Shown in pieces: positions 1 through 64,000 of a stretch of DNA of 64,000 nucleotides; position 1 is the first letter of the stretch, and every line of letters begins with the position of its first letter. The stretch lies in the IMG/VR virus record IMGVR_UViG_3300033547_000001, positions 1 through 64,000 of that record. The stretch is one strand, 5' to 3'. A program made the position numbers and the translations under genes. A model generated the notes under the pieces. The model saw only the letters and a program-made list of their open reading frames with translations. It made no database searches and was not told where the DNA came from. Source of the DNA: a virus (lineage: Duplodnaviria; Caudoviricetes).

Positions 1-275
1 TGGACCTGTCGGAGTTGAGCCTGACCCGGCGCGAGATGGGTCAAATATTCTTCCCAAAGGAAGCGCGCGTCGGTGGTGAATAGCGGGCTATCGCTGTCGT
101 ATATCGCGGTGTCGAACGACGCGCGGACGCCGGCTAAGAGTCCGCTGTAGTCGTGCTCATGCCGGGACCGTACCTCAGGCGCTAGCGCCTCGACGGCGCT
201 GGCAGCGGGACCAACCTGGGCGGAGGCAGTGGTTGGCTTGTTCTTCGGCTTCCTTCGATTTGGGTGATTTATCAT
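1..275 (-). CDS. Hypothetical phage protein, truncated by window start
   Basis: Not in ORF track. Read by hand: GGAG RBS, ATG at 275, open frame MINHPNRRKPKNK...PLFTTDARFLWEEYLTHL running off the window edge. Confidence 0.6.
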   Translation of the reverse strand, partial: MINHPNRRKPKNKPTTASAQVGPAASAVEALAPEVRSRHEHDYSGLLAGVRASFDTAIYDSDSPLFTTDARFLWEEYLTHLAPGQAQLRQV

Positions 276-335
276 AACAAGGGTCTCCTGCCCCTAAGAT
301 CCGCTGAGGCGCACGGTTACTCCAGAAATATCGTC

Positions 336-830
336 TCAGTTCAACTTGCCGTCGGTCGGTTTGCCGCGGCCAACCTTGCTGAGCGCATCTTCCTTGATCT
401 TGTCGACTGCGCTGCTCGTGACGCTGGCGCCAGGCTGGCGCAGGTGGCGCGGCCTGAGGTCCTCCTGATCATCCGGAGGGTCGGGGATGTCGTCGCCTTC
501 ATCGGCCGGTGCCTTGCGGTCGTCCAATAGATCCTCGCGCGCAAATTTCTCGTAGCCGCACATCACGTCGAAATGAAATAAATATTCGTTGCGCTTCACC
601 GGGTCCATCTTGCGCAGCTTCATCACCCAGGCGAACGCGCCCTTATGCAGGTTCTTCCCGCTCACGGCGTCGGCGATCAACTCGCTTTTGCGCGTGCGCG
701 CATTGTCCATCGCCGTGTTCGCATTGGCGACCTTACCTACGAGCGTGTCGTATTCGCCCTTGTTGATTGCGACCGAAGACGTCTGATCGTCAGCCTTCGG
801 CTTATCGGCAGTTTCGGTTTTCTTCGGCAT
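336..830 (-). CDS. GapR-like (DUF2312-like) nucleoid-associated DNA-binding protein
   Basis: Helical core KSELIADAVSGKNLHKGAFAWVMKLRKMDPVKRNEYL resembles the DUF2312/GapR pattern; acidic/basic tail. Confidence 0.5.
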   Translation of the reverse strand: MPKKTETADKPKADDQTSSVAINKGEYDTLVGKVANANTAMDNARTRKSELIADAVSGKNLHKGAFAWVMKLRKMDPVKRNEYLFHFDVMCGYEKFAREDLLDDRKAPADEGDDIPDPPDDQEDLRPRHLRQPGASVTSSAVDKIKEDALSKVGRGKPTDGKLN

Positions 831-853
831 TGCTCACGTGCTCCATCTTGGTT

Positions 854-901
854 CGAGGCGACCAGCCTGGGTAAGGGGATTGCAATTGGCTGGTCGCCTC
901 G
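854..901. repeat. Perfect 14-bp inverted repeat in the leader of the GapR-like gene
   Basis: CGAGGCGACCAGCC (854-867) and GGCTGGTCGCCTCG (888-901), 20-nt loop. Confidence 0.85.
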
Positions 902-1161
902 TTCCTTGCTCGCGCTAATGGTGGACCCGAAGGCGCGAACAAACTGATGAATGGGTGCGGGAGAGGTCCACTTCTGCCGCCGATGGGCCGATGGAATCAG
1001 GCCCCCGTCGCCTAATGGACGCTATCGCGGTGAAAATCAACTGGGGAGTTTTAGCGGTAAAAACTCTGAGGATACTGCAGAGCAGAGTCAGTAAGGGGGC
1101 GCTCTTAGGCGCCCCTTCCTCTGAGCCAATGCTCATCCCAACGGAGCCGCGCGCGAGCCGC

Positions 1162-1290
1162 TCGTACCCAATTCTACGGAACCGTGTCAATGGGTACGAA
1201 AACTCGGTACGGGCCGGGTACGGGGCGGATACGCGGGTACGCGGAACTGGCTATGACATTGATTCCAAAGAAGAACAATTTTTCGTACCC
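1162..1290. repeat. Cluster of GGTACG/GGGTACG motifs in both orientations
   Basis: Copies near 1163 (rev), 1192, 1206, 1216, 1235, 1284 (rev); TCGTACCCA and TGGGTACGA form a 9-bp inverted repeat. Confidence 0.65.
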
Positions 1291-1357
1291 GCCACCACTT
1301 CAGACCAAGAAAAATATTCTCAGTTTTCCCCGTTATCCCCTGCCGGCTCAAAAATAA

Positions 1358-1387
1358 AGCTGGCGTATCCTCAACTGTGAGTATACA
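1358..1387 (+). promoter_or_regulatory. Putative early promoter with CTCAACT box
   Basis: AGCTGGCG-N4-CTCAACT-N5-TATA, identical spacing to 7148-7175. Confidence 0.55.
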
Positions 1388-1439
1388 TCAGCGCCAGGCG
1401 ACTCGCTTCCGAGCCTCGCCACATCAGGAGCATCAGACC

Positions 1440-2537
1440 ATGAAGTCAGGCCTCACCCTCGTCCAACTCGCCCAGGAAATCGAACGCCGCGCCAACGCGA
1501 AGAAGGACATCGTCGCCAACACCAGTAAGACCACGTTCGCCGCGACCGGCGACGAGAAGAACGCGAATTTCCGGCTGCAAGCCGGCGGCCTCGACTTCGG
1601 CGTCAACGACATCGCCCACTCCCAGGTGGCGACCCACACCGAGATCCCGAAGGCTTACTACGACAAGATGCGCTCAGCGGCGCCGGCGCTACTGTCCGAC
1701 AACGTCAACTGCTGGTTCCAGAAATATCCGTCTCCCCGCATGATCCGAACCCTCGACGGCAATGCGCGGGCCTTCCTATCCGACAAGTACCGGCCGCTGG
1801 AGAACGAGGACCTCGCCGAGGCCGTCATCCCGCCGCTCATGGAGCTCGGCCTCGACGTCATGTCCTCGCAGATCACCGACCGCAAGCTGTACATCAAGTG
1901 CGTCCACCCGAAAGTGACCCGCGAGCTCAAGGCGCTCGGTGGCAAGTTCGGTGACGGGCAGCACAACATCGTCCGCTGTCTCGCGCCGGCGATCACGATC
2001 AGCAACAGCGAGGTGGGCGAAGGCGCCTTGTCAATCCTCGGCGGCGTCTACGACCGCTTCTGCAGCAACCTCGCCTCGTTCGGCGAGCGGTCGACGCGCA
2101 AGTACCATGTCGGCGGGAAGCACGAGCTCGGCGGAGAGGACGCCTACGCGATGCTGTCGGACCAGACCCGGCGCATCACCGACGCGGCGCTGTGGGCCCA
2201 GGTCGGCGACATCGTGCGCGGAGCGTTCAACGAGGCAAACTTCGCCGCGCTGTGCGACAAGATCGCTGAGACTGCTACTCACAAGATCGAGGGCGACGTC
2301 GTCAAGGTAGTCGAACTCGCCAGCAAGCGCTTCCGGCTGAACGAGGCCGAAGGTAGTTCGGTTCTGAGGCAGTTGATCGAGGGCGCCGACCTGTCTCGCT
2401 TCGGGCTCTACAACGCGATCACGCGCGCGTCGCAGGACATCACGGATTACGATCGAGCGACGGAGCTCGAGCGCATGGGCGCGCAGGTCATCGAACTGCC
2501 GGCCGGCGAGTGGAAGCAGCTGGCTGCTGCTGCCTAG
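1440..2537 (+). CDS. DUF932-like phage/plasmid protein
   Basis: MKSGLTLVQLAQEIERR start after CAGGAG; RAFLSDKYRPLEN and ISNSEVG motifs typical of this family. Confidence 0.7.
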   Translation: MKSGLTLVQLAQEIERRANAKKDIVANTSKTTFAATGDEKNANFRLQAGGLDFGVNDIAHSQVATHTEIPKAYYDKMRSAAPALLSDNVNCWFQKYPSPRMIRTLDGNARAFLSDKYRPLENEDLAEAVIPPLMELGLDVMSSQITDRKLYIKCVHPKVTRELKALGGKFGDGQHNIVRCLAPAITISNSEVGEGALSILGGVYDRFCSNLASFGERSTRKYHVGGKHELGGEDAYAMLSDQTRRITDAALWAQVGDIVRGAFNEANFAALCDKIAETATHKIEGDVVKVVELASKRFRLNEAEGSSVLRQLIEGADLSRFGLYNAITRASQDITDYDRATELERMGAQVIELPAGEWKQLAAAA

Positions 2538-2541
2538 CGCC

Positions 2542-2733
2542 ATGGTCGAGAAGATAGGACAGAAAGAGCTGCGCCTTCGAGAGTTGGCGCAGCAGACTCG
2601 CAGGGCGAAGAACGTCCGCGCGAAGGCTGTGCCCGACCTAAGTGTTCTCTATGAACTCAGGGAGAAGGTCGCGAAGGTCTCGCCCAAGAAGCCAAAGAAG
2701 AAGCATGCCAAGAAGAAATGGACGCGGCGATGA
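2542..2733 (+). CDS. Hypothetical basic protein
   Basis: ORF in tightly packed co-directional string. Confidence 0.55.
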   Translation: MVEKIGQKELRLRELAQQTRRAKNVRAKAVPDLSVLYELREKVAKVSPKKPKKKHAKKKWTRR

Positions 2734-2927
2734 CGCCTGACGACAAGGACCTTCTGTTCCTGCTCGGCCGCATGGTTCTGCGAAACAGCGGCGTGCGCGT
2801 GACAGCGGTAGAGGAGCGCCAGATCAGGCAGTGCATCCGCCGCTCCGAGATGGAGGAAGACCGCGTCAGGGACGAGGTCAGGACCGAGATCGCGATACGG
2901 TTTTCGAAGCAGAAGAGGACGCTATGA
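2730..2927 (+). CDS. Hypothetical protein
   Basis: ATGA overlaps with both neighbours. Confidence 0.6.
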   Translation: MTPDDKDLLFLLGRMVLRNSGVRVTAVEERQIRQCIRRSEMEEDRVRDEVRTEIAIRFSKQKRTL

Positions 2928-3136
2928 CGACGGAAGCAGATATCCTGTACCAAAATGGCGATCACTGGATTGCGAGGGAGGGAAAGTGTTTTCGCGTCTA
3001 CCGCGATGGTACTACTCACGCGACGCTTACTGACAGCATCGGAGTATCCCTCCCCAATGCATTCGATCGGGCAAAGGCCTGCGCCGATCGTCGCGAGGAA
3101 ACTCAATCACAGCAAAAATCCTTTCGACGGCCATGA
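2924..3136 (+). CDS. Hypothetical protein
   Basis: GAGG RBS, ATGA overlaps at both ends. Confidence 0.6.
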   Translation: MTTEADILYQNGDHWIAREGKCFRVYRDGTTHATLTDSIGVSLPNAFDRAKACADRREETQSQQKSFRRP

Positions 3137-4602
3137 CGCATCGTTGGGCCGAACCAGTCTATATCGACCACACTACAACGCTGCGCGCTTGCAAGAAGTG
3201 CCCGATCACGAAGGTGTCGCGCCATGAGCCAGACAACGACCCGCCCCACTGGTTCGAGTGGGAGCGCGACGGCAACAGATTTCAATCGACCAAAACCCCA
3301 GCCTGTGAGGAAAGCACCATGGCCAAGAAACCCGAAGCACCCAAGAAATCGGACATTCGATTAATAGAACTCCGCGCCGAAAATTTTAAAAAACTGTCCG
3401 CCATCAGCATCTCGCCAACTGGCGGCCTGTTCGAGATCGCCGGCGCCAACGAACAGGGCAAGTCGAGCGTGCTCGACGCGTTCATGGCCGCGATCGGCGG
3501 CCCGACGTACTTCCCGCCTGAGCCCATCCGCCGCGGCGAGGAACAGAGCCTGCTGCAGGTCAACCTCGGCGACCTGGTGGTGGTGAGGCGGATTTGGCAT
3601 CGGGACGGCGGCGGGGTGAACCAGGAGGTGATCATCCAGTGGGCCGACGGTCGCCGGCCAGCGAAGCCGCAGACCGTGCTGAACGAACTCCGCGGCTCGC
3701 CGATCGCGGATGATCCGGTGGCGTTCGCTCGGCTGAAGCCAAAGGATCGCCTCGACCTGCTGAAGAAGCTGGTCCCAGACGTCGATTTCGACGACCTCGC
3801 GAAGCAGCGCCAGGAGCTTTTTGACGCTCGCACCATCGTCGGCCGCGATCACGACAAGGCGAAGGCGGTGGTCGAGACGATGCCGGTGGAGAAGACCGGC
3901 GACGTCACCCCGCGGAACATAGCCGAGCTCGCCACCAAGCTGCAGGAGGCGAACGACGCCAACGCTATGCGTGAGCGCCAGTTCGCCGGGCGCGAGCTGG
4001 CGTCCGACACGATCGCCGACCTCCGCGACCAGGCCGACCGGCTTATCGCCCAGGCGGCTGCTAAGAACCTCGAGGCGAACGAGCTTGAGAAGAAGCTGAG
4101 GGCCGCCCAGCCGCTGCCGGACATCGTCGACGTGCGGCCACTGCAGGCCATGATCGCCAGCGCCGAGGAGTGGAACGAGAAGGCGCGCAAGGCCAAGGAG
4201 CGCGCTGAGAAGATCAAGGAGCGAGATGCTCTATCCGTCGCCTATGATGACCTGAGCGCCGAGATTGACGCGCTGGACGAGCAGAAGAAAACGGCTATCG
4301 CCGGCGCGAAGCTGCCGGTCCCGGGCCTCGGGTTCGGCGAGAACGACATCACGCTGGACGGCCTGCCGTTCGAGCAGGCCTCGTCCGCGCGCCGGATCCG
4401 CGTCGCGACCGCGCTGCTGATGGCGCTCAAGCCGGACATCAAGGTGCTGCTGGTGCGCGAGGGATCGCTTCTCGACGAGGGGATGCGCGAGGCACTGCAC
4501 GAGGAGGCGGTTAAAAATGACTTTATTGTGCTCTTTGAGACTGTCGGAAAGGATCTAGGTGGTACGGAAGGTGTCATAATTAGTGACGGAGAAATCTTGT
4601 GA
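3133..4602 (+). CDS. SMC/Rad50-like AAA ATPase (second in-frame start at 3319)
   Basis: LRAENFKKL, Walker A GANEQGKS, long coiled coil, signature-like QASSA, Walker B-like LLVREGSLLD. Confidence 0.8.
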   Translation: MTHRWAEPVYIDHTTTLRACKKCPITKVSRHEPDNDPPHWFEWERDGNRFQSTKTPACEESTMAKKPEAPKKSDIRLIELRAENFKKLSAISISPTGGLFEIAGANEQGKSSVLDAFMAAIGGPTYFPPEPIRRGEEQSLLQVNLGDLVVVRRIWHRDGGGVNQEVIIQWADGRRPAKPQTVLNELRGSPIADDPVAFARLKPKDRLDLLKKLVPDVDFDDLAKQRQELFDARTIVGRDHDKAKAVVETMPVEKTGDVTPRNIAELATKLQEANDANAMRERQFAGRELASDTIADLRDQADRLIAQAAAKNLEANELEKKLRAAQPLPDIVDVRPLQAMIASAEEWNEKARKAKERAEKIKERDALSVAYDDLSAEIDALDEQKKTAIAGAKLPVPGLGFGENDITLDGLPFEQASSARRIRVATALLMALKPDIKVLLVREGSLLDEGMREALHEEAVKNDFIVLFETVGKDLGGTEGVIISDGEIL

Positions 4603-5222
4603 GTATGTCCTCTATGTCGTGCCCTACCTGTGGGATAGCGTTTACTTTCAAAACATATCTACGACGGCCACGTAAGTTCTGTAGTCACAGATGCTCACTT
4701 GTGAGACGAGCTACTTTTCTTCCAGACGAAGATAGGTTTTGGAGTCGAGTTACTAAGGGTTCAGACACGGAATGCTGGATTTGGTCAGCAGGATGCGAAG
4801 GACAAGGCTATGGATGCTTTCCCTGTAATGGTAGAAATTGGAAGGCCCATAGGTATGCGTGGGAATTAAAAAACGGGCCAATTCCAAGAGGAAAATGCGT
4901 ACTCCATAGGTGTGACAATCCTCCGTGCGTAAATGAAAAACATTTGTTTCTTGGTACCAAGAAGATGAACACCCAAGACATGATTGCCAAAGGTCGCGGT
5001 GGTTGGAAAAATGGAACAGAGTGGCAAAGCACTCACGCAGGTAAATCGCCAAAAGGCGAACTCAACAGACATGCAAAACTTACTTACACTGATGTGGTTG
5101 CAATACGGCAATTAGCCGCGTTGCTTGGGCCGACAACTCGGATTGTCGCACTTCAGTACAAACTTCACCCAGACACAGTGCGAGCAATCGTGAAAAGAAA
5201 ACTATGGAGCCATCTGCCATGA
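4599..5222 (+). CDS. HNH homing endonuclease
   Basis: N-terminal CPTC/KFCSHRC, CWIW, KAHRYAW, VLHRCDNPPCVNEKHL; visibly lower GC than flanks. Confidence 0.85.
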   Translation: MSMSSMSCPTCGIAFTFKTYLRRPRKFCSHRCSLVRRATFLPDEDRFWSRVTKGSDTECWIWSAGCEGQGYGCFPCNGRNWKAHRYAWELKNGPIPRGKCVLHRCDNPPCVNEKHLFLGTKKMNTQDMIAKGRGGWKNGTEWQSTHAGKSPKGELNRHAKLTYTDVVAIRQLAALLGPTTRIVALQYKLHPDTVRAIVKRKLWSHLP

Positions 5223-5752
5223 CACAGAACTACGACAGCGACGACGTCCTGCTGCCGCCTTGGGCGGACAGGCTAGCGCACGGAGACTATAGGGTCGTCG
5301 GCGCCATGCTGCCGACCAGGGACGGCAGGAAGATGGGCAACGCGACCCTGCTTCTGTGGACGTTGAGCAAGTCAGGGGACGCCGCCGTCGCCACCATTCG
5401 GACCGACGCCGGCAACGAGGTTAGGATGACGGAGCGAGAGCTTGAGGATCAGTTCTGGCCGCCGACGTGGTTGCGCAAGAAAGACGGAGTGGAAGGCGCG
5501 CGCGACTTCATCCCGTACTCGGAGATCGCCAAGAATCTCGTCGATAATGGCGGCAACCAGGGGCAGGCGATCATGTCGATCGCCGAGAGCCTGAAGCGCA
5601 TCGCTGACATGGGGCCAGCCTTAGGCGAAGTCGGATGGCACCTAAAACGCATCGCTGACGTCATCGACCCGGTGGACAAGTCCCGCGGCGATTTCTTCCA
5701 GCAGGCTAACGAATGGTTCCATACCTGGCTTGGCGTGTGGAGAGACCGGTGA
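5219..5752 (+). CDS. Hypothetical protein
   Basis: ATGA overlap with HNH stop; phage-like codon use. Confidence 0.6.
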   Translation: MTQNYDSDDVLLPPWADRLAHGDYRVVGAMLPTRDGRKMGNATLLLWTLSKSGDAAVATIRTDAGNEVRMTERELEDQFWPPTWLRKKDGVEGARDFIPYSEIAKNLVDNGGNQGQAIMSIAESLKRIADMGPALGEVGWHLKRIADVIDPVDKSRGDFFQQANEWFHTWLGVWRDR

Positions 5753-5832
5753 ACATCGTGTGCACAAGCAAAGATGTCGATTGTTCTGTGCTGGCGACTC
5801 AGGCTTATGCAGCGGCTTCACAGGAGGCCGCA

Positions 5833-6030
5833 ATGCCCGATACTCCGAACGATATCGCTTTAGCGCTCGCCGACGCATTGCCGCGGAGCGCTCGGCGCCG
5901 CGACGAGATCATCGCTGTGGGTATCCTGGCGACGGCGCTCATTGCAGGTTCTGCGCCTGATGGTCGCGCCGAACTGGTCGAGGAGTTCTGCGCGATCCTG
6001 CGCGAGAGCGTGGCGGGGGAATTGAACTGA
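5833..6030 (+). CDS. Hypothetical protein (alternative GTG start at 5749)
   Basis: CAGGAGG RBS before ATG 5833. Confidence 0.55.
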   Translation: MPDTPNDIALALADALPRSARRRDEIIAVGILATALIAGSAPDGRAELVEEFCAILRESVAGELN

Positions 6031-6473
6031 TGAAGATCATACGGATGCATGGCTGCAGTTTAGCCGATGAGGAATTTACTCTGGATCCGGAGATCTGGGG
6101 CGACGAGATCAGCTGGAATATTACCAGAATCCAGCGCGACGCAATCTCAGGTATACTGGGGCCGCCAGAGATGATCTCAATCAGCCGCCTTCCACCGATG
6201 GGACCACAGCACGAGGCTAACATCGACAGAAAGAAGGTAAGCCAGATGCTGGCCGCGCACGCATCCTGCGCGGACGGCTATCTGTCTCCACTGAATATCC
6301 CAGTTCTCCAGATAATCTTTGAGCACCACGGCAAACTTCACCGCATTCCGGTTGACGGCAATCATCGCCTCTATGCGCTGATGCAACTTGGTCTGGTGAC
6401 CTTCGACGCCTACCAAGTCTCGGCCCAGACTGAGCATCGCTACAGGATCACGATGGAACAGATCGATGCCTGA
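6030..6473 (+). CDS. ParB/sulfiredoxin-like domain protein
   Basis: IPVDGNHRLYAL motif. Confidence 0.6.
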   Translation: MKIIRMHGCSLADEEFTLDPEIWGDEISWNITRIQRDAISGILGPPEMISISRLPPMGPQHEANIDRKKVSQMLAAHASCADGYLSPLNIPVLQIIFEHHGKLHRIPVDGNHRLYALMQLGLVTFDAYQVSAQTEHRYRITMEQIDA

Positions 6474-6705
6474 TCTGACCGAGGAGCAGAGGATAGCCAT
6501 GGCCCGCCAGATCGCGCTGGCCCTGCACAAGATGATGGCCGGCGTCCCCGAGAACGTCATGATGGAAGCATCGATTATGCTGCTGAAATCACTGTTCATC
6601 GCGGGTGTAAAGCCCGAGTACCGACTTAGCTTGTTCAACTCGGTCACCAAGAAGATGCGCGACGAGATCAAGACCTACGGCAAAGCAGAGGAGAAGCAGC
6701 AATGA
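6466..6705 (+). CDS. Hypothetical protein
   Basis: Coupled ORF in operon. Confidence 0.6.
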   Translation: MPDLTEEQRIAMARQIALALHKMMAGVPENVMMEASIMLLKSLFIAGVKPEYRLSLFNSVTKKMRDEIKTYGKAEEKQQ

Positions 6706-6923
6706 AGCTCGTCACCAACCAGGAGATCGGCGACCTGATCAGGGAGCGGCGCACCGCCGCCAACATGACGCAGGAGCAGCTCGGCAAGAAGCTGAGACTC
6801 ACGTTCCAGATGGTCGGAAAGTACGAGACGGGCAAGAGCACGATCACTGCTACGCGACTCGTCCAGGTCGCCTCGGCGCTCGGCGTGCGCGCCGTCGACC
6901 TGCTGCCGGCGAGGGTACGGTGA
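6702..6923 (+). CDS. XRE-family helix-turn-helix regulator
   Basis: IRERRTAANMTQEQLGKKLRLTFQMVGKYETGK. Confidence 0.85.
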   Translation: MKLVTNQEIGDLIRERRTAANMTQEQLGKKLRLTFQMVGKYETGKSTITATRLVQVASALGVRAVDLLPARVR

Positions 6924-7159
6924 GGCGCCGGACCGCCCTCGACCTTGCCTGTCACCACCCGGCCCTGACATTGATCGCCGATGCCTTATCCCGGCGGGGA
7001 GATAATGAAGGCGTCGCCGAGGCGCGGGCACTCGCGATCACCGAACTGCTGATCGACGCCGGCCACATCAGGCGCGAGGATGCCCTACGAGAGGCGCGCA
7101 AGCATCCGGCCTCCAGGGTCCGGACTGTGAAGTCAATAGCGAATAATAGCTGGCGCTGA
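6920..7159 (+). CDS. Hypothetical protein
   Basis: GTGA overlap with HTH gene. Confidence 0.5.
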   Translation: MRRRTALDLACHHPALTLIADALSRRGDNEGVAEARALAITELLIDAGHIRREDALREARKHPASRVRTVKSIANNSWR

Positions 7160-7177
7160 CTCAACTATTGTTATAGG
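7148..7177 (+). promoter_or_regulatory. Putative promoter with CTCAACT box
   Basis: AGCTGGCG-N4-CTCAACT-N5-TATA, same as 1358-1385; followed by GGAGGAAAG RBS. Confidence 0.55.
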
Positions 7178-7209
7178 ACGCCAAACTTAACCATTTGGAG
7201 GAAAGCCAC

Positions 7210-8328
7210 ATGACAAAGAAGCCACTCACCGGAACAATGCTCAGCCCCGCCGTAGCATCAGCCTATGCTTCGGCTGGTACGGCTGCCAAGACAGTCCAGG
7301 CGCCGATGATCAGGCAGGACCCGCAGAAACTGACCCTGCTGCCTGACGGGATCTACATCGGCCTATCGTCGGAGCGCTATCACGCTGACCCAGCGCTCGG
7401 ATCGTCCAACATCCGCGATCTGCGGAAGGGCGCCAACCTCTACTGGCACAAGTCGCGGATGAACCCGAACCGGCCGAAGGACAAGAAGACGCCGTCCAAG
7501 ATCCTCGGCACGGCGGTGCATCGCCTGCTGCTCGACGGGATGGACGCATACGAAGCCGACTTTGTGCGCGGCCCCTACGGGCCGGACGATGACCTGTCGC
7601 CCGGCGATAAGTCCTCGCTGACCAAAGCCGCAAAGGCAAAGCTGCTGCAGGGCCAGGAACTCCTATCGCAGGAGGACTTCGACTTCGTGCTCGGCTGCAA
7701 GGACGTCCTCGACCGCGATCCTGACCTGCAGGGCTGCCTCGACAATGGCCTGAGCGAGGTCTCGATCTTCTGGACCAGGAAGGACCTGGTCCGCTGCAAG
7801 GCCCGCCTGGACAAGTTGAAGATCCGCGGCATCGGCGATCTCAAGACGATCGCCAACGAGCGTGAGCGACCGCTCGACCAGGCCTGTTTGCTCGACATCG
7901 GGACCTATCGCTATGACATCCCGGTGGCGCACTACAGCGAAGGGCGCCGGCGAATGGCTGGATTCCTCGATCGAGGAAAAGTTTTCACTGAGGATGGTGA
8001 GGAACTGCTGGCTGCTGATTTTCCTCAGGGAAGGGAAGTTCTAGATTTCTTGTATAAGTGCGCGGCCGAGGACCACTTCGGCTTCCAGCTCGTCTTCATC
8101 CCTAAGCAGGGCGCCCCCGACGCATGGTCATGCACCATCACGCCGGTGATCGAGAACCCGATCTACGCCGAGGCCTGCGTCGACATCGAGGCGGCGATCG
8201 ACGTCTACAAGGCCGCGCTGGCCAAGTACGGGACGAGCCGGTGGCTCCCTGGTCATTCCGTCGAGGAGGTCACGCCGGATATGCTGCCGTTCGGGTTCGG
8301 CAAGCGGCGTCCGGCAGGAGTGCGTTAA
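7210..8328 (+). CDS. PD-(D/E)XK exonuclease, RecE/ExoVIII-like (DUF3799-like)
   Basis: YHADPALGSS, LGTAVH, EVSIFW, CKARLD, DLKT motifs. Confidence 0.85.
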   Translation: MTKKPLTGTMLSPAVASAYASAGTAAKTVQAPMIRQDPQKLTLLPDGIYIGLSSERYHADPALGSSNIRDLRKGANLYWHKSRMNPNRPKDKKTPSKILGTAVHRLLLDGMDAYEADFVRGPYGPDDDLSPGDKSSLTKAAKAKLLQGQELLSQEDFDFVLGCKDVLDRDPDLQGCLDNGLSEVSIFWTRKDLVRCKARLDKLKIRGIGDLKTIANERERPLDQACLLDIGTYRYDIPVAHYSEGRRRMAGFLDRGKVFTEDGEELLAADFPQGREVLDFLYKCAAEDHFGFQLVFIPKQGAPDAWSCTITPVIENPIYAEACVDIEAAIDVYKAALAKYGTSRWLPGHSVEEVTPDMLPFGFGKRRPAGVR

Positions 8329-8336
8329 AAAAGGGA

Positions 8337-8376
8337 TGGATGACCGGCGCAAATCAGTGTATACCGATAGTTGAGT
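8337..8376 (+). promoter_or_regulatory. Putative sigma70-type promoter with downstream AGTTGAG box
   Basis: TGGATG-N17-TATACCGATAGTTGAGT; the 17-mer recurs exactly at 61437-61453. Confidence 0.6.
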
Positions 8377-8404
8377 AGGCTACACACAGCGGAGGAAAGA
8401 CGCC

Positions 8405-8845
8405 ATGTGGATAATGCTATCAGACTGTTTTCTATCGGTGGTTAGTAAGGACTGCGCCCGCGACGAAGTCATGATCCGGGCGAGGCGCAAGGGAGACATC
8501 GAGAAGATATTCCCTAACGCTAAGGTGAGTCGGTATACCAAGTCCGACTATCTGTACCGCGCCGCGGTCAAGCGTGAATACCTGAAAGCCGCCCTCTGCG
8601 GCGAAGTCGATCGAATCAACTACGACAACTTCAAGAGCAGCGTCACGGACACGCCGCTTCACAACGCCTATCTGCGCGTCTGGACCGCCATGTCGACGTT
8701 GCAGGAGGTTCGCCCTTACAGCGACGGCAATCCTGCACTCGATTTCGATCAGGACGATCTAGGATTGTTGGGGGAGGGCAAAGCTGCCAAGGGCTGGCGC
8801 AGCACTTCACAAGTGTCGAAAAAACGAAGGGGGAAGAAGACATGA
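8405..8845 (+). CDS. Conserved-type phage hypothetical protein
   Basis: GGAGG RBS; MWIMLSDCFLSVV...IRARRKGDIE...DYLYRA...YDNFKSSV. Confidence 0.7.
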   Translation: MWIMLSDCFLSVVSKDCARDEVMIRARRKGDIEKIFPNAKVSRYTKSDYLYRAAVKREYLKAALCGEVDRINYDNFKSSVTDTPLHNAYLRVWTAMSTLQEVRPYSDGNPALDFDQDDLGLLGEGKAAKGWRSTSQVSKKRRGKKT

Positions 8846-9192
8846 AGCTGGATCGCAACATCAACGGAAACGGCTCCGGAAAATACGGACTGATCAAGAA
8901 CCGACGGCTTGCGCAAATTCGCGCGTGGGATGGCGGCGACGGCGAAATCGCCGATCAGCAAGCCGTCGAAGATGCCCTCTCGCTTCTTGAGTGCGTTGGC
9001 TTGGTGGAGTGGGGTTACCCGAATACGGAGTCCGAGTTCTTCGTGATCAAGCTGCGCGACAGATTCGCTCACTCAGCTCTTACTGCTTACGTCATCACGG
9101 CCAGCTTCGCCGACCCTGAATATGCAAAAGACGTGCGCGAACTGGCGGATCGTTCCGGTCTGTACAGCAGCTTCTGCAAGATACCCGATTAG
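8842..9192 (+). CDS. Hypothetical protein
   Basis: ATGA overlap; EFFVIKLRDRFAHSALTAY. Confidence 0.65.
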   Translation: MKLDRNINGNGSGKYGLIKNRRLAQIRAWDGGDGEIADQQAVEDALSLLECVGLVEWGYPNTESEFFVIKLRDRFAHSALTAYVITASFADPEYAKDVRELADRSGLYSSFCKIPD

Positions 9193-9290
9193 TTCCCTTC
9201 TCGATGGGGAGGCCGAGGGAGGCGGGCGCCTGATTAGGCCCAGGCATTCGAGAGCACCGCGCTCCAACGTTTCTTAACCGGAGGAAAGCC

Positions 9291-10592
9291 ATGAACGACC
9301 GACACCCGAACGCGCCAGGACATGATCCACAGACCGGCGAGATCGACGACGAGGCTGTCATCGGCGAGATCATCGATCCGATGGGGACCGGCGTCCTCGC
9401 GACGCTGCACCGCGTGGAGATCGACCAGCAGATCGCGACAGCGAAGGCATATCCGCGCAACGTCACGAAGATCAAGCAGGAGCTCACCGCCCTCGTCACG
9501 ATGGACGAGGACACGGCGGACGATTGCATCTACGCGTTGCCGCGCGGCAAGAAGCACATCAAGGGGCCGAGCGCGCGGTTCGCCGACGCGCTGATCAGTT
9601 TCTGGGGCAACGCCCGATCGGGCGCCTTCATCACCCAGGTCGATCGCGAGAACAAGTTCGTCGAGGCCATTGGGTCGTTCCAGGACGTCGAGCGTAACGT
9701 CATCCGGCAGCGGCGCGTGCGCCGGCCGATCAGCAGCCACGACGGCAGGCTGTACAACGCCGACATGATCAATATGACCGGCAACGCGGCGTGCGTGATC
9801 GCCGAGCGCAACGCGATCCTGAACGGGATCCCGAAGTCGCTTTGGGGGCCGGCCTACGAGCAGGCGTTCGCGCTGGTCGCCGGTACGGTCAAGACGCTGG
9901 ACGAGAAATTGAAGCGGGCCGAGAAGCACTTCGGCGCCATGGGCATCAGTATGGACCAGGTCCTCGAGAAGCTGCAGCGGACCGACCTGACTAAGGTCAT
10001 CCCGGACGACATCGTGACCATGAGGGGGATGCTCACCGCGCTGAAGACCGGCGAGGAAACGGTCGAGACGATCTTCGGCCGAGGCGCCGGCCAGGCGCAG
10101 CACGAGACCGTCCAGAATCCGCTTAAGGATGACCCGATCAGCACCGGATTAAAGACGGTCGACCGTATCAACCATGATGCTGGCATTAAGCAGGTCGACC
10201 CCCCGGCAGATATCTCCGAAAAACTGGCCGAAAGGTCCGAAACGGCCTCAAATGAGGCGGCAAAAACTGACATGGGCTCCCAAGGCTCAGAGAAGCCCGC
10301 TGAGCAGGGTCAGACCGAGTCCGCTGTCAATGGCCAGTCCTCCCAAACCACCGCACGGTCGCCCGCGGCTGGCCAGCAGGCATCGCCCTACGAGCAGACC
10401 GCCGACGGCTACACCGGCTACATGCACGACCAGTTCGACAAGGCGACCAGCAAGGCGGCCATCAAGGAGACATGGGCGTCAACCCGGGACGACCGCATGG
10501 CCCTGCTCAACGCCGAGGAACTCGGCGAGCTTGAGAAGGACCGCGACGCCGCGCTGAAGCGGATCGACCTCAAGAAGGGCGGAGGGGTGTGA
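9291..10592 (+). CDS. Putative single-strand annealing/recombination protein
   Basis: EIDQQIATAKAYPR and YALPRG..IKGPSARFA N-terminal domain plus disordered acidic linker; position in the exonuclease/ATPase module. Function inferred. Confidence 0.45.
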   Translation: MNDRHPNAPGHDPQTGEIDDEAVIGEIIDPMGTGVLATLHRVEIDQQIATAKAYPRNVTKIKQELTALVTMDEDTADDCIYALPRGKKHIKGPSARFADALISFWGNARSGAFITQVDRENKFVEAIGSFQDVERNVIRQRRVRRPISSHDGRLYNADMINMTGNAACVIAERNAILNGIPKSLWGPAYEQAFALVAGTVKTLDEKLKRAEKHFGAMGISMDQVLEKLQRTDLTKVIPDDIVTMRGMLTALKTGEETVETIFGRGAGQAQHETVQNPLKDDPISTGLKTVDRINHDAGIKQVDPPADISEKLAERSETASNEAAKTDMGSQGSEKPAEQGQTESAVNGQSSQTTARSPAAGQQASPYEQTADGYTGYMHDQFDKATSKAAIKETWASTRDDRMALLNAEELGELEKDRDAALKRIDLKKGGGV

Positions 10593-10966
10593 TGCTGTAC
10601 CGCCATAAGGGACGCGGAACGACCTACCGCGTGCTGCACGAGGACGCGATGATGCAATGCTCGAAGGTGCGCGAGCTCGATGACGAGCCGGTGGTAGTCT
10701 ACCAGAATGTGGTCGACGGCTCCGTCGGAGTTCGGCCTGTCGCAGAGTTCTATGACGGTCGTTTTGAGGCGATGACGCCAAATCCGCCTTCTGAAGTCGA
10801 AGTTGACGCCTGCGACGAGCATCGCAGCTACCTGCATGACCACGAGCGGATCCCAGTCGTCGAACCAGAAGATGACGGTCCAGGGGCAGGATGGACTTCT
10901 GCCAATCCGCAGCCAGATGGCGTGGAACCGAAGTCAGAGGGCAGATGGAGGGGTAGAACCACATGA
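10589..10966 (+). CDS. DUF1653-like protein
   Basis: LYRHKG..YRVL...VVVYQ...VRPVAEF pattern. Confidence 0.6.
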   Translation: MMLYRHKGRGTTYRVLHEDAMMQCSKVRELDDEPVVVYQNVVDGSVGVRPVAEFYDGRFEAMTPNPPSEVEVDACDEHRSYLHDHERIPVVEPEDDGPGAGWTSANPQPDGVEPKSEGRWRGRTT

Positions 10967-11211
10967 TCGCGTTTTCTGAACCGGATCGCGCGCATCAGCG
11001 CGAGCATCTGATCGCCGCCCGCGGCGCCGAGTACCGCGCCGGCTTCATGAGTGAGGCGCAGTTCTACGCCTACCTGTTCTCGATGGGAAAACGCGGCGAG
11101 GACATCACTCGCACGATGCGCGAGTACGACCCGCCGACGCGGCGATCGTGGGAGGACTGTCGCATGGATGAGAGCCGGAAGTGGCTGAAGGATTATCGAA
11201 ATGGCAGGTGA
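10963..11211 (+). CDS. Hypothetical protein
   Basis: ATGA overlap. Confidence 0.6.
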   Translation: MIAFSEPDRAHQREHLIAARGAEYRAGFMSEAQFYAYLFSMGKRGEDITRTMREYDPPTRRSWEDCRMDESRKWLKDYRNGR

Positions 11212-11419
11212 GCTCTACATCGCTGGCGAGAATATTCCGGCCGGGCATGACGTGGTCGTGCGACATGGGGTCCTAAGTTTTGGATACAGGGTCGTCGACG
11301 GCGTCGGGCCTATCGGGAGAGGCTTGCGCGGACCTACCATCGGCGTCGCCGTTGAGAGCCTGCGCGAGGGTTTCAAGATCCTCGTTCGCGATGGCGAAGC
11401 TTCCGAGGACGATGCCTAA
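11201..11419 (+). CDS. Hypothetical protein
   Basis: Overlapping coupled ORF. Confidence 0.55.
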   Translation: MAGELYIAGENIPAGHDVVVRHGVLSFGYRVVDGVGPIGRGLRGPTIGVAVESLREGFKILVRDGEASEDDA

Positions 11420-11590
11420 TGAACTTCAAACCTCAGAGAACTAAGTTCTTCTGCGGCCGCGCGATCGATGGCCCTTTCGAGGGCGACTGGATTGAGAGCG
11501 ACAGCGCCTACCGTTCTTCATGAAGCAGATGAGCGGCCGCAAGCCGATCCCCGAGGACCTGATGGTCCGGCAGTTCCCGAGGACAGACTG

Positions 11591-11806
11591 ATGGGTTGGC
11601 GATTGGCTTCTGAAGATGAACTTCCCGACAGCTTTCGAGATCCTTGCTGCAAGAAATTTCTGTTTGTCTGCAGCAACGGCTGGGAGGGAGACGTTTCGAT
11701 CGGATCGGCTTTCTGGCACAAGCCGAGAAGATATCCGAAGTGCTTCCCGGTTCATGAAGGCGACTCGGTCTGCACCATTGTCTTACTTCGCGAGGAACAG
11801 CCATGA
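11591..11806 (+). CDS. Hypothetical Cys-containing protein
   Basis: TGATG start coupled to a short upstream ORF; ATGA overlap with next gene. Start uncertain. Confidence 0.4.
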   Translation: MGWRLASEDELPDSFRDPCCKKFLFVCSNGWEGDVSIGSAFWHKPRRYPKCFPVHEGDSVCTIVLLREEQP

Positions 11807-12531
11807 CTTACAGATGCGTGGATCTCGAAACGACCGGACTTCACGACGACGTGCCGACCGGCATCGTCGAGGCAGGCTGGTGCGACGTGCGCTATGACAT
11901 CATTCATGATCCATTGTCCTATCTGGTTAACTGCGAAATCCCGGTGTCGATCGGCGCGCGAGCGGTCCACCACATCAGCGACGCGATGGTCGCCGGCGCC
12001 ATCGCCCCAGATCAAGCTGCCGCTAGGATGATGGACGGCATGACCGAGGACGACTTCTTCTGCGCCCATAATATTGACCACGAACGTAAGTACTTCGGTG
12101 GCGGTGCCCTTCCTTGGATCTGTACCTACAAGACGTCGCTGCGCATCTGGCCAGACGCACCGGGCCACAAGCTGATGGAGCTCGCCTACCACCTGAAGAT
12201 CGACGAGGCCGAGGACTTCGACCTCGGTCTGGCCCTCCCGCTGCACCGAGCGGCGGGCGACGCCTACGTGTGTGCGCACCTGCTACGCCGGATCCTGAAG
12301 GAGGGCGTCAAGATCGAACAACTCGTCCGGTGGTCGAGCGGGCCCGCGCTGGTCTACATGTGCTTCCTACGCAAACACAAAGGCAAACCGTGGTCTCAAG
12401 TGGCTCGCGAAGATCGTTCCTATCTCGAATGGATCATCTCGGACAAATGCGACCTCAAGGACCGCGACATTCTCGCGACCGTGAAGTACTGGCTCAAGCA
12501 GACCGCACCGCAACCCTCCGGAGGAAACTGA
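11803..12531 (+). CDS. DEDDh 3'-5' exonuclease, exonuclease X-like
   Basis: VDLETTG, CAHN, ICTYK, HRAAGD, C-terminal KHKGKPW..V...YLEW. Confidence 0.85.
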   Translation: MTYRCVDLETTGLHDDVPTGIVEAGWCDVRYDIIHDPLSYLVNCEIPVSIGARAVHHISDAMVAGAIAPDQAAARMMDGMTEDDFFCAHNIDHERKYFGGGALPWICTYKTSLRIWPDAPGHKLMELAYHLKIDEAEDFDLGLALPLHRAAGDAYVCAHLLRRILKEGVKIEQLVRWSSGPALVYMCFLRKHKGKPWSQVAREDRSYLEWIISDKCDLKDRDILATVKYWLKQTAPQPSGGN

Positions 12532-12536
12532 TTCCA

Positions 12537-14435
12537 ATGACCAAGACTGCCGCGCTGAAGAAGACCGACCTTCAATCCTTTCCCTGCCCGATCGTGGCCA
12601 TGACCGCTGCGTCCCAACTGCGCTATGCGGCCGAGGCGCCCCCCGAGCTCGCCCTCCAGGTTCGCAAGAGCGACGACAGCGAAGGCCTCGGTGACCTCGA
12701 GGCGTCCGTGCGCGCGCACGGCGTGATCGTGCCGCTCGTGGTGGTCTCGCACAACGGGGCATTCTACGTGAGCGCCGGCAATCGTCGTTTGAAGGTCATC
12801 CGCAAGATATACGGCGACATCGACGTGCACCTGCCGACCGTCAACTCTGTCGATTTCCGCGGCGACCCGCGCGAAATCGCGATGGCGACCAACGTGTCGC
12901 TGCCGCCGCACCCCGTCGACCGCTACGAGGTGATCGCGTCGCTCGTAAAGGAGGGCATGACGCCGGCGGATGCGCAGCTTCGGTTTGGCATGACGCCGCG
13001 CTACTTCGCGCAGGTCATGAGGCTGGGTTCGCTTTCCCCGACGATCCGTGACCACTACCGCGCCGGCCGGATCGACGGCAAGACGGCGCAAGCCTTCACG
13101 CTGTCGAGCGATCCGAAGGAGCAGGATAGCGTCTTCAATGCCATCGCCAAGAGTGCGTACAAGGGTTTCGTCAACGCCCATGACGTCACCAGCAAGCTCG
13201 TCGGCGCGAAGCAGCACGACGTAGGACGGCTGGTCGCCTTCGTAGGCGTTGAGACGTGCCGGAAGGCGAAGATCCTCAAGCAGGAAGACCTATTCGCCAA
13301 CAACCACACCGTGACGAGCGTCGGCGACCTGAGGAAGCTGGTCGACGCCAAGATGCAGGCGAAGTGCGAGGAGCTTCGTAAAGCAGGCTGGGCATGGGCC
13401 TTCGACGAGGACCACGTTCCCGGCAACAAGTGGTCGTACTCACTGCTGCCTTCCTCCGCCGCGACCAAGCCGACCGCCTCGGAGCAGCAGTTGCTGGCGC
13501 AGATCGAAGCCGAGGTTCGCAAGAATGACAACGCTGACGAGTTCGATTCCGATCTCGACGACAAGCTCACGGCCGATCGGGACGAGATCAACGAAGGGAT
13601 CCGTAACCGCACCTATACCGAAGCACAGCGCGCGAAGGCTGGCTGCTTCTTAAGGATCAACCCAGACGGCTCACTGTCGATCGAGCGCGGCCGGGTGAGG
13701 CCCGAGGACGCGAAGAAGGTTGCAGCATCGGAGAGGCCGAAGAAGGATGCGAAGAAGAAGGCTGCCGCAAAGTCCGGCGAGGCTGCGGTTACGCAGGCCC
13801 TGGCCGGAAGGATGACGGAGAACCTGCAGAAGGCCGTCGCCTCCGTCCTGGTGCGCGAGCCGGCGATCGCCGCGGCCGCGATCATCGCCGCGTGCGCCAG
13901 TGATGGCGCTACGCTCGATATCAAGGTCGGCGGGGGCTCACACAAGAAGCCTGCGTCGTTCGAGAGCGTATTCGCCGGCGCGGTCAAGACGACGTCGGCC
14001 GAGCTCCTGATGATGCTAGCGCAGGTCGCCGGCCACGCGCTCGATATCACCAGCAGCAATCCCGATAGGATGCCCCTCGATGACAAGGGGACCGCGGCGC
14101 TTCTCAACGCGCTGCCGCCGACCAAGCTCAACAAGGCGATCAGGGACAGCTTCGACGCAAAGGACTACTTCGGCGGGATAAGCATCGCGGCGATCACCGA
14201 CGCAGTGCGCGAAGCCATGGGTGACGACCACGCCCGCCTCGTATCGAAGCACGGCAAGGCCGACGCGGCGAAGTACGCGGCCGCCAACGTCCCGGCGACA
14301 GGCTGGCTGCCGAAGCACCTGAGAACCGCGCATTACGATGGGCCGGCCAAGGCTGACCCGAGTCCCAAGGTCAAGGCCATTCCTGCCAAGAAGGCGACAA
14401 AGAAACCGATGGCCAAGAAAGCAGCGAAGCGCTAA
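12537..14435 (+). CDS. ParB/RepB/Spo0J-family protein (long, plasmid-type)
   Basis: GGAGG RBS; LEASVRAHGVIVPLVV, AGNRRL, HTH region, Lys/Ala-rich tail. Confidence 0.75.
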   Translation: MTKTAALKKTDLQSFPCPIVAMTAASQLRYAAEAPPELALQVRKSDDSEGLGDLEASVRAHGVIVPLVVVSHNGAFYVSAGNRRLKVIRKIYGDIDVHLPTVNSVDFRGDPREIAMATNVSLPPHPVDRYEVIASLVKEGMTPADAQLRFGMTPRYFAQVMRLGSLSPTIRDHYRAGRIDGKTAQAFTLSSDPKEQDSVFNAIAKSAYKGFVNAHDVTSKLVGAKQHDVGRLVAFVGVETCRKAKILKQEDLFANNHTVTSVGDLRKLVDAKMQAKCEELRKAGWAWAFDEDHVPGNKWSYSLLPSSAATKPTASEQQLLAQIEAEVRKNDNADEFDSDLDDKLTADRDEINEGIRNRTYTEAQRAKAGCFLRINPDGSLSIERGRVRPEDAKKVAASERPKKDAKKKAAAKSGEAAVTQALAGRMTENLQKAVASVLVREPAIAAAAIIAACASDGATLDIKVGGGSHKKPASFESVFAGAVKTTSAELLMMLAQVAGHALDITSSNPDRMPLDDKGTAALLNALPPTKLNKAIRDSFDAKDYFGGISIAAITDAVREAMGDDHARLVSKHGKADAAKYAAANVPATGWLPKHLRTAHYDGPAKADPSPKVKAIPAKKATKKPMAKKAAKR

Positions 14436-14468
14436 TGAGCTGCTTCGCTCGATGGAGGAAAGACGTCG

Positions 14469-15059
14469 ATGCTTGATAGACATTATCCGCTAATCTGGCC
14501 GCACGATGAGCCTCGGACCCCGGCATACGAACGTCGACAGTCGTCCCATTTCGATGTCGGCCAAGTCAGGACCCATCGGGATATCGACGATGCACTCAGG
14601 AAATTAGAGGCGACCAATCCGATCCTGTGCTCGAATATGCCCGTCCGATCGCGCGACGCCATGAACAAGTGGAAGGACGACCCGGGTGCTGCGCTCTACT
14701 TCAAGATCGGACCGCGCAGTATATCGATTTGCTGTGACCTCTACGCCAGGCCCGACGACAACGTTCGGGCGGTCTACAAGATCATCGAGGCGATGCGCAC
14801 AATCGAGCGCTATGGCGGACGCGCTCTCTCCCAGAAGGCGTTCACGGGCTTCGTGGCATTGCCGCCCCCGCCCGACGTCTGGAAGATGCTGGGCCTCAGC
14901 AAGGGGATCGCCGAGGCACTGAACGAACGGATGCGCCGCGAGTACGTGATGGACGGGTTCCGCGACCGGGTGAAGGACGGCCACGCCAACGGCGCGGACA
15001 TGGCCGCACTGGTCGAGGCGCGCGATGAGGCTCTCAAACAGATGGGGATAGCATCATGA
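14469..15059 (+). CDS. Phage protein with degenerate C-terminal J-like domain
   Basis: YPLIWP..RT, DPGAALYF, ICCDLY, RTIERYG, FTGFVALPPP..W.MLG; HPD position reads GHANG. Confidence 0.6.
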   Translation: MLDRHYPLIWPHDEPRTPAYERRQSSHFDVGQVRTHRDIDDALRKLEATNPILCSNMPVRSRDAMNKWKDDPGAALYFKIGPRSISICCDLYARPDDNVRAVYKIIEAMRTIERYGGRALSQKAFTGFVALPPPPDVWKMLGLSKGIAEALNERMRREYVMDGFRDRVKDGHANGADMAALVEARDEALKQMGIAS

Positions 15060-15280
15060 AGATCGACCAGTTCCCCGATACCGATCATGTCGCAAACGTG
15101 TGCCTGCTTCGATGCGGCGCAGCAGAATGCCGATATCTCTCGTTCGTTGGTGGCAGTCTTGCCACAGGCTATCAATATTCCTGCGAGAAGAAATCGACAC
15201 TGAAGAATGCATGCGATCGCAACGCGGGCCAGCGTGGTTACGGCCTTGGCGACAATTGCGACGGTTTGGACTGGAGATAA
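15056..15280 (+). CDS. Cys-rich hypothetical protein
   Basis: ATGA overlap; CRYL, CEK, NCDG. Confidence 0.6.
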   Translation: MKIDQFPDTDHVANVCLLRCGAAECRYLSFVGGSLATGYQYSCEKKSTLKNACDRNAGQRGYGLGDNCDGLDWR

Positions 15281-15285
15281 AGTTC

Positions 15286-15376
15286 GGGGAGTGCGCCGGC
15301 GGTGGCTTTCCTCCGGCGTCGGTGATCTCCCTGAAGGGGGCGGCTGGAGGGTTCATAACCCGACCCAGCCGCCCTT
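15286..15376 (+). other. Two tandem intergenic hairpins
   Basis: GGGGAG/CTCCCT enclosing CGCCGG/CCGGCG; then 12-bp GGGGGCGGCTGG/CCAGCCGCCCTT enclosing GGG-TTCATAA-CCC. Confidence 0.6.
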
Positions 15377-15403
15377 GCTAAAGTTTCAACGGAGACGAAG
15401 TCG

Positions 15404-15601
15404 ATGACCTACAGCGGCCGCGGAATCTACCACTGCGACACTTGTCCTGAACATATCGACACCGAGGAGCAGGACTTCGGCGCATGCCTCGCCGCCCTGA
15501 AGCAAAAGGGATGGCGAACCTACAAGGGTCCGGACGGATTGTGGGCTCATAGTTGCCCGAGTTGCACCGAGGACTTCGCAAAAGAGAAACGCCGGCAATG
15601 A
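15404..15601 (+). CDS. Small zinc-finger protein
   Basis: CDTC...HSCPSC; GGAG RBS. Confidence 0.65.
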   Translation: MTYSGRGIYHCDTCPEHIDTEEQDFGACLAALKQKGWRTYKGPDGLWAHSCPSCTEDFAKEKRRQ

Positions 15602-15840
15602 GTCTAACTGAAGGGAAGAAGCTCCGGGGTTGGGCAATTCGAGCCCGCATTATCACCTGTTCCTGGTGTGGCGATCCAGTCGTGCCCAACGGTCCTAGGA
15701 TGCGGATCATTCAATCCGAGACGATCAGGTGCAGCGGCAAATGGATCGCCCACTTCCATCCGGACTGCGGAGACGCATTGCTAGATTATTGCGAGGTTCG
15801 CGGCATGGACGGACTGCGGAGATCGGAGCAGAGGCGATGA
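15598..15840 (+). CDS. Small zinc-finger-like protein
   Basis: CSWC...HFHPDC; ATGA overlaps. Confidence 0.55.
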   Translation: MSLTEGKKLRGWAIRARIITCSWCGDPVVPNGPRMRIIQSETIRCSGKWIAHFHPDCGDALLDYCEVRGMDGLRRSEQRR

Positions 15841-16229
15841 GTTTTATGATTGATGATGAGAATGGCATCGTTCAAACCGTTCACCTTTTCTCTGCGCTTC
15901 AAATCGATATTCACGAGCGCAATCGAAAGTGGTGGTACGATCAAGAAGGCATTAAGCTTGACCGCAATAAGGGCGAGCTTTTGGCGTTGGTTCACTCGGA
16001 AATATCTGAATGTTTGGAAGGCGTCAGAAAAAACTGCATGGACGATCATTTGCCAAATCGCAAGATGGAGGAAGTTGAACTAGCCGATGCCGTCATCCGA
16101 ATCTTGGATTATGCGGAGGCATTCTCGCTGAATGTCGGGGCTGCATTAATTGAAAAGTTGAGGTTCAACGAAACGCGTGAAGATCACAAGATTGAGGCGC
16201 GCGAAAAAGCAAACGGAAAGAAGTTCTAG
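15837..16229 (+). CDS. MazG-like nucleotide pyrophosphohydrolase
   Basis: LALVHSEISECLEG...EEVELADAVIRILD...EKLRFN. Confidence 0.8.
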   Translation: MSFMIDDENGIVQTVHLFSALQIDIHERNRKWWYDQEGIKLDRNKGELLALVHSEISECLEGVRKNCMDDHLPNRKMEEVELADAVIRILDYAEAFSLNVGAALIEKLRFNETREDHKIEAREKANGKKF

Positions 16230-16231
16230 CC

Positions 16232-16509
16232 ATGACCGACCCCACCGAAGCGATCAGCGAGGCCAGAGAGCAAATTTTGGCTGGAATTAGCAAATATGAA
16301 ATGGCCGAGCGCGGCTATACAGTTCCGATCGAATTCCACGCCGCCGCGCGAAATGCGATCTCGCCCTGGTGCTTCACGATAAGGGCGTCGACAACTCGGC
16401 GATCGCCGAGCGCCTCGGGATCAAGTCCTACCACGTAAATTCGTACTTAGAAGCTGGCCGGAAGCGACGCGCAGCACGGCAGAAGGCGAAGCATGAAACT
16501 GGGACCTAA
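16232..16509 (+). pseudogene. Frameshifted HTH DNA-binding protein
   Basis: The frame from ATG 16232 gives no recognisable domain; the -1 frame after ~16300 reads DKGVDNSAIAERLGIKSYHVNSYL to TAA 16509 with no own start. Confidence 0.45.
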
Positions 16510-16699
16510 GCCGGGCTTCGATTGGGCGCACGTCACATGGGGAAAGCCGGACTCCGTGCGCTCTGCGCTTTGTTCGTACTGTTCGGCCGGTATCAACGAT
16601 GACAGCGTCCCGCTGATCTTGTGCCGCGGCGACGACTACGTCGCGCAGTTCTGCGATTCGTGTCAGTCAACTTGGTGGGGGATAACGAGCCATGGATGA
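16493..16699 (+). CDS. Small zinc-finger-like protein
   Basis: CSYC...CDSC. Confidence 0.6.
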   Translation: MKLGPKPGFDWAHVTWGKPDSVRSALCSYCSAGINDDSVPLILCRGDDYVAQFCDSCQSTWWGITSHG

Positions 16700-17066
16700 C
16701 ATCACCACAATCACCGCGCCAGTCACCGACGACGAGTTCACCGCGATCGTCGAGAGGCTGCAGAACAGCATCAGAACGTGGAAAGGCAACGAGACCTACC
16801 GCAGATCTCTTGAAGCCGAACTCCACATGATCCACCAGTTCAGGCGACTCGACCTCGGCGTGCGCGCGATCAGGCGCGCGACGGTCACCGGCAGCGTGTG
16901 CGACGACGTCGCGTGGTTCGACACCATTACCACGCTATTCGATTATTGTTCGACCCTGCTGGGCGACGATGTGGACGTAGGCGCGTTGGTCGCTGCCTAT
17001 CCGCACCCATCGCGGCGGCCAAAGACTCAAGCGACGCCACCGAAAAGGAGGAGGACAGCACCATGA
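16692..17066 (+). CDS. Hypothetical protein
   Basis: Coupled ORF. Confidence 0.6.
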   Translation: MDDITTITAPVTDDEFTAIVERLQNSIRTWKGNETYRRSLEAELHMIHQFRRLDLGVRAIRRATVTGSVCDDVAWFDTITTLFDYCSTLLGDDVDVGALVAAYPHPSRRPKTQATPPKRRRTAP

Positions 17067-17347
17067 GCAACAGCAACACCGGCACCCATTACGAGTTTCG
17101 CGCCATCGTCCGGAAGGTCGAGGAGAGGTTCGCGAGGTCCTACGACGCCAAGAAACTTGGCGAGGCCAATGTCGAGTCGCAGGCCGAGTACACGACCACG
17201 AGCACCGGCTGGTGGGTGCTCCTCGAAGGGTGGCCCGTCGCGATGCGGTTCGGCAACCTCAAGCCCCTCGTCAAGGAGGGGGACACCATGTGCATCGTCA
17301 TGCACGTCATCACCCTGGTCGGCGCCAATGCGCCGGCTGCAACCTGA
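17063..17347 (+). CDS. Hypothetical protein
   Basis: GGAGGAGG RBS, ATGA overlap. Confidence 0.65.
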   Translation: MSNSNTGTHYEFRAIVRKVEERFARSYDAKKLGEANVESQAEYTTTSTGWWVLLEGWPVAMRFGNLKPLVKEGDTMCIVMHVITLVGANAPAAT

Positions 17348-17356
17348 GGAGACCAC

Positions 17357-17749
17357 ATGCGAACAACCACCATTGCCGCGGCCTACGTCCTGACCAGACT
17401 CGTGCTCGGCATATCTCCGGCGCACGCCGTCGACTTCTCACAGCCGCTCAAGCAGATCGACGGCAAGGAGTTCTCCGACCACGCGACCCTGGGGACCGTC
17501 TGCGAGGCGGCGCTCGGCGCCGACTACCCCGACGAGCGGCAGCAGGGGGCGACGCCCGCCCTCTCGACTGAGAAGTACCGCAGGTTCCTCCTGGCCGTGA
17601 AGATCCACGACCATCCTGTTGACCCCGCCCTCTCGGTCGAGGAAATCGCGACGATCAAGACTTTGGTGGGGAAAGCCTACCCTCCGAACATCATGGGGCC
17701 GGCCTGGATCCTGCTGGACCCGCCGAAGAACGGGATCGATAAGCCTTGA
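17357..17749 (+). CDS. Hypothetical protein with probable signal peptide
   Basis: GAGGAG RBS; MRTTTIAAAYVLTRLVLGISPAHA|VDF. Confidence 0.65.
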   Translation: MRTTTIAAAYVLTRLVLGISPAHAVDFSQPLKQIDGKEFSDHATLGTVCEAALGADYPDERQQGATPALSTEKYRRFLLAVKIHDHPVDPALSVEEIATIKTLVGKAYPPNIMGPAWILLDPPKNGIDKP

Positions 17750-17750
17750 A

Positions 17751-18530
17751 ATGACGAAACCATTGGCCATCGATCTTTATTGCGGCTTGGGTGGATGGTC
17801 GGAAGGCCTCCTCGCCGAGGGATACGATGTGATCGGATTCGACATCGAACAACACGTCTATGGCGAGCACCGCTATCCGGCCCAGCTCGTCGTGCAGGAT
17901 GTTCTGACGCTGCACGGATCGCAGTTCCGCGGTGCTGATCTGATCGTGGCCTCGCCACCGTGCCAGGAATTTTCGTACATGGCGATGCCCTGGAGCCGCG
18001 GGAAGGCCAAGGCTGCCGCGATCCGCGCCGATGCCTCGGGCCAAGCGCTCGCCGACCTGACCCGGCTGTTCGACGCCTGCTTCCGCCTCCAGCGCGAAGC
18101 CTGCGCCGCAGCGGGTCGGCCTATCCCGATGGTGGTCGAAAACGTGCGCGGTGCCCAGCCTTGGGTTGGCCGGGCTCGGTGGCAATTTGGACCATTTGCC
18201 TTATGGGGCGATGTTCCGGCGCTTATGCCGATCACGCTGAAGGCCAGCAAGGTTCCCGGCTTCCGCTTCGATGGCGGTGGCAAGAGCTTTCAATCGGCTT
18301 CCGTCAAACGATCGTCCCGCTGTGACTGCCAGCATCCAGAGACCACGCCCAGCGGCATCAAAGGCGGCGAGGCCAGGAAGGTTGGCGGGGGTTGGTTCGG
18401 CGTCGGCAACGATCGATCACCGATGCGACAGCACTCGTCCAAGTCGTCCGCCCGCAAGATGGCCTCTGCCATGATCGCCAAGATCCCTCTGCCGCTGAGC
18501 CAGCATATCGCCAGGACTTTCCACCCCTAG
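17751..18530 (+). CDS. C5 cytosine DNA methyltransferase (short)
   Basis: Motif I IDLYCGLGG, motif IV ASPPCQ, motif VI VENV. Confidence 0.85.
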   Translation: MTKPLAIDLYCGLGGWSEGLLAEGYDVIGFDIEQHVYGEHRYPAQLVVQDVLTLHGSQFRGADLIVASPPCQEFSYMAMPWSRGKAKAAAIRADASGQALADLTRLFDACFRLQREACAAAGRPIPMVVENVRGAQPWVGRARWQFGPFALWGDVPALMPITLKASKVPGFRFDGGGKSFQSASVKRSSRCDCQHPETTPSGIKGGEARKVGGGWFGVGNDRSPMRQHSSKSSARKMASAMIAKIPLPLSQHIARTFHP

Positions 18531-18644
18531 AAGGCCCGACGTCGGGCCAGAAACGGGGTCTGGGCTCGTTATTCCGGAGTCCGCGCTACCACCGTAGCCA
18601 AAAAACGGAGATGATCTTCTTTGGTCGTCTCGGGGAAGGGTTCC

Positions 18645-19241
18645 ATGAACTGCCTAAAATGCCACAAAATAAAGCAATCGGTTGATTTCTACAAAAATTC
18701 CCGCACTTGCAAGGTCTGCACAAGAAACGCCAGCGCCGAGTGGCGCTCGAGGAATAAGACGAGAGATCGTGCTCGACGGCAACAATATTACGCAGATAAT
18801 TGCGACAGGATCTGTGCGAAATCGCTAGCACGCTACTATGCCAAAAAGGATGAAATCCTTCCGAAAATCAACAGACGAGCACTAGAACGCCGAACCGACG
18901 ATCCGATGGTGAAGCTTACACATCGCATCAGAGTTAGGATGTCGAAAGTGATCAAAGGCAAGGTTCCTGCCGATTGGCTGAGTATCCTCGGCTATCATCC
19001 GCGGCTTCTAGTCCCGCACCTAGAAGCCTTGTTCGAACCTTGGATGTCCTGGGGCAATTATGGCACAGAGTGGCATGTTGATCATAAGCGACCGGTTTCG
19101 TCGTTTAAACTTCCAGAGCAGCTGCGAGAATGCTGGGCACTGTCGAATTTGCAGCCTCTGCGTTCGATAGACAATCTGAAAAAGGGTGCTCGATGGTCAA
19201 AGAATTTGGACAATAAAAAAAGCCCCCTCGATTCCGCCTGA
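18645..19241 (+). CDS. HNH endonuclease
   Basis: CLKC/CKVC, MSWGNYG.EWHVDHKRP...NLQPL...NLKKG; lower GC. Confidence 0.8.
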   Translation: MNCLKCHKIKQSVDFYKNSRTCKVCTRNASAEWRSRNKTRDRARRQQYYADNCDRICAKSLARYYAKKDEILPKINRRALERRTDDPMVKLTHRIRVRMSKVIKGKVPADWLSILGYHPRLLVPHLEALFEPWMSWGNYGTEWHVDHKRPVSSFKLPEQLRECWALSNLQPLRSIDNLKKGARWSKNLDNKKSPLDSA

Positions 19242-19260
19242 GCGAAATCAAGGGGGCCTT
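19214..19260 (-). terminator. Intrinsic terminator at the convergence of the two arms
   Basis: GCCCCCT..GATT / AATC..AGGGGGC stem; U tract on the minus strand. Confidence 0.7.
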
Positions 19261-19267
19261 CTGAATT

Positions 19268-19343
19268 TGGAGCCTCAGGGATGGACTTGAACCATCGACC
19301 TCCGGTTTACGAAACCGGCGCTCTACCACTGAGCTACCGAGGC
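19268..19343 (-). tRNA. trnT: tRNA-Thr(CGT) with encoded CCA
   Basis: GCCTCGG-TA-GCTC AGTGGTA GAGC-G-CCGGT TTCGTAA ACCGG-AGGTC-GATGG TTCAAGT CCATC-C-CTGAGGC-T-CCA. Confidence 0.92.
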
Positions 19344-19433
19344 GAAGGTGGCGCCGCTCGTCAAACGGGCAGGGAAGACGAGCGGCACCAAGTCTAGGGA
19401 GGAAACGCCCAAGGAGGGCACCACGGCTTCGCG

Positions 19434-19925
19434 TCAATGTATCGGTGCGTGAGAGACAGCGAAGCCAAGAAATGCGATAGCCCCTCCGACGACGACGGCG
19501 GCGCCGACGACGATCGCCCCAATCATACCTATACCTTGGGACTTGCCGCCGCTCTCCCAGCGGAATTGTTCCTGCTTTGCCATGCGGTCCGACAGGTCGT
19601 TCTTGACCTCTCTGAGCTGCGTCGCCAGCAGCAGCGCTGCGGCGTCCTGATTGGCGCGGAGGATCTTGGCCAGTTCGAGATCGAAGGTCAGCTTCTCCGC
19701 GGCCAGCTCGTTGATCCGGCGCGTCTCGGCGTCGCGCAGGCCGTCCTGGCGCCTGCTTTCGGCGTCACGCATGGCATCCTGATATTTCGACTCGGCGTTG
19801 ACCCACGCCAGCACGTTCTTGGTCGGGTCGATCGCCGGGCGACCGAGGGCGTCGACGGTGAGACCGTGGCCCGGGAAATCATCGGAGTTGTTATCCGGAT
19901 TGTGCTGACGAGCCGCCACCATCAA
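19434..19925 (-). CDS. Coiled-coil protein with C-terminal transmembrane anchor (lysis region)
   Basis: Heptad-rich middle; hydrophobic C-terminus IGAIVVGAAVVVGGAIAFLGFAV. Confidence 0.65.
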   Translation of the reverse strand: MMVAARQHNPDNNSDDFPGHGLTVDALGRPAIDPTKNVLAWVNAESKYQDAMRDAESRRQDGLRDAETRRINELAAEKLTFDLELAKILRANQDAAALLLATQLREVKNDLSDRMAKQEQFRWESGGKSQGIGMIGAIVVGAAVVVGGAIAFLGFAVSHAPIH

Positions 19926-20359
19926 CCTACCGACAGTGCGATGATGAGATAAATCAGGTTAAGCGCCATCACCAGCAGCCACCAGCGATGCCCGTAGCGA
20001 TGGGTGGATAGCGCAGCCAGGATCCAGATGTTCGAGGCGGCGGCGCCGAATGTCCCAGCGAGCATCAGCCAGAAACCCAGCATCAGCCCGGGACCGCGCC
20101 ACAGCGCTACCCCGACGGTCAGCACCGAGGCCGTCACCGTCCATGCGAAGATCGCGGCACCGAGGCAGATGCCATAGCGGCGCACGTTGTGCATGTCGAC
20201 GATGCGCGACAGAGATGGGTGGCCATTGCTGACGCCAAACGGGTTTTTCAATTCGATCAGCAGAAACCACGCCAGGAACGATCCCAGCGCAACGCGATTG
20301 ATGACGGAGACGATGTTGGCCAGATCGAGAATGTGGTTAAGTTCCTGCGTCGTCATCAT
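19922..20359 (-). CDS. Multi-pass membrane protein (holin candidate)
   Basis: About four hydrophobic segments in 145 aa, downstream of endolysin. Confidence 0.6.
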   Translation of the reverse strand: MMTTQELNHILDLANIVSVINRVALGSFLAWFLLIELKNPFGVSNGHPSLSRIVDMHNVRRYGICLGAAIFAWTVTASVLTVGVALWRGPGLMLGFWLMLAGTFGAAASNIWILAALSTHRYGHRWWLLVMALNLIYLIIALSVG

Positions 20360-20573
20360 CCGGCCTCATCTGCTGCTCGTGGATATGCGTGAATGTTTGC
20401 TCATTGAGCAGCGTGATCACCATGGCTATCAAAGGGTTTTTCGTGTCGAGATAAGGCTCAACGGCCTGCTCCAGCCTGTTGACGTTCTCCTCGAGCTGGC
20501 GCGTGGTCGCATGAAGTTCATGCATGGTGTCGTCGTAATGAGGATCCGCAGCCGGGTCCTTACCGAAGATCAA
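20337..20573 (-). CDS. Hypothetical protein (start uncertain)
   Basis: C-terminal part of ORF 20337..20852; TTG at 20573 chosen to minimise overlap. Confidence 0.4.
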   Translation of the reverse strand: MIFGKDPAADPHYDDTMHELHATTRQLEENVNRLEQAVEPYLDTKNPLIAMVITLLNEQTFTHIHEQQMRPDDDDAGT

Positions 20574-20578
20574 TCGGC

Positions 20579-20839
20579 TCAGCCACGACCTTTTCTTGGG
20601 CTGCTGAGGAGAGACACCAGCGTTGAGAGGGCGGAGCTTGTGTTCTTGTTCGTATCGATCTGCTCGCGGATGATATCTCTCAACTCGTCCTCGTACCGGT
20701 CGCGCTCGAACCTCTGACGTTCCTCCGATTGCTTGCGATCTCGCATCGCCCACCACAGCATGATCCCCATGATAATTGCAGGAGTCTGCAACCCCAGTTT
20801 CGCCAGGATGCCGACCCAGTCGATCAGTCCTGGATCCAT
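20579..20839 (-). CDS. Single-pass membrane protein (holin/antiholin candidate)
   Basis: GGAG RBS; N-terminal hydrophobic segment then charged coiled coil. Confidence 0.65.
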   Translation of the reverse strand: MDPGLIDWVGILAKLGLQTPAIIMGIMLWWAMRDRKQSEERQRFERDRYEDELRDIIREQIDTNKNTSSALSTLVSLLSSPRKGRG

Positions 20840-21148
20840 TGTCTATCTCCATGGCCCACCTTGGCAGCTATGACCCTGGTCCGTACCGTTGTGTGAACCC
20901 GCTCACACGTGGGGACCTGATCGGTGTGATTTGATGCATGTCAGCCATTGATCAGCCCCTTGCCGGGTTGGTTCGTGGTTAGACCTGGCCCGTCGTTGAT
21001 GCGGCGGGTCAGGTCGCTGGTATGTCTGTTTCCTACTTCGGCGCCGCTGGCGCGGTCGCTGGCGCGGCATCCGGAGCAGGGACGGCAACAGCGACCGGGA
21101 CCTTGATTGGATCGACAACGGCGCCTCGCTAGGTCAGTGGGGCAGCTT

Positions 21149-22048
21149 TCAAAGGGTACCGGCGACCACGCCATTCACGGTCGATTGCACCCAGTTCTTG
21201 CAGGCGGCGGGCCCGTTCGCGAGTGTGAACTCGCGGAACTTTTGGAAGATAAGAATGATACCGGCCATCTTCGCGGGCGTTGTCACGGTCCCGTCCGCCG
21301 CAATGACCGCGGGCGTGCCGACGGCAGCCTGCACGATCGCGAGCGCGGGCGTGAGGCAGTCCATGCCGGGCTTGTCCTTGTAGGCCGTCGCGGAGTCCAG
21401 CGCCGCCTGAACGTCGGGCAGGAACGGCTTGTTCGCGTCGGAGACGCAGTTCTGGATCATCGTCACCACGTTCTGCGGGTCGAGTGCGGCGAAGATGTTG
21501 AAGTCACAGGCCGCGCCAGGCGTGACCGTCGGCGTCTTGACGCCGACGTTGGAAAGATCGGTCTTGATGTCGGCGCCGATGTCGCCCGTCAGCGCCGGGG
21601 GCTTGATAAGCGGCTTGCGCGTCTGCGCGCGTGCATCGCCCGGGAGCAGAGACATGCCCATCAGCAACGCCAGGACGATCGCCGCGGCCTTGGCCGCCGT
21701 CGCCGTGACCGCTGCCACGGCGCCGGCCGCCGGCGAGATCTTGGCCTGGGCCGGATCCATGGCCATGGCGGCGATCTCCGGAGGCACCTGCCCGTTGACG
21801 AGGATGCGATCGACGCCCGGCAGCGCGCGGACGTTCTGCATTTGCGCCGACATGCTGCCCATGCGCATCAGGAATCCGCCGCAGATCCCGGTGCCGAGCG
21901 TGGTGACAGCCAGGATGTGGTTGGTCATGGGCTGGCCGAAGAGGTCGGTGAGCTGCGTCACGCCCCCTGCGAGCACGGTGTTGACGACGAGGATGCCGCC
22001 GAGAATCTCGGTGGCGGTCCAGGGAAACTTCACGGTCTTGATATCCAT
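21149..22048 (-). CDS. Membrane protein with soluble C-terminal domain (lysis region)
   Basis: Two N-terminal TM segments; internal signal-like IVLALLMGMSLLPGDARA|Q. Confidence 0.65.
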   Translation of the reverse strand: MDIKTVKFPWTATEILGGILVVNTVLAGGVTQLTDLFGQPMTNHILAVTTLGTGICGGFLMRMGSMSAQMQNVRALPGVDRILVNGQVPPEIAAMAMDPAQAKISPAAGAVAAVTATAAKAAAIVLALLMGMSLLPGDARAQTRKPLIKPPALTGDIGADIKTDLSNVGVKTPTVTPGAACDFNIFAALDPQNVVTMIQNCVSDANKPFLPDVQAALDSATAYKDKPGMDCLTPALAIVQAAVGTPAVIAADGTVTTPAKMAGIILIFQKFREFTLANGPAACKNWVQSTVNGVVAGTL

Positions 22049-22101
22049 CTCTCTCAGCCTTCCTAGGTTTCAGTGGGAAATTTCAACGTGGGTCGAACGC
22101 A

Positions 22102-22488
22102 TCATGGCGGCGAACATGAATTGTAACCGCTGATGTCGTATGGATTGCAGAACACCCAGTGTCCATCACCGGACGGCCGCTGGAACACCGGCTGGTAGGG
22201 CTTGTTCGTCCGGTCGATGCACATCACTTCGTTGGCGACATTGGCGACGGTGTCTTGCGCCTTGTCGCAGATCAGCTTGACGGGATAGCCGCCCCGCCAA
22301 GTGCCGCCGACCGTCATGATGTGCTCTCTGCTGGACGATGGTTGCTCGGGGGCTGTCGCGCCGCCGGGCCCCAGATAGCCGCCGCGGCCGCCGGTCATTC
22401 CGGAGCGGCCGAGTCCCGGCGAGGTTTCCGCGGCGAGCGCCGGCGCGGCGAGTAGCGATAGCGCGATGATGATCATGGTCATGGTCAT
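22102..22488 (-). CDS. Secreted hypothetical protein
   Basis: GGAG RBS; IIIALSLLAAPALA|AET; four Cys. Confidence 0.6.
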   Translation of the reverse strand: MTMTMIIIALSLLAAPALAAETSPGLGRSGMTGGRGGYLGPGGATAPEQPSSSREHIMTVGGTWRGGYPVKLICDKAQDTVANVANEVMCIDRTNKPYQPVFQRPSGDGHWVFCNPYDISGYNSCSPP

Positions 22489-22518
22489 AGTGGGTCTCCT
22501 TCGGTGCGTGTGAGGGTG

Positions 22519-22674
22519 TCAGCCATAGGTCCGATAGCTCGCCGGACAATGTTTGCAGCGCGAGATCATGATCTGCGGGCGTGCGATCGAGCGCGCGGTG
22601 ATCCAGACGTGATCGCCGCGCGCGCAGCGCTGCGCGCGCCGACGCTGCAGCCAGGCGCGGATCCGGGCGATCAC
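22519..22674 (-). CDS. Small basic Cys/His protein
   Basis: GTGA overlap with endolysin stop; CARGDHVW...CKHC. Confidence 0.5.
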   Translation of the reverse strand: MIARIRAWLQRRRAQRCARGDHVWITARSIARPQIMISRCKHCPASYRTYG

Positions 22675-23360
22675 GCCGTCGCGGCCGCGGCAAGCCCGTG
22701 CTCGAACAGCGCCGCCTCGTGCGTGCGCCGCTTCCACAGATCGCCGTTGACCGGCCAGAGCCGGCGCATCGCCAGGAACTCGCCGGGGATCCGGTCGAAC
22801 CGCCGCGCCGCCATGTGCGCGGTGATGTTGCGCATCTCGGCGTCGCGCGGGCTGGGATCGTGGAAGCCGCCGGTGCCGCGGTTGTAGCCGAGCGATGCGA
22901 GCGCACCGAAGCAATCGCCCGGCAGCAGCTCGGTGTTGGCAAGCGCCGAGACGATCCGCGCTTCCCACTTCGGGAGTTCGCGGCCTTTGAACTGCGCCAT
23001 CGCCTGCGACCATGTGACGGTGACGCTGGTGCCGTAGCGCTGCACCCAACCGTGGGCCGCCATTCCGGTCAGGCCTGCGGCGCGCATCGCCGCGGCCACC
23101 ATCTGGTCGGGGATGTAGCCGGTCCAGTCGGCCCGGATCTGCTCGGCGGTCGAGTAGCCGCAATCGTAGCCGATGCCGACCGTCGGCCCCGAGGCGCCTT
23201 CAGGCCATTCGAAGTGGGTGTAATGCCGCTCATAATAGGCTTGACCGCTATCTTCCTCGATGACGATGAGATCGATGGCGGCTTGCGAGCTGCGGATTGA
23301 CGGCAAAGCGGGAGCGCTCGCCTGGGGGGCGTCGGGCATGGGCTGGGGGGCGTCGGGCAT
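22671..23360 (-). CDS. Endolysin, lysozyme-like muramidase
   Basis: IVIEE...WPEGASGPTVGIGYD, ALASLGYNRG, MRRLW...LWKRRTHEAALF. Confidence 0.8.
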   Translation of the reverse strand: MPDAPQPMPDAPQASAPALPSIRSSQAAIDLIVIEEDSGQAYYERHYTHFEWPEGASGPTVGIGYDCGYSTAEQIRADWTGYIPDQMVAAAMRAAGLTGMAAHGWVQRYGTSVTVTWSQAMAQFKGRELPKWEARIVSALANTELLPGDCFGALASLGYNRGTGGFHDPSPRDAEMRNITAHMAARRFDRIPGEFLAMRRLWPVNGDLWKRRTHEAALFEHGLAAAATA

Positions 23361-23403
23361 GGGCTGGGATCCTTTGGGAGGGGTGGAAAAAGGCCGCGCT
23401 ATG

Positions 23404-24333
23404 CTAGAATGGCGAAATTCCCGACGCATGCAAGGCGGCTTGGCCTATCGTTGAAATGTTTGCTCGAGCCGCCGTCGTGAAGTGCGTGTTGTCTGCCTGC
23501 CGACAGGGCGCCGAGCCGGTGCACACCGAACCGACTAGCGAGTCAAAATTGGCGAAGGCATAGACACCGGCCGCATTGTTGATAACGCCGCTTGGCGAAG
23601 CGCTGGTCTGCGCCAATTGCACGGCGGTAGACGCCGCGCCGGCATCCCAGGTTTCCTCAGCAATAAACCACGGACCTGCGAAACCCGCCGTTCGGCTCTG
23701 GGCGATTAAAGAGTTGAGCGTGGCCGTATAGTTGACCTGCGTCGTGGCGTTTATGTTATCGGTTTCGCCCTGCATCCAGATTACAATGACGGTGATGTTG
23801 GCACCCGCCACCCAGCCCTTTGCCGCCAGACGATTGATTGCGGTCGCCAGCCGGCCTACGAGCGCACCACTCGCGTGGTCGGCAGCCGCGGTGCCGTCAA
23901 CATTGATCGGCTCGACCAGAACGTGATCGAATTTTCCCGCCGTGATCAGGTCGTCGAATAGTTTCAGCACGCTCCAGCCGGATCCGGCCGCGTTGAGACA
24001 CGTGCCGAGAACTGGGTCTAAGATGGAATAGACCCCGCCGTCCCCTATGTTCATCTGCAGAATGGCGCCGGCATTGGTCGGCGTGTAGAGGGTTGGGATG
24101 ATGTTGGCGCCGTTGCTCTGGCCATCAACGATCGCCACCAGATAGTGGTTTCCCGCGACCGGGTTCTGCGCCGCCTGCAGCGTAACCGCGCTGGTGTTTG
24201 TGTTGATCGTGCAGCCAAGAGCGACTGGAATGGAGCCCAGTTGATTGGGATCTGGCTGAGAAGATCCACCGGGACCGGCGACGGCGAACGCCGCGTGAAG
24301 AAAGATCAGGAATGCGAAGAATGAGCGTTTCAT
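23404..24333 (-). CDS. SGNH/SASA-type carbohydrate acetylesterase with signal peptide
   Basis: DGQSN, WMQGETD, DNTH motifs; MKRSFFAFLIFLHAAFA|V. Confidence 0.75.
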   Translation of the reverse strand: MKRSFFAFLIFLHAAFAVAGPGGSSQPDPNQLGSIPVALGCTINTNTSAVTLQAAQNPVAGNHYLVAIVDGQSNGANIIPTLYTPTNAGAILQMNIGDGGVYSILDPVLGTCLNAAGSGWSVLKLFDDLITAGKFDHVLVEPINVDGTAAADHASGALVGRLATAINRLAAKGWVAGANITVIVIWMQGETDNINATTQVNYTATLNSLIAQSRTAGFAGPWFIAEETWDAGAASTAVQLAQTSASPSGVINNAAGVYAFANFDSLVGSVCTGSAPCRQADNTHFTTAARANISTIGQAALHASGISPF

Positions 24334-24334
24334 G

Positions 24335-26353
24335 TCAGTAGGTCACCCTCACGTTGAGCCCGCTCTGCGAAGCCGCACCGTTGCCATAGAACGTCGCCGC
24401 GTTGGTCGTCGAGCTCGTGGTCTCGCACGCTGAGGCGAAATGCAGCCCTGCTCCTGGTTGACCAACATATTTCGCCGGCAAATTCACGATGCTCGTCGAG
24501 TTGCTAAACCCTGTCGTTCCGGTAAAAGCAGAAGTGCCGTCGAGACAGACTCCGCTCGAAATGGAGGCCGATGCCCCGGCGTTGCCGAAGGCATCGTAGG
24601 CCGCGTTGAACCCGTCCTCGTTAAGACCTCTCACGACGGTCACGCGCATCGTTGCGCTGCCGTGAGCTGCCTGCCACGTGTCTGCCACTCCCGGCAGATA
24701 CGTGTAGCTGGACGCGTTGTCCCCCACGAGAAAGTCCTGAGTGATCCGGTTGTTGGCGTTCCAAATACCGACCACGCCTGCGGTACCGCCCGCGGCGATG
24801 CCTCCAAAGATGAGATTGAACTGACCTGCCGAGCCAGTCATGCCAGACCCGAGATAGGTCAGCTTGTTTGCAGTGATGCTGCCGTAGTCCGTGGTCCCAT
24901 TGTAGCAGTGCGCGACCGTGTTGGCGTTGGTCGTGTAAGGCCTGGTCGTGTGGTCAACTTGCGAATATCCGGTTCCGCGAGCCGTGTTCGATCCGGCGGT
25001 GTCCGATGCCCATCCGCCGCCGCTGCCGTTGGTCGCGATGCAGGGCTTGTGATTCGTGTTGCCCTCCCACCATACGTCGAACACGCCGGTCGCGTTGAGC
25101 ACGCCGGTCCCGCTCGATTGAATGGCCGTGCTGACCTCGTTCGATGCGATCGTGTCGATCTGGTCGATGCTGCCATTCCAGTAGGGCACCGTATTGGTGC
25201 TGTAGGAATCGTAATACAGGGTGGTCGCCCCGGTCACCGACGCAGTCATCACGGGCGCATGGGAGGTGAGTGTCAGCCTCCCCCCGGGGGGAACAAGCAA
25301 CGCCACTGTACCGGTCTGCCCATTGATCGACGCGACAGATCCAGCCGAAGCGAGTGCACTGACGGTCGTTTTCTTGAATGCAAAGCTCGCGGCCGAGTCC
25401 TGGATCAAAACGATATCGGCCGCCACCGGGGACGCCTTTGACGTGAACGCCGTCAGATCGCAATCGGTCGGTCCCGCGGCGCCGCCGGTGTTGTTGCACT
25501 TGAACGTGTACTGCCCCATCGTGGCGGCGAACATCGAGTTCGTCACCTGGCCGGAGGTGCCGTCATTCACGACAAAGGCATTCGCAGCATGCACGTTGAC
25601 GCCCAGCGCCGCGGCCACGCCCGTCCCGAGTGATGGGGTCAAGGCCGACAGCGGCAGCCCGGTCGCATTGGTCAGCGTCAGCGACGTCGGCGTTCCACCA
25701 CCGCCATTCCACAGCACCGGGGCGCCAGGCGATCCGATGTTGACGCCCAGCGCCGCTGCCACGCCAGTTCCCGTTCCCGCCAGGCCGGTCGAGACTGGAA
25801 GCCCGGTGGCGTTGGTCAGCGTGGCCGAGGATGGAATTCCGAGTGCGGGAGTTACAAGGGTTGGTGACGTCGACAAGACGACATTCCCAGTCCCCGTTAT
25901 CGAATATTCGCCCAGCACGCCGGCGTTATCGAACAATACGCGGGCCGAGGTGCCGCTAGTTATTACCGACGTGCCGACGATCAATGAATTCGTTGTGGCG
26001 CTGATCAACGGACCGACCGTAGCACCGTTGATCTGCACGAACATGCCGGCCGTGGTACACCACTGATCCCCGTTGACGGGACTAGCTGGAGCCGTACCGC
26101 ATGTCATGTTCAGACCTGCGGTCGTCGGGGACGGTGGCGCTGTCACCAGGCGACCTACCATGATGTCGCCGGCCTTGTTGACCGGAACATAGCCGAGGGT
26201 GTCCTGTTTCGCGCTGAAGTAGCTGTTCCACTGGGCAGGCGTCGGCACTTGGCCGTAGATTAGGTTTGGGCTCGTCTGTGCGGCCACTGGCAGCGTCGCC
26301 CATGCGAACACCATCCCGGCGAGTGCGGCGACCGATAGCAGGTTGTTCTTCAT
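24335..26353 (-). CDS. Tail-fibre-like protein with N-terminal signal peptide
   Basis: MKNNLLSVAALAGMVFAWATLPVAA|Q; VNKAGDIM.G.L; two ~48-aa TLTNATGLP...GTGVAAALGVN repeats; G/T/S-rich C-terminal domain. Confidence 0.7.
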   Translation of the reverse strand: MKNNLLSVAALAGMVFAWATLPVAAQTSPNLIYGQVPTPAQWNSYFSAKQDTLGYVPVNKAGDIMVGRLVTAPPSPTTAGLNMTCGTAPASPVNGDQWCTTAGMFVQINGATVGPLISATTNSLIVGTSVITSGTSARVLFDNAGVLGEYSITGTGNVVLSTSPTLVTPALGIPSSATLTNATGLPVSTGLAGTGTGVAAALGVNIGSPGAPVLWNGGGGTPTSLTLTNATGLPLSALTPSLGTGVAAALGVNVHAANAFVVNDGTSGQVTNSMFAATMGQYTFKCNNTGGAAGPTDCDLTAFTSKASPVAADIVLIQDSAASFAFKKTTVSALASAGSVASINGQTGTVALLVPPGGRLTLTSHAPVMTASVTGATTLYYDSYSTNTVPYWNGSIDQIDTIASNEVSTAIQSSGTGVLNATGVFDVWWEGNTNHKPCIATNGSGGGWASDTAGSNTARGTGYSQVDHTTRPYTTNANTVAHCYNGTTDYGSITANKLTYLGSGMTGSAGQFNLIFGGIAAGGTAGVVGIWNANNRITQDFLVGDNASSYTYLPGVADTWQAAHGSATMRVTVVRGLNEDGFNAAYDAFGNAGASASISSGVCLDGTSAFTGTTGFSNSTSIVNLPAKYVGQPGAGLHFASACETTSSTTNAATFYGNGAASQSGLNVRVTY

Positions 26354-26367
26354 GTCGGGCATTTCCC

Positions 26368-27372
26368 CTAAGACTGGCTCGGAAGCGCTGGCATCACCCA
26401 GGAATCGATGGCATCGTCTGGCAGGTCCGATACATCGTGCATGGCCTGGGCCGCCCACCGCCGGATGGACTCGACGGCCTTCCTGTCGGCGTCGTAGCCG
26501 GCCATGAAGGCAAGGTCCTCGGCGCTCCTGCCCTTGACCAGCAGCCCGGCGTGGTCCGAACACGCCGCAACTGCCGCCATCGCGGCCCGCTCCTGCGCCA
26601 GGATGGCTTCCTTGAGTGCCGCCGCTGCCGCGCCTGCCATCGGCCCGCGCCAGTCGTCAAGAGACTCCTGAACCTGGTCCACGACGAAGTCCTGGTCGGA
26701 GACCTGCTGGCTCAGCGCCACCATTGCCGCCGCATCTGCGACCGCCGACGGGGTGGGCCCGACCACCATTTGTACGCCCTTGCCCAAGATCCCCGGGGCC
26801 TCGGCCGCCATCTTGATCGCGAGCGCTCCGCGCTGGCGGTTCAGAGCGTCTAGCTTATTTCGCTCGACCTCCAGAGCGCCGATCGACTTGTGGATCTCGA
26901 CTTCGTGCTGATGCCTCAGGTCCAGGAGTTTCTGCTGCTCATCGGCGGCACTCCTCATGGCTCGATCGATTATGGCCGCGTCGGATGCCGCTACATCGTT
27001 TCGCCGGAACGCCACCAGGCGCTGCTTGGCGCACGGGGCGATCTTCTCGATCTCGGACATCTCAGCGCGGGTGATAAGTTCGATCATGGCGATCTTCTTC
27101 ATCGCCAGCACATGGCCCGGCGAAGGTCCATCGTCCACCACCTCGTAAGCTACCTCGTCGTGCTCGTTGACAGCAGCTTCTATCAACGAGTCTTCTCTCG
27201 GCATGGGGCGTTTGACGTACCTCTCGATCTCCGGGATTGACGGGTCGTTGCTGTGCTCATCCACCAGCTTCATCTGCGCACGCCAATCGCGCATCTCCTT
27301 GGCATGGGCGACAACTCGCAGCGCGAAATCGCGAATCTTGTCGACGTCTGATTTGGCGATCTTATGGGTCAT
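26368..27372 (-). CDS. Putative tail fibre assembly/chaperone protein
   Basis: ATGA-coupled directly after the tail fibre gene; helical. Function inferred from position. Confidence 0.45.
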   Translation of the reverse strand: MTHKIAKSDVDKIRDFALRVVAHAKEMRDWRAQMKLVDEHSNDPSIPEIERYVKRPMPREDSLIEAAVNEHDEVAYEVVDDGPSPGHVLAMKKIAMIELITRAEMSEIEKIAPCAKQRLVAFRRNDVAASDAAIIDRAMRSAADEQQKLLDLRHQHEVEIHKSIGALEVERNKLDALNRQRGALAIKMAAEAPGILGKGVQMVVGPTPSAVADAAAMVALSQQVSDQDFVVDQVQESLDDWRGPMAGAAAAALKEAILAQERAAMAAVAACSDHAGLLVKGRSAEDLAFMAGYDADRKAVESIRRWAAQAMHDVSDLPDDAIDSWVMPALPSQS

Positions 27373-28601
27373 AGTTTGAGGATCCAGTTCACAGTCATGC
27401 AATTGTGGACCGTGTTGTGAGTCCCGTTGCCACCCGTCCCACTATCCGTGGTGATATTGATGGCATGGGTGTGATTGGCATTTTCCGTAGTCGTCGTGAA
27501 CCCGTAGGTGTGCGAGTGATCGGCACTCACGTCTGACGTCGTGAACGAATAGGTATGAGTATGGCGTGCACTCGCGCCGGACGTGTCGACGTTGGAGTTA
27601 TTGAAACTTCCACCTCCTGCCACATTGGCGCCACCGCTTCCAAAACCCTGTACGGAATGGAAATGATCCGGGCTATCAGTGCTGGTCGTTCCGCTACCGG
27701 TGTGGGTGTGACCGACGCTCTGGCCGCTGGTCGTGCCACCCCCGGTGTGGGCGTGGGAAGACCCTTCGATCGCGCTCGTCCCGAACACGATGTGGGTGTG
27801 GGACGGGATCTCAGCCAACAGCAGGCTGTGGAGGTTCTCCCCCAGGACGCAGCCAGGGTTGTTCGCGTTGCCGCTGGTGGTCGGGATGCCGAACAATCTC
27901 GTGGAGCCGGCATCGGTCCCGATGATCCCTCGGCCGCTCAGGTCCAGGACCTGGATCGTCTTGTTGGCGGCGAAGTCGGCTGCCGGGTTGGCGCCCCTCC
28001 CCCCGGAGACTGGGCACTGGGAATTTGGGAAGTTGTTCCAGTGCCACGCGAACAGCGGCGCAGCGTCGGCGGCCGCGTACCCGCCCCCTGAAGAGGCGCT
28101 GCCAATCAGGAAGTTGAACTTGGCCCACACGAAGCCCGGGGGAAGGGTGGTCGAGAACGTGGTGCTGAGGGATCCGGTCCCCATGATCCCCGGAGGGCTG
28201 ATCCAGTTGGTAGCACTGCTTGAATCCGGATCGGTAGTGTTGTTATCGCTGGTGCTGAGCCAAAAATTTCCGAACACCAAGGCAGATTGTAGCACCGCAC
28301 CGCGTGGATAGCCGCCGATCGCAGCGGCAAAAGTCCCATCATAGATGACCGGACCTCCGGCGGCCTGCCATTGGTTCCACTGGGTGATCCGGTTGAGCAG
28401 TCCGTTCACGTCCTGACCGAACGGCGGGACGCCGCCAGCAGCGACGGGCTGGAAATTGAGCGGAGGAAATCCGTCGGTTAGCGATGCAAACCCCGGATTG
28501 ATACCGATCTGTGAAGCTGTGGGAATCGATCGAATGAAGCCGCCGCCAGCCGAGTTACCAAATGGAATTGGAAACTTAGCCGGAATAGATGATGCGAGCA
28601 T
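27369..28601 (-). CDS. Tail fibre protein with collar domain and HxH needle
   Basis: DGFPPLNFQPVAAGGVPP.GQD.NG and IGGYPRGA N-terminus; collar-like DLSGR; seven HxH motifs. Confidence 0.85.
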   Translation of the reverse strand: MLASSIPAKFPIPFGNSAGGGFIRSIPTASQIGINPGFASLTDGFPPLNFQPVAAGGVPPFGQDVNGLLNRITQWNQWQAAGGPVIYDGTFAAAIGGYPRGAVLQSALVFGNFWLSTSDNNTTDPDSSSATNWISPPGIMGTGSLSTTFSTTLPPGFVWAKFNFLIGSASSGGGYAAADAAPLFAWHWNNFPNSQCPVSGGRGANPAADFAANKTIQVLDLSGRGIIGTDAGSTRLFGIPTTSGNANNPGCVLGENLHSLLLAEIPSHTHIVFGTSAIEGSSHAHTGGGTTSGQSVGHTHTGSGTTSTDSPDHFHSVQGFGSGGANVAGGGSFNNSNVDTSGASARHTHTYSFTTSDVSADHSHTYGFTTTTENANHTHAINITTDSGTGGNGTHNTVHNCMTVNWILKL

Positions 28602-28614
28602 TTTGGCTTCTTTC

Positions 28615-29277
28615 TTAGATCAACTGCACGATGGTCGACGATACACCGGTCGGTTTCGGCAGGACCCCGGATTGCGACACGATCGCCAGTTCGACCGAAC
28701 TCATTTTGAATGCGAACGTGTAAGTCATCGTCATGTTCAGACCATCCGTGACGTAGCAGTTGCCGCGGTTGGGGAATAGGTTGAGCAGGATCTGGTTGAT
28801 TGACTTGATCGACCCATCGGAGATGTTCGCCAGAGCCTTCGCGAAGATCAGCGTTCGGAAGGCATTGTCCGAGAGGTTGAAATTGCTGGTCAGCACTGCA
28901 CCAGAATAGAACGGAGATTGGTTGAGCGGGTCGGCGCTGAGCGTCGTCGCCTCATCGAACCCGAAGTATTTCTGCGTCCCCACCAAATGCAGCGTGCGCG
29001 ATACCCCCACGATCGCTCCCCACACGTCGAGCCCATAGCCCTGCGCGGTGGCGACGTTGAACATGTAGTCGTAGAACGCGTCGAGGTTCTGCGTCTGGTC
29101 GACGTAGGCCGAGAAGTTGGCGATCAGCTGCGTGAGGATCGGCGAGTTCGCATATTGCGAGATGATCGTGAGCCAATAATCGAACGCCGGGATATCTCCG
29201 ATCGGCGATATTCCGATCGTGAATTGTCCAATGCTATTAGACCCAGGCCTCGGCCGGAAGATGTTCGGTCCTGTCAT
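28615..29277 (-). CDS. Baseplate protein, DUF2612-like
   Basis: TIISQYANSP, TAQGYGLDVWGAIVGVSR, GVLPKPTGV. Confidence 0.8.
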   Translation of the reverse strand: MTGPNIFRPRPGSNSIGQFTIGISPIGDIPAFDYWLTIISQYANSPILTQLIANFSAYVDQTQNLDAFYDYMFNVATAQGYGLDVWGAIVGVSRTLHLVGTQKYFGFDEATTLSADPLNQSPFYSGAVLTSNFNLSDNAFRTLIFAKALANISDGSIKSINQILLNLFPNRGNCYVTDGLNMTMTYTFAFKMSSVELAIVSQSGVLPKPTGVSSTIVQLI

Positions 29278-30905
29278 GTCACCGTGACCGCGATGTTCGC
29301 AGCGTTGACCGTCGGAGATTGGTTTATGTTCGTGGTAACGGCGTTGAGCGTCGGCTTAGCCGCGGTGAAGGTCCGGTTCGCTAACGCCGAACCGTTGACA
29401 GTGGTCGCGTTGTTCGTGGTGTAGACACCAGCGCCACCAGGTGTCCCGGATGTCTGGGTCAAGATCGTCGTATTCGCCGGAACACCAGTACCAGTCAATA
29501 TCTCGCCTGATCCCGGTATAATGAGCCCGCTAGCCCCGGTTACCGTGAGATTGGTGCCGGAACCAACCGCCGCGAAGAACGCTCCCACTGTGAGGGAGTT
29601 GTTGGTCGTCCACGAAGTGCCACTGCCGGACAGGATAGTAGTGCCTGGGACCGTGATTCCTGCGTCGTCGCTCAAGGTCTGTCCGATGGCGATCGTCCCC
29701 GATATCAGCGACGTCACAGTCAAGGCGGTTCCGAGTAGAACTCCGACGAAGACCGCACTGGACGAGTTATTTGATCCAACGACGATCGAGATGATCTGAA
29801 CCCACGACCCGAGCGCCACCAGGGGTGCATAGAACCTGCTCGCGTAGATCGTCGATCCGATGCGCGCGCGAGGGCCACCGTCGGCGCCCGCGAATGCCGA
29901 GATTATGGCGCCCTGTATCAGCGCCGCAGCATTCGACGGCACCAGTGAGTTGTTGGCGGTATTGACGGCGAACAGGATGGCGAGGGACGACGGGGTCTCG
30001 AACGTCACCTGATATGACGGCAGCGGCGGAGAATATCCCGAGTTGCTGTCGACAACGGTGACAGTCGTGTTTCCGTTATAGTTGCAGCCCGGCGCCTTCT
30101 TGGTCCAAATCGCGTTTGCGATGTTCTGCGCTGTCCCGCCGACGGCGGCCACGTACAGCGAGTTCGGAGCTAGAGTGACACCGCCGATCGTCGCTGGCGA
30201 TGATGATGGGTTCTCGGTGACGTAGGCGTCGAGGATGCCTTGCACGTTGAGGACGGCGCCGAGGACTGACGGTACCGAGCCGATCGAGTTGAGCGCGACC
30301 GAGGCGGACCGACGCGCCTCGAACTGCGCCCTGGTCTCGGTGTTGCTGCCGAGAACACCATCGGCCAGATTGATGATCGTGTCCCACCCGGAAATATTCC
30401 GGTAGATGCTGTTGAGCGTTCCCTCCGGACAAGGGACCGGTCCCAGCACGATGCAGGCGAACGCTATCACCGCGCTTCCGAGCGCGGAGATCGTCCCGTC
30501 GTTGAGACTAGCGTAGATGTTCCCGTCTGCCGCGCGCGCCAACGATCCGGCGGGGATCACGACGCCAGCTCCGCCGGTGCATGTGGCCTGCACCACCGTC
30601 GCTGTCGATCCTTCGCGAAACAGGAAATAAAGCTCGGCTATCGCGTCCTGGAAACGCCCGTCGGCGAATGCAGGGTTCATCTGGTTGGTCAGATTGACGA
30701 ACGAGTCGTTGCAGCTGCCGATGATGGCCGCGATGCTGGTTGCGAGCTGCCCCTGAGGTGACGACAGCGACTGGTTCAGTCCGCCGCCGAAGGCCGCGTT
30801 GATGTCGGCCATCACGCCGGTCAGAATGTCCTGTTCCGACGGCGCCTGGAATCCATTAGCCCCAAAAGTCACGGCCGGAACGTTGGTGCCGGGGATGTTC
30901 GCCAT
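29274..30905 (-). CDS. Baseplate J-like wedge protein with inserted Gly/Thr modules
   Basis: SPQGQLA, ET.AQFEARR, YVTEN, IANAIWTKKAPG; two-copy insertion near C-terminus. Confidence 0.85.
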   Translation of the reverse strand: MANIPGTNVPAVTFGANGFQAPSEQDILTGVMADINAAFGGGLNQSLSSPQGQLATSIAAIIGSCNDSFVNLTNQMNPAFADGRFQDAIAELYFLFREGSTATVVQATCTGGAGVVIPAGSLARAADGNIYASLNDGTISALGSAVIAFACIVLGPVPCPEGTLNSIYRNISGWDTIINLADGVLGSNTETRAQFEARRSASVALNSIGSVPSVLGAVLNVQGILDAYVTENPSSSPATIGGVTLAPNSLYVAAVGGTAQNIANAIWTKKAPGCNYNGNTTVTVVDSNSGYSPPLPSYQVTFETPSSLAILFAVNTANNSLVPSNAAALIQGAIISAFAGADGGPRARIGSTIYASRFYAPLVALGSWVQIISIVVGSNNSSSAVFVGVLLGTALTVTSLISGTIAIGQTLSDDAGITVPGTTILSGSGTSWTTNNSLTVGAFFAAVGSGTNLTVTGASGLIIPGSGEILTGTGVPANTTILTQTSGTPGGAGVYTTNNATTVNGSALANRTFTAAKPTLNAVTTNINQSPTVNAANIAVTVT

Positions 30906-30906
30906 C

Positions 30907-31266
30907 TCAGAACGCCACCGCCGTCGGCGTGGTGGCGCCAGGAGGTGTCACCTGGACTTGACCGTTGGCCAGCCGATCGGGCTGTGAAATCGAGGTAATG
31001 AACACCGCGGCCTGCGCCCCATTGGGCAAAACTGACAACGCAGCTGTCGACATCAGGGCCTTCATCAACGGCACATTCGGCCTCTGCCCGATGATCACAG
31101 GATAGTTGACGCCGATCGTGGTGTCGTACCACTGCTCTCCGAGCACCAGCTTGATCGCGCTGCATGCGTCCTGCGCCATCGAATACGGGTCATCGGCCAT
31201 AGCGATGTTGCCCGCGACATCCACCGCGAGATCCCATGTATCTGGCCGGAGAAACAACGTCTTCAT
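30907..31266 (-). CDS. Baseplate wedge subunit (gp25/W-like position)
   Basis: WDLAVD..GNIAM, GEQWYDTTIGVNY. Confidence 0.7.
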   Translation of the reverse strand: MKTLFLRPDTWDLAVDVAGNIAMADDPYSMAQDACSAIKLVLGEQWYDTTIGVNYPVIIGQRPNVPLMKALMSTAALSVLPNGAQAAVFITSISQPDRLANGQVQVTPPGATTPTAVAF

Positions 31267-31979
31267 ATTGGTGGCCCCGTGGTCCCGCCCTGCGGATCAG
31301 GATGCTCGTGTGTTGCGCCGCTTTTGCCTGCCGCGACGACATCGGTATCCGCGGTGAGGGTGCCGCCGATATGGACATTGCCGCCGTAGAGTCCGCCCGA
31401 GACGCTCTGGATCGCGCCACCGAGTTGCAGGTTGTTCTGCATGATGACATTGCCGGTGAACGTCCATCCTGCTGCACTCGACACCAATGAGTTGCCGTGC
31501 GCGGCCGTGATGTTGATCCCGTCGGCGGTCCACTTAATCCACTGCGTCGGCGCGGTGCCATTCAGTCCTGGAATCCCGAACAGGTAGATCCCGTCTGACG
31601 GGCTGAACTTGCGGTTCGACCCGGGGTTGGCGATCGCCTTCGCGGCCTTGACCGCCGAGATGTCCCGGTCGCAGACGCCCATTACTCCGAGATCCCCAAC
31701 CGCGGGATCGATCTCGAATGCGTTGGTCCCACCCATCACCCACGCATACGGGATCCCATTGATGGTCCCGTGCGGCGACGAGTTGTCCTGGCCATCGAGC
31801 TGATTGACGGCGATCTGCACGTCGACGGTGTGGGCGCTGGTGTCGACTGAGATCACCTTCACGACCTTGACCGTCGATATGCGCCCCAGGCGCTGCAGGA
31901 TAGCGAAGTCGATCGGATTGAAGCTGCCGACCGCGTCGGAGGGATCCTGCTGGCCGGCGCCTGGTGTCTGGTCTGCCAT
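31263..31979 (-). CDS. Baseplate central spike protein
   Basis: OB-fold-type N-terminus (PAVGDLG), beta-helix-like repeats, terminal THEHP metal-binding HxH. Confidence 0.8.
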   Translation of the reverse strand: MADQTPGAGQQDPSDAVGSFNPIDFAILQRLGRISTVKVVKVISVDTSAHTVDVQIAVNQLDGQDNSSPHGTINGIPYAWVMGGTNAFEIDPAVGDLGVMGVCDRDISAVKAAKAIANPGSNRKFSPSDGIYLFGIPGLNGTAPTQWIKWTADGINITAAHGNSLVSSAAGWTFTGNVIMQNNLQLGGAIQSVSGGLYGGNVHIGGTLTADTDVVAAGKSGATHEHPDPQGGTTGPPI

Positions 31980-31980
31980 C

Positions 31981-32901
31981 TTATTGCACCGGGACCGGAT
32001 ACTTCGGGTTGTAGCAGAGGACGGTCGAGAACCATGGACCATCGGGCATCTCGCAGGACAGGCTGTGCGCGAGCCCGTAGACCGCCCACGTCCCGTTGGC
32101 CGGCTGGAGACTGCTCTGCACCTGCACCTTGCCGCCGAACGGGATGGACGGGTCGTAGAGCGTCTCAACGCTGATCCCATAAGCGGTATAGGTCGGATAT
32201 CCCTTCATGTTGCCGTTGGGCGGCGGGGCAATCAGCGGGACCTGGCCGTTGCGCGCGCCGTTGCGCGGCCAGATCGCGAGCACGCCGCCCTCGCCGTGGT
32301 TCCAGCTGATGCCAGCCGCCTCGGCGCAGTCTTGCGCCTGGTTCTTCACGGACCCGGAGAAATATGGATTCGACAGCTGGCCCTGCACGCCACTGTTCTC
32401 GAACTTCAACCCCATCTGCGTTGCAAAGCTGGACATGATCGTCGCCACATCGGTCGAGCCTTGATAGCTCGTTGGCTTGGTCGTCGTGACTGCCTGCGGC
32501 GCCAGTGTGTGCGCGGAGAGGTGGAAGCTGACGTCTGGCGATGCATTGAAGTCACCGTATGCGGCCAGGATGTATCCGGTGAACACCGTGCCTCCGTTTG
32601 TGAAGCCGCCTGATCCGTCGTCCTGGCCGGCCTCAAGCACGATCAAATTCTTTGGGACCAGGTTGACCTGCATGCCCAGCGTCGACAGCCGATTCATCGT
32701 CGACAATGACAGGCCGTAGACCGTGAGCTCCATCGTCCCGTCGGATGGGCCGCCAGCGTGCAGAATCTCTGCCGACATCCGCAGGTTCTCGATCACGACG
32801 GTGTCGGATCCGCCGCTGCTCGAGAACGTCTGCGCCTGACCCTCGATCGTCGCGAGCGTGATCGTCGCCCGCAGTTTGCGGACGGTGATGGAGTCCGTCA
32901 T
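31981..32901 (-). CDS. Baseplate hub protein
   Basis: LTVYGLS, LEAG, TVFTG.I, FENSGV; position before spike. Confidence 0.75.
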   Translation of the reverse strand: MTDSITVRKLRATITLATIEGQAQTFSSSGGSDTVVIENLRMSAEILHAGGPSDGTMELTVYGLSLSTMNRLSTLGMQVNLVPKNLIVLEAGQDDGSGGFTNGGTVFTGYILAAYGDFNASPDVSFHLSAHTLAPQAVTTTKPTSYQGSTDVATIMSSFATQMGLKFENSGVQGQLSNPYFSGSVKNQAQDCAEAAGISWNHGEGGVLAIWPRNGARNGQVPLIAPPPNGNMKGYPTYTAYGISVETLYDPSIPFGGKVQVQSSLQPANGTWAVYGLAHSLSCEMPDGPWFSTVLCYNPKYPVPVQ

Positions 32902-33224
32902 GTTGGTACGAGATCCGAAGCTTCAAGGTATACCAGCTGGAAGCGTCCACCGAGCCCAGTGTAGTCCGGATCCGACGGCATCGCGGTGTTCAGCAAATCG
33001 AAGAACGAGAAGTCGCCGACGAAGCCAAGGTAAGCGTACCTTATGAGGCGGTTCGCGTTTCGGCAAACGATGCCGGCGACGATCGGGTCAGTCTGGATCG
33101 TCGGCACGGTGAGGTCGAAGTAGAGGCCGAACGCCTTCTGGTAGACATTGATCCTGCAGTTCTGGTTGCTGAGCAGCGACGTCAGTGTCTGGCTCGGTAC
33201 CGGCTGCAGTGGGACAATGAGCAT
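32898..33224 (-). CDS. Small baseplate protein
   Basis: IVPLQPVPSQTL...QNCRINVYQK...RFQLVYL. Confidence 0.7.
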   Translation of the reverse strand: MLIVPLQPVPSQTLTSLLSNQNCRINVYQKAFGLYFDLTVPTIQTDPIVAGIVCRNANRLIRYAYLGFVGDFSFFDLLNTAMPSDPDYTGLGGRFQLVYLEASDLVPT

Positions 33225-33235
33225 CGCGTGTCACC

Positions 33236-33907
33236 TCAGAAATCGAAGCCGGTCCCGCGCATGTCGGTAAAGGCTGTGCTCTGGGCCGGCGTGGGAGTGG
33301 CCGATTGAATATTGCCGTCGCTGACCTGCGGCGAGGCACTCGGCGACTGCGGCTGCTTGATCGTCATCACCGTCGTCGTGGCCGCGCTGCCTTGCTGCTG
33401 CTGCGAGTTGACGAACTGCTGGGCCGCGGTGACCCGGATCTCTTCGCAATAGAGATCGATAACGACCAGGCCGACCCCATTGCGCGCGGTCCTCCGGAGT
33501 GACTGATGTACCGGGTTTATGCTCTGATACACCTTCTCGGGCGTCACGGCATCGAATAGATCCGTCGAGTCGATGATCGCGTCGACCGAGTCGATCAGCG
33601 CCTGCCGGTCCGCCACTGAGCCGCCCGTGGAGAATTGGAGTCGCACGTCGTAGGGAACCTGCACCTTGTTGTAGGTCGCGAAGGAGCCTTCCTCGACCGG
33701 GAAGTTCGAGATCCGCATATCTTGCTTGAACTCGAACGAAACGACATTGTCCGCGGTGACTACATTCTCGCCGTCGAGGAACAGGCCCCATTGGGGGGCG
33801 TCTGGCCCGCCGGCGCCCCCCAGGAGCGCCAGCACGTCCGAGGTGACCAGTTGGAGCGCCTCGACGACCACGTCGTCAGCGAGCGCCGGAAGCCCGGGAA
33901 TCGCCAT
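33236..33907 (-). CDS. Baseplate/tail tube initiator protein
   Basis: ISNFPVEEGSFATYNKV, DAVTPEKVY; position after tape measure. Confidence 0.7.
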   Translation of the reverse strand: MAIPGLPALADDVVVEALQLVTSDVLALLGGAGGPDAPQWGLFLDGENVVTADNVVSFEFKQDMRISNFPVEEGSFATYNKVQVPYDVRLQFSTGGSVADRQALIDSVDAIIDSTDLFDAVTPEKVYQSINPVHQSLRRTARNGVGLVVIDLYCEEIRVTAAQQFVNSQQQQGSAATTTVMTIKQPQSPSASPQVSDGNIQSATPTPAQSTAFTDMRGTGFDF

Positions 33908-33908
33908 T

Positions 33909-35375
33909 CTAGTTTTGTCCGCCGTTGGCCTGCGCGGCGAACGACTGCCCCTTCAGCGTCTGCACGAACTTGCCGGCGATCTTGGCGCCGTCGGCTCCCG
34001 ACCCGGCGTTGATCGTCACCGGGCCATTGACGTCTATCTTGGTCGTCGTCGTGGTGGTCGAGCCGCCGCCCGCGGCATCCCACGGTCTGGCGCCCTGATT
34101 GCCACCGATTCCCTCCCAGTTGCCGATGCCGACCCTGGCAGCGCCGTGGAAGTCCGACCATCCGTGACGCTTCGCCCACTCCATCGCGAACATGATCGTC
34201 GCGCGCTCGTTCTTCGGGTCGCTCGGGTCGAGGCCCGTCAGCCGCTGGAACTCGTCGCCGACGGCGTGGCCGCGGCCGCCAGGCGTGACGTGCAGCTGGA
34301 AGGCGCCGAACGAGGTGTTGTTGTCGCCGTAGAACTGGCTGAACCCCTCGCTGCGCGCCACCTTCACGGCCTTGTCAGGGTCATTGCCGGCGGCGATCGC
34401 CGACTGCCGGATGAACTGCTCCTTCTCGACCGGCGACGCGAAGGCGCCCCCTTCGGTGGACGGAGACGCGCCAGGTGCGGCGCCCGGGAACAACGCCGGC
34501 TTGCCCGTGGCGTACTCGCCGGTCTGGAAGATGGCGTCCCACGGCTTGGCCTCGAGGAACGGCTTGCTGAGTTCGTCGGCGAGCGCGGTGATCCTCGACG
34601 CCCCCCCGTGCTCGCCGCCGAGAACATTTCGGGCAAGCGATTCCGCTTTGAGCCCCATCTGGCTCATCCGCTTCTCGAGCTCGCCGAAGGCGTCGACGTC
34701 CTCGTGGGTCGCCACGCCGATCTTGTTCACGTAGTCGAGGACCTGCTTGACGCCGCCCGGGCCCTTGATGAGCAGGTCGAATAGTGCCGGATCCAGGCCG
34801 AGCTTTCTCCCCAATAGGCCAGCCGTCGCCGGGTCGCGATCATGGATCGCCTTGAGGTTGGCGCTGAGGTCCAGAAAACTCTGCTCCACCCCCTTGTTGA
34901 CATCGATTACCGTCCCGCCCGCGGTGCTGATCGCCCGGAAGTCTGCGACCATCGGCGAGATGATCCCGATCTTCCACCCGGCGAGTGCGTCCGACACCGC
35001 GGTGAATGACTGCGCCATGCTGGCAGCGTCACCGCCGAAGATCCGGGCGGCGCCCTGCCACTTCGAGATGGTCGACGCCGAGACCCCGATGTTGCGCTCG
35101 AGTCTTCCGAGCGACGCGTTGGAATGGGTCAGCTGCGACGAGAAGTCGATCAGGCCCTTCCCGCCGGTGAAGATCGCGAACAGTTCGATCGCCTGCGTCT
35201 TGATCCCGCCGAGCGCGTCCATCGAGCGCTTGGCCTCGTGCTCCATGCCCTTGGCGTTGGCCTCGATCGACTCGAGCGCGTGGTTGGCGGCCTCGACGGC
35301 GTCCTGCTGTCCCTTCGTGAAGTTCTTGGCGTCGATTCCTATTTCGACGATCAGGCTGTCGATCAGCGTCGGCAT
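33909..35375 (-). CDS. Tape measure protein with C-terminal lysozyme-like domain
   Basis: IDSLIVEIGID start, Ala-rich helices, ARSEG...SFGAFQL. Confidence 0.75.
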   Translation of the reverse strand: MPTLIDSLIVEIGIDAKNFTKGQQDAVEAANHALESIEANAKGMEHEAKRSMDALGGIKTQAIELFAIFTGGKGLIDFSSQLTHSNASLGRLERNIGVSASTISKWQGAARIFGGDAASMAQSFTAVSDALAGWKIGIISPMVADFRAISTAGGTVIDVNKGVEQSFLDLSANLKAIHDRDPATAGLLGRKLGLDPALFDLLIKGPGGVKQVLDYVNKIGVATHEDVDAFGELEKRMSQMGLKAESLARNVLGGEHGGASRITALADELSKPFLEAKPWDAIFQTGEYATGKPALFPGAAPGASPSTEGGAFASPVEKEQFIRQSAIAAGNDPDKAVKVARSEGFSQFYGDNNTSFGAFQLHVTPGGRGHAVGDEFQRLTGLDPSDPKNERATIMFAMEWAKRHGWSDFHGAARVGIGNWEGIGGNQGARPWDAAGGGSTTTTTTKIDVNGPVTINAGSGADGAKIAGKFVQTLKGQSFAAQANGGQN

Positions 35376-35379
35376 GCGA

Positions 35380-35616
35380 TCAGCCCTTCTTCCCGGCCAT
35401 CACGCGCCTGTTGTGCGCGTCGACCGCAGCAATCTCGCGCATGTCATAGCAGTCTTCCAGCGAGTAGACGGTCGCGAGCTCGTGCAGCGTCGCCATCCTC
35501 ATCGCCACCAAATCGCCGATCAGGGAGGTGACGTTTGCGTAGTCGACGAGTCCGGCTGTCTCGCTGAGACCGCTGCCGCCGCCAAAATCGACGCGAGCTC
35601 TTGAAAGGTAAAACCC
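35380..35616 (-). CDS. Tail assembly chaperone T portion reached by -1 frameshift
   Basis: G-GGT-TTT heptamer at 35616-35610 in the G frame; -1 frame open to TGA 35380 (VDYANV...MATLHELATVYSLED). Confidence 0.75.
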   Translation of the reverse strand, partial: GFYLSRARVDFGGGSGLSETAGLVDYANVTSLIGDLVAMRMATLHELATVYSLEDCYDMREIAAVDAHNRRVMAGKKG

Positions 35617-36002
35617 ATGTGAAGCTCTACAAGCTCCTTCCGGAGTCGGTAAAGCGTCGAGATTTCCCAGATGTCTCCGTCGCCGCCGAGCGGCCGAATG
35701 AAGTCCGGCGACTCCTGGATCTTGATGCACGGTAGCATCTCGTCCATCAGCGCATCGACAGCTGGCATATCGCCACCAGCCAGCGCCTGCAGTCCGAGCA
35801 GATAAAGCCCGAGGAAACCCAATTTTCCGAACTCCTCGCGGACGTTGAGCTCCTGCCGGCTCATCGCGCCGATCGCGTGCCGGGCCCACCGCTCGGCTTT
35901 GAGCGCAGGCATCTCCTCGATATAGTAGCGCTTCCCCGCGTCGCGGTTCGGCGGTTCGCCTTCCTTCGGCTTCTCGATCTCGACGAACTTGTGCTTCAGC
36001 AC
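35520..36002 (-). CDS. Tail assembly chaperone G
   Basis: GAGG RBS, GTG start; RDAGKRYYIEEMPA..AERWA; between tube and tape measure genes. Confidence 0.8.
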   Translation of the reverse strand: MLKHKFVEIEKPKEGEPPNRDAGKRYYIEEMPALKAERWARHAIGAMSRQELNVREEFGKLGFLGLYLLGLQALAGGDMPAVDALMDEMLPCIKIQESPDFIRPLGGDGDIWEISTLYRLRKELVELHMGFTFQELASILAAAAVSARQPDSSTTQTSPP

Positions 36003-36063
36003 CCTGCCACCTCCGGCTTCGATGCAAGTGGATTACAGAAAACGCCGTCCTGGGTAAAGTGCC

Positions 36064-36495
36064 TCACGACGGCTGCGAGAACACGCGCGCCCACACTATT
36101 CCGAATTTGCGCGGCTGCAGGATCTTCTTCACGTTCGGCGCGGGCGAGTATTCCTTCAGGAACCCGTTGCTCCATGTCCACTTCGTACCGAGGCTCTTGA
36201 GCAGCATGTTGCCGTTCGCCGCGAACGTGTCTTGCTGCGAATCCTGCGCCTGCTTCCACGTATCGAACATGAAGCACGATGGCGAGTTGGCCTGCAGCGT
36301 GTAGACATACTTCACGGCGTTGAAGACGTAGCCGGCGCTGAGGTGTCCGTCGACGCCCATCAACTCCTCGCACAACGTCAGTGTATCGACGTCAGCGACG
36401 TCGTCCACGGAGAACTGCTGGAGCTGCTGCGGCTGGTTGAACACGCCCGGGATCGTGAGCGTGATGACTGCGTTGACCGCGGTGATCGTTGTCAT
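36064..36495 (-). CDS. Tail tube protein
   Basis: ITAVNAVITL, QLQQFSVDD, MGVDGHLSAG, LQANSPS; follows sheath. Confidence 0.8.
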   Translation of the reverse strand: MTTITAVNAVITLTIPGVFNQPQQLQQFSVDDVADVDTLTLCEELMGVDGHLSAGYVFNAVKYVYTLQANSPSCFMFDTWKQAQDSQQDTFAANGNMLLKSLGTKWTWSNGFLKEYSPAPNVKKILQPRKFGIVWARVFSQPS

Positions 36496-36536
36496 GGTGA
36501 GGTTGCCTTTTTGCGGGAATATTTTTCAGAAATATT

Positions 36537-38330
36537 TCAGATGAGCGTCACGACGCCGAGGTTGATGCTCTGCACCGACCCGCCGTCCGCATAATAGTAG
36601 GTGACCTGGCGCGGTCCGCGGCTCGCCCTCAGCGTGGGCGTAGCCGGGACGATCAGCAGGTACCAGCCCTGAGAGCTGATCGTGGGGGCGATGTTCTTGC
36701 CGGCAGCCGCATTGACCGCAGCGATCTGGTTCGCCGCAAGAACCGTGCCGGGAACCACGGCTCCGAAGTTTATGGCCGCCGTGATCGGGTCTGCGAGCGA
36801 TGCCTCGATCAGGGCATCACCTGAGGCCACAAATGGGATCGAATTGACGTTCGCCTGCAGGTTCATGAGCGCCGTCTGCAGCGCGCTCGTGAGCCATACT
36901 TCGTTTGCGAAGGTGTCGAGCCAGAGGTACGGCCCGGTGATCATGCCTCTCTGGAAGTCCTGGAAGCCCTGATTGGCCGTCGCGATCGCCGCGTAATAGT
37001 TGTAGCTGTTGCCGCGATCGCCGAGAACCTGCGGGTTGCCGCCGAGGTTGATGGCGGTCTGGTTGTCCATCGCCGTCGGCACCATGCCGGCCTGCGATTT
37101 GTAGGCGAACGACACACGGCCACCCAGCGCGGTGAAATTAATCGACGCGACGAAGCCGCAGGCCATGGGCCCGATATTGGTGCCGAGTGCGTTGAGGCTG
37201 GTCGGGTCGTAGAGCAGGCACGTCCCCGAGTAATTCGCCTGTGTCACCGCGTAACCGAAGCTGGAAGTCGCCGGCACCGCTCCGGCGCCGAGCGCCGCCG
37301 GGTCGGGCGCCATATAGATGAACCTGGCTCCGTTGTTCTGCGAGTTCGCCCACGCTGCGAAGGCGAGTTTCTGGGTGAAGCCTGACCCGTTGTCCGGGTC
37401 GAAGGTGGTGGTGAACGATGCCCAGTTGTTGGTGAGCGTGCGCACCGAGTTCATGAACGTCGCCGGCACGGCCGCTGCCGATCCCTGCGATATGACTGCG
37501 CCGGTCGCCTGGGTGAGCAGAAGCGAAGTGGCCATCGCCCCCGATCCGAAGGTGATCGCGGAGTTGACCCCGGTGGTGCCCGAATTGACGACGAACCCGC
37601 CGGACACACTGTCGAAATAGACCGCGGGGAGAAGCGAAGTCAGTGTCGTGGGCGACCCGATGGTCGACGACTGCGTGAGGTTGTACGTCCCCACGCCGCC
37701 GGTGCCGGTGCCGAATGACGCGACGAACGTGCTGGCCGTGACGCCGGCGCCGGTGATCTTGTCGCCCACGGCGATTGGCGTTCCGCCGGTCAGCACCGCG
37801 GACACGGTCATCACGGTCGTGGCTACCGTCGCGGTGACGGTCCCCTGCGAGGCGCCGGATATTGCGAGATCGGTCTCGATCAGCTGCGCGGCACTCGTGA
37901 ACGACGTGGCGCTGCTGAGGTTCACCGACGCGGTCGCGAGCACCGAGTCGATCGTGACGCTCAGGGTCCCGCTGAGGGCTTGGAGCTGCGTCAGGGTGAG
38001 GGCGGAAATGTTGCCGCCCCTGAGGTAGGCCGAGACTGCGCTGAGGGGATACTGCACAACGAGCATAGCTGCCGGTTTGAGCGTCGACGAATCGAAGCCT
38101 CCGAAGTACCCGGTACCGAACCCCACGCCCCCTCCCGCCACGCGCGCCATCACCGAGGTCGGGCCGAAGTAGCTGTTGACCGCAGTGGTTCCCCCGAACG
38201 ACAGCGCGGTGCCGATCGGCACCCGCGTATCGGTGGTCAGTATGAGGCCGTTGAGGTTGATCGCCGAGCCGCCCGCGGCGAGGACGCCCGGGTTCGTTGC
38301 GACGAATAGGTCGGCGCTAATCGTGGTCAT
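36537..38330 (-). CDS. Tail sheath protein, DUF3383-like, with inserted module
   Basis: PGVLAAGG...LNGLILT, YFGPTS, YYADGGSVQSI. Confidence 0.85.
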   Translation of the reverse strand: MTTISADLFVATNPGVLAAGGSAINLNGLILTTDTRVPIGTALSFGGTTAVNSYFGPTSVMARVAGGGVGFGTGYFGGFDSSTLKPAAMLVVQYPLSAVSAYLRGGNISALTLTQLQALSGTLSVTIDSVLATASVNLSSATSFTSAAQLIETDLAISGASQGTVTATVATTVMTVSAVLTGGTPIAVGDKITGAGVTASTFVASFGTGTGGVGTYNLTQSSTIGSPTTLTSLLPAVYFDSVSGGFVVNSGTTGVNSAITFGSGAMATSLLLTQATGAVISQGSAAAVPATFMNSVRTLTNNWASFTTTFDPDNGSGFTQKLAFAAWANSQNNGARFIYMAPDPAALGAGAVPATSSFGYAVTQANYSGTCLLYDPTSLNALGTNIGPMACGFVASINFTALGGRVSFAYKSQAGMVPTAMDNQTAINLGGNPQVLGDRGNSYNYYAAIATANQGFQDFQRGMITGPYLWLDTFANEVWLTSALQTALMNLQANVNSIPFVASGDALIEASLADPITAAINFGAVVPGTVLAANQIAAVNAAAGKNIAPTISSQGWYLLIVPATPTLRASRGPRQVTYYYADGGSVQSINLGVVTLI

Positions 38331-38344
38331 GGGCTTTGCGTCCT

Positions 38345-39076
38345 TCAGTGCGGAGGTTGCGTGACGTCGACGTTCGCCACCGTGAGCACGATCCCGTCGG
38401 CGAACTGCATGGGTATGGAGACGATCAGATTGACCTGCATGTGCAGGTCGACCGTCCACCGCGTCTCGTATTCCTTGGCCGCGGTAATGAATGGCACCTG
38501 CCGAGGGTCATCTGCATAGAACGGCGACACGCCGAGCGGCTCAAGCTGATCAGCAGCATAGCCGTCCCGGAAGAGGGCGTTCAGGATCGAGGCGTTCTCG
38601 GCCGAGTTAGGCCCGTGCACGTCGACCTGCATCACGACCTCGACGTCCTCCTCGACCTGGATTGTTCCGGCCGCCATGGTCTGTGGCGCGCCGATCGACT
38701 GGGACGGACTGATGGTGTAGGTCCCGATCCCTCCCGTTCCCGTGCCAGGTGGCGCGACTACCACGGTGTTAACGGCCACACCTACGCCGAAGATGATGCT
38801 GCCGATCGAGATTGGCGCGTTGAGGTTCGGGTTGGGATCGAGGGCAGACACCGTCATCAGCGTCCCAGCGATCGCTGCGGTGAACTTCGAGTCCGCCGGC
38901 GTCTCGAGGTTGGTCGACAGGCGCGGCCGCGACAGCGGCCACATCTCGGCGAAGTCGCCAAGGAACGATGGGACGCGGTTGACCTGGCCGACTACTGCCG
39001 GGATGCCGGTGATCAATGTTATGAAGTCGCCGACCGCAGAGTTGATCTGCGCCTGCGTGATCGAGATGGATGACAT
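38345..39076 (-). CDS. Neck/tail terminator protein with inserted module
   Basis: VVGQVNRVP, MQVDVHGP, PFYADDPRQ, YETRWTV.LH.Q.N. Confidence 0.7.
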   Translation of the reverse strand: MSSISITQAQINSAVGDFITLITGIPAVVGQVNRVPSFLGDFAEMWPLSRPRLSTNLETPADSKFTAAIAGTLMTVSALDPNPNLNAPISIGSIIFGVGVAVNTVVVAPPGTGTGGIGTYTISPSQSIGAPQTMAAGTIQVEEDVEVVMQVDVHGPNSAENASILNALFRDGYAADQLEPLGVSPFYADDPRQVPFITAAKEYETRWTVDLHMQVNLIVSIPMQFADGIVLTVANVDVTQPPH

Positions 39077-39129
39077 CTATTTCCCTAGCGGCCTCGGATA
39101 TCCCGAACCATGTGGTACGGGCTGGAATG

Positions 39130-41244
39130 TCATGGGCTCAACGCATTCGCCGCAATAAGTGCGTTTACGATCGCGGTGCCGCCGGGTGCGTTCGTCGCGG
39201 TGCACGACTGGAGTTGGCAATAAATGTGAGCACCGTCATGAGTATAACCGACGGCATCCCCAGATTTCCACAGATTGATATTAGGGATCGTAGTGTTTTC
39301 TACCTCTGTTCCGACCTCGGCAAAGCTAGTTTGGTTGAGGATAGTCCCCGCGCGAATGATCGTGTTCAAGGCTGCAACTTGTCCGCTTGAGTTATCGGTC
39401 TGATTGATGTCGCTCGGCGGTGTCGACGTTAACGTAACTTGTGGCACCATGGTCGACTGGATGACGGTTGCTATCCGACCTCCAGTGCCACGAACGTAAT
39501 TGCCGTTGGTTAATCCGATGTTGGTTGCGGCAACGGTCGATGATCCACCCGTGTTGACGTCGTTGTCACCGAGTTGATTCCAAAACACATTAATATTTCC
39601 ACTGTTAGCAAAGTTGATACGATCAACTATATTGACGGTGGTTTCAGTAGTCGCAGCTGCGAGGCCCGTGCGTCCCTGATGCAAGTACCCCCCGATCGTG
39701 CTCGGAGTAGTTCTGTTGCTCATCACGGTGTCGAGATAACCGGCCATGTAGCCGATGCCACCGCCGCTTCCGTTGCCATCCACCAATTGGATGTAGCCGC
39801 CAACACCTTGGCCGTTACTGTCAGTCATAAGGGCGATGGACCGCTGTGTGTTTGGAACTTCGCAGATCAAGTTGCCGCTGACCATGAACGACATATTGGT
39901 GGTAATGGTCCCGCCTCCGGTGGCGTCCGACAAACCGTTCCCCTGCTGCGCCAGATCGCCAATCGCCGAATTTGGAGCGTAATCGGTCAGATATACCAGA
40001 CCGCCGTTATTGATCGTGATGAAGCTCCTAATCCACACTTGGCCGGCCGGAATCGTGACACCGCTAGCAATGTCCGTCGCGTCGAACAGATCGCCGGCAT
40101 TAACCGTCATCGTGTTCACGCCGCTCGCAGTGAGATTGACGAATGTCCCAGGTCCGTATTCGATTTGCGTGTGAACGGTGTAAGGATTGGCAAAATTAGC
40201 ATCGCCGATCGAATAGCCCCAACCGGTATAAACAACACTTGGATTCGCGCATGGATGATTGAGGTACGTCATGCGCCGCGTGTTGAACGTGTTCGCGGTG
40301 GCAAACGCGACCGTTGTATTGATCGTCGGGAGATCGTTTCTTGATCCGGCTATTTGGCGGATCGTCGGATAATCAGACGTAATCCCGCTGCGGTAAGCCA
40401 CAATGGCATTGTAGATGGCGAGATGCTGCGCTGCGGTCAAATGCCCGCAAATAAAACCAAATGCAATGCCGCCGAAAGACCATTCCTGAGATCCGTTGGC
40501 TCTGGCCAGGAAATTGATTGCCGCATTGGCCAATGCCGTCGAGGTGGACGTGGTTGTTGCCCCGGCCACTCCCTGCGCGTAAGTCGTGAATCCGGTGGAT
40601 AATGACCGGTCGAGAGCAAGCAATCCTGCACCGCTGCTCGTGCTCACGCCGGCTGACTGCGTCGTCGAATTCAGTGCGCCAGTCTGCACATTTCCGACCG
40701 TGTCGTTGGGTCGTATTTCGGCATAAGCATTGGTGGCATACCCCATGGCCGCACCATGGATGGCCGCTGCCGTGATCGACCATTCTGCGATCATCGCGCT
40801 GTTTTGCGTGTAATTGAGTCCAGAGGCGGTCGATGGATTGAGATTCGAACTGATTGATGTTCCGCCCGCAGGATCTCCCGTTATGCCGAGATCGGCGCTG
40901 AATATCGCCGGACCTGTTATGGTAGCCCCGTAGCTCGCCTGGATCAGATTGGTCAGCGCGGTCACCTGGTCGCGCGCCTGGAACGCATAGACCGCATCGC
41001 ACTGCGAATAGATCCCGGCCGTATTCAGCGCCGCGAAGAATGTGTTGTATCTCGCCTTGCGGGCGGTGTTGGGCTGCGTTGCGAGGCGAGCGAAAAAGGC
41101 GGTTGCTTGTGGGTTATATACCGGTCCGGTGCTGGCAGCCTTGCCACCCATCCACAGCAGCCGATTGGCCGCCTCAACCGATCCGACGACCATCAGCGCG
41201 CATAGCGCCAGTACCACAGCAATGAAAGATCTGCGTCGCACCAC
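39130..41244 (-). CDS. Secreted-type multidomain protein: lectin-like N-terminal region plus SGNH-type hydrolase
   Basis: GTG start after GAGGGG; VRRRSFIAVVLALCALMVVGSVEA|A; later MTDS, QLGDND, HDGAH motifs; lower GC. Confidence 0.65.
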   Translation of the reverse strand: MVRRRSFIAVVLALCALMVVGSVEAANRLLWMGGKAASTGPVYNPQATAFFARLATQPNTARKARYNTFFAALNTAGIYSQCDAVYAFQARDQVTALTNLIQASYGATITGPAIFSADLGITGDPAGGTSISSNLNPSTASGLNYTQNSAMIAEWSITAAAIHGAAMGYATNAYAEIRPNDTVGNVQTGALNSTTQSAGVSTSSGAGLLALDRSLSTGFTTYAQGVAGATTTSTSTALANAAINFLARANGSQEWSFGGIAFGFICGHLTAAQHLAIYNAIVAYRSGITSDYPTIRQIAGSRNDLPTINTTVAFATANTFNTRRMTYLNHPCANPSVVYTGWGYSIGDANFANPYTVHTQIEYGPGTFVNLTASGVNTMTVNAGDLFDATDIASGVTIPAGQVWIRSFITINNGGLVYLTDYAPNSAIGDLAQQGNGLSDATGGGTITTNMSFMVSGNLICEVPNTQRSIALMTDSNGQGVGGYIQLVDGNGSGGGIGYMAGYLDTVMSNRTTPSTIGGYLHQGRTGLAAATTETTVNIVDRINFANSGNINVFWNQLGDNDVNTGGSSTVAATNIGLTNGNYVRGTGGRIATVIQSTMVPQVTLTSTPPSDINQTDNSSGQVAALNTIIRAGTILNQTSFAEVGTEVENTTIPNINLWKSGDAVGYTHDGAHIYCQLQSCTATNAPGGTAIVNALIAANALSP

Positions 41245-41255
41245 TTCTGCGCCCC

Positions 41256-41843
41256 TCAATTGTTGATGATCGTTCGCAGAAAGTATGAATGCTTCTCGTT
41301 GGCGATCGGCGTGTAGGCGCCGATCTCCTCAAGCGCGAATATCGTCATCTGCGAGGCCTGGGATGGAGCCGGCAGTACGGTGCTCAGCATCAGGTTAGAT
41401 CCCGAGCACTCCGAGAAATATTGGGCCGTCCCGTCGTTGGTCACCTGCCACGCCGAGCACGTCAGGCTGCCGAGGTAGATGTTGGCCGCGAGGTCGGCCG
41501 CGTAAGGACCGACGTAGGCGCTGCCATCGACGAGGCTGGTCGTGGTGGGCTTCTGGGAATAGAGCCACAGCGTCGAAGTCCCCGGCTTGTTCGTCCCGTT
41601 CGAGTAGATCAACGCCTTGATCACCACGAGTTGGCCAGACTGGGTGCCGCCAAGGATGATCGGTGATGCTACCGCGCTGCCGCTGGTATTGGTCGCGAAA
41701 AGCTGGTTTCCCGTGTAGGGCGTCGCAGAGTTCGAGTGCGTGGTGCTGCCGGTCCCGTTATATGCGAGCTGCGCCGCAGAAGGCGCGACCGCACACAGCA
41801 CCGCAAATGCGGCGACGAGCGCCGAGGCGATGATCTTCCTCAT
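41256..41843 (-). CDS. Secreted beta-rich protein
   Basis: MRKIIASALVAAFAVLCAVAPSAA|QL. Confidence 0.7.
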   Translation of the reverse strand: MRKIIASALVAAFAVLCAVAPSAAQLAYNGTGSTTHSNSATPYTGNQLFATNTSGSAVASPIILGGTQSGQLVVIKALIYSNGTNKPGTSTLWLYSQKPTTTSLVDGSAYVGPYAADLAANIYLGSLTCSAWQVTNDGTAQYFSECSGSNLMLSTVLPAPSQASQMTIFALEEIGAYTPIANEKHSYFLRTIINN

Positions 41844-41902
41844 CTGGTCCATGCAAGCATCCAGTTCATTTTAACGGAAACGTTAAGGCGGCAACTTCCG
41901 CG

Positions 41903-42304
41903 CTACGGCAGGTCGTCGGTTAGGACCACGGCGACCTTGCACCAAGTGTTGGCGCCCCACTGCTCGAGCGACGCCAGGATCTTCCAGGTATTGCCCTCGG
42001 GCAGCGTGTTGGCGGCGAACACCACCAGGTCGCCGCCCGTCTGCTTCACGCGCAGGATCGCGTGCGCGGCTCCGTTCATGAAGATGACGCGTTCGGCGCC
42101 CTGGATGTTCAGCGCATCGAGCTGCCTGACGTCGCCGGTGGTCAGCGGCTGAACCTGGGCGATGATCGGCAGCGGCGCAGCATAGCTCGGGACCGGCACG
42201 TGGTTGACCATCGAGAACCCGGTGCTGACCAGAAGCGACGCCGGGAAGTTGGGGTTAACCCTCCGGGTCACGCTGTTGACGGCCGCGTTAAGGTTCAGTG
42301 GCAT
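41903..42304 (-). CDS. Head closure/head-tail joining protein
   Basis: LNLNAAV...VNPN, AQVQPL, DLVVF, LEQW..WCKVAV. Confidence 0.7.
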   Translation of the reverse strand: MPLNLNAAVNSVTRRVNPNFPASLLVSTGFSMVNHVPVPSYAAPLPIIAQVQPLTTGDVRQLDALNIQGAERVIFMNGAAHAILRVKQTGGDLVVFAANTLPEGNTWKILASLEQWGANTWCKVAVVLTDDLP

Positions 42305-42726
42305 CAGCGGTAGAACCTCCTGGCCCGCCGCTCGGCAACGCGCTCGGCGCGCAGTACGCGCAGATCACGGGTCGTCCCCTGGCGCGGGATGATCGGCTTG
42401 ACGCCGAGCAGCGCGTCAGCCTCGTCGCGGTCCTTCCGGATCGTCTTGGCGCTCTCAATCAGAATGCCGCGCGCCAAACTCTTGTCCAACTCCGGATTCA
42501 GCGGGTCGAAGTTGATGAAGGGCCTGATCTGTTCGGGGTACTTCTTGCGCTCGGCTTCCTCGGCCGACCTGAGGTCGGTCAGCACGGCCAGCGCCGACCA
42601 GCGGACCGGAGACTCATAGATGGCGAGGCGAACCAGCGGACCGAGCTGCTCAAGAGCCGCCATCTCGTCGTCCACCGTCCCGATCGCTGCTCGGACGACG
42701 TGTCCCCCGTCATTGGTGCTTCGCAT
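42304..42726 (-). CDS. Hypothetical protein
   Basis: TGATG-coupled in late operon. Confidence 0.6.
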   Translation of the reverse strand: MRSTNDGGHVVRAAIGTVDDEMAALEQLGPLVRLAIYESPVRWSALAVLTDLRSAEEAERKKYPEQIRPFINFDPLNPELDKSLARGILIESAKTIRKDRDEADALLGVKPIIPRQGTTRDLRVLRAERVAERRARRFYR

Positions 42727-42781
42727 GGCTGTATGGCCCTCCTGCTGGCGCGCGTCATAGCATCGCGCGCCGCATGGGTCA

Positions 42782-43582
42782 TCAATTCATCGCGTTGATT
42801 CCGAGGAAGTTCAAGACGATGTTGGCCGTCGCCGCTGCGTTGCCAGTGACCGCGATCAGGATCGCAGCGTTTTCCGGAGCGGTTAGGAGCGACGGCGCCG
42901 TCAGCGCGCCGACCACCGAACCGGACTGAGCCACTTCATGGAGCGCGATCTGGGTGTTCGATGCAGCAGCGCCGTACTTGAAGACATTCGCGGCGAGCTG
43001 CCAACCTCCCAGAGAGTTCGCGGTGCTGTCGGTGAACGAGGCGATCGCCGTCCCGCCCGTGACCGTCGACCCGACGACGGCGGTCGTCGCGCCCCAGATC
43101 AGCTTCACCAATTTCGCCGTGGCAGCGTTCGTCATCGAACCCATGGCGGCGATGTTGATCCCACGCCCAAGGACATCAAAAGAACTGAGCTGCAGGGAGA
43201 AGACGGCCAGCACGCTGTCGACGCCGGTAGCGCCCGGGTTGATGCCGGCCGAGCTGACCTGTCGGTTGATGTTGCCCTCTGCCGCCATCAGGGCAGCGCC
43301 GAGGCCGAACTGCGTCACCTCGGTGGATGGGTTCGTCCCGCCCCCGGCGTAGTTCGCTCCGCTGAACACCCACGCCGCCGCGCCGGCCGCGTTCGAGACG
43401 CATTCCCATTCCCGCTTGAAGCCGGCCGCATTGTTGAACCAGATCGCGCCGACCGCGATTCCCTGCGTGATGTCGTCGGTCACAAGCGGATCTCGCGTCG
43501 CTACCAGAGTCGTACCGACCCCGCCGACCAGGAACGGAACCTTGACGTCGCCGATGCGGGTATCCCATAGCGTGTTGGCCAT
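42782..43582 (-). CDS. Structural protein, fibre/decoration-like
   Basis: DPLVTDD.TQG.AVGAIW.N...WECV.NAAGAAAW motif; Ala/Gly/Thr-rich body. Confidence 0.6.
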   Translation of the reverse strand: MANTLWDTRIGDVKVPFLVGGVGTTLVATRDPLVTDDITQGIAVGAIWFNNAAGFKREWECVSNAAGAAAWVFSGANYAGGGTNPSTEVTQFGLGAALMAAEGNINRQVSSAGINPGATGVDSVLAVFSLQLSSFDVLGRGINIAAMGSMTNAATAKLVKLIWGATTAVVGSTVTGGTAIASFTDSTANSLGGWQLAANVFKYGAAASNTQIALHEVAQSGSVVGALTAPSLLTAPENAAILIAVTGNAAATANIVLNFLGINAMN

Positions 43583-43608
43583 CTCGTAGAACTCCTTGTC
43601 CGGGGGGG

Positions 43609-44175
43609 TTAAACTCTCGGCGGAAGCGTGGTCTTGCCGCCGTCGATCTCATAGCCGACGCTGTTCACCAGATGGCCGCTCTCGATCAACACCTTGTCCG
43701 ACGCGCCATAGTTGGTTTTGCCGGCCGCCACTCGCGCGCGCGCCTCTTCGACCGTCTTGCGGGTCACGACGAGGGACTGGTCGTGCGACTTCATCCCTCG
43801 AAGCATCACGGTGACCGGACTCAAGGCCGGGGCATTAGTGTCGATGATCGATTCCTGCAGCTGCCCACCGATGCCATTGCCGAGGCGGTTCAGCGTGCGC
43901 GGGATGTCGTAGTTCGTCTCGCGGAGCTGCGTCGCGATCGCCGCCGGCCACCCCGGGCTCTTGGCCGAGATCATCGTGCGGAAGTACGGCCGCGGCGGGA
44001 TGCCGACACGTGGCGCGCCAAACTCCTGGATGGCCGCCACCATCGGCACGCTGGTCCCATCCGGATAGGTCGCGTTCTCCAGGAACCCGACCCGGACGGT
44101 GCCCGGTTGCGATAGCTTGGCCGCCATCTTGGTGAGTACCGCCCGAAAGGTATAGCCGCCGCTCATCTTGGCCAT
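43609..44175 (-). CDS. Neck/tail completion protein
   Basis: VRVGFLE...VAAIQEFG...IPPRPYFR...LIESGHL. Confidence 0.8.
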   Translation of the reverse strand: MAKMSGGYTFRAVLTKMAAKLSQPGTVRVGFLENATYPDGTSVPMVAAIQEFGAPRVGIPPRPYFRTMISAKSPGWPAAIATQLRETNYDIPRTLNRLGNGIGGQLQESIIDTNAPALSPVTVMLRGMKSHDQSLVVTRKTVEEARARVAAGKTNYGASDKVLIESGHLVNSVGYEIDGGKTTLPPRV

Positions 44176-44181
44176 ATGGTC

Positions 44182-44607
44182 TCAGGCCGTCTGCGCGCCC
44201 TGGTGGTCGACCGCATTCCCCGGCCCCACTTCCGGGGCCCGTTCCTCGACATGCTCACCAGCGGCCACCGCTGCCTCACGGTTGGCCTTCCTGGCCTCTT
44301 CGGCCGCGATCTGGCTCTGGACCCACGCGAAGGTCGGCTGAAACGCAGTGACGATCTGGTTGAACTCGGCCACGACGCCCTGGGCGTCCATGACGGCTTT
44401 GCGGATCAGCGGCAGCGTCTGCTCGACCTCGGCCTTGAAAGCGAGGAGATCGCGGAAAACGTCCGGCTGATCCGCGGCGGCCGCGCTGGTGCTGGTTTCG
44501 TCCATCTTCGCCTCGCCGTCGGCAGCGGGAGAGAAGTCTTTGAAGACGAACTGCTCAAGGGCCGTGATCCGATTGTGGTATTTCTTTACGACTGCATCGA
44601 GGTCCAT
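44182..44607 (-). CDS. Hypothetical coiled-coil protein
   Basis: ORF in late operon. Confidence 0.6.
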   Translation of the reverse strand: MDLDAVVKKYHNRITALEQFVFKDFSPAADGEAKMDETSTSAAAADQPDVFRDLLAFKAEVEQTLPLIRKAVMDAQGVVAEFNQIVTAFQPTFAWVQSQIAAEEARKANREAAVAAGEHVEERAPEVGPGNAVDHQGAQTA

Positions 44608-44611
44608 CGCT

Positions 44612-44911
44612 TCAGTTCCCTTCCGTCTCGGGAGGCGATTCCTCGTCCTCCGCGGTTATGCCGAGGTTCTCGGCGAGTTGCTTGTTCTGTCCGACCCACA
44701 TGGCGAAGAACGCCTTGTCGATGCCGGGGTTGTGGCCGGCCCGGAGCTCGACCGCGTCTGGCATGTCCTTCGAGGAGGCTGACCGCAGGCGGCCTTGGAA
44801 AGCGCGGCCGCCGCCATCATCGGGCACGACCATGTGAAGGTGGAGCATCAGGGACCTCGCGGCCCCGTTGTAGACGTTGACTTTCGCCCGCTTCTCTTCA
44901 GCCATGGTCAA
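44612..44911 (-). CDS. Hypothetical virion-morphogenesis protein (possible paralogue of 45365..45931)
   Basis: GGAGG RBS; GIDKAFFAMWVGQN motif. Confidence 0.65.
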   Translation of the reverse strand: MTMAEEKRAKVNVYNGAARSLMLHLHMVVPDDGGGRAFQGRLRSASSKDMPDAVELRAGHNPGIDKAFFAMWVGQNKQLAENLGITAEDEESPPETEGN

Positions 44912-45363
44912 AACCTCCTGAACGATCCGAAGCCAGTGCCGATGCCATTGCCGAAGCGCGACCTGCTGCGAACATATTTCGGAAACGACCGGTAGGCCGC
45001 CGTAGCCTGCCAGAAGGCCGCGCCGTAGGGCGTCTGGTCAAACCACTGGCTGTTGTTCGTCGACGCATATTCGAGCGCCAGCGTGACCGAACCCTGCGTC
45101 GCGCTGCTGGCGCGACCTACAAGGCCATTGGGATCGTTGCCATCGGGCCCGCTGAACAGTTGGCAGAGGTGCGCCGTCAGCATGTACATAAGCTGCGTTT
45201 GCAGCCCGACGTCCTTGACGCGCCCGGTTCCGTCATTGCGCAGCCACACCTCGCCGGCGAGCGCGAAGTACGCCTGCACGGTGGCGTCCGGAGGCGCGGT
45301 GGCGAACGCCGCATACGCCGTCCGGAAGTCCGCCAGAACAAGCGTCGCAGTCGCGCCGCCCAT
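44908..45363 (-). CDS. Head-tail adaptor, DUF4054-like
   Basis: YMLTAHL, GRASSATQGSV, WFDQTPYGAAFW. Confidence 0.8.
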   Translation of the reverse strand: MGGATATLVLADFRTAYAAFATAPPDATVQAYFALAGEVWLRNDGTGRVKDVGLQTQLMYMLTAHLCQLFSGPDGNDPNGLVGRASSATQGSVTLALEYASTNNSQWFDQTPYGAAFWQATAAYRSFPKYVRSRSRFGNGIGTGFGSFRRF

Positions 45364-45364
45364 C

Positions 45365-45931
45365 CTACGCGACCCTATCCTTCGACCGGTCGGTGTCCGG
45401 CTCGATGTCGGTCAGGTTCATGTGGTTCGGCTGCTCGGCCCGCACATCGCCATCCGGGTTCATCGGCTCGAGGCCGCACATCACCTTCTCGTGCTCGCGC
45501 GCCCGCGCGGCGGCGCTGGCCTGGTCGCTGTAGGCGAATATGAGCCCCTCGACCAACGGGGTAAACTGGCTGTTCTGGTCTTTCCACTTTTCCCAGAAAC
45601 GTCGGTCGACCTCGGTCAGCCCGAAGTCCCCGATGATCGAATAGTTTGGCACCTTGCCGAACGGCACGGCGTAACCCTTGAGGCGCACCTGGCCACCCAC
45701 CCGCATGTGCTGCTTCACCATGCGGATGCCGCCGCCGAGAACCTTCTGTTCGGTTTCAATGCTCTCGGTCAACTGCATCACGATCCCCTTTGGCAGTTTG
45801 CACGCGACCCACACGGTCGATGACGTTTCCTTCGGGGTGTGCACCGCCGGCGAGGCCGGGTCGGTGGTGTGGTCGAGGTCGGCCGATACTTTCGCCGCGG
45901 CCCGGCGTGACTTGGCTACTTTGGTGGTCAT
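45365..45931 (-). CDS. Conserved protein downstream of capsid gene
   Basis: VWVACKLPKGI, GLTEVDRRFWEKW. Confidence 0.7.
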   Translation of the reverse strand: MTTKVAKSRRAAAKVSADLDHTTDPASPAVHTPKETSSTVWVACKLPKGIVMQLTESIETEQKVLGGGIRMVKQHMRVGGQVRLKGYAVPFGKVPNYSIIGDFGLTEVDRRFWEKWKDQNSQFTPLVEGLIFAYSDQASAAARAREHEKVMCGLEPMNPDGDVRAEQPNHMNLTDIEPDTDRSKDRVA

Positions 45932-46007
45932 GGTGGTCCTGTCGTTTTGGGGTTGGCGCTGCGTGGTCTTACGCCCACCCGCAGCTTTTGGCGATGGCCT
46001 TGTCGGT

Positions 46008-47132
46008 CTAGATGCCGAGCATGCTCGCGACGGCGAAAGTCTGCCGAAGCACGGTCCCCATGCTGCCGCCGGTGATCTTCTGTTTCCAAGAAGACAGGTC
46101 GGGGATGAGGCGGTGGGTCCGCATCTTTTCGTTGAATGCGCAGAACCCGGTCTGCTGGCCGCGCACGCTGGTGCAGATCAGCTGCATGAAGTTGCCGCCG
46201 AGCACGCCCTGGGGGTTCGCGGTGGACTGCGCCTGATACTGGATCGCGTCGACGATGCGAAGGTTCGGGATCTGCTTCAGCAGGTCGCTAACGTTCACGT
46301 CGAACGAGTTGGTCGCAGTGATCGCGAACTTCGATGTCGGCGCCAGTGCCAGGACGAACGGGGATTCCTGGTTGATGTTGCCGCCCGACTGCACGATCAA
46401 CTGGATTACCAGCGACTGGATGTCCAGGTAGATCTCGTTCGGCGTCGCCGTGATGACGCCGTTCGTGATCCACAGGTTGTTGCCGAACGATTTCGGCCCT
46501 GGGATGAGCGATGCGGTCAGGTTCGGGTCGTTGAGAAGGCCGTAGTTCTGCAGCCCCTTGACGCCAAAGAAGTAGATCTGGTTCTGGTAGCGGTTGAGCG
46601 CCCACGCGGCCGCCGCGTTGAGCTCGCTGACCCAGTTGATCTTCGCCAGGCCGGCGACGGCCAGTTCCTTCTCGCCGTAGCCAAGGATGGTCTGGAACAG
46701 GTACGGCTGCCTCTGGGGAAATCCGATGTTGGTGCTGACCATCCCGCTGGTCGAATAATCGTCGTAGCTCGAGACCTGGCCGGTATGCTCGGCGACCGGG
46801 AAGATGACGGTCGACAGCGTCCAGTCGCCCTTCTTGACCTCGCCGAGGATCTCCGCCGCTTTCAGGGGCGAGAACAGGATCTCGTAGATCGTCGGGTCGA
46901 TCATGGTCGACAGCATTACGGGGATGCCGGTGTTCTGCGTGGTGGTCAGCAGCGGCTGGGCGTCCTGCGCCATGTAGGGCGCCAGGCCCTGGTCCATGGC
47001 GAGGTCCCAGTCGTGCTTCCACCCCTCGGGGATGTACATGCGGGCGTTCTCGAACAACGCTCCGTTCTTCTCGTAGCGCGGCTTGTCGGCCATGAACTGA
47101 GAGCGCGCTTCCTGTACGTTCGTGCTGAACAT
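46008..47132 (-). CDS. Major capsid protein, DUF2184-like
   Basis: VKKGDW, GQVSSYDDYS, YFFGV.GLQNYGLLNDPNL, SWKQKI..G..G.V.RQ.FAVASMLGI. Confidence 0.88.
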   Translation of the reverse strand: MFSTNVQEARSQFMADKPRYEKNGALFENARMYIPEGWKHDWDLAMDQGLAPYMAQDAQPLLTTTQNTGIPVMLSTMIDPTIYEILFSPLKAAEILGEVKKGDWTLSTVIFPVAEHTGQVSSYDDYSTSGMVSTNIGFPQRQPYLFQTILGYGEKELAVAGLAKINWVSELNAAAAWALNRYQNQIYFFGVKGLQNYGLLNDPNLTASLIPGPKSFGNNLWITNGVITATPNEIYLDIQSLVIQLIVQSGGNINQESPFVLALAPTSKFAITATNSFDVNVSDLLKQIPNLRIVDAIQYQAQSTANPQGVLGGNFMQLICTSVRGQQTGFCAFNEKMRTHRLIPDLSSWKQKITGGSMGTVLRQTFAVASMLGI

Positions 47133-47146
47133 CGGTGTGTGCCTTT

Positions 47147-47181
47147 CAAAACAAAAAAGGCGCTCACGAGGAGGCGCCCTT
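47147..47181 (-). terminator. Intrinsic terminator between decoration and capsid genes
   Basis: AAGGGCGC-10nt-GCGCCTTT followed by TTTGTTTT on the minus strand. Confidence 0.6.
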
Positions 47182-47245
47182 GGGGGTTGGTGATGGGTGG
47201 TGGTGCTGGTGATCGCGGAAGTAGAGGCCGCGAGCCTCTACGCCG

Positions 47246-48214
47246 TTACGGGATGTCGGTGATCTTGACGAGCTCGCCGACCGCGGCGGCGTTGCGCGCG
47301 GTCCACTTCGTGGCAAAGTTCGCAGCCGCGGTGATAGTCGTCGACGTGACCGTCTGGGTCGGATCGACGACATAGGTGCCCGCTCCACCAGTGGTGCCGG
47401 TGAGCTGCTGATAGAGGGTCGTGGTGACGGTGATGCCGGTGCCGGTCAGGGTCTGCCCCGCATTGAACGTGCCGGTGATGGTGCCGCCGGCTGTGAATAC
47501 CCCATAGGTGCCGCTCACCGCAGTCGATGCGGCGGACTGCTCGGGAATGCTCAGCGTGTAACGGCCGAGGCCATTCAGCGCCTCGCCGGCCAAGAGCGGC
47601 GTGAGCTGGCTCACGATCTTGCTGCCGGTCGAGATGCCGGTGCCGCTGATCGTGGCGCCAGGATAGATGTTGCCGGTCAGGCCCGATGCGGCCGTAAGGA
47701 TGTCGCCGGCGACCGAGCCGGTGACCGAGAATGTGGCCGCAGCGATCGACGACGCCGTGCCGGAAGCAGTCAGAGCAGCGAACGAGACCGATCCATCGGC
47801 GAAGTTGGCGTAAGCCGTCTGACCGAATGCAACGGCAGCCGTCCCGTTGTTCTTCACCCAAAGATCTACCTTGTTGTAGACCGCGATCTGGAAGCCGCTC
47901 TGGATGTAGAACACGGACTCGGCGAGATACTGCGTGATGATGCCCTGCTGCTTGCGCGAGACCAGGCCGGCGGGCTGGCCGGAGCCGAACGTGTTGACGG
48001 TGCCAGGCGCGTTGACGTCGTCGGTCGACTGGTAGGTCACCCACGCGAAGCGGCCGACGACCGCGCCGGGGACAGAGACACCGGCGATTACGCCGGCGCC
48101 CGAGATCAGGGCGCCCTCGCCCGCCATCACGGTGCCGCGCGGATTGTACGACGCGAAGTCGCCCTCGATGCCAGGCGCTTGCGTGGTGTTGACCTGGGAC
48201 TGGATGTTCGTCAT
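47246..48214 (-). CDS. Head decoration/cement protein with two inserted modules
   Basis: QSQVNTTQAPGIEGDFASYNPR, VGRFAW, AAVGELVKIT; directly upstream of capsid gene. Confidence 0.75.
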   Translation of the reverse strand: MTNIQSQVNTTQAPGIEGDFASYNPRGTVMAGEGALISGAGVIAGVSVPGAVVGRFAWVTYQSTDDVNAPGTVNTFGSGQPAGLVSRKQQGIITQYLAESVFYIQSGFQIAVYNKVDLWVKNNGTAAVAFGQTAYANFADGSVSFAALTASGTASSIAAATFSVTGSVAGDILTAASGLTGNIYPGATISGTGISTGSKIVSQLTPLLAGEALNGLGRYTLSIPEQSAASTAVSGTYGVFTAGGTITGTFNAGQTLTGTGITVTTTLYQQLTGTTGGAGTYVVDPTQTVTSTTITAAANFATKWTARNAAAVGELVKITDIP

Positions 48215-48300
48215 CTAAATTTCTCCTGTGGGTTGGTTTGCTAGGGAGGGGTTGCGCGAAGACCCCTCCCCGCGTCGCGAGGAGGAGGCCGCCTTGATGT

Positions 48301-50874
48301 TTACGCGCTGCCGATGCGGTCGAGGTTCTTGGCGATGTTGGGAAGACGCTTGGCGAAGTCGGCCTTGCTGCCGGCGCCGCCGCTGCTATCCATCGCGATC
48401 GTGGTGTTGCGCTTGCCGCTGTCGGGGGACGACAGATTGTCGAACATGAACTTCAGCGCGTCGGCCTTCACGCCGGCGAGCGGCTTGGTGTCCTTGCCCG
48501 CTGCCTGGATGGCGTGGAGATAGACGCCCTCGACGCTGTCGAATGCCATGCTTGAGAGTTCGCCCACTCGGGGTCGGACGTGATCCTTGGCAGCGTAGAT
48601 CGCCTGCTGGAGCTCGCGCTCCTGCTTGATAGCTGCCTGCACCTTCTTGTCGGTCGCTGCGTCCATGGCCTTCTTGTCCTCCTTCTCAGCCTCATCCTTG
48701 GCCTTCTTGTCGCGCGCGCCGGCGCTGGGCTTCTCGTCCTTCGCCTTCTTGTCCTTGGCCTTCTTGTCTTTCGAGAATTCCAGCTTTTTCTTATCTTCGT
48801 CATCCGGATCGCCGTCTTCAGCGGTCTCCTCGACGTCCTCATCCTCGGCGGATTCGGACTCGTTGTCCTCGTCCTCTTCGTTCTTGTCCTCGTCCTCGGC
48901 CGTCTTCTCCTTGTCCTTCGGCGGCCATTCGTCTTCCGCCTTGGGCATTCCGCCTTCGATCATGTCGAGCACCGCGTCGAGGCCTGCCTTGATGCTGCCA
49001 TCCTGGGCGAACTTCGGCTGCAGTTTGCCCTTGACGAGCTCCCGCACGTAAGCGGCCAGGACCGGCCGCTTCGCCTTCCAATTGCTCGCGCGGATGTTGC
49101 GCAGTCCCTTCGTCAGATCGATGCTCGCGTCCATCGCAAGCATGGGCTGCAGGTGCGCCATCAGCGCGCCATAGGCGATGCTGGCGGTAGAGGACATCAG
49201 AACTCTTTTGGTCATGGTAAAAGCCTCCTTCGGGATGAGTGGGTTTTTGGAATCGCCTACAACTACGTCCGGACCAGCCCTACCGTCGGAAACCAGGGCG
49301 ACGTGATTTCCAACGATGTCTCGCATCACTCCGTCATAGCGAGTGCCGTTATAGGAGCCTGGAGTCATGTCGGCGCGGTAGCGGTACGCGCTCGATAGCT
49401 CTTTCTTCTTCTCGCTCTTAACCGCCTTGATGCCTTTGTCGGCCCAAATGACGAGGCTGTTCTTCAGGTAGGTCCCGTCGAACTCTGCGTCCGTTCCGGT
49501 CGAGCCGATCACGTGCTCGGGCTTGTGGTCCGCAGCACTAACCGGGACGTGCTCATCGAGCACCGGTTTGTTGTTGAACGTGCTGGCCGCCTTCTTGAGC
49601 TCATCCGGGTCCCGAAACAGGTAGTAAATCTTGTCGGCCGTGAGCCCCAGCGTCTTCCACTGTGGGATCTCGTCGCCGCGGTACGGGTTGACCGCGGCCT
49701 TGCTGATATTGCTGACCTCGACGTGCAGGTGGCCGTCGGGGCTCTCGGTCCGGTTCCCCTTCGCAGGCGCAGCATAGTCGAACGCCAGGCCGTGCCGGTC
49801 GATCATCAGGCCGAACGGCGCCCGGTCGAGCGCCAGCAGCTCGTCCATAGCGCCCATCCCGGGCTTCATGGGCGCGTGCGTCATGGCGGCGACGCCCGAA
49901 CCCCCACACGCCGAGCACATGTCACCGTGGACGTTCCCAGCCCCGCCGCAGGCCCCACAGAGGCCGTCCTGGGCGTGCTTGAGCTTCTTGGCGCTCCCGA
50001 CGATCGGCGGGAACCCGGAGTTGGCCGCGGTGGTAGCCTGGACCTGGTCCTGCGCGTGCCGAGGTTTCTTGCCGGTGCTCTTGATCCCGCGGATGCGAAA
50101 TGCGCCGTCCCCGTCGATGAAGAACTTCTTCTCGTGGTCTGAATCACCGGGGTCGACCACCACGTCGAATGAGTGCCCGATCGACGAGGTCTCCTGCAGG
50201 TGCGCCAGCAGGCGCTTGAGCTGGTTCTCGTCGTCGTCGAGGTCGATGACGATCTGCTCGTCCTTGGCGATCTCCTCGCCGCGCGCCCAGCCCGCGAAGT
50301 TCTTGTGCAGCGTCGCCCAGTCCTCTTCACTCATGTCGTCGGTGGCGCCGAGGTCCGTGCTCAGGCGCTCCTTGACCGCGGGGTGGATCGGCGACGGCAG
50401 TTCGTGCAGCCCGAACCAGCCGGCGCCGGTGTGCTCGTTGTTCAGCTTCGGCGAGAACTTCTCGGCGACCGGCTTCGCGAAGGTGTGGAACGTCTTGCCC
50501 GTGGGGGTCGACCGACGATCCATCAGCCGCTTCGGCCCCTGCGGCGAGGTGTTGCCGAGCTCCTCGGCGTTCTCCCGATCGGCCGCCTCCTCGGCGCTCT
50601 CGCCCGGATCCCCATTGCCGCCCGGGAGCGACCAGTGGCCCGCGAAGTTCTCCTCCTTGGCTGACCTGCGCAGCAGCAGGACGTGCCCGTCCGGGGCGAC
50701 GTGCACCGTGCCGGCGACTATAGCTCCCTTGGGCAGCACTCGCGCGTCAGGCATCTCGCCGTTTTCGTCGGCCGCGACGAACTCCTCGCCCACGGCCTTC
50801 GGGATCCCTAGGCGCGACTTTCCCTCCGCGGCGGCATACATCGCGCGCTTTTGCCGTGGTGTTTTGGCTGGCAT
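48301..50874 (-). CDS. Prohead protease/scaffold (DUF2213-like) with N-terminal Nudix and Zn-finger cargo domains
   Basis: Nudix box GGNGDPGESAEEAADRENAEELG; CGACGGAG..CSACGGSG; protease core ISKAAVNPY.G.EI, ELSSAYRY, NHVALV..GRAG; acidic scaffold tail. Confidence 0.85.
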   Translation of the reverse strand: MPAKTPRQKRAMYAAAEGKSRLGIPKAVGEEFVAADENGEMPDARVLPKGAIVAGTVHVAPDGHVLLLRRSAKEENFAGHWSLPGGNGDPGESAEEAADRENAEELGNTSPQGPKRLMDRRSTPTGKTFHTFAKPVAEKFSPKLNNEHTGAGWFGLHELPSPIHPAVKERLSTDLGATDDMSEEDWATLHKNFAGWARGEEIAKDEQIVIDLDDDENQLKRLLAHLQETSSIGHSFDVVVDPGDSDHEKKFFIDGDGAFRIRGIKSTGKKPRHAQDQVQATTAANSGFPPIVGSAKKLKHAQDGLCGACGGAGNVHGDMCSACGGSGVAAMTHAPMKPGMGAMDELLALDRAPFGLMIDRHGLAFDYAAPAKGNRTESPDGHLHVEVSNISKAAVNPYRGDEIPQWKTLGLTADKIYYLFRDPDELKKAASTFNNKPVLDEHVPVSAADHKPEHVIGSTGTDAEFDGTYLKNSLVIWADKGIKAVKSEKKKELSSAYRYRADMTPGSYNGTRYDGVMRDIVGNHVALVSDGRAGPDVVVGDSKNPLIPKEAFTMTKRVLMSSTASIAYGALMAHLQPMLAMDASIDLTKGLRNIRASNWKAKRPVLAAYVRELVKGKLQPKFAQDGSIKAGLDAVLDMIEGGMPKAEDEWPPKDKEKTAEDEDKNEEDEDNESESAEDEDVEETAEDGDPDDEDKKKLEFSKDKKAKDKKAKDEKPSAGARDKKAKDEAEKEDKKAMDAATDKKVQAAIKQERELQQAIYAAKDHVRPRVGELSSMAFDSVEGVYLHAIQAAGKDTKPLAGVKADALKFMFDNLSSPDSGKRNTTIAMDSSGGAGSKADFAKRLPNIAKNLDRIGSA

Positions 50875-50878
50875 GGTG

Positions 50879-51193
50879 TCAGCGCATCTCGCCGCTGGTG
50901 ATGAAACCATGCCAGAGGCCGCCGGCGCTCCCGTCGATCGACGGCATCACGGTCAGCGTCGCGAAATCCGCCGCTTCGATCCCGCCGGCGATCGACCACG
51001 CGATGCCGGGCTTGCAGCTCTGGACGTGGTCGGTGTCGAATAGCTCCCACTGGTCCCGAGTCGACGGCGAGGGGATGGCGAAGCAGCTCTGGCGCCACTT
51101 CGGGTCAGCGGGGCTCACGAAGGTGAAGCCGACGCGCCGGCCGTCCTTCATGATCCACTTCGGGTCGAGGTCGAGAAGCTTCATAAGGGCCAC
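50879..51193 (-). CDS. DUF6527-like protein (Cys-poor copy)
   Basis: W...G...TLTVMPSI...WHGFITSG. Confidence 0.55.
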   Translation of the reverse strand: MALMKLLDLDPKWIMKDGRRVGFTFVSPADPKWRQSCFAIPSPSTRDQWELFDTDHVQSCKPGIAWSIAGGIEAADFATLTVMPSIDGSAGGLWHGFITSGEMR

Positions 51194-51198
51194 CTCTC

Positions 51199-51535
51199 AA
51201 AAGAAAAAGGCCCCAGTTTCCTGAGGCCTTTCCTCGTCTGGCAGACTTTGTCGCCAGACCTTCATTGAGGGCATTCGCCCTCCTGAAAATGTACGCTCCC
51301 TCATTATCGCTCGCGAAGCGATGTCCCTGGAACGTTACTCGGCGGGACCGACGACCCAGGCTGCAGGCTCTGGTAGGGAGAATTCTATAGTTGGCGGATC
51401 CTGAGAAATCAATCGTTGGCGTCACGAACACCGAAGGCTACCCGCTTCAGGCAGGTCGACTGCCGATTTAACGACCACTCCGACCTCTGGATCCGGACCC
51501 TCTATGCCGTCTAGCCGGGCGTCCCCGGCCGCTCA
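51199..51535 (-). ncRNA. Unclassified highly structured RNA ending in an intrinsic terminator
   Basis: 337-nt gap between coupled genes; hand-folding gives a 5' hairpin, two multibranch domains, two hairpins and a GAAA-capped terminator with U tract. Confidence 0.6.
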
Positions 51536-51537
51536 AC

Positions 51538-51765
51538 TTATCCCTTTGGCTGTGGAATATCTTCTTCAGGAACCGCTTCTTCCTTGACCTCGAACGACGC
51601 GATTGCCGGGTGGAAGAGGTGAAACGAATATTCGCCGGACGGATTCGGCGATCCCTCATAATTGCCCTCGACGACGATGGTCTCCGACCTGTCGCCCTCG
51701 GCATCCACTTGCACGACTTTGGCGCGGTAGCGACCGTTGACATGGATCTTCACGGTGGTGGTCAT
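51538..51765 (-). CDS. Hypothetical small beta-rich protein
   Basis: AAGGGG RBS; ORF in late operon. Confidence 0.65.
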   Translation of the reverse strand: MTTTVKIHVNGRYRAKVVQVDAEGDRSETIVVEGNYEGSPNPSGEYSFHLFHPAIASFEVKEEAVPEEDIPQPKG

Positions 51766-51790
51766 GGAAAGATTCCCCTTGGGTTGAGAG

Positions 51791-51988
51791 CTACGCGTCG
51801 CCGCGCTTCAGCATCTCGGCTACTTGGCCCACAGTGAGGTCCTCGTCAAGGGGTCCCACGCAGTCGTCGCATGGCTTCTGCGCCTTGCGATACTTGTTGC
51901 GCGCACAGCCCTTGCCCTCGCCCCTGCACGCCCAAAGCCGAAACTCGCCGCTGGTGTGCTTCGCCAGGACCAAGCTGAGATCAGCCAT
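51791..51988 (-). CDS. Small Cys-rich protein
   Basis: TGATG overlap with GNAT; WAC...C...CDDC. Confidence 0.55.
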   Translation of the reverse strand: MADLSLVLAKHTSGEFRLWACRGEGKGCARNKYRKAQKPCDDCVGPLDEDLTVGQVAEMLKRGDA

Positions 51989-52422
51989 CACCCGACCTCG
52001 AACGTGACCGTGATGCAGGTCTCGCGCCCGCCGTGCTTCGCGGCGATCTCGCGCATCGCCGCATTCCGCGGATGCGTGCCGAGCATGATCCTCGGCGCCT
52101 TGATCTCCGCGGCCTTCTCGACCGCCGCGGCGAACAGCGCCGTGTATACGCCGCGCCCCCTGAACTCGGGGATGGTGTAGGCCTGCAGCAGGAACACGGT
52201 CTTGGTGTGCTCCAGGAAGTCGTAGGTCAGCACTCCGACCGGGATCTTCTCCTGGCCGTTCCGCGCGATCGCGATGAAGGCCTTGAAGTTCCACCCCATA
52301 TTCAGTACGCCGCCGGGCTCCCCGAGCCCGCGTTCGTCGACGTCGAGCCATCCCATCACCGAGAGCCGTGCCGCGGGCGTGCCGTTCAACCCGTCGACGT
52401 GCTGGATCTCGATGTTCGTCAT
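51988..52422 (-). CDS. GNAT-family acetyltransferase
   Basis: YTIPEFRGRGVYTALF acetyl-CoA motif A; N..M...K.G motif B. Confidence 0.8.
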   Translation of the reverse strand: MTNIEIQHVDGLNGTPAARLSVMGWLDVDERGLGEPGGVLNMGWNFKAFIAIARNGQEKIPVGVLTYDFLEHTKTVFLLQAYTIPEFRGRGVYTALFAAAVEKAAEIKAPRIMLGTHPRNAAMREIAAKHGGRETCITVTFEVG

Positions 52423-52634
52423 AGTTGGTCACTCAAGAATACGGCCAGGACCGTCTCGCCGATACGATCCACCCGGCAATATCCCTCGCTCGCCAGTCGC
52501 TCGATCATTCTCGAGTCGACAGAAGAGAATGCAGAATGGCTGCTGTAGAGGCGACCGTCTTCGTGCCGCATCAACTCGCCGTACTTCTTGAGGATAGCGA
52601 TCGCGTTTTTGTCCTGGCCGCTTAGCTTGCTCAC
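52419..52634 (-). CDS. Small hypothetical protein (winged-helix-like)
   Basis: GTGA/ATGA overlaps at both ends; fold is a guess. Confidence 0.5.
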   Translation of the reverse strand: MSKLSGQDKNAIAILKKYGELMRHEDGRLYSSHSAFSSVDSRMIERLASEGYCRVDRIGETVLAVFLSDQL

Positions 52635-52852
52635 GGCTGCTTCGGCCGCAGCACGATCTCGTAGCCGAGCGTCTCGGCTAACCTCGCGAGCGTGCGAAGC
52701 GTCGGGCTTCGCTTGCCGAGCTCGACGTCGATCAGGCTCGTTCTGCCGAGGCCGGAACGCCGTGACAACTCGTCGAGCGTGAAACCCCATGCCCTGCGAA
52801 CGCTGCGCAGCTCGGTTACGACTTCGTGCGTGCCTTGCTCTGGTAGGAACAT
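52631..52852 (-). CDS. XRE-family HTH protein
   Basis: LRSVRRAWGFTLDELSRRSGLGRTSLIDVELGKRSPTLRTL. Confidence 0.85.
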   Translation of the reverse strand: MFLPEQGTHEVVTELRSVRRAWGFTLDELSRRSGLGRTSLIDVELGKRSPTLRTLARLAETLGYEIVLRPKQP

Positions 52853-53178
52853 CAGGTCCTCGTTCTGGCGACCTCAGGCTCGTCCGTCTTAGCCACCGTC
52901 ACGCACCTACCACGCTCGATGTAACCGTGCCAGCACCTGCCGCAGTTGACCGAGGGGCTGAAGGTCGGCGCATCCCTGTTGCCGTCCCAGTCCCATTGCG
53001 CGCTACCGCCGTTCTTGCCCTGCGGATCCCTCGGCTGGCCGGTCTTGCCGGCGATGATCAGGTTGCCGCAGCGCCTATCGTGCATCGGGCAGTTGAAGCT
53101 GAACACCTCCTCCTTGCCCGGCTCCGCGTCCCTGTCGCCGACCTCGAGCAACTTGAAACGAACCTTCGCGTCGCTCAC
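52852..53178 (-). CDS. DUF6527-like protein
   Basis: FSFNCP..C, WDWDGNRDAPTFSPSV.C..CWHGYI..G. Confidence 0.7.
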   Translation of the reverse strand: MSDAKVRFKLLEVGDRDAEPGKEEVFSFNCPMHDRRCGNLIIAGKTGQPRDPQGKNGGSAQWDWDGNRDAPTFSPSVNCGRCWHGYIERGRCVTVAKTDEPEVARTRT

Positions 53179-53183
53179 TTACT

Positions 53184-53351
53184 CAGCTCCTTGGCGATCT
53201 GAGTGCAAGCTTCGCGCGCCCTTTTGGCGCGAGAATATGCCGCTCTCATCTCCTCGACGTCTGCGATCGCAGCGAGATGGGTGACCGCCTGCTTGAACGC
53301 CTCGTCGAACGCGTCGAGCGCGGTATCGAGTTCGGTGGGGCGATCGCTCAC
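53184..53351 (-). CDS. Small helical hypothetical protein
   Basis: Not in ORF track; GTGA overlap, 55 aa read by hand (MSDRPTELDTALDAF...). Confidence 0.5.
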
Positions 53352-53659
53352 GAGAAGTCCTCGCCCTTGTCGACTGGTATCGGCGGCATGGCCACGATGT
53401 CCGATCGGCCATGCCAGCTGTCCGCGCAGAACTGGATCATGCCGTCGGTGATGAAGTAGTGGCAGACCACCTCAACACCAACCACTTCGGCCCCCATGGC
53501 GACGAACGTCTGCTTGAAGCTCGGCGTGAACAGCGGCCGCGCGAAGTTGCCGTTGAACTGCCAGCTGTCAGGCAGCGGGTGCAGGCGCTCGCACGCCGGG
53601 CACCAGTGATGCCAGCCGCCAACTGAAGCGCGAACGATGAGCGGATCGGCCTGTTTCAT
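53348..53659 (-). CDS. DUF6527-like protein
   Basis: HWCPAC..LH, WQFNGN..RP.FTPS, CHYFITDG.IQFC.DSWH. Confidence 0.75.
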   Translation of the reverse strand: MKQADPLIVRASVGGWHHWCPACERLHPLPDSWQFNGNFARPLFTPSFKQTFVAMGAEVVGVEVVCHYFITDGMIQFCADSWHGRSDIVAMPPIPVDKGEDFS

Positions 53660-54318
53660 GACTTCTTTCTCGCCCATGTGGCAAGCTTGGCTTGTCGGAT
53701 ACGTTCGCAAGTTTCTGGCGATCGCTTCAATCCTCGGCCAGCAATTCCTATTTTTGCCCGGGTCTCTGCCGATAGCACTCTTTTAGGTCTGGCAGCAAGC
53801 GCCTCCGGCGAGAACTTAAATCCGGACTTAGCGGTGCTGATCTTCAACCGCACCGATGGATGCTCCATTGCGGACTTCGTCGCTGCACTTATCCTAGACC
53901 GCCTCTCAGGAGAGATGGGCTTTCCTCTCAACGCAGCCGATCTCTTTGCATTGGATGCTGGCGTTCGCACCAGAGCGCGACTGGCATCAGCTATCTTAAC
54001 CAAAGCTTCAGCACCATGGCGGTTTCCAAGCATCGGATTGAAGTCGCCTCCAAGACCGACGTTGTAGCCGAATCTTCGGTCAGTAGTTCGAAATGCAGCA
54101 ATCGCCTTAATTTCCAGTTCGTGGATGTAATCCATCGAACCGATGACAAGAGTTCGCATTCTAGCTTCGTTGTACTTAGCAATGGCTGCACAAATTGGCC
54201 GTTTTAATCTCTTCGCATCCGACAGATGGTCGCGCCATCTAACTTCCGCCGTTCGGCCTGTGATACCGAAATAACGCTTACCATTTGGAAATTCGATGAC
54301 GTAGAGCAGATAGGACAT
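53656..54318 (-). CDS. GIY-YIG homing endonuclease with NUMOD3-like repeats
   Basis: LLYVI...RYFGIT, LEIKAI, GYN..LGG; repeated S.ETR.KI motifs; lower GC. Confidence 0.85.
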   Translation of the reverse strand: MSYLLYVIEFPNGKRYFGITGRTAEVRWRDHLSDAKRLKRPICAAIAKYNEARMRTLVIGSMDYIHELEIKAIAAFRTTDRRFGYNVGLGGDFNPMLGNRHGAEALVKIADASRALVRTPASNAKRSAALRGKPISPERRSRISAATKSAMEHPSVRLKISTAKSGFKFSPEALAARPKRVLSAETRAKIGIAGRGLKRSPETCERIRQAKLATWARKKS

Positions 54319-54320
54319 TG

Positions 54321-55328
54321 CTAGCTGAAACCTTTGATTACCGAGATGCTGACGCACCTACAATTAATCAAAGTTCCTGGCCAGATCCACTTCTTTTCAT
54401 GTGGATCGAACCATCCTTTTTTCACGTCAAAAAGCTTCCCGTTGTTCGCGAGGTGGGTCGGCCTAGGCACCTTGCCGCCGCCGCTGTGCCGCCACTTCGC
54501 CTGCGTGATGCCGAGCTCGACCTGGCGCACACGGTGCATATTCGCGGAAGCCTTGTTGTTCTGATCTCTGGCGATTAGCGCCGCCCGCCGCTTCGTGATC
54601 GGATACCGCGCTTCAAGCTCCTTCGCCAGCGTCCCCAGGTCTCGCCCCGCCGAGACCGACCGCATCACGAGGCCCTCGATGTCCGAGAAATACTCGCTGG
54701 CGATCGACCGGATCAGACCGACGTTCTCAGCGGTGGTCGCCTCGACCACATCCCTCATCGCCGGCGTCATCTGGAACTTCACCGAGAAGCCGCCCTGGCG
54801 CAGGATCGACCGCATTGACTTGTCCGTGCGCTGCGATACCGCCTTGGCGAAGTAATTTGCCAACTTCGGCGCCGCGGCGTCGATGTTCGCCGTCCACCGG
54901 TCCGCCATCTGCCTCACGGCCTTCGACATCACGACCGCCGGCGAATGCCTCATGGCGATCTTGGCCACGTCCAGCGCTGCCTCGCGCGTCTTCCAGGTGC
55001 GCACGGCGCCGTCCGAGCGCCTCAGTACGATCCCGTCGACGTAGGCCCGCCATGTGCCGTTCTCCGTCAGCCTCGCGTCGGGCCCGCTCAGGCTCGGCTT
55101 TGGCGAGTATCGATCCGCTGGCGCATCGTCCATCGCCATCGCTGGCGGGTTGTTGCGATAGGCAGACTTCAGCCAATAGACGGTCGAGTCGTTCATCTCC
55201 TCGATCAGGCGCAGCAGCCGAGCCCTGTACTCGACCTGGATCCCGAGATTGGGGTGCAGCGGACGGAGCTTGATCTCCTTGCCGCGCGAAGGAAGCACTT
55301 CGGTAGCTTGGAAAGGAGATCGTGCCAT
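54321..55328 (-). CDS. Head morphogenesis protein (MuF/SPP1 gp7-like) with internal insertion
   Basis: RAALIARDQNNK, WRHSG, RPTH, PGTLINCRC. Confidence 0.88.
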   Translation of the reverse strand: MARSPFQATEVLPSRGKEIKLRPLHPNLGIQVEYRARLLRLIEEMNDSTVYWLKSAYRNNPPAMAMDDAPADRYSPKPSLSGPDARLTENGTWRAYVDGIVLRRSDGAVRTWKTREAALDVAKIAMRHSPAVVMSKAVRQMADRWTANIDAAAPKLANYFAKAVSQRTDKSMRSILRQGGFSVKFQMTPAMRDVVEATTAENVGLIRSIASEYFSDIEGLVMRSVSAGRDLGTLAKELEARYPITKRRAALIARDQNNKASANMHRVRQVELGITQAKWRHSGGGKVPRPTHLANNGKLFDVKKGWFDPHEKKWIWPGTLINCRCVSISVIKGFS

Positions 55329-55521
55329 GTACACCTGATTTCTCGATCTGGCGATAGAGCTTGATTAGATCCCTATAGATCTCGGCATCAATGTCGATCG
55401 AAACCATCGGTGCTATAGGATCACCGTATTCGGCGATAATTCGCTGTAGGTAACCGAGCCTTGGCCGGATGACCGATATCGACGCCGCGCCGGCGAGGAA
55501 AGACCGGCGCGTCATGTCCAT
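55329..55521 (-). CDS. Hypothetical protein with twin-arginine-like start; true end unclear
   Basis: MDMTRRSFLAGAAS; the frame continues without a stop to 54727, overlapping MuF. Only the non-overlapping part is listed. Confidence 0.35.
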
Positions 55522-55606
55522 AGCGCGACTCCACCGTTCGCGTCTGCTTTTAGCCAGATCACGTCATCACCACGCTCGTCGTGGGTCGTTTCGTGCGTGA
55601 CACGGA

Positions 55607-56065
55607 TTATGTCCCGATCCTCTTGAGCCCGTAGCCCGATGCGATCCCGTCGAGCGATTTCCCGATCGCAGTCTCGATATCGATCGTGGCGCTCAGGTTG
55701 TGGTCGACCAGCCACTGGATGACCCGCTTGCGGAGGCTCGCGTCGTCTTCTGGTGGTGACGCCGTGTTCGCCTCAGCGAAGAGCCTCATCTCGGCCTCAG
55801 CCTTGACTGCGTCGGTCACGCTGACCTGCCCGCTCATCAGCATCGCAGCGTTGTAGAGAATGCCGGCGAGGTCCCTCACATCGTTGACATAGTACGATGG
55901 AAGGTCGACCGCTCCCTTCAAGGCATGCAGCCTGTTCCGCACATTGCCCAGCAGAAACTCAGCGTATCGCCGGCTGACGGTTGGGCGCCATTCTCCCGCA
56001 CCATCATTGCGAACTCGTTCCTTCATGGCATCGAGCCGCTTCTCGTAGTCGATATGGTTGAACAT
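55607..56065 (-). CDS. Hypothetical protein
   Basis: GAGGGAG RBS, ATG 56065. Confidence 0.65.
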   Translation of the reverse strand: MFNHIDYEKRLDAMKERVRNDGAGEWRPTVSRRYAEFLLGNVRNRLHALKGAVDLPSYYVNDVRDLAGILYNAAMLMSGQVSVTDAVKAEAEMRLFAEANTASPPEDDASLRKRVIQWLVDHNLSATIDIETAIGKSLDGIASGYGLKRIGT

Positions 56066-56144
56066 TTGATGCTCCCTCAGACGCCTATTCGTCGTCGGGA
56101 TCCTCTACAACGTTTCCATCCTCGTCGACAATACTAGAAAGCCG

Positions 56145-59033
56145 TCACCCCTTGCTGCCGTAGCCGGATTCGCCCAAGATCTTGAGCATCTGTGCAGCAC
56201 CGGCTGGGGATGATGCGACGTTTTTTACCTCTTCAGGAACGGAGTTCCACGCGATTCCCCCGTTCTCCTTGTATTCGGGCTTCCATCCGCTCGACAGAGC
56301 CTTGGTTATGACGTTCTCGCGGTGCTTGTAGACCTCATCTTTTTGCTTTGCTGCCTCCTGCCGCTGGGCCGCTTCTTCCGCAGCACGAGCGGCTGACGAC
56401 ATATTCTTCCAGCGATCGAAATCTTTGCGATATTCGGAATGCTGCTTCGAAACATCGTCATGCTCGTTGTTGATGACCTGATCAACTTCTTCGAGCGCAG
56501 CCCGCAGTTCGTCTCGAAGATTTCCTATTTCCTCCCGCAGAGCTTCTTCGGCATCCACGATATCGCTCTCGACTTCTTCGGCGTCGATGTCCTCGTCCGA
56601 GATCCTATCGCCATCTTCATCCAACCCGTGAATGAGATGATGCAAATTATCGGATGTCGAATTTAGCTCTTCGAAGCGACCGGATATATCCTGCACAATG
56701 CGGCTGATCTCGCCAGATTGGATGTGCGATAGACCAAATTCTTCGAGACTTAGCTTCTTGAAAGAAGATCCTTCCGGCTTGTCCCCGGCCAAAGCATCCA
56801 GCTTGTTGGCAATATCAACGAGATTGTTTCGCACCTTGGCGACAACTGCGGGAGCTTTCTCGTATGCATATTCTTGAGCGTTCTGCTCCGCCTCGAACTC
56901 CATCCCCTCGTCTAAGTCCGCGCGATCCTCTGGAGTGACATCCCAGACATCGCTGATTACTCCGTTGAACTCGTCATTCAAATCTACAAGTTTGGAATGG
57001 AGCTTCTCGCTTACCTTTGCCGCCTTATCAAGTTTGAGCTCCTTGGCCGACTTCGAGAGCGATTGCGCCCCAGTGGATCCGAATTTTCCGTCCGGCGCGC
57101 GCGGGTGGTCGGATTCATTGAACTCATCCCACGCGGTATGAACGAAAGGGATGACGGCATCGTTGGCCCCGCCTCCGTCGTCTTCGCTCTCGCCACCGGC
57201 GCCGCCTTGCGCTTTGCCGCCCTTGACGACGAGGCCCTCTTCCTCTTCCTCAGCCAGGTCCGGGAGATGCTCAGGCGGCAGCCCGTTGTAGGGCGAATTT
57301 TCATCGGAGACGATAACGCTGCGGACTTCGCCCTGGCCGATCGCGCCGAGGTCGACGTAGATCGTATGCGTCTCGGCCTCGATCTTGCGGACCTCGGCCT
57401 GGCCCTTCTCGTCGAGGGACCACAGCGGCTCGAACTCGAATCCGATCGCGGGGTCAACCTCGCCATAAAGGTCGAGCTGAATGAAATTGATGATCGTCTG
57501 CAGCTTGTAGCGCCATAGCGACTCCTGCATCGCGTTGACGAAATCATAAAACACCCGCAACTCGCCTTCGCTCGAGGCGTTCAGGCCAGTCGGAGTGATG
57601 CCGAGGAGGACGATCAGAGGAAGTCCTGAGACGCTTGAAAGCTGCTCCTGCGACTGCGCCTGCAGCGCGTCGAGCGTTCCAAGAGGCGTCGAGACGTTGA
57701 AGAACTCCTCGGTCTCCTTGTCTAAGACCATCGAGCCCATGTTCTGCCGCGTCTCGGCGAACAACTCGATACGGTCGACGACCTCCTCGCCGCCTCCCTG
57801 CAGCAGGCTCTGGGCGTTGGTGTAGATCCCGCTGACCGAGAAGCTCTCGATCAGGTCGGTGACGGCCTGGCGCGTGCGAAGCCAGTTGTCGACGTACGGC
57901 TTCGCCATCTGCGACAGCGACAACCCACCAAAGGCGTAGGCTGGCTTGAGCAGGTCCGGAACCTCGCGGCCAACGAATGTCAGCAGGCGCGATCGGTGGA
58001 TCTGCTTCTGCATCGCGAACCAGACATCGGGACGATACCAATCGTCCGCCAACGGGTCGGTCGCGTTGTAGCGCACAGGGTAGCACCACACGGGCTCGAT
58101 GTGCTTCAGCGCCTTGAACGATCCCTTCTTGAACTTGCGCTTGCTGACGTCATTCGATCCGTCACCGAGGTCGGTGAGCAGCTCGGCCGGATCATCCCCG
58201 TCGCCGGTGTCGATGTAGAGGTGGCTCCTGCCCATCCAGCAGTCGTATTCGGCGACGTTCTTGAAGCGGCCGCGGACGTCGAGCTTCTTCATGCGCTCGT
58301 TGATCTTGCGCAGCTTGCGCTCACGCGCCTTCTGCTCCGGGCTCGCCTCCACCGGCTTGGGCTTCGGCCGCTGCTTCTGGAGCGCGGCCTCCTCGTCTTC
58401 CTCCTGCGGCGCGCGCTCGGCCGCGATCGATATCTTGCTGGTCGGCGCCTTGTCCTGGGCGACCTTCTTGCCGTCGTCGTCCTCGTCCGTGTCGTCCTCG
58501 CCCTCGCTGGCGATCGTGAGCCGGATCCACTTCCGGGTCATCTCGGTCGCGAGGCGCTCGCCCATCCTGCGATATTCGGGGCGCAGCGTGAGTTCGGACA
58601 GATAGGCATAACCGAGGAACGCCAAGCCTTCGGCAAACGCCGCGCCGAAGCCGCCCGACATGCTCATCGCCGAGCTGAATGAATCGTTTGCCCAACTGGC
58701 GAGGTCGCTGTCCATGGCCAGCGCCGGTTCCCTACCGGGCGGCAGGACGCCCGGTGGGGGGTTGTAGGCCTGGAACGGATTGACCGCAGTGATCTGCCCG
58801 AAGATCGTATCCCCGCCTCCGCGCTCCATGGCTTGGCGCATACGGCGCCCTCGGATCTTCGCCCGCACACTGGGGTTGATCTTGAGCGCTGTCTTCGGCG
58901 CTGGTTGAGCGGGCGCTGACGGCTCAGCTGGCTTGGCAGGCGCTGGCGTCGGCGCGTGGTTGATCACGCCCATCACCGACCTACGGATCAACTCCGAAGC
59001 CTCGGTTTGCTTCCTGTAGCGCGTCACGGTCAC
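56145..59033 (-). CDS. Portal protein (DUF1073-like) with C-terminal acidic extension
   Basis: RPEYRRM..EMTRKWI, IHRSRLL, GGLSLSQ, TPLGTLD..AQSQE, LLGITP.GLNAS.EGE; follows terminase. Confidence 0.88.
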   Translation of the reverse strand: MTVTRYRKQTEASELIRRSVMGVINHAPTPAPAKPAEPSAPAQPAPKTALKINPSVRAKIRGRRMRQAMERGGGDTIFGQITAVNPFQAYNPPPGVLPPGREPALAMDSDLASWANDSFSSAMSMSGGFGAAFAEGLAFLGYAYLSELTLRPEYRRMGERLATEMTRKWIRLTIASEGEDDTDEDDDGKKVAQDKAPTSKISIAAERAPQEEDEEAALQKQRPKPKPVEASPEQKARERKLRKINERMKKLDVRGRFKNVAEYDCWMGRSHLYIDTGDGDDPAELLTDLGDGSNDVSKRKFKKGSFKALKHIEPVWCYPVRYNATDPLADDWYRPDVWFAMQKQIHRSRLLTFVGREVPDLLKPAYAFGGLSLSQMAKPYVDNWLRTRQAVTDLIESFSVSGIYTNAQSLLQGGGEEVVDRIELFAETRQNMGSMVLDKETEEFFNVSTPLGTLDALQAQSQEQLSSVSGLPLIVLLGITPTGLNASSEGELRVFYDFVNAMQESLWRYKLQTIINFIQLDLYGEVDPAIGFEFEPLWSLDEKGQAEVRKIEAETHTIYVDLGAIGQGEVRSVIVSDENSPYNGLPPEHLPDLAEEEEEGLVVKGGKAQGGAGGESEDDGGGANDAVIPFVHTAWDEFNESDHPRAPDGKFGSTGAQSLSKSAKELKLDKAAKVSEKLHSKLVDLNDEFNGVISDVWDVTPEDRADLDEGMEFEAEQNAQEYAYEKAPAVVAKVRNNLVDIANKLDALAGDKPEGSSFKKLSLEEFGLSHIQSGEISRIVQDISGRFEELNSTSDNLHHLIHGLDEDGDRISDEDIDAEEVESDIVDAEEALREEIGNLRDELRAALEEVDQVINNEHDDVSKQHSEYRKDFDRWKNMSSAARAAEEAAQRQEAAKQKDEVYKHRENVITKALSSGWKPEYKENGGIAWNSVPEEVKNVASSPAGAAQMLKILGESGYGSKG

Positions 59034-60358
59034 GCCCGGCGCCCGCCCATGGATGCCACCTTCGCACGAATGTTCTTGCTGATCTTCATCGGCAGCCTCA
59101 CGTGTGTTCGATGGTAGGCCGCCAGTGCCAACGCCATGACGCAGTCGTCGTGGAATCCTTCCGGCGCCTCATAGCGGACACCGGTCCGGGTATAGACATA
59201 CTCGAAGCTTTCCAACTCGCGACGAATGTGACCCGGATGATCATGCGGAAGTACGCCGTCGGGCGCATCTGGGAACGAAACCTCGCCCGTATGGATCGCG
59301 ATCTGAAGTGCCTCCATCAGGATCTGCTTGGACTGCTGGCTGAAGATATAGCCCTCGACTCGCGCTCCTGGCTTCTTCTGCAGTCGTTCGACGACCACGT
59401 CGCCAACGCCCGTGCTGTCAGCGAGCGTCGGCGTCGTGCCGATCGACGCGTGGATAAGCGGGTATTGCGCCTCCCACCCGATCTGCATGCGCATGAACTT
59501 GCCGAGCCGGCCGTACTGGTCGAGGCCGCAGTCCACCGTCCAGTCCTGCTTTTTAGCGAAGTCCAGCCCGTGCACGATCACGGGCCCGGTCGTCATCGGC
59601 TGCACGCACGCGGCGATCGCCCTCAGGCCGAATGGGTTGCCCTGGTCGTCGCTCGGCTCGGCGAGGTACAGCTCCTTGAACACCGCCTCGGGGAGAACCT
59701 TGCGAGCGTCCTCGACCTCATCGGCCTCCAGGACGTGCGCAGCAATCGCGTCGATCGCCGTGATCTTGTGGTAACCGAAGTTGGCGTCGTCGCCCTTCTC
59801 GGCCTTCCTGGCGAGCTGGTAGAACCAGTTGCGGCGCCCCTTGACGTTGCCGATGATCCTGATCGGGCCGCGGGTGGCCGTCAGCGTCGACCGGACAGCG
59901 AACCAGGAATCCTCCTTCGTGCGCGAGGCCTCGTCCATTACCGCCGCATAGACGTCCTCGCCGTAGAGCGAATCCGGCTTGTCGGCCGACTTGAACCAAA
60001 GCACCGCGCCGTTGATCAGCGTGATGGTCTTGAGCGTCTGGTTCTCGGTCCGAAGATCGTGCGGGATCGCCCGCAATGCCCGTCGAAAGGCGATGTCTGC
60101 TTGCCCGCTTACTGGCGCTATCCACCAATAGTTCCATCCCTCCTGACCATGCAGAGCCTGTTCAAAAAACCAGACAATACATGCACTTGTCTTTCCCGCC
60201 TTAGTGGACGCCTCGATCAGTGAATAACGCCGCGAGTCGAAGATCGCGTGCAGCTGCTTCGGATAGAGGTAGGGCCGCTCGTAGTCGAGGATGTACTCCT
60301 CGAGGTCCGCGACCGCGCCTATCTTGCCGGTGCCCTCCTGGGCCTCGTTGATCGCCAC
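59030..60358 (-). CDS. terL: Terminase large subunit
   Basis: Walker A ASTKAGKT, Walker B AVMDEA, nuclease GLDFAK..D and HDDCVMAL. Confidence 0.92.
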   Translation of the reverse strand: MAINEAQEGTGKIGAVADLEEYILDYERPYLYPKQLHAIFDSRRYSLIEASTKAGKTSACIVWFFEQALHGQEGWNYWWIAPVSGQADIAFRRALRAIPHDLRTENQTLKTITLINGAVLWFKSADKPDSLYGEDVYAAVMDEASRTKEDSWFAVRSTLTATRGPIRIIGNVKGRRNWFYQLARKAEKGDDANFGYHKITAIDAIAAHVLEADEVEDARKVLPEAVFKELYLAEPSDDQGNPFGLRAIAACVQPMTTGPVIVHGLDFAKKQDWTVDCGLDQYGRLGKFMRMQIGWEAQYPLIHASIGTTPTLADSTGVGDVVVERLQKKPGARVEGYIFSQQSKQILMEALQIAIHTGEVSFPDAPDGVLPHDHPGHIRRELESFEYVYTRTGVRYEAPEGFHDDCVMALALAAYHRTHVRLPMKISKNIRAKVASMGGRRA

Positions 60359-60862
60359 TCAGTTCAGCTTCGACGGTCCGGCGCCGTTGGTGCCTTTCGC
60401 CGGCTTGGTGACCGAGGTGGTGGCCACGACATCGATGTGCCGCGGCGCCGGACGGCCCTGGCCGTCGAAGATCCCCACCGTGAACCGCTTCTTGACCGCG
60501 CCGCGCTCGGGCGGAGGCGCCACCACCTGGACAGCGGCCAGCTTGGGGCTCTGGTAAGCCGCCAGATCGGAGGCTGCCTTCAGCGCCAGCTTGGCATACT
60601 TCTCGAACATGGGCTCATTCGCCGATTTCGCCCACACCTGCAGCGCCTGCTCGGTCGGCGCCGTCGGCTGGAACTTGGCGGCGACCCCCATGAACAGCAC
60701 CATGAACTCCTCGAGGACCTCCTTGCCCAGCTTCTTGCCGGACATGGCGGCCTCGTTCATCACGCGCTCGGCAAGGATCTCGCGCTCGATCGTCTTGCGG
60801 TACTTCTGGCCCTTCTTGCTCCCGCCCCCGTTACGAGTTCCCGGTTTGGCTCCTCTTGGCAT
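60359..60862 (-). CDS. Terminase small subunit (putative)
   Basis: GGSKKG..YRKT N-terminus, A...AAYQSPKL; directly upstream of terL. Confidence 0.6.
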   Translation of the reverse strand: MPRGAKPGTRNGGGSKKGQKYRKTIEREILAERVMNEAAMSGKKLGKEVLEEFMVLFMGVAAKFQPTAPTEQALQVWAKSANEPMFEKYAKLALKAASDLAAYQSPKLAAVQVVAPPPERGAVKKRFTVGIFDGQGRPAPRHIDVVATTSVTKPAKGTNGAGPSKLN

Positions 60863-60916
60863 CAGGCACGTCCCCGGATTCTGTAGGATCTGTGAACAAG
60901 GGCACGCAGCACGGGT

Positions 60917-61144
60917 TCAGCTCCTAGACGGCCGGGAGCTCTTGGCGCACCCCAGCAGGACGCAGTCGCCGGGCGTTCGGCACTGATCGAAGCATGCGAA
61001 GGGGAAGCCGCCCAGCACCGGGGATCCGTCCTTGGCGCTGAACACGCTCCCGAGGAGCGGGGCGCAGCCTGGCATTGGCGCGTAGAGGTCGAACCGATCC
61101 CCTCCCTCAGTCCAATGCCCCTTCCTGCGGCTTCTTTCCGCCAT
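60917..61144 (-). CDS. Hypothetical protein
   Basis: GAGGAG RBS. Confidence 0.5.
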   Translation of the reverse strand: MAERSRRKGHWTEGGDRFDLYAPMPGCAPLLGSVFSAKDGSPVLGGFPFACFDQCRTPGDCVLLGCAKSSRPSRS

Positions 61145-61160
61145 GGCTTCGGCTCCTCGT

Positions 61161-61212
61161 GAGGGGGCTCCGCCCCCTCCTCGTCATCACCGACCCGTTA
61201 GGGGTTTGTCAA
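61161..61212 (-). promoter_or_regulatory. Candidate late promoter with leader hairpin
   Basis: Perfect TTGACA (61212-61207) but poor -10; GAGGGGG/CCCCCTC hairpin at 61161-61179. Confidence 0.3.
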
Positions 61213-61413
61213 CCTGTTGGGCCCAATGTGCGCACGGTCACGGCATGTTGCCGGACGATTGCCCAAAAGGATCCCTGATTATGCGGTTGAGTATGCGAGC
61301 AAAATGCGCCTGTGGCGCCCCCCGCCTCTACCTCTGCCGGTGCTGCTATGGCGGGTGCATGTGCCCAGCCCATCGCCCGGTCGAGGAAAATGCAACAATT
61401 GCTCATAAACCAG

Positions 61414-61453
61414 TTGATGCGAACCCGAAAGCAGCCTATACCGATAGTTGAGT
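61414..61453 (+). promoter_or_regulatory. Sigma70-type promoter with AGTTGAG box
   Basis: TTGATG-N17-TATACCGATAGTTGAGT; 17-mer identical to 8360-8376. Confidence 0.65.
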
Positions 61454-61481
61454 TTAACCCTGACACCCGGAGGAAAGCCTG

Positions 61482-61613
61482 ATGTCCCCCCCCCTAAAGC
61501 AACGCCCCCTCTTCGACTTCCGCTCGATGCTGATTACCATCCCGATCGCCCTGATCGGTGGTCTCACCCTGCTATTCGTCGCGATCGCGCCGATCAACTG
61601 GGGTCCGGTCTAA
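61482..61613 (+). CDS. 43-aa single-pass membrane peptide
   Basis: Not in ORF track; GGAGG RBS; MSPPLKQRPLFDFRSMLITIPIALIGGLTLLFVAIAPINWGPV. Confidence 0.65.
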   Translation: MSPPLKQRPLFDFRSMLITIPIALIGGLTLLFVAIAPINWGPV

Positions 61614-61822
61614 TGGACGACGCTACACGGGCAGCGACCCTTAACCGCATCGTCGAGAACAACCGCCGCAAGATGCTCGACGTCATGGAGGGCATCAGCA
61701 ACCTTCGGCGCCACAACACGCCCGAGACCTCGTTCGCCTTCCGCGCCGCCGTCGTCGAGCTCTACCGCGCCCGGGATCGGGTGTGGGACGCCCAGAACTT
61801 CGCTGCAACTCCTCGGATTTAG
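61613..61822 (+). CDS. Hypothetical protein
   Basis: TAATG overlap with preceding gene. Confidence 0.6.
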   Translation: MDDATRAATLNRIVENNRRKMLDVMEGISNLRRHNTPETSFAFRAAVVELYRARDRVWDAQNFAATPRI

Positions 61823-62007
61823 AGCTTATCGAAGCGCCCGGCATGCCCGGGCGTCACGATGCGCTTACCGCATCATCGACAAGAGGAGGAAAGACCTTGT
61901 CAACCGACAGACCGCACCTCGCCGCATTGGCGAATAAATTCTGCGCATGGAAGGCTATGAGTGCACCGGCCACGGTGCAGGCCATCAACAACCAGGAGAC
62001 CACCACC

Positions 62008-62286
62008 ATGACGAAAGCTGCAGCTGTGAAGAAGACCAAGAACTTAAAGGCCAAGGCCAATACTGCGAACAAATCTCGTGCTGCTGCGAGCTTGGCCACA
62101 GGCCGCAAGGGGCAGGTCATTGCGATGCTCAAACGTCCCTCTGGCGCAACTACCGAGGACATCTGCAAGTCGACCGGCATGCTCCCACACAGCGCTCGAG
62201 CGTTGATCAGCGGCATCGCCAAGACGGAGAGGGTCGCAACAACCAAAGCAAGCCGCGAGGATCCGACGGTCTATAAGATCGGCTGA
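62008..62286 (+). CDS. DUF3489-like HTH protein (alternative TTG start at 61897)
   Basis: KGQVIAMLKRPSGAT..I...TG..PHS.RA.ISG; CAGGAG RBS. Confidence 0.75.
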   Translation: MTKAAAVKKTKNLKAKANTANKSRAAASLATGRKGQVIAMLKRPSGATTEDICKSTGMLPHSARALISGIAKTERVATTKASREDPTVYKIG

Positions 62287-62305
62287 CCTGATGCACCGAA
62301 TGAAG

Positions 62306-62331
62306 AGCCCGGCCTTAGTGCCGGGCTTTTT
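62306..62331 (+). terminator. Intrinsic terminator
   Basis: AGCCCGGC-CTTAGT-GCCGGGCT-TTTT. Confidence 0.8.
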
Positions 62332-63602
62332 CATGCCGCGGCTTTGGAGCGGTCCTTGACGACCTGATCGAAGGTCTTCTTCGTTCCTTGCAGCACGGCT
62401 TTCTTGTCAGAGAATTTCTCCCACCGTCGCACGGCCAAGTCCACATAGGCCGGGTTCAATTCGACGGCCAGACATACCCTTCCAAGCGTTTCCGCCGAGA
62501 TGATGGTGGTGCCGCTACCAGCGTAGGGCTCAAACACCAGATCGCCGGCGATTGAGTAAAGCCGGAGCAATCGGGAGATTAACTCCACCGGCTTCGCCCA
62601 TGGCACCGGCCGCTCCCAATGGCCGCACGAGAACAACTTCGAATAGTCGGCGTGTTCGAGACCATGCTGAGGAGCAATCTTACCGATCAGAACGACATAA
62701 TCGAGGTCAGACATGAGGTGGTTGTTGTGGTTTGGAACCGAAGCTTGTCGGTGCAGAACTGCAACGTCCCACTTCAACTTCTTTGCTCGAGCAAGATCAA
62801 GGTAGTCTGCAAGCAGATCCTTCGATGTGAAGATCACGTTAGCTTCACTGAGCGAGCACAGGTCCGAAACCTTGAAGTCTGCGACTTCGTCGCGCTTCAT
62901 TTTTGCGGTGTGCGTCATGTCGCTGTAGATTCCACCTCCTCGCGTCTCAGCGCTATAGGGTGGATCTGCTAACATCAACTTCGGACGTTCGGCGAACAGT
63001 TTTGCCGTGATCTTTTCGCTACTCGAATCCCCACAGACCAGACGGTGAGAGCCCATCAACCATACGTCGCCGAGCCTTGATACCGCCGGCGCCAGGTCGG
63101 GGATGTCGTTCGGGTTGCCGGATCCGCCAGCGCCACCGATGAAGGTAGCCAATCGAACATTGTCAAAACCGGTGAGGTGCAGCGGGTAGTCGAGCTTTGC
63201 GAGCGTGGTCAGGCCGATCCGCAGCAAGCCTTTGTCGAAACCGGTCATTGCCGGCAGAGCATTGTCGCTGATAACGATCGCCCACTTCTGCGCCGGCGTC
63301 AGGCCTGGGCGAACTATGGTCGGCACCAAAGCCCGCTCTGCTTTGCGTGCGCCGAGCTGACGCCCATGCCCTTTGAGGATCGTGTCGGTCTCGTCAATCA
63401 AGATCGGCTGGTCGAATCCGAACTCCAGGATGTTCGTCGCGATTGCGTCGATTTGTTCTGGCGTATGGATCTTCGGATTGTTCGGAAACGGGATGAGATC
63501 GTCCACCGGGCGCATCACGATTTCTTCGGCAGTGAACTTGATCTCAGGAGCCGATACATTGGCGCCCGACTGCCTTTTCCTCTTCGAGACCTGCGTCTTC
63601 AA
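62331..63602 (-). CDS. ParB-like domain fused to N6-adenine/N4-cytosine DNA methyltransferase
   Basis: NNPKIH, FGFDQPILID, GHGR, ISDN; ADPPY then EPYAGSGTT; TTG start after GGAGG. Confidence 0.85.
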   Translation of the reverse strand: MKTQVSKRKRQSGANVSAPEIKFTAEEIVMRPVDDLIPFPNNPKIHTPEQIDAIATNILEFGFDQPILIDETDTILKGHGRQLGARKAERALVPTIVRPGLTPAQKWAIVISDNALPAMTGFDKGLLRIGLTTLAKLDYPLHLTGFDNVRLATFIGGAGGSGNPNDIPDLAPAVSRLGDVWLMGSHRLVCGDSSSEKITAKLFAERPKLMLADPPYSAETRGGGIYSDMTHTAKMKRDEVADFKVSDLCSLSEANVIFTSKDLLADYLDLARAKKLKWDVAVLHRQASVPNHNNHLMSDLDYVVLIGKIAPQHGLEHADYSKLFSCGHWERPVPWAKPVELISRLLRLYSIAGDLVFEPYAGSGTTIISAETLGRVCLAVELNPAYVDLAVRRWEKFSDKKAVLQGTKKTFDQVVKDRSKAAA

Positions 63603-63940
63603 TCGATCGCCTCCGCGTCCACCGCGTCGCCCTTCATCAGCCTGAGCTTCTTCTGCGCCTCGAACGCGCTCGGATAGTTGCCTAAGGACGGCTTGATGAA
63701 GGCGCGAGGCACGTTCGCATAACCAAGTTGCTGGTTGGCGTCGTTGAAGACCATGGTGGCGTCGTATCCCCTGCCTTCGATCACCGCTCGACGCCTGGAC
63801 CTGTTGCCGGCGCGCGTCCACTCGTGCGGCCAGTGCGTGACGAAGCCGGAGTCGATCAGCACCGCCATGTAGACGGTCATCTCGGAAAACGCCTCAACGT
63901 CCTTTTGATGTACGGGATAACTCTTGCGCTTGAAGGCCAT
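63599..63940 (-). CDS. Hypothetical protein
   Basis: ORF coupled to the methyltransferase gene. Confidence 0.55.
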   Translation of the reverse strand: MAFKRKSYPVHQKDVEAFSEMTVYMAVLIDSGFVTHWPHEWTRAGNRSRRRAVIEGRGYDATMVFNDANQQLGYANVPRAFIKPSLGNYPSAFEAQKKLRLMKGDAVDAEAID

Positions 63941-64000
63941 GCGCGCCGTCTTCGAAAGAGGTGGAAGGCCGCCTCGCCGCTGCAGCCGCTCCTAAATGTC

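Follow-up and report, generated by a model that had tools for sequence, protein, structure and literature searches.

A sharply bounded, conserved and strand-specifically foldable motif of about 125 nt, followed by a terminator, in the late operon of soil phages

The window analysed here comprises 64,000 nt of a viral contig 74 kb in length, which derives from samples of rhizosphere and soil; its host, inferred from protein matches, is probably Bradyrhizobium-like. The minus strand carries a late operon in which the terminase, portal and MuF genes are followed by an accessory island, a gap of 353 nt, a DUF6527 gene, a protease/scaffold gene and the capsid genes. What does this gap contain? An earlier reading, made from the sequence only, had proposed that it encodes a single structured RNA of about 340 nt, and had offered three options for its role: a put-like cis antiterminator or attenuator, a prohead-associated RNA, or the RNA partner of the adjacent GNAT/HTH/DUF6527 cassette.

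All genes flanking the gap lie on the minus strand. The large terminase (59030-60358), the portal (56145-59033) and MuF (54321-55334) precede the island (51185-54320), which contains a GIY-YIG homing endonuclease, two DUF6527-like genes, an XRE HTH gene, a GNAT gene, a 65-aa CxxC ORF and a 75-aa ORF. The island is lower in G+C than the phage, its endonuclease gene (near 51% G+C) has no codon-position bias, and it is absent from other MuF-protease phages, in which the MuF and protease genes lie within 1 kb of each other; it resembles an accessory-cargo hotspot seeded by homing endonucleases. The 75-aa ORF (51538..51765), which borders the gap on its 5' side, belongs to a family widespread in Bradyrhizobium phages and has about 190 homologues. 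On the 3' side lies the third DUF6527 gene (50879-51184), which overlaps the gene for the NUDIX-DUF2213 prohead protease/scaffold (48301-50910), with the capsid genes next.

Two observations on these neighbours are recorded in their own right. The head module contains three divergent DUF6527 paralogues (50879-51184, 52852-53178 and 53348-53710, minus strand; Pfam PF20137). DUF6527/BubE has recently been shown to be a Ser-His protease which removes ubiquitin-like conjugates in bacterial Bub operons (bioRxiv 10.1101/2024.11.21.623953), and the phage copies could serve in counter-defence against ubiquitin-like tagging of virion proteins. What appeared to be a second gap is occupied by the previously unannotated 65-aa ORF (51791-51987, minus strand; MADLSLVLAKH..., with three Cys and one CxxC), which starts at the GNAT stop codon in a TGATG overlap.

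The gap extends on the minus strand over 51185-51537, from the stop codon of the 75-aa ORF to the ATG of the DUF6527 gene (51184), and it is non-coding, as the sequence-only reading had described it. Stop codons interrupt all three minus-strand frames, and the GC content by codon position is flat (0.52/0.59/0.55), compared with a GC3 of about 0.9 in the neighbouring genes. No stop-free piece of the gap matched Pfam or PHROG, and a tblastn test for a decayed gene against the neighbours' proteins gave no match. ORF108 (51105-51431), which had been named as a conserved protein that might argue against an RNA, is not one; it had zero homologues among 5.8 billion proteins. A protein-coding gene or pseudogene was therefore rejected, on the stops in all frames, the flat codon-position GC and the lack of any Pfam, PHROG or protein homologue.

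The same reading had called the gap almost fully pairable. Folded as a whole, the gap does reach a minimum free energy (MFE) of -155 kcal/mol (z -4.27 versus shuffles), and its GC-corrected MFE, 3.3 SD under that of the phage as a whole, puts it in the top three of 531 windows. When the gap was split, however, the sole significant fold signal came from its 3' 94 nt (two perfect hairpins and a canonical terminator; z -6.4). The 5' 250 nt gave a z of only -1.2, with 20 of 200 shuffles folding equally well, and the domains within it gave z -0.7 to -1.8; the pairability is therefore largely the chance behaviour of a 58% G+C sequence, and shuffles of the same composition reproduce it. Two of the proposed domains did not hold up. 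The long helix GGAUCC-AGAGGUCGG/UUGAUUUCU-GGAUCC belongs to a domain with z -1.7 to -1.8, and its 3' strand (51412-51395) falls outside the conserved core described below and has no counterpart in the homologues; the second multibranch domain gave z -0.7 and is not conserved. Neither internal repeats nor motifs common to other intergenic regions of the phage were found in the gap beyond chance.

The structured 3' end consists of two stable hairpins (51236..51288; z -5.6, pairing probability 0.9-1.0), of which the first is UUUCA.GAGGGC-GAAU-GCCCUC..UGAAG and the second GUCUGGCGAC-AAA-GUCUGCCAGAC, followed by an intrinsic terminator (51197..51235; z -4.4) with a G+C-rich stem of 8-11 bp, a GAAA loop and a U5CU4 tail. 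Here the earlier reading was right: the terminator (GGCCUCAG-GAAA-CUGGGGCC plus U5CU4, 51231-51197) is canonical, and it lies directly 5' of the RBS (GAGAGG) and ATG of the DUF6527 gene (51182..51196). A simple scanner missed it, probably because the stem runs into the U tract. Upstream of the hairpins, at 51291..51414, runs a linker that shows no conservation and whose fold is equalled by shuffled sequence. A weak promoter-like TTGATT-N17-TATAGA(AT) within it, at 51412-51382, lacks significance, and promoter scans returned only weak 8-9/12 matches, in about the number expected by chance.

Conservation is confined to the opposite end of the gap. L131, a JGI metagenome contig, was found through the 75-aa ORF, past whose stop codon the similarity continues for about 125 nt (blastn and nhmmer, E 3e-16); G792, a complete 71.6-kb IMG/VR phage, was then identified in IMG/VR by a conserved 19-mer. 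The core so defined occupies 51415-51537, is about 125 nt long and starts one base past the TAA stop of the 75-aa ORF. It contains two conserved blocks, block 1 at 51532-51489 (44 nt) and block 2 at 51451-51415 (37 nt; CUGAAGCGGGUAGCCUUCGGUGUUCGUGACGCCAACG), in which the window differs from L131 at 3 of 81 positions and from G792 at 5 of 81. The adjoining 75-aa ORF is 76.6% identical in nucleotides between the window and L131, and the chance of three or fewer differences in 81 nt at this rate of divergence is about 1e-6. The portals of the window phage and G792 share 35% amino-acid identity. Beyond block 2, sequence identity falls to 51%. The conserved stretch is bounded on either side by a strand of P0, the helix which closes the predicted fold. 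Of the RNA originally proposed, what remains is thus the 125 nt or so at the 5' end, which are conserved and RNA-like; the gap is not a single structured RNA of about 340 nt, and the fold of the core differs from the one suggested.

Each of the three core copies (97-125 nt), when folded alone, yielded the same MFE architecture, a three-way junction of P0, P1 and P2 with a variable P3. P0 is a 7-bp helix, GUUGGCG/CGCCAAC, joining the first and last conserved bases; its 5' strand in the window (GUUG(A)GCG, 51530..51537), with a bulged A present in this copy only, pairs with CGCCAAC at 51421-51415. P1 (GCCGGG-GACG-CCCGGC, 51514..51529) is a 6-bp hairpin, invariant in all three phages and predicted to stack on P0. 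P2, a helix of 13-17 bp with 4-5 G.U pairs, joins the end of block 1 (ACGGCAUAGAGGGUCCG, 51494..51510) with block 2 (51424..51444), and is the conserved pairing that takes the place of the proposed GGAUCC helix. P3 (51445..51493) is an apical hairpin in every copy, although its inserts (about 39 nt in the window, 35 nt in L131 and 12 nt in G792) cannot be aligned. A segment unrelated in sequence and length, yet always a hairpin, is not expected from the recent transfer of one piece of DNA.

The predicted fold depends on the strand. The sense MFEs of the three copies were -55, -57 and -47 kcal/mol, against -36, -39 and -32 kcal/mol for the antisense, in which P2 was lost; since P2 holds 4-5 G.U pairs, it forms on the sense strand only. 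In these models the core structure is a property of the sense transcript. Standard pairs made up 95.9% of the core pair cells, versus 29-46% when the partners were slid, and the fold was only modestly better than that of shuffles (z -1.8 to -2.0 per copy). Among the paired positions, three changes were one-sided and compatible with pairing, one pair was broken, and none had changed on both sides. With three near-identical members, covariation in the core helices cannot be shown, and the motif is a well-defined candidate rather than a demonstrated RNA. The helices are conserved in sequence and not in pairing alone, which would equally fit a DNA site or a protein-binding sequence.

The setting of the core varies among its carriers. 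L131 and G792 carry it between terminase and portal, with no DUF6527 gene adjoining. L131, like the window, has the core 3' of a 75-aa ORF homologue; in G792 the gene 5' of it is a 114-aa ORF unrelated to that family, and similarity to the window starts about 5 nt before P0. Given these differing upstream genes and this boundary, the module has no conserved promoter, and it is most simply read as part of a polycistronic late RNA. At most homologues of the 75-aa ORF, genes follow directly. L132, a syntenic relative (MuF, endonuclease, 75-aa ORF, 59-aa ORF, NUDIX-protease), lacks both the element and DUF6527, which indicates that the core is accessory and dispensable for the head module.

Apart from L131 and G792, the two other soil phages that carry it, the motif was absent from Rfam and from every collection searched. 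Searches of GenBank phages (blastn) and of plasmids did not find it; 401 genomes each of the Bradyrhizobium family, order and genus gave only chance matches of 25-35 nt to the G+C-rich P1; and scans of IMG/VR with the conserved blocks returned G792 only. Pattern scans of IMG/VR and the metagenome collection with the P3 sequence, later seen to be non-conserved, gave no further members, and a covariance model of the three copies (R1), which scores them at 124-150 bits, detected no fourth over 85 loci (818 kb). At 80 DUF2213 protease loci (59-71% identity) there was no core match and no true non-coding gap upstream. Nor was there a gap at any of the DUF6527 loci inspected (15 in IMG/VR, 3 in genomes and 3 on contigs); DUF6527 homologues, at most 72% identical, have many different and unrelated neighbourhoods, and in every case the gene is closely coupled to the one upstream of it. 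The suggested partnership with the GNAT/HTH/DUF6527 cassette was abandoned on these data, more than 15 DUF6527 loci and L132 being without the element, and the other two carriers without an adjoining DUF6527 gene.

No known RNA family accounts for the gap, in agreement with the sequence-only reading. In the 64-kb window, the only gathering-level match to Rfam 15 was a tRNA-Thr at 19.3 kb, and a permissive scan of the gap and both homologous leaders produced only sub-threshold, terminator-like or chance matches. Two of these, ctRNA_p42d (RF00489; 29.9 bits, gathering 50) and BjrC68 (RF02353; 25.6 bits, gathering 39), fell over the terminator region. BjrC68 has a single conserved locus in each Bradyrhizobiaceae genome. 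Across 61 Bradyrhizobium-family genomes, its true members scored 40-102 bits and several unrelated sites per genome 25-37 bits; membership in BjrC68 was rejected, the score of the gap being below 39 bits and within this background range. What the 3' 75 nt of the gap (51270-51198) share with both of these alphaproteobacterial sRNA families is a hairpin, a GNRA-capped terminator and a UUUCUUUU tail, and the match is a generic hairpin-plus-terminator resemblance. A group I or II intron was likewise rejected (no Rfam match, and flanking ORFs that are independent genes with their own homologues and start codons), as was a ToxI-like type III toxin-antitoxin RNA, for which the gap has no repeat family and the downstream gene is DUF6527 protease-like, not of ToxN type.

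A second feature common to the carriers lies 3' of the core. In all three phages, a G+C-rich hairpin with a U-rich tail is found 60-180 nt downstream, before the next head gene. In L131 and G792 this hairpin is GGCCCCGG...CCGGGGCC-GUUGCUUUUGG, and it is followed by a conserved spacer of about 60 nt, a small 'MAFINID' gene and the portal gene; both hairpins are less canonical than that of the window, with long loops and an interrupted U tract, and were not called by the simple scanner. The window terminator is not homologous to them, so that core and terminator have stayed together while modules were exchanged. The hairpin and spacer of L131 and G792 also stand before the 'MAFINID' gene on two further, short contigs, and one of these starts at the point at which a core would end; the contigs carrying the 'MAFINID' protein are too short to show the core. 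No homologue of this protein was found in the window.

The 'MAFINID' leader is of some interest by itself. Situated just 5' of the portal, the leader of this small gene (M(A/S/G)FINIDAPGN...) is conserved in several soil phages (L137 6261-6364, L131 2886-2985, L141 55-154 and L143 50-148), and consists of the hairpin GGCCCCGG..CCGGGGCC GUUGCUUUUGG and an A+T-rich spacer of about 60 nt, which contains nested palindromes (TTGATTGCGTTTTCAAACTTGAAATCAA) and may function as a late promoter or operator.

In the window, only 16 nt separate the U tract from the DUF6527 ATG, and the DUF6527 and protease genes overlap; this leaves no room for a promoter, and expression of the capsid genes needs read-through of the terminator. 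No antiterminator hairpin competing with the terminator was found: when the 3' arm was withheld, the 5' arm had no strong upstream partner. The stretch is present in five metatranscriptome runs. Contigs of four RNA libraries, from different rhizosphere and soil studies, cover 4 kb (49500-53500) evenly, at low depth and with 100% identity; they span the terminator but may stem from carried-over DNA. These contigs exhibited no variants, transcript ends, enrichment or depth excess over the flanks. Their origins also indicate that the window phage is widespread in the rhizosphere and soil samples represented by the four libraries.

How is the core to be explained? It is probably a real, selected element that acts at the level of RNA. 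Its blocks are 94-96% identical between phages whose portals are 35% identical, and this marks an interaction with a highly conserved partner, for example RNA polymerase, the ribosome, an RNase or a packaging protein, whatever the mechanism.

For that mechanism we tentatively favour a put-like role, in which the core would be a cis-acting element of the nascent RNA that governs read-through of the terminator. The core would be transcribed within the late (head) polycistronic mRNA by polymerases arriving from upstream; once folded, the nascent core, either by itself or together with a factor from phage or host, would act in cis on the RNA polymerase transcribing it; and polymerases that had passed it would then read through this terminator and subsequent ones to reach the essential structural genes. 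Such logic would be that of HK022 put and of lambda nut and qut, a loading site and then a filter terminator. We reasoned that a conserved nascent structure followed by a filter terminator before essential genes is a known antitermination design, which makes a read-through element the most likely reading; because there is no competing antiterminator pairing and the linker is variable and not conserved, it would act at a distance and not as a riboswitch-like switch. Some considerations count on the other side. A terminator that always lies 3' of its own antiterminator makes sense only with a further regulator, and the spacer after the terminator in G792 and L131 could hold a promoter, which would remove the need for read-through there. 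Pfam annotation of the early-region genes detected no antiterminator or integrase.

HK022 put RNAs are nascent RNAs of about 70 nt with two stems, which lie before terminators and act over more than 10 kb (PMC9378689). Like putL and putR, the present element would be a structured nascent RNA with two stem-loops ahead of an intrinsic terminator that bars downstream phage genes, with a variable distance to the terminator tolerated; in the predicted folds, all three phages have two stem-loops (P1 and P2/P3) and a downstream terminator-like hairpin. Of the three options offered at the outset, the put-like antiterminator fits the layout best. The differences are considerable. Put is V-shaped, with no closing helix, whereas the core (97-125 nt) is closed by P0; put occurs twice per genome, just 3' of the early promoters of lambdoid coliphages, whereas the core is single-copy and lies in the late (head) operon of soil phages that probably infect Bradyrhizobium-like hosts; and the core has no known sequence relation to put.

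A bolder form of the favoured reading, which we regard as rather unlikely, is that the core, in soil phages whose hosts are Bradyrhizobium-like, represents a novel class of RNA for processive antitermination, which would load onto the RNA polymerase of the host midway along the late operon and so license transcription of a structural block of about 30 kb. If this were true, a put-like mechanism would exist with an unrelated fold, in late and not early transcription, and beyond the lambdoid phages of enterobacteria. Most of what is known in detail of phage elongation control that is RNA-only or RNA-centred comes from HK022 put, which suppresses termination without accessory factors by binding the beta' zinc-binding domain of RNA polymerase; should read-through control by the core be real, a second, unrelated motif in the late operons of soil phages would show that the strategy is more general, and would provide a compact read-through module for alphaproteobacteria.

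The leaders of lambdoid late operons offer another comparison. Like the lambda pR'-tR' leader (6S RNA) and StxS, the present locus is a short non-coding region with a strong terminator right before late genes, whose read-through needs antitermination. Those leaders have a dedicated late promoter with a Q-binding site, in contrast to the present element, which lies mid-operon after the packaging genes with no conserved promoter in the module. In Stx phages, the terminated late-leader product, StxS, is a regulatory sRNA (PMC7547250), and by this precedent control of read-through and a trans-acting RNA can both hold at once.

A discrete trans-acting RNA is the main alternative, although we consider it doubtful. 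It would comprise the core and its tail (about 230-340 nt), end at the terminator, and acquire its 5' end by processing of the late mRNA or from a promoter inside the preceding ORF; it would bind a host or phage protein and could include a prohead or packaging RNA. The terminator-like hairpin that always follows the core is what such an RNA would require, sequence conservation as high as this would suit an RNA recognised by a conserved partner, and a promoter serving the downstream genes could reside in the conserved post-terminator spacer of G792, L131, L141 and L143. The window, however, has no space for such a promoter between terminator and ATG, and no conserved promoter lies upstream of the core; the absence of a depth excess over the flanks in the four RNA libraries, which is weak evidence as it comes from contigs only, points the same way, as does the lack of an Rfam match.

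The packaging variant of this alternative deserves separate mention. As a closed three-way junction of about 100-125 nt with paired 5' and 3' ends, the core is similar to domain I of the phi29 pRNA. Both RNAs are three-way junctions of about 120 nt, and the phage-encoded core lies beside packaging genes in two of its three carriers (between terminase and portal in G792 and L131). The pRNA, however, has its own promoter and an intermolecular loop complementarity, neither of which was seen in the core, and it is known only in phi29-like podoviruses, whereas the carriers of the core are large contractile-tail phages with a classical terminase. Rfam should include a model of phi29-type pRNA, and none matched; by inspection, P3 has no conserved complement to the loop of P1 (GACG), so P1 and P3 have no conserved loop-loop complementarity. 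A phi29-type pRNA was rejected on these grounds.

It is improbable that the core serves in mRNA processing or stability, with P2 either cleaved as an RNase III-type site or acting protectively, so that the upstream (terminase or accessory) and downstream (structural) messages decay independently, and with the 3' hairpins and terminator protecting the upstream 3' end. A helix of 13-17 bp right after a stop codon within a polycistronic operon, and three very stable tandem 3' hairpins (z -6.4), are in keeping with this; RNase III sites, however, seldom need 94-96% identity across phages as divergent as these, and P0 and P1 would be left without explanation.

We assign a similarly small chance to a site that acts as DNA, bound by a DNA-binding protein, terminase, recombinase or homing endonuclease, or to a small mobile or selfish relic, with a fold of the RNA that would in either case be incidental. 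Sequence conservation extends to both strands of the helices, with no compensatory changes; the module moves between contexts with sharp recombination boundaries; and the window and L132 each have homing endonuclease genes close by. Such a site would not account for a fold that is strand-specific and dependent on G.U pairs, for conserved boundaries that coincide with the closing helix, or for a variable insert that is always a hairpin; the core is also single-copy in each phage, and searches of 1,200 genomes of the host clade and of the rest of IMG/VR did not find it.

An attenuator responsive to a ligand or protein, in which the core would be a sensor deciding whether the terminator forms, is very unlikely: a conserved structured domain, a terminator and a gene are the layout of a transcriptional riboswitch, but the terminator arm has no alternative pairing partner, the linker of 60-180 nt is not conserved and the terminators are non-homologous, for which reasons a riboswitch was rejected. 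Equally hard to credit is that the gap has no function and is a recombination spacer at the edge of the accessory island, with the terminator as an insulator and the similarity due to a recently exchanged fragment; the absence of the island from other MuF-protease phages, the G+C of the gap, lower than that of the phage, and a gap that is for the most part not conserved and folded no better than chance are in keeping with it, but the retention of two blocks at 94-96% identity while the interblock segment and the flanks were replaced is hard to obtain without selection.

Several other sites in the phage emerged from the same scans. On the minus strand, 36034-36087 (GCCGUC..GACGGC plus UUUUCUG, -20 kcal/mol) is terminator-like, and it is the only other such site in the 45-kb late cluster that is not obviously intragenic, which bears on the need for processive antitermination. 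The second most over-structured 356-nt window of the phage lies at about 7561-7916 (minus strand; -3.4 SD after G+C correction). A region of about 900 nt at 18531-19433, which contains no high-GC3 ORF in a crude gene map, encloses the tRNA-Thr(CGU) (19268-19343) and folds more strongly than the gap (-3.7 SD); right after the tRNA, at 19213-19266, it has an 18-bp hairpin with a U7 tail (-33 kcal/mol), and it may hold further non-coding RNAs.
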